From Schmidtea nova (Eukaryota), in the NCBI GenBank assembly GCA_044892505.1, contig CM097882.1:537478001-537542000 (forward strand): a DNA stretch of 64,000 nucleotides, given 5' to 3'. The notes under the pieces are model-generated. The model did not search any database, was not told the DNA's origin, and saw nothing but the letters and a program-made list of their open reading frames with translations. Positions 1 through 64,000 of the stretch are shown here, piece after piece. The translations under genes and the position numbers were made by a program. Numbering within the stretch: the stretch's first letter is position 1; every line of letters begins with the position of its first letter.

Positions 1-46817: not shown

Positions 46818-48074
46818 CATGGGCGCCCGCAGAAAATTTTCTAAGGGGCGGGGAAAATATTTTTAGTAATGTTTTAATGTAGTTTTAATTTACTGTGGCG
46901 TATTTGTATGGTGATCGAAAGACAGGACACTGCAGTAATGAAGGACATACTGTAGCAACAAATTTTTTATTAACACAATATATGTATATAACAAAAAATA
47001 TTACAACATAAATTTAAAATAAAATTTATTTTTTAAACAAGAACTGGAGTTGTATGTTATCGCTATCAAACATCTACAATTTTGTCCATAAAGTCTATTT
47101 TGTTGCAGTTCACTTTGTCTCTGTGTACGCTTAACGTGTACAATCCTGACAGACGTTCATGGTTGTCTAGAGGTTTTAAAAATTTCCGGATATCCATGAC
47201 GTTTTAAAGTAACAACTAAGACAAAGAAAAAGAATAAATAAGAAAGAACAAAAAAGAACAAAAAAGAATAAAATAAAAAGAAAACTAAAACCCAACTAGT
47301 CTCCATAGGCCTGGTAGAAATTAAAATAAATACAAGTTAAGAAACAAAAATCTTTATAATAATATAACATAATTAACAAAATAAATTATGTTAATTTACA
47401 ATATAATAAACTTAGTAATTATAACTAAAGGAAAAAAATCACAATAATTAGATTATTAAAGGCTTACAAAATAACTTTAACCACTGTATGTGCAAACAAC
47501 CTCATTAATTATTTAAATATAGGACTGTACAATAAAACATGTAGCTCATACAACTAAATTTATAACGAAATTAAAATAGATGATTTATATTTTTCGAATA
47601 CTTTTTTGGCGGCGACGTGCGTGGAAGATGGAATTGACTAGGATTTTGATGTCAGAAGATACCACGCCCGTCGGCCAATTGTCGCTTTTGCGGTTGAGAT
47701 TAAGGAGAGCATGTAATATAGTTAATGTATGGTAAGGTTTAGGAATACTCACGGCTCGATTCACAAGTTTATTTATATAAAGGTTACATGAGTATTTGCT
47801 TAGGTAATTACAATACGACGCGCGGAGTTTACGGGACGCGGCACTTGCTTCAAGCGGAAAGAATGATCGGCCCGAGCAATGAGGCACGCGAGCTGAACTC
47901 TTGACGCTCATGTCACACCGGTGCGTCATGTTGCTCCAGGCTGTCCAACGTTCTGTCGATCCACACGTTCTTTATACTAACACAAAGTGATTTAAATCAA
48001 AAATAACATTATTTGACTTTTTCAATAAATCCAGGGGGTCAAGTGCCCCTTGCCCTCTCCTACAGGCACCCATG
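46818..48074 (-). mobile_element. Internally deleted hAT element with transposase C-terminal remnant and a GC-rich insert
   Basis: TIR CATGGGCGCCCGCAG / CTACAGGCACCCATG. 8-bp TSD CTTACAAG (46810-46817, 48075-48082). ERLSGLYTLSVHRD...KIVDV tail at about 47080-47165. Confidence 0.85.
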
Positions 48075-48454
48075 CTTACAAGGCTTAATGTTATTAATCA
48101 ACATCTTTAAATCTCTAATATGTCTATTATTATTTGATTTCACTATTTTGCAAAAAGATCAGTAACAGTATTAAATTCATGTTCTACTAGAAAGCTTCAT
48201 GAAATATTTTTTACAATGACTAAAGAAAAAGGGTTCAAATACCGCAATAACAAAGACATTATGAGTCATGCTATGACTTATCATTTCTCTAGAACAAATT
48301 TTCTAATTCCCTTTAAACAACTAAAACGTTTTAAAAATAAGTTTAAAATATTTTTTAAAACGTTTTCAGTAGGTAGTTAATGGCTCCCTAACTCACAGGT
48401 CCTCTAACTCACCCCACTCTAGAAAAAGTGAGTTACACCTCTTGATCGATCTTT

Positions 48455-49200
48455 TGTATAGGAAATTTTGGTCGATCTTTTGAACGTGAGTAAGAGTGTC
48501 ACTATGTTTTGGGTCCTGATCTTTAGTATGCGAAACCTTTTGTCGATATTTTGTAGAAGGAATTTTGGTCATGATTTTTTGTAAAGGATTTTCTCTTCTC
48601 AGATTTTTCTCGGGCGAAAAGGGATTCAGATAATTTTTATAAGGAATTTTGGTCTGAGTATTTTTGTAAAGGATAATTTTTGTCGGTCTTTTGAACAAGA
48701 TTTTTTGGTGTCAGTATTTTGTACAGGGAATTTTGGTCGCAATATATTTTATAGGATTTTCTACTCTCAGACTTTTCTCGGGCAAAAAGTGACTCAGATA
48801 TTTTCTATAGAAAATTTTGGTCGTGATATTTTGTATAGGATTTTCTTCTCTCAGATTTTTCTCATAAAAAAACAGACTCTATAAGAAATTTCGGTCTCAG
48901 TATTTTCTATGGGGAATGTTTGTCCCAATATTTTGTATAGGATTTTCTACTCTCAGAATCTTTTGGGCAGAAACGGACTCAAATATTTTCTATAGGAAAT
49001 TTCGGTCTCAATATTTTCTTTAAGGAATTTTGGTCTTGATATTTTGTATAGGATTTTCTACTCTCACTGGTAATTTTGAACTAAAATTTTAAATATAGAT
49101 TTTTATGGTAAATAGAAAACACGTGTAAATATTTTAAACAAGTAAAATAGATTTAAATTATTTTGTATAGGATTTTCAACTCACAATTTCTTCAGACAGA
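48455..49200. repeat. Diverged tandem array (about 30-bp subunits, about 90-bp higher-order period); probable DNA-transposon subterminal region
   Basis: Recurrent GGAATTTTGGTC...ATATTTTGTATAGGATTTTCTACTCTCAG. Confidence 0.7.
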
Positions 49201-52129
49201 AAAGGGCTCTAGTAATTTTTAACTGAAATTTTAAAGTACTAAAATTTAAGAAAGTGTATTAAACACGTAGTTAAATTAAAGAATGTTTAAATAGACAATA
49301 AAGCTTGTAGAATTTTACTAAGACAAAATAATAACATAATATTTAAAAAGTAATGAAAAAGGGTAAAACAAGGCAAGCTCAGAGTTGAAATAACATAATA
49401 TAAATATTTTTCAAAAAGGAATTAATATTTTGGGAAATCTGAGAGTGGGTAAAATTTTAACAATTAATTTTAAGTAAATTATTTCAAGTAAATTATTTTA
49501 AAGTAAAATTATTATAAATATTTATACTGAGATTTTAAACTACTAAGTTTATGAAACGCTAGTAAATAAATTGTATTGAGTAAAAAGGTTAATTTTCATC
49601 ACAGACTTTTACGGGTTAAATTTTAATAGATAAATAGAATTATTTTAAGATGATAAAGCAAAGCATGGTGAATGATGACATAAGTTTAAAAAAATAAGTA
49701 AAAATAAGGAATATGTGAGTTTAAATGACATAATATTTAAAATTAATGAAAAATGGTTAAAATATGACAAATTCAGAGTTGAAATTACATAATATTTAGA
49801 AATTTTAAAATGAATTATAAGCAAAGTAATTTAATGACATAATATCAAAAATAAGTACTAATGTTTGGGAAATCTGAGAGTGGGTAAAATTTAAATTATT
49901 TTAAAGTAAAATTAATTTATTTTTAAATAAACATTTTAACTAAATTTTTCAAAATACAATATTGAGAGGTATTAAATGAATTTTGTTTTATCAAAATCAA
50001 ATAAAATAATAATAGTAGTAGTAGTAACAATAGTAGTAACTACTTCTTAACCAATCAATCCAAAAGTTTAGACTAGGTAAATAAATAGCAATTGCCTAAT
50101 TCATACAACAAATTCATATCCTTCTCAATTAACAAACAAACAATTTACTTACTTACCGAAAATTTCTTCACATCAACCAACCAACCACGCATTCTATGCA
50201 CACTAAGTTACAAATTCCTTACTTACCAGCTAGTTCTACACATCAACCAACTAGTTTTATTTACCAATCCTATATCAATCAACCAATCAAATATCCAACA
50301 ATCACTTTACACACAAATCAACAACATACTAGTTACTGATCAAATACCAACTGACTCTACCATAATCAATTGGTTAAATCAACTAATCAGATACCAACTG
50401 ACTCTATGTATTAACCAAATAAATCTTTACTATAAGTAAATTGTTTCAAGTGTCAATCAATTATCTCTTCTTATAACCTAGATATTGACTAAGTCAATCT
50501 ATAAACTGGTTCTGTCTTAATAAGTTTCAACCGACTAATTGTCAATGAATCAACCGTATATTCTCTGTAATTACAGTAGTGAATTAAAAAACCATCATAA
50601 GAGATATTATTACTTTAAAATCTGACAAAGCCAAAATTTTATAATCAAAGTTAATTTAAAGTAAATTTTGCATAAATCTAACTGATTTTAAATATCGTGA
50701 CATAAAGGTTAATTTAATTACATAGAATAAAATATTTGAATTAATGTTTAGCTGATTATTAGTTTAAAAAAGTATACAGATGACCACGTTGTTAAAATGA
50801 AATCTTTTATTAAATAACGTAGTTAACATTTAGAATATATTTAAAATATAATTGATTTTTAAACAAAGCTCGAATAAATCATTGTCCATCTAATTCTTCA
50901 CTTAATAACCTAATCAAAACATGTATAAGTATTTTAAAAATCATTATAAAAACCACATTAACTAGTTAAACATATTAAAATTATAAGATAACCAACTGAT
51001 AAAATTTTTATTGATTTATAATTAAAATACTTCTTGATACTTTTTTTTAAATGTTCAAATAGATTCTGGTAAATATTCACTCCGCTAATTTAAAGGATAT
51101 CCTTAGTCAATTCAAAGTTATTACAAACAATTCACCAAAATTCTATAATAATTAATTAAAGTATTCATTACAAAATTTTACTTTAGATGAAAATAAAAAA
51201 CATTAAGTATCTAAATTTTGAAAATAGTTTACCAACATTAAATCCTTCCTTAAATTATCATAGCAATTAAATTCTCATAAAACTCCTTAATTTATTAGTA
51301 TTTAAAATAATAGACAAAAGCTTGAAATTTGGTAATCACTTTGATCTAAATTCAAATTGTAATTTTCATTATCGTCAAAGTAATCCCTAGGTTCCTAGTA
51401 ACCAAAATTTTGAATATTTTAACACTATTTTCTATTAAATTTTCTTTCGATGATTTTCTTTCAATTATTCAATGTACATTTATCTAAATCAATATGTACC
51501 GCTTGAATAATATTTTGTCACATATTGTCCAACTAAACGCATTTTCCCTTACAAATACCAATTCATTCTTATTATTCACTCTTTGATTTCACCCTTTTTA
51601 ATTGAATTTCCCATCATTTTATTCGTTTCATGCTCATTATCCCCCTTTAGGTAAATAAATTTACCCATTTTCAAAATATTTCCCAATGGAAAAATTAACA
51701 ATTTACTAATAAACTACCTTTCAGGTGGATTACCTACAATTAATTGAATTAAACATATAAAAAATTAACCCACTTTTCATTGTACCCTTTTTAAATGAAT
51801 TTCCATCATTTTGGAAAAATGCATCATTAAAAAATGATTTATCATCTTTTTAGCCTCATTTGAATAATATTTCTCAATGAAAAAATTAACCAATTACTAA
51901 TAAATTACCCTATTTGTATAATATATCCCCATTTGAATGATACATATCCATTGATTTTTGATGATTGAAAAGTATGAATTGATTACTATTTTAGTAGATC
52001 TTAATGGATAAAAACTTTTGAAAAGATAACCACACTTTGTTTACGGAATTTCAAATGAGCCGTCTTGGCATTTCTGATTTCTTTCGAGAATAAAATATAG
52101 CTGTTGAGCACTGCTTAATTCAGAAAATG

Positions 52130-53448
52130 TCTGAAGTGCTTCTTATACCAGATTTTATGTCATTTGCGTTCAGATGGATATGCAGCCAGCATCTGGTTTC
52201 CATCATCTACTGCTCCCATATTCTGATTATATAAAATCACATCTTCCGGTTTTGCTTTTTCTCCACGATGCACAGTCAAAGTTTGCATCTGAGCCCCATG
52301 AAATGTGGATAGCATGGTGACCTCCTTCTTGTCCATCCATTTTAGTGCCATCATATCGTTTGTGGAAGCAGCAGTTGTCTGTCCATGGGTTATTTTTGCC
52401 TTCAAGATGGGAGGCATATTCTTTCTGTTTAGCCTTACTGTCCCAACAGCATCTGTGTCATTGTTATACAACTCTCGAAACAAAGCCGGTGAACTATACC
52501 AGTTATCCATAAATATGCAATATTCCTGACCAAGTAGTTCCTGTACAAGAGTGAGTACAATTCGGGAAGACACTAGGCTATCAACAGATTGGACTAATTC
52601 CATTGCAGTTCCGATATGTATCATTGACTGCCAAATATATCCAGATCCGGATTCGCACAACTCATAGGACTTCAAGCCTCAACGGGCTCATTTGAGAGGG
52701 TTATACTGTTTCATGTATAAACGACCTTTCCACAATATTAGTGATTCATCAACAGCAATGTTTTCGGTCGGGATGTAAGTTGTAGAAAATTTTGCAACTA
52801 GAGCCTCGTGAAAGCATTTAATTTTCACAAATGAATTATCAGCTGGTGAATCAGATCTAACAATAGTATCATTGTCATAAAATGTAAACATTTGAGTATC
52901 AGGGTGAATCGCAACTCGGACATTATTTTCCGTATGTAATGTGTTTCCAGCAATGGCTTTGTAGTCCAGAACATATCATTTTCCAGTTTCTGCACTATTC
53001 CTTGGTATAACAGAATTGCTATAAAAACATGGATTTCAGCGTCATCGACTTCACTCCATTGACGCATCCTAGACCGGGCTTTAAGATTTGGTTGAGAGCT
53101 CAGTTGTAATCCTCGTCTGTTGGTTTCTGTGACAATGCTATCATTCATGTCTTGAGTAACTAAAAGTTCAAAATATTGTAATGGATCATCTTTATCAGTA
53201 ACGACTTTTTTTCAATCCAGGAGCTCCAGTGAAAGGCAGACGCGATGCTGTGTTGCTGTAGGAGACTACATCAAATCGTCGTCACTTACATAATAAAGCA
53301 TTTCATTACTTCCGCCACTGTTATCACTATCATCGACGTTACTACTATCACTACTGCCATCTTCATCACTGTCTATAAAACTACTGTCGCTCTCATCTAA
53401 CAAATCCTGTATTTGTTGTGCAGATAATCTGAGTTTTCTTGATGACAT
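52130..53448 (-). pseudogene. Decayed PGBD4-like piggyBac transposase, second family
   Basis: Acidic N-terminus; ETNR...WSEVDDAEIHVFI; AVDESLILWKG; CIFMDNWYSSP; YNQNMGAVD. Several frameshifts; ends not identified. Confidence 0.85.
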
Positions 53449-53990
53449 TTATTATAAATATTTCAATATATAACAAGAATAAACAAAGTCTAGGTCATTA
53501 CAATAGAAACCCTCTGAAAGTGCATGCATATTACGTAATAATTATGTCACATTTAACTTGGAACAGTTTATTAGCATCACTCATCAGCATAGTTTATTGT
53601 ATTTTTAGCTCGGAAAGGTATAATCGGGGTTCACGCTGTGTAGGAGACTTGAAGTACTGTTGACGATTATAGTCGGGGTTCACAATGTGAAGAGAACTTA
53701 ACTAGATTTAGGAAAACCATTAGTAGATATTTCACCTGTTTATTGAATCTACAGGATAAAATTTGAAAAATTTGATCAATATCAAAATTAGATAAAAAGT
53801 TATTTAGTAGGGAGAAGTGAACCCGCAAAAACAAGCGCGTTTTTTCTCCTATTAGAAATTATTTAATAAATATTAAAAATGGATAATTTTCATACAAAAT
53901 ATTTTTCACTACAAAACTGTCTGAATGAAATTTTTAATTACGTAAAAATCTATAGAAGCATGACTAATCCTATGAGTCACCCTATAGTAT

Positions 53991-54917
53991 ACGGCAAAAT
54001 GGCGATCACAAAATGGCGAGCGTCAAAATAGCGACTGCATCAAAATGGCGATCATCAAAAAAGCGATTTGTATAAAAATTATAATTAATAAAATTAATNN
54101 NNNNNNNNNNNNNNNNNNNNNNNNNNNNNNNNNNNNNNNNNNNNNNNNNNNNNNNNNNNNNNNNNNNNNNNNNNNNNNNNNNNNNNNNNNNNNNNNNNNN
54201 NNNNNNNNNNNNNNNNNNNNNNNNNNNNNNNNNNNNNNNNNNNNNNNNNNNNNNNNNNNNNNNTGACTATAGATCAAAATTTTTTTTTATAAACAATAAC
54301 ACAATATTTCGGCACAGCCTTTATCAAGTGTGTATTTCTATCGTTATATTTACTTAATCCTTAAGTAAATATAACGATAGAAATACACACTTGATAAAGG
54401 CTGTGCCGAAATATTGTGTTATTGTTTATAAAAAAAAATTTTGATCTATAGTCATTATGAGAATTATTGATAATAATAATAAAAAAAGATCAAAGGTGAA
54501 AAAAGATAATTATGATATTAATATTATTATTANNNNNNNNNNNNNNNNNNNNNNNNNNNNNNNNNNNNNNNNNNNNNNNNNNNNNNNNNNNNNNNNNNNN
54601 NNNNNNNNNNNNNNNNNNNNNNNNNNNNNNNNNNNNNNNNNNNNNNNNNNNNNNNNNNNNNNNNNNNNNNNNNNNNNNNNNNNNNNNNNNNNNNNNNNNN
54701 NNNNNNNNNNNNNNNNNNNNNNNNNNNNNNNNNNNNNNNNNNNNNNNNNNNNNNNNNNNNNNNNNNNNNNNNNNNNNNNNNNNNNNNNNNNNNNNNNNNT
54801 AATAATTAATTTTATTAATTATAATTTTTATACAAATCGCTTTTTTGATGATCGCCATTTTGATGCAGTCGCTATTTTGACGCTCGCCATTTTGTGATCG
54901 CCATTTTGTGATCGCCA
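53991..54917. mobile_element. TIR element (TA-CGG...CCG-TA ends, AAAATGGCGA subrepeats) enclosing N blocks and a PLE hairpin
   Basis: 53991-54098 is the reverse complement of about 54806-54917. The inner 100 bp are identical; the right arm has one extra 15-bp unit. Confidence 0.7.
54264..54532. mobile_element. PLE 3'-end fold-back palindrome (94-bp visible left arm, loop TCC 54358-54360) with hammerheads at 54295-54336 (-) and 54382-54423 (+)
   Basis: 54264-54357 is the exact reverse complement of 54361-54454. The right arm continues into the AAAAAAAGATCAAAGGTG tail. Confidence 0.9.
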
Positions 54918-55840
54918 TTATTACCGTAAACCCACCCTATAACTCATTGGCATTGTTCATCAAAAGCATGACTCGTCCGATGCGTCATTACATGAATCAG
55001 GGTGTCTTTGTTCTCGATAAATGATGATTCATAGCGTGAATCATAATGTATTTGTTTACCCCCTGGGGTGTTTTTGTTTTTTCCGGCTCACATCACTCTA
55101 CTGATCAATGAGTTATAATAAAGACCATTTATCAAATATTGCAAAAATAGTTCTACTATAGTGTATGCTCTACTGATAAATTCTTCATTATGGTTTTGCG
55201 GTTTTTAACTATTACAATTAATTAATATTTAATTAATAAAATTTTAAAATGTAAAAATCCCTATTTTCCTAGGAGAAAAGTGAAAACCATGGTAAATGAA
55301 AAGAAACAAAAGAATATAATGATTTAAAATAGATGAAGGTGTCATTATAGGGTCGTAAAATCAAAATATAAACTAATTAATCAAAAACCGTTAACCATAA
55401 ATTTCAGTGATTGCTTTAACAAATTTCTAATTTCCTCTAGACAGTAAGGTGGTTAAAGTAATAAAAATTTTATTTATTGATTGCAGTAAGAGTCAGTAAG
55501 AAAAGCCTAATCTTATATGATAAAACCAGATAATTAATGGTAGCTTGAAATATATAAAACAAAATTACCAGTTTTGTCAAATTTATCAATTATCTTATCG
55601 AATTTCTAAAATTGGTACTTATTCTTTAGATAATTTTTCCTGGTCGTAATTAGTAAAGAAAAGATAGTATTGTGAAAAAAATATTTAACGAAAACTAAGA
55701 CGGAATCGAGCAAATTATAATATTTCTTTTTGGATGTATATAGGCCTGGATTTACCCTTAGACTGACAAGGCTAAAAAGCCTAGGGCTTGACTGGTGGGG
55801 GCCCAAAAATTTGTATTATTATAAAAACTTATTACATCTT

Positions 55841-56250
55841 TTAATTATTTACAGATTGTAGGAATGCTAAAAGCAAATAAGATTTTATTAATAGAAATTG
55901 ATCTCCAATTGACAAGTTGGTCTTTGGCAACCGGAAATCCTGACCGATGATAACAAGAGTTGAAATGAGCAAGCTCCATGACAGTCCGTATTGATTGATT
56001 TCTGGTGCTGGCGAATAATCGTTTAATCGAGATTGATTGTGATCCAATGTATTGATTTGAATTTTTCGAGTTATACATTTCAGATTTGTCTGGATAGTAT
56101 ATTAATATTGATCCAGTTGTTGACAAGCATCTTCCAGTTTGTACGGCTTCTTTACGCATTCCAGCAGCGAAACATTTCTGCAATCTACGGAACTGGCAAT
56201 TGTTTCTTCTTTGAATATCGACTACACAATCTCCACTAGAGTAGAACTGA
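55841..56250 (-). pseudogene. Nuclear receptor (NR2/COUP-TF-like) fragment: second zinc finger, hinge, frameshifted start of LBD
   Basis: YQFYSSGDCVVDIQRRNNCQFRRLQKCFAAGMRKEAVQTGR (two Zn-ligand Cys appear as F and R). NLSIGDQFLLIKS LBD-signature-like motif in another frame. First finger absent. Confidence 0.7.
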
Positions 56251-57025
56251 TAATTGTTGTCATTTGATGAAAACGAGTCGCTGTGAATGTCTTGAGTGAA
56301 TGGGTATATCGAATCATTGTTAACAGCTTGCATTTTTTTTGATCAGCGTGAAAAAGTGAAAATATCTAAATATTAAAACAACATCTAATTTAATCCATTT
56401 AATAATTAATTAATTTATAAAATTGAAAATTTAATCTAAGGCACTACACAGATTATTATTGCTATGTAATATAAGTAAAAAAGTATTTAATTATATTACA
56501 TATTATTTTTAATAAAATACCTTTCTAAAGTAAAAATTTCACGAAAGCACAAGATCAGTTTAAACATTATCTCGTGTTAGAAATCATATAAGGAGCAGCA
56601 CTAAGCAAGACCAACGTAATGCCTTATCATTAATGGTTATAGAATCTGAACTTCTCCCCAAAATGGATTTTTATTCCATTGTTGAAGATTTTGCCTAGAA
56701 AGGTCTAGAAGAAAATCTTTCTACTTTTAAGTTTTTTTATTTGCTTCATGTTTATATCTTTTATATACGAATAAACGTAATATTATTTTCAAAATTAAAT
56801 TATTATTTTAACTATATAACAAGTGGAAACAAAATATATCAGGTTGAGTCATATATACACATACGGGTTAAGTAGGTGTTTGAGTACATATTTTCTATTT
56901 GTTATTGTTGCATTTTATTAAATTAATATATTTTTAGGAAGATACAATAATAATGACAGACACTCAGCTTACTCAAGAAATGAAAAATCATGCTAAAAGT
57001 GTAACTTTTAAGGCTGAGCACAAAA

Positions 57026-57255
57026 TATTAATATCAATAATTCCCATAATGGTAAGACTATAGATCAAACTTTCTTTAAATAAGTACACAATATTTCGAC
57101 AAAGCCTTTATCAAGTGCGTAATACACACTTGATTAAGGCTGGGCCGAAATATTCTGTACTTATTTAAAGAAAGTTTGATCTATAGTCTTACCATTATGG
57201 GAATTATTGATATCTTTTTGTTTCACCTTTGATCTTTTTTTTAATAATAATAATT
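57026..57255. mobile_element. 230-bp hairpin insertion of a related PLE subfamily with a 12-bp TSD
   Basis: TSD CTGAGCACAAAA at 57014-57025 and 57256-57267. Arms 57031-57121 / 57123-57213 with 6 mismatches. Inverted tail segment at about 57211-57255. Confidence 0.88.
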
Positions 57256-60200
57256 CTGAGCACAAAAGTTTAAATATATCTATTTTTAAAATTATTCAGA
57301 TCTTTTATTTACAAAGTTTGTAAGGAGTAAAAAATGTTGTCCAAGAAAGCTTCAACAAATATTGTAAAGAAAAATTCAACATGATCTGAAAATTTATTAT
57401 CTTTTAACCAAACCATGGAAAGAACAAACCGCATTTCTGAAAAATGAAATGAAATCTAGAGCCACCTGATGGAAACAAATTGCTAATGATCTGATAAAAC
57501 TGCGGGGAAGATTTGGCTTTCCAAAGCTGCTTAAACCCTCTGTTGGGGTTGCCTGAACAGGCATGAAATAAAAATAAAAAGCAAAAACTTATGTACAAAT
57601 CAATTTAAAAACACAAATTCTAAAAATGATAAAGTACAAAATATAATTAAAAATTTGGAAAAATTAAAAATAAAGATTTAACGGAAGAAACTAATATGGG
57701 AGATTGCCAAATGATGAGACGAATTAAAATATGGTTCAAAGGGGCCCCAAGAAAGAATATTATTAAGAAAATAAAAATTAATTAAAATAATCAATTACCT
57801 AATGGGAAACCCGAGCGATGTCAAAAATACCGAGTTTATCAACAAAATCATTTAATTATCCAAATAAATTGGATGAGGATGCCCCGGGGAAAAGGCCGCA
57901 ATGTCTTCAAATTATGAAGTGGCAAAAATAATTTAATTAATAAGGCGACAGGATGAAAGGAAAAAGGCACTATCTAAACTGAGAACAATTTGCCGATATT
58001 GCCAGTTTGGTCGAAGCAAAATTTATAATTTGAGGTGACAAGTAGAAACGACGAAAAATGAAGCTTAAACGAGAACTGAAGGTTAGAATGTCGATTTATC
58101 AATTTTTACTGCGTATCAGAAAAGGAGATTTTCCATTAGGTCACCTACCCTAACGCAAGGATACTGCAGAGAACATTTGTGTAACTTTGTCTAATCGAAA
58201 TAGCGTTTGAATTAATTTAAAATAAAGATTATTGTGTTGGTTTTAATTCATTATTGTCAAAGAAAGAACACAGGAGTCAGATACCAACTGACTATTCGCT
58301 GATAACCCAACAACTCTATTTTAATTAAGTGCAAAAACAATTATGTAAAAATTACTATTACTTAAAACGACCAGTCGGAAATGCAAATGAACGTTTTCGA
58401 ATTTTTTTGATATGACCTACATTAATGGAAATTGGCTGTGCAGTGAGGAAAAACCATTTATGAAAATCAAATAATTTCAAATGAAAAGATAAGTTATTCT
58501 GCTGGAAAGAAAAACGTGTCGTACTATGGAAAGAATTAAAATAATAATTCCTCATTTTCATCACACGGTAATAATAAGCTAGTAAATGACACTAGCTTCA
58601 CAGGGGTATCGAAACTGTATCTTAAGAGAATGGCTGACTAGTTCCAGATCAAAACGACAAAGATTTTATAAAATGAGAAGCAAGATTATCCACATAAAAC
58701 GCGTCCAATGTTTTAAAAATTGTTGATTAAGGAAATCAAGGCATATCTACCCTATCACAGTCTAAGGTTTAAAAAGCATTATATAAAGAAGCTCTAGTAT
58801 AAAAGGAACAACTGAAACAAAACCTGAAAAAAATCGTGACTGGTGTCTTAATTTTGATAGGCCAACAAGTAATTGTTCTGTAAAACTGTGAAAAATAAAA
58901 TTTCTCTACCTATTGGGAAGGCTGAAACGATCTTCGGTGTTATAAATTCAGTTTAATCCGAGTTTGAAATATGGTCTTCTTCAGAGTAATTGTTTGCAAT
59001 ACATATAATGCCAAAATCTCTGCCTTTTCGTTGCTTTATAAAATATTTTCTAAATCTACTACTACTACTTTTTTATTCTCATTTCAGTTTACTGGATAAT
59101 ATAAATATGCATTTTATATTTTAAAAACTTAAATAAACCGACGTAATAAACCATGTAATAAATTCCAAAAAAACTCAACCGTCATTTGAAGGGACTTATA
59201 ACTAATTGATAATAAAGTTTCAATATTGTGTGATGTTTGTTTTGTTTTTTGAGAACACGAAGAGTCAGATTTAGTAATAATAATCCTGCAGAAAGCGATT
59301 ACGAACATAACATAGTGTGTAATCTACATACCCGCATGATATTTTACTAGAATTATTGTGTGTATTTTTGAAATAAAAATTAAATTAAATTGGAAAAATC
59401 CATAATGGTAAAGCACAAACTATGTATTATTATATCCAGAAATTATGTAAGTAGTTGGAATACATGCTATAATGAAGAATTGATTGGTAGAGCACACGTT
59501 TTCGTAATATCAAAATATTTTAAACGAATTTATACTCAACACTTTCCAATAATGAGAATAAATGTAAACATTATTATTATTATTTAATAATTTATGGACC
59601 CCTTTTTTGAATTCAAACTTTTCTTGTGCACATAATGAAAAATGCGTGTTAAGGGACACAATTGTCGTTTTCACCAAATTAAATGAAATTTATTGAATTT
59701 TTACGTAACATGAACGGTTACAAGGAATAATATCTCGAAACACGCAACTAAGTTGATCTGTTGGTCAGATCAGATATCAGTAAATTACGTAATTATGGTA
59801 TTGAATATTCACTTAGATTTACTTTTTACAAGACTTCCGATCACAGATAGAATTGATAAATTGCGAAAGTTTTTTAAAATTAAAATTTGTTACGTAACAG
59901 ACTTTTCGGTTTGTAAATATTAATTTATTTTGATTACAAAACTCGTTAATTATATCAGAATTTGTTTACTTAAAACATTTACATAATAATGTGAGATAAA
60001 ATAATTTTTTTCCTTGATCAATACATGTTAAGCCATTTTGTAAAAAATTGACTTTCATTGTAAAAACAAAATAAAATCTAAATTGCATCCTCCCATTTTC
60101 GGCAACTAAAACATCCTGATGCATTATCAATGATGTAATCAGTTTAGGACAAGCTTGAATGATAATCTAAATGTTGTCATCAACACACTTTTTGTGCATA

Positions 60201-61507
60201 TATTTGCAAATATATACCTATACATTCGATTAAATATTTAGCTATTTGGGTACTAGTTTTATAAACGGATGGCCTCAAAATATTCTACACTGAAAAAGAA
60301 AAAGAGTTTTTCATTTTTTAACGCAACATTGACATTTATTATGATTTTATTTAATTTATAGTGCTAAAAGTTATAAACAATTAATTGACATCAAGCTTAA
60401 ATCAAAATTTATATTTAACGAAAATATTAAATTAACATAATCAGATTAAAATAAAACACTATTATATTAGAAATTAACACACATTTCAAACCCCATTTAA
60501 TCCGCGAAGTACTAATCTCACTGGACACCATATTTTTGAGGGGCCTCCAAATATTAAATACATTCGAAAAACTTCTCCAATAGCAAAAAAATACCAGGAA
60601 TTGAAAGAGAAAAAAAACAAAGATGAAAATTAATTAATGAATTTGCCAGCAAGAGCTAGAAAATTGCTTTATCATTTCTTTGCATTATTTTTTAATTAAA
60701 ATCAATAAAATTTATTTTTAGTGTATACACGTGTCCCCCCAAAAAGTTACAAAACGTGCTGTATTTAATTGAAAACAATTATATTTACTGTTTTTGCTAA
60801 GTTATAAACTTTTTTTTATTTTTATGGCACACTCACAAGACATTGTTTGTGGTTTTAATAGGAAATACGTCAACATACATTTAACTCAAAATTATGCGTC
60901 CTTTTGCAATTTTTATGAGCGTGGGTAAATCCCGATATATTTCCCAGTTGTCCTAATGTTTTGACTAAATGTCATTTATAAGTATGTATGCATACATCGG
61001 TCAGTGTACACATTCATTTGATTATAGCATATTTATTAATGTTTATTAAGTTTTACAAATAAATTTTGTTTTTGAGATCTGTGAAAATTTATTCTAAATA
61101 AGTCATTTTTTCTAACGTATTTTGTTCACAAAATTTCAATGTGAAAAATATCTGGTGAACCGGAAGTCCTCGTGTTAATATTAATTTTTCTTGGACTTTT
61201 CCTTAGTATTCTTTTTTTAACATGAAATATTTATCAATTTCCATTTTTATTGGTGGTTCCTTTAAAATATATTTAATGGTATTCTTGCGAAATTGTCCGT
61301 ATGAAATTTTATAATAATCGAAAATATTTTTTTTAGATTCTGTCGTTTGATGATGAAGCTTTTTCAAAAAAGTAATCACGACACTTGTTGAGACAAATGA
61401 TTAAAATAAATATTTAAATGATATTTTAATAAATCTAATTCGATTAGACATTGTTTTCATTTCAGTGTAACTGAGCAAAGAAGTCAAACAAAGTACAAAA
61501 TGATGAA

Positions 61508-63253
61508 TTATTTATTTAAAATAAACATGTATTTGTCGTTTATCTTGTGGAAATTTCTGAACTGCCATGTGATATTGTTTTGTATTCGGTGCTTAGATTC
61601 TTGTCTTTGGTTTTCTTCGATTTTATGCTTGGCCTCTGTTGCTGCAGCAACGTTATTGTCTTTCAAGTGCTTCGTAACTGTTTCCCATAATTTCCTCGAC
61701 TCAAAATCTTGTTGATGCAGCCTTTTTGTGACTCGCTTTTTCATCTTCGGCAACTGACTAATTTCGAGAAACTTGTGATAATCTTTGTCCTGAGAAAATT
61801 TCCCCATCATCAGGCCATTCCATTCTCCTTCAACGAAATAAAATGCTTTGCTTTCTTTCGGTCGAAAGATTTGAGCTTCTATTTTGTCTTTTTTTCCAAA
61901 AATAGTTTTCGTTTTGAAATTAATTGTCGACCTGTAATTGGTTTCTGCACAACTGATATGGCAATGGCCACCGAATTCTACCCATGGTGTACCGAAAATA
62001 TTGTTACAATAAGCTGTCGGAAAAGTGACAACGTATTCTTCATTTTTGTCAACAATTTTCAAAACAGCTTCACCGATCATTTCAACAGTGACGTAAAATC
62101 CCATGAACTTTGATTTCGGATAAATGTTGCCAGTGATTTGCATATTTTTGTCCGAAGTCTCCGCGTAAAATGCCGAAATCGGAGGATGATGGGATACTTG
62201 TTCACTAATAAATGAAACTCTGTCGACTGTGTTTTCATTATAAGGATTTGAAACTTCAAATTGACAGCTGAAAACCTCACCTAATATGGGGTTATAAGAC
62301 TTTTTAGCGACTTCTGATTTCTGACTTGTATGAAACGCTGACAAATACCATTTTAAGCAAGCCATCATTCGTAATTCTGCCGAATGCATTCTACCTATTT
62401 CCATCCATAAATCTGTGTGCGCTAAGAAATCTCCGTACATTTCTAACATGGACCGTCTTTCTAAAATATGAACTGGTAAAGTTATTTTTGTTAAATCCAT
62501 GCCGATTTTAATTTGTCTCAATAAATGGGAAATAATAGAGACATCTGTCGACATAGATGGTTTTTCGTCGTCATCATACAATTCATCAAAATATTCTCCA
62601 TTATCATTGCCCATTTGGGGCTCATTGTCAATTGTGTCATATAAATTTGATTCACTACAAAATATGTAGGAATCAAGCGAATAATAATCGCCAGAACTGT
62701 TATTTATCGAGAAATAATCGCCAGAGTCACTAATTTTTGATAAATGATTTTGGCTTATTTTACAATTCCGTAGATTTTCACTGAAATTCTCGTCACTTGG
62801 TGACAGTTCAATGATAATTTTATTGCATCCTGAATTCCCGTTACCTTGACAATCTTCAAATTCATAGTGCAAATTATTGGAGTGATTGCACTTGTCAAGG
62901 ATAAATGGATCCATAGACATCGATGTTGCACCGTAAGAGTTCGACCGCTTCAAATTGAGGTTGACATTTTTTTCGTCAATAATTTTATTCAGGGCCTCGA
63001 TCCAAGCGGCCAAATCGATTTTGCACTTTGACTTCAAACGAATTTTTCGAGTTTTGTTTTGAATGGAAAACTGTAAAGAGTCGATAATGTTAATTTTTAC
63101 GTTTTTCAAATCCATATAATCTTTAAATCTACCGATTTCTCGATCTTTTTTCGACGAGAAATAAATCAAATGTTTCTTTTCTTCATCTATTATGAAATAT
63201 CTATATTGCCACCTGAAAATATTATTTGTCCATTTTAACAAAATTCCATTCAT
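61508..63253 (-). CDS. OSBPL9: Oxysterol-binding protein-related protein, ORP9-like (PH domain plus ORD), single exon, 581 aa
   Basis: N-terminal GILLKWTNNIFRWQYRYF PH motif; IGMDLTKITLPVHILERRSMLEMY, YNPILGE, EQVSHHPP signature, KHKIEENQR; FFAT-like EYFDELY. Uninterrupted ORF. Confidence 0.93.
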   Translation of the reverse strand: MNGILLKWTNNIFRWQYRYFIIDEEKKHLIYFSSKKDREIGRFKDYMDLKNVKINIIDSLQFSIQNKTRKIRLKSKCKIDLAAWIEALNKIIDEKNVNLNLKRSNSYGATSMSMDPFILDKCNHSNNLHYEFEDCQGNGNSGCNKIIIELSPSDENFSENLRNCKISQNHLSKISDSGDYFSINNSSGDYYSLDSYIFCSESNLYDTIDNEPQMGNDNGEYFDELYDDDEKPSMSTDVSIISHLLRQIKIGMDLTKITLPVHILERRSMLEMYGDFLAHTDLWMEIGRMHSAELRMMACLKWYLSAFHTSQKSEVAKKSYNPILGEVFSCQFEVSNPYNENTVDRVSFISEQVSHHPPISAFYAETSDKNMQITGNIYPKSKFMGFYVTVEMIGEAVLKIVDKNEEYVVTFPTAYCNNIFGTPWVEFGGHCHISCAETNYRSTINFKTKTIFGKKDKIEAQIFRPKESKAFYFVEGEWNGLMMGKFSQDKDYHKFLEISQLPKMKKRVTKRLHQQDFESRKLWETVTKHLKDNNVAAATEAKHKIEENQRQESKHRIQNNITWQFRNFHKINDKYMFILNK

Positions 63254-63772
63254 GATATATTAGAAATTATTACTTTCCAAATCGGTTAAATAAATTTTTA
63301 TGATGTAATTTATAATTAATTAGGAGAATTTAATTAAATGAGGAATTTATATACAATTTTTCAAACAATTTTATTACATTGATATGTATAAAATTATTGA
63401 TTATTTTTCATAAAAACAAAAATAAAATTTTTAATTTAAAAATAATTTAATGTTTAATTTGCAAATTAAATTAAAAAAAAAATGTTTGAAAAAAATGTCA
63501 TTAAATAATTTTAAAATGAGATATGGTCGGATTCTTTTAAACCTATGATGAATTATAATTATAATAATATATTATTAGTGCAAATGCGATATTAATAATT
63601 CATTTTCTTGTGACGTTGCAATTGCAAATAATAAAAATTAGTTTATTTATTATTTATTATACCGATTTTTTACGTCTTTATAACGAAGCAAATATAACAG
63701 TAGATGGTCTTTTGTTTATCAATATAAATTAAATATCAATTCATTTGTAATTAAATTATGAAAAAGAATATA

Positions 63773-63951
63773 CCGTATATACTTGACTATAAGTCGATTC
63801 AAGTATAAGTCGAAGTGTCAGTTTTTGGAAAAAATAGCGTCCAAAATAGCCAAATCTTCCGGCTATTTCACGTCTCGAGTATAAGTCGAACGCCGTTTTT
63901 TTCGTCCTGGAATACAAATAAATTTCTCGACCTATAGTCGAGTATATACGG
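63773..63951. mobile_element. pogo/Tc2-type MITE, 179 bp
   Basis: TIR CCGTATATACTTGACTATAAGTCGA / TCGACCTATAGTCGAGTATATACGG with TA on both sides. Confidence 0.9.
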
Positions 63952-64000
63952 TAATTTCATTTATAATTTATTTTAAAATAAGAATATAACTTCAATTATT

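Follow-up and report, generated by a model that had tools for sequence, protein, structure and literature searches.

The window analysed here is a stretch of 64,000 nucleotides from Schmidtea nova (contig CM097882.1), with positions counted from its first letter. At 57026–57255 it contains a 230-bp insert, placed between two identical 12-mers on the plus strand (57014–57025 and 57256–57267). Two arms of 91 nt each (57031–57121 and 57123–57213), separated by a single base, make up a hairpin in which the outer 58 bp pair perfectly and six mismatches lie at 4, 13, 20, 21, 23 and 33 nt from the tip. On the left, a tail-less pLTR arm with its sense on the minus strand spans 57026–57121 and terminates at the tail-less start site of the family; on the right, the tail-bearing pLTR arm (57123–57213, sense on the plus strand) contains the ORF start codon at 57197–57199. 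Each arm carries a hammerhead motif (57086–57118, minus strand, and 57126–57158, plus strand), and the arms join on a 9-nt quasi-palindrome (57118–57126), which the parent already carries immediately before the hammerhead, as seen in the upstream context of long arms. The tail comes in two pieces, namely a 36-bp segment inverted in place (57214–57249, minus strand) and the final six bases in the original orientation (57250–57255, plus strand), which 41 of 61 ordinary tails also have here. A previous reading of the sequence only had described a 230-bp insert whose 91-bp arms differ at six positions, all in the 33 nt nearest the tip, together with a 12-bp TSD and a tail reversed relative to the right arm, and this architecture was borne out.

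Close to the locus, further dispersed repeats lie at 56606–56836 and 57541–57620. About 670 bp from the hairpin, a frame on the minus strand (55848–56342) matches zf-C4 (E=5.6e-8) over only the second half of the nuclear-receptor zinc finger, and a first zinc finger for this frame was not found. Elsewhere in the window, PH and oxysterol-binding domains share a single frame of 583 aa (61511–63259, minus strand), and 318–6703 is an LTR retrotransposon whose 952-bp repeats are identical and whose gag-like and pol-like frames are open; a decayed relative occurs at 14780–16355. Three broken frames, at 22186–23771, 38448–39862 and 52160–53211, are presumably Mutator-like and piggyBac-like transposases.

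The family to which the hairpin belongs has thousands of copies in this 1.25-Gb genome. A 28-mer of the hairpin's pLTR variant retrieved 1663 exact matches genome-wide and the sister pLTR variant 2326. The sequence-only reading had set this variant apart from the main family; it does differ from the young family of the window (≈81% identity), but it is itself abundant. Young full copies carry an 867-aa ORF within a 2766-bp monomer and are arranged as partial tandems. The ORF begins inside the pLTR arm and the tail encodes its next residues. An RT domain was detected in the ORF of the young sister copies (RVT_1, E=1.3e-7), and no Pfam match to a GIY-YIG endonuclease was found in it; its C-terminus, with a VY..YIGET motif and a cysteine/histidine spacing, may be GIY-YIG-endonuclease-like. 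Arms of the hairpin's own variant extend into ORF-like sequence with up to 92% identity to the window element. The subfamily with the 867-aa ORF is probably active or very recent. Full-length ORFs lie at loci L187, L183, L189, L192, L196, L201 and L203, in near-identical partial tandems, and at L200:2820-6443 an internal duplication leaves the frame open for 1207 aa.

The sequence-only reading had placed the insert in unique flanks. Instead, 56873–57334 belongs to a decayed repeat, for which at least 40 more matches were found, 74–89% identical. Its left part (56873–57013, plus strand), old and dispersed, continues across the insertion in the right part (57268–57334, plus strand). No Pfam family was found in three paralogue frames; by resemblance, the repeat may have a Tc1/mariner origin. 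We examined 24 of the 40 further matches listed. Ten of them show an empty site, in which one homologue of the 12-mer runs straight into the right flank (at least 39 of 60 bases identical, ungapped, where a shifted control reached at most 27); in the remaining 14 the sequence is deleted or stops close to the site, and the hairpin occurs there in none of the 24. The paralogues differ from the 12-mer of the window at two or more positions whereas its two copies are identical, and the duplication would thus be younger than the decay of the host copy. Exact flanking repeats of at least 10 bp accompany 29 of 47 tailed hairpins with non-simple flanks versus 17 of 279 mismatched control pairs, and the length of the flanking duplication in the family is variable, mostly 10–15 bp with a mode of 12 bp. 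The paralogous empty sites and the family-wide duplications peaking at 12 bp support the earlier proposal that the hairpin is a real retrotransposition product.

MITE and fold-back DNA transposons have inverted repeats at both termini and a TSD of fixed length. Such an origin does not fit the one-sided tail and the variable duplication lengths. No empty allele of the hairpin locus itself was found in the contigs of four public runs, which come from one study and possibly from the assembled sample; a joint of 56971 with 57314 occurs in three runs, with no more than 21 letters on one of its sides, and was not counted as an empty allele. The filled left junction occurs without differences in short-read contigs of runs X1 and X2, and the right junction in X1, where a contig bridges the right 12-mer; since these contigs may be of the assembled sample, they give no independent support for the filled site.

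Endonuclease-positive PLEs have been described as composed of an inverted 5′-truncated pLTR, a tail at one end and a TSD (in the relevant passages of PMC3846280, PMC8557442 and PMC2377424). The same elements are found here: a pLTR from partial tandems including the ORF start (2766-bp monomer, start codon in the arm), and an inverted 5′-truncated copy with a one-sided tail of 30–40 bp, which in this hairpin is partly inverted. The hairpin, made of a tail-less inverted pLTR, a tailed pLTR and a TSD, is indeed the shortest form of this published head-to-head layout. According to the same passages, the inverted 5′-truncated copy, the one-ended tail and the short TSD are shared with Pen2a_Av (PMC3846280), with the general layout (PMC8557442) and with Penelope of D. 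virilis (PMC2377424), as are, for the endonuclease-positive PLEs of these three sources, the coding of the first ORF residues by pLTR and tail and the AT-rich or microsatellite targets. Unlike what is described there, the hairpin arms are only ≈95 nt, the TSD is 12 instead of 8–10 bp and 36 bp of the tail are inverted.

The Rfam scan of the window gave no match, the hammerhead falling below the Rfam thresholds, and both motifs were assigned by a position-wise check, by which the hairpin hammerhead fits the minimal PLE type. The left-arm motif is a minimal type I hammerhead with a U3-A8 core, an extra A before stem II and no real stem III; its three changes (two wobbles and one in a loop) keep all pairs. 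The right-arm motif is broken, with loss of the 3-8 pair and of the first pair of stem I. Core and stems are intact in 11 of 12 young arms and in 56 of 134 old arms, and stems I and II are predicted to form in the hammerhead of one young copy. RNA read through the insert is predicted to fold as a single long hairpin in which both hammerheads are paired off. Judged from its sequence, this copy is dead, having no ORF and two paired-off ribozymes, one of them broken. Passages of PMC4209133 describe, in Schistosoma, minimal type I PLE hammerheads with U3-A8 and an extra base before stem II and, in Schistosoma mansoni, opposite-strand pairs 100–700 bp apart. As in the metazoan PLE hammerheads treated there, the motifs of the hairpin are of type I, have a short stem I and no stem III, form an opposite-strand pair, carry the extra base between positions 9 and 10.1 and show the U3-A8 covariation; unlike them, stem II is of 3 bp, versus the 7–8 bp given in those passages, and self-cleavage in this family is a prediction from sequence.

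The reverse complement of 57214–57249 is the ordinary tail except for one substitution and one extra A. Because 57250–57255 keep the original orientation after this reversed segment, the 36 bp have been inverted in place. The inversion lies inside a 7-bp stem (57201–57207 with 57250–57256), the last base of which derives from the target, and was likely caused by a template switch during or after integration. Among 257 tail matches of other loci, 237 were ordinary, 20 had no adjoining arm and none was flipped; no second copy of the flipped junction was present in the best 40 of 66 candidates, and the best 20 partial matches to it were all ordinary tails. The flipped tail is a private in-place inversion of this copy. 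The hairpin is, apart from this micro-inversion, which is its sole private feature, an ordinary, heavily shortened PLE insertion.

The position of all six mismatches in the inner 33 of 91 nt has a probability of P=0.0017 under uniform rates and of P=0.009 under the family's own per-site rates, for a boundary chosen after seeing the data. From the clustering, the sequence-only reading had suggested either that processing of a cruciform or hairpin mutates the tip or that selection retains variants weakening the hairpin. In all, 117 short hairpins were collected, from 38 places most like the insert (sample A), 60 found by the 28-mer (B) and 26 found with the sister motif (C). Removal of eight that were tandem duplicates or excessively degenerate gave a set of 99 old hairpins, the studied one included, and 10 young ones. 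Raw mismatch is higher in the inner 33 nt than outside by 1.4–1.8 times in all three old samples (A 9.1 vs 5.8%, B 10.4 vs 7.7%, C 7.9 vs 4.3%), and the young sample gave 5/258 vs 3/500, in line with a tip effect. Yet mismatch at G/C sites is about three times that at A/T sites, and G/C content is 13/33 in the inner and 13/58 in the outer part. When each base class is compared by itself and the ascertained motif region is excluded, the 98 other old hairpins show no significant excess, either at G/C sites (16.3% in the inner 33 nt vs 12.6% outside, P=0.12) or at A/T sites (4.9 vs 5.3%, P=0.54), and in the unbiased sets the A/T sites have the opposite trend (3.1% inner vs 5.7% outside, P=0.01). 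The inner excess across these relatives thus arises because the inner part is richer in G/C. No gradient was seen over 10-nt bins from the tip, and five inner with no outer mismatches were found in 2 of 57 other full-length hairpins. The comparison of mismatch with distance from the tip, proposed by the sequence-only reading and here run on many copies, gave, with base class allowed for, largely the uniform distribution which that reading had named as refuting it. Clustering at the tip as a family trait is not supported; a small residual tip effect is possible and a tip-directed mechanism is not needed, so that we regard tip-directed mutagenesis or selection as very improbable.

As a separate origin of the six mismatches, inheritance from two source elements was rejected, four of the alleles being absent or single in samples B and C. 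In the arms of these samples, the six alleles have counts of 0/66, 0/84, 4/87, 1/87, 12/88 and 1/99, and no linkage; their abundance in the best-match sample A results from ascertainment.

The sequence-only reading had also considered the hairpin as a non-autonomous retrozyme-like unit, which would be transcribed and reinserted whole, and had asked whether short hairpins share one fold point or many. There are thousands of short copies, many with nearly one fold point, and the best 40 matches to the whole insert (though selected for likeness) were all short hairpins, as a propagating unit would predict. The junctions, however, are many, with 51 distinct ones among the 61 hairpins of samples B and C, and the fold points form a continuum that reaches arms of kilobase length containing ORF sequence. 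Hairpins with arms of different subfamilies, described below, occur in both directions (7 and 7), and the private flipped tail left no second copy in the searches given above. Retrozymes are direct tandem repeats (passages of PMC7229834 and bioRxiv 10.64898/2026.07.22.740005), whereas direct tandem ribozymes are absent here, where only two motifs occur, opposed and paired off. Animal non-LTR retrozymes, as those passages present them, resemble the hairpin in being short, non-coding, PLE-derived and hammerhead-bearing, with one ribozyme in each direct repeat unit; the hairpin, unlike them, has an inverted pair, a tail and a family with many fold points. A retrozyme-like unit is already largely refuted, and we give it hardly any credence.

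The ends of the arms are not uniformly distributed. Among 93 arms picked by the motif alone, with the fold disregarded, 41 stop in a 10-nt window around the base immediately before stem I, 11 extend upstream beyond it and the other 41 stop short of it; the predicted cleavage site shows no peak, with 2 of the 93 arms ending at that base. The parent carries the 9-nt quasi-palindrome at this pile-up, which accounts for the exact join of the studied hairpin. Arms stop at the pile-up even with a much shorter partner, and also in the young subfamily without the palindrome. The pile-up most likely marks the 5′ end of the RNA, and an RT block or the quasi-palindrome could contribute to it. A promoter within the pLTR has been described for Penelope of D. 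virilis (passages of PMC2377424).

How PLEs build their inverted ends is called undefined in passages of PMC8557442 and attributed to self-priming in those of PMC3846280. In the latter, printed model, one cDNA (or an antisense RNA) would fold back and prime itself, asymmetries between arms being given by later deletions or short gene conversions. The young long loci (30, that is 29 and that of the window), selected for one arm of more than 1.2 kb, include 20 simple head-to-head insertions, the other 10 being left out for lack of a partner in the stretch or for complexity. Exactly one arm is tailed in 18 of the 20, and both are in two (L178 and L200). In 8 of these 18 the tail-less arm reaches further 5′, by 20, 52, 96, 854, 1116, 1243, 2851 and 3181 nt, that is by more than 800 nt in five; the 61 short hairpins have the tail-less arm longer in 21, the tailed arm longer in 20 and equal arms in 20. 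A copy made back from the tailed cDNA cannot exceed its length, and with the tail-less cDNA as template no tail could arise, so that separate priming of each arm is likely. The arm lengths thus argue against fold-back, and both target ends are likely to prime, each arm with its own priming. Central deletions could later alter arm lengths. Moreover, partial tandems are present in four of the five insertions with large asymmetries; there a nested second insertion is possible and the duplications, within microsatellite, are unreadable. The studied junction sits on a quasi-palindrome, as fold-back would have it; however, most young junctions are microhomologies of 1–6 nt between unequal arms and not palindromes. 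Arms of the young long insertions are 99.7–100% identical, and junction overlaps of 0–6 nt are found in 15 of 20.

The subfamily composition of the arms bears on the number of templates. By a marker formed of a linked substitution and deletion, 14 of 87 classifiable old hairpins have arms of mixed subfamily, seven each way. With arms paired at random, about 2.5 times more would be mixed; counts of 7 mixed of 34 and 3 of 17 compare with 19.8 and 7.1 expected. Such matching of arms in subfamily type is as a fold-back would produce. At a second diagnostic site, 26 nt away, the arms of the mixed hairpins agree in 11 of 12, which favours short tracts, as of gene conversion in the fold-back model, or related sources. 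The mixed hairpins are not older (background difference 6.1 vs 7.1%, P=0.30), contrary to what conversion over time predicts. Within one young insertion the arms share private variants, as fits a single template as well as a single source locus, and the youngest subfamily is too uniform (≈99.8%) to separate one template from two. Taking these points together, we consider self-priming of a folded-back cDNA unlikely.

Separately from these comparisons, both arms end within ≈110 nt of each other in about eight young long insertions (L177-L205), perhaps through coupled termination or one RNA end, and the selection for a long arm may contribute.

Passages of PMC11167929 report that the PLE protein in vitro nicks and extends both strands, starts RT at two sites that enclose the tail and, by prediction, forms a dimer. 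The likeness to that system, Poseidon of Anolis carolinensis, extends to an AT-rich target and to a hammerhead beside the ORF start, although the start codon lies here ≈40 nt downstream of the ribozyme. The same passages do not tie the extension of both strands to inverted insertions. Our literature search, with older subscription papers beyond its reach, found no printed model of two-end priming for PLEs.

In our preferred reading, the hairpin is quite probably a single, extremely 5′-truncated insertion of a putatively endonuclease-bearing PLE into an old repeat, made by two RT events, each primed at one of the nicks of a single 12-nt staggered cut. The target is duplicated over 12 bp. Each nick would have primed its own cDNA, one at the tail-less start site and the other ≈40 nt further 3′, and this distance between the two start sites would leave the tail on one side only. 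Both cDNAs would have stopped after ≈95–140 nt at one shared boundary immediately before the hammerhead, in all likelihood where the RNA has its 5′ end, and there their 3′ ends may have annealed over the 9-nt quasi-palindrome. The 36 bp of the tail, lying between short inverted repeats, were inverted in place, presumably at a later time, and the six mismatches would be ordinary decay biased to G/C sites.

More tentatively, and with somewhat less than even confidence, each PLE integration may use two RNAs: a dimer would prime at both nicks, one of its subunits using the tail-less start and the other the tailed one, and the cDNAs would be joined head to head. The 95-nt hairpins would then be strong-stop-like run-off products at a capped 5′ end before the hammerhead, and the mixed-arm hairpins would record two source RNAs.

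A single hairpin copy is of little weight, and it is as a test bed for PLE integration that the family matters. Its thousands of dated head-to-head insertions, with an intact young parent and variants diagnostic of the arms, make two-end priming, and likewise the use of one RNA versus two, testable by counting and then in vitro.

Other copies of the family accompany the hairpin in the window. A related young insertion of the sister subfamily (34137–36885) has the same layout over 2.7 kb; its head-to-head arms of 1429 and 1323 bp contain the 3′ part of the ORF for RT and putative endonuclease, differ by three mismatches and overlap by 3 nt at the junction. Beside it, at 33868–34064, lies a short hairpin of this family. 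The young subfamily has two more short hairpins, folded at different points, at 1–116 and at 54264–54532, the latter within a small inverted-repeat element (53995–54098 / 54805–54908). Elsewhere in the genome, hairpins or arms are tandemly duplicated together with their flanks at L053, L065, L079, L085 and L122, and some are nested in earlier copies of the family.
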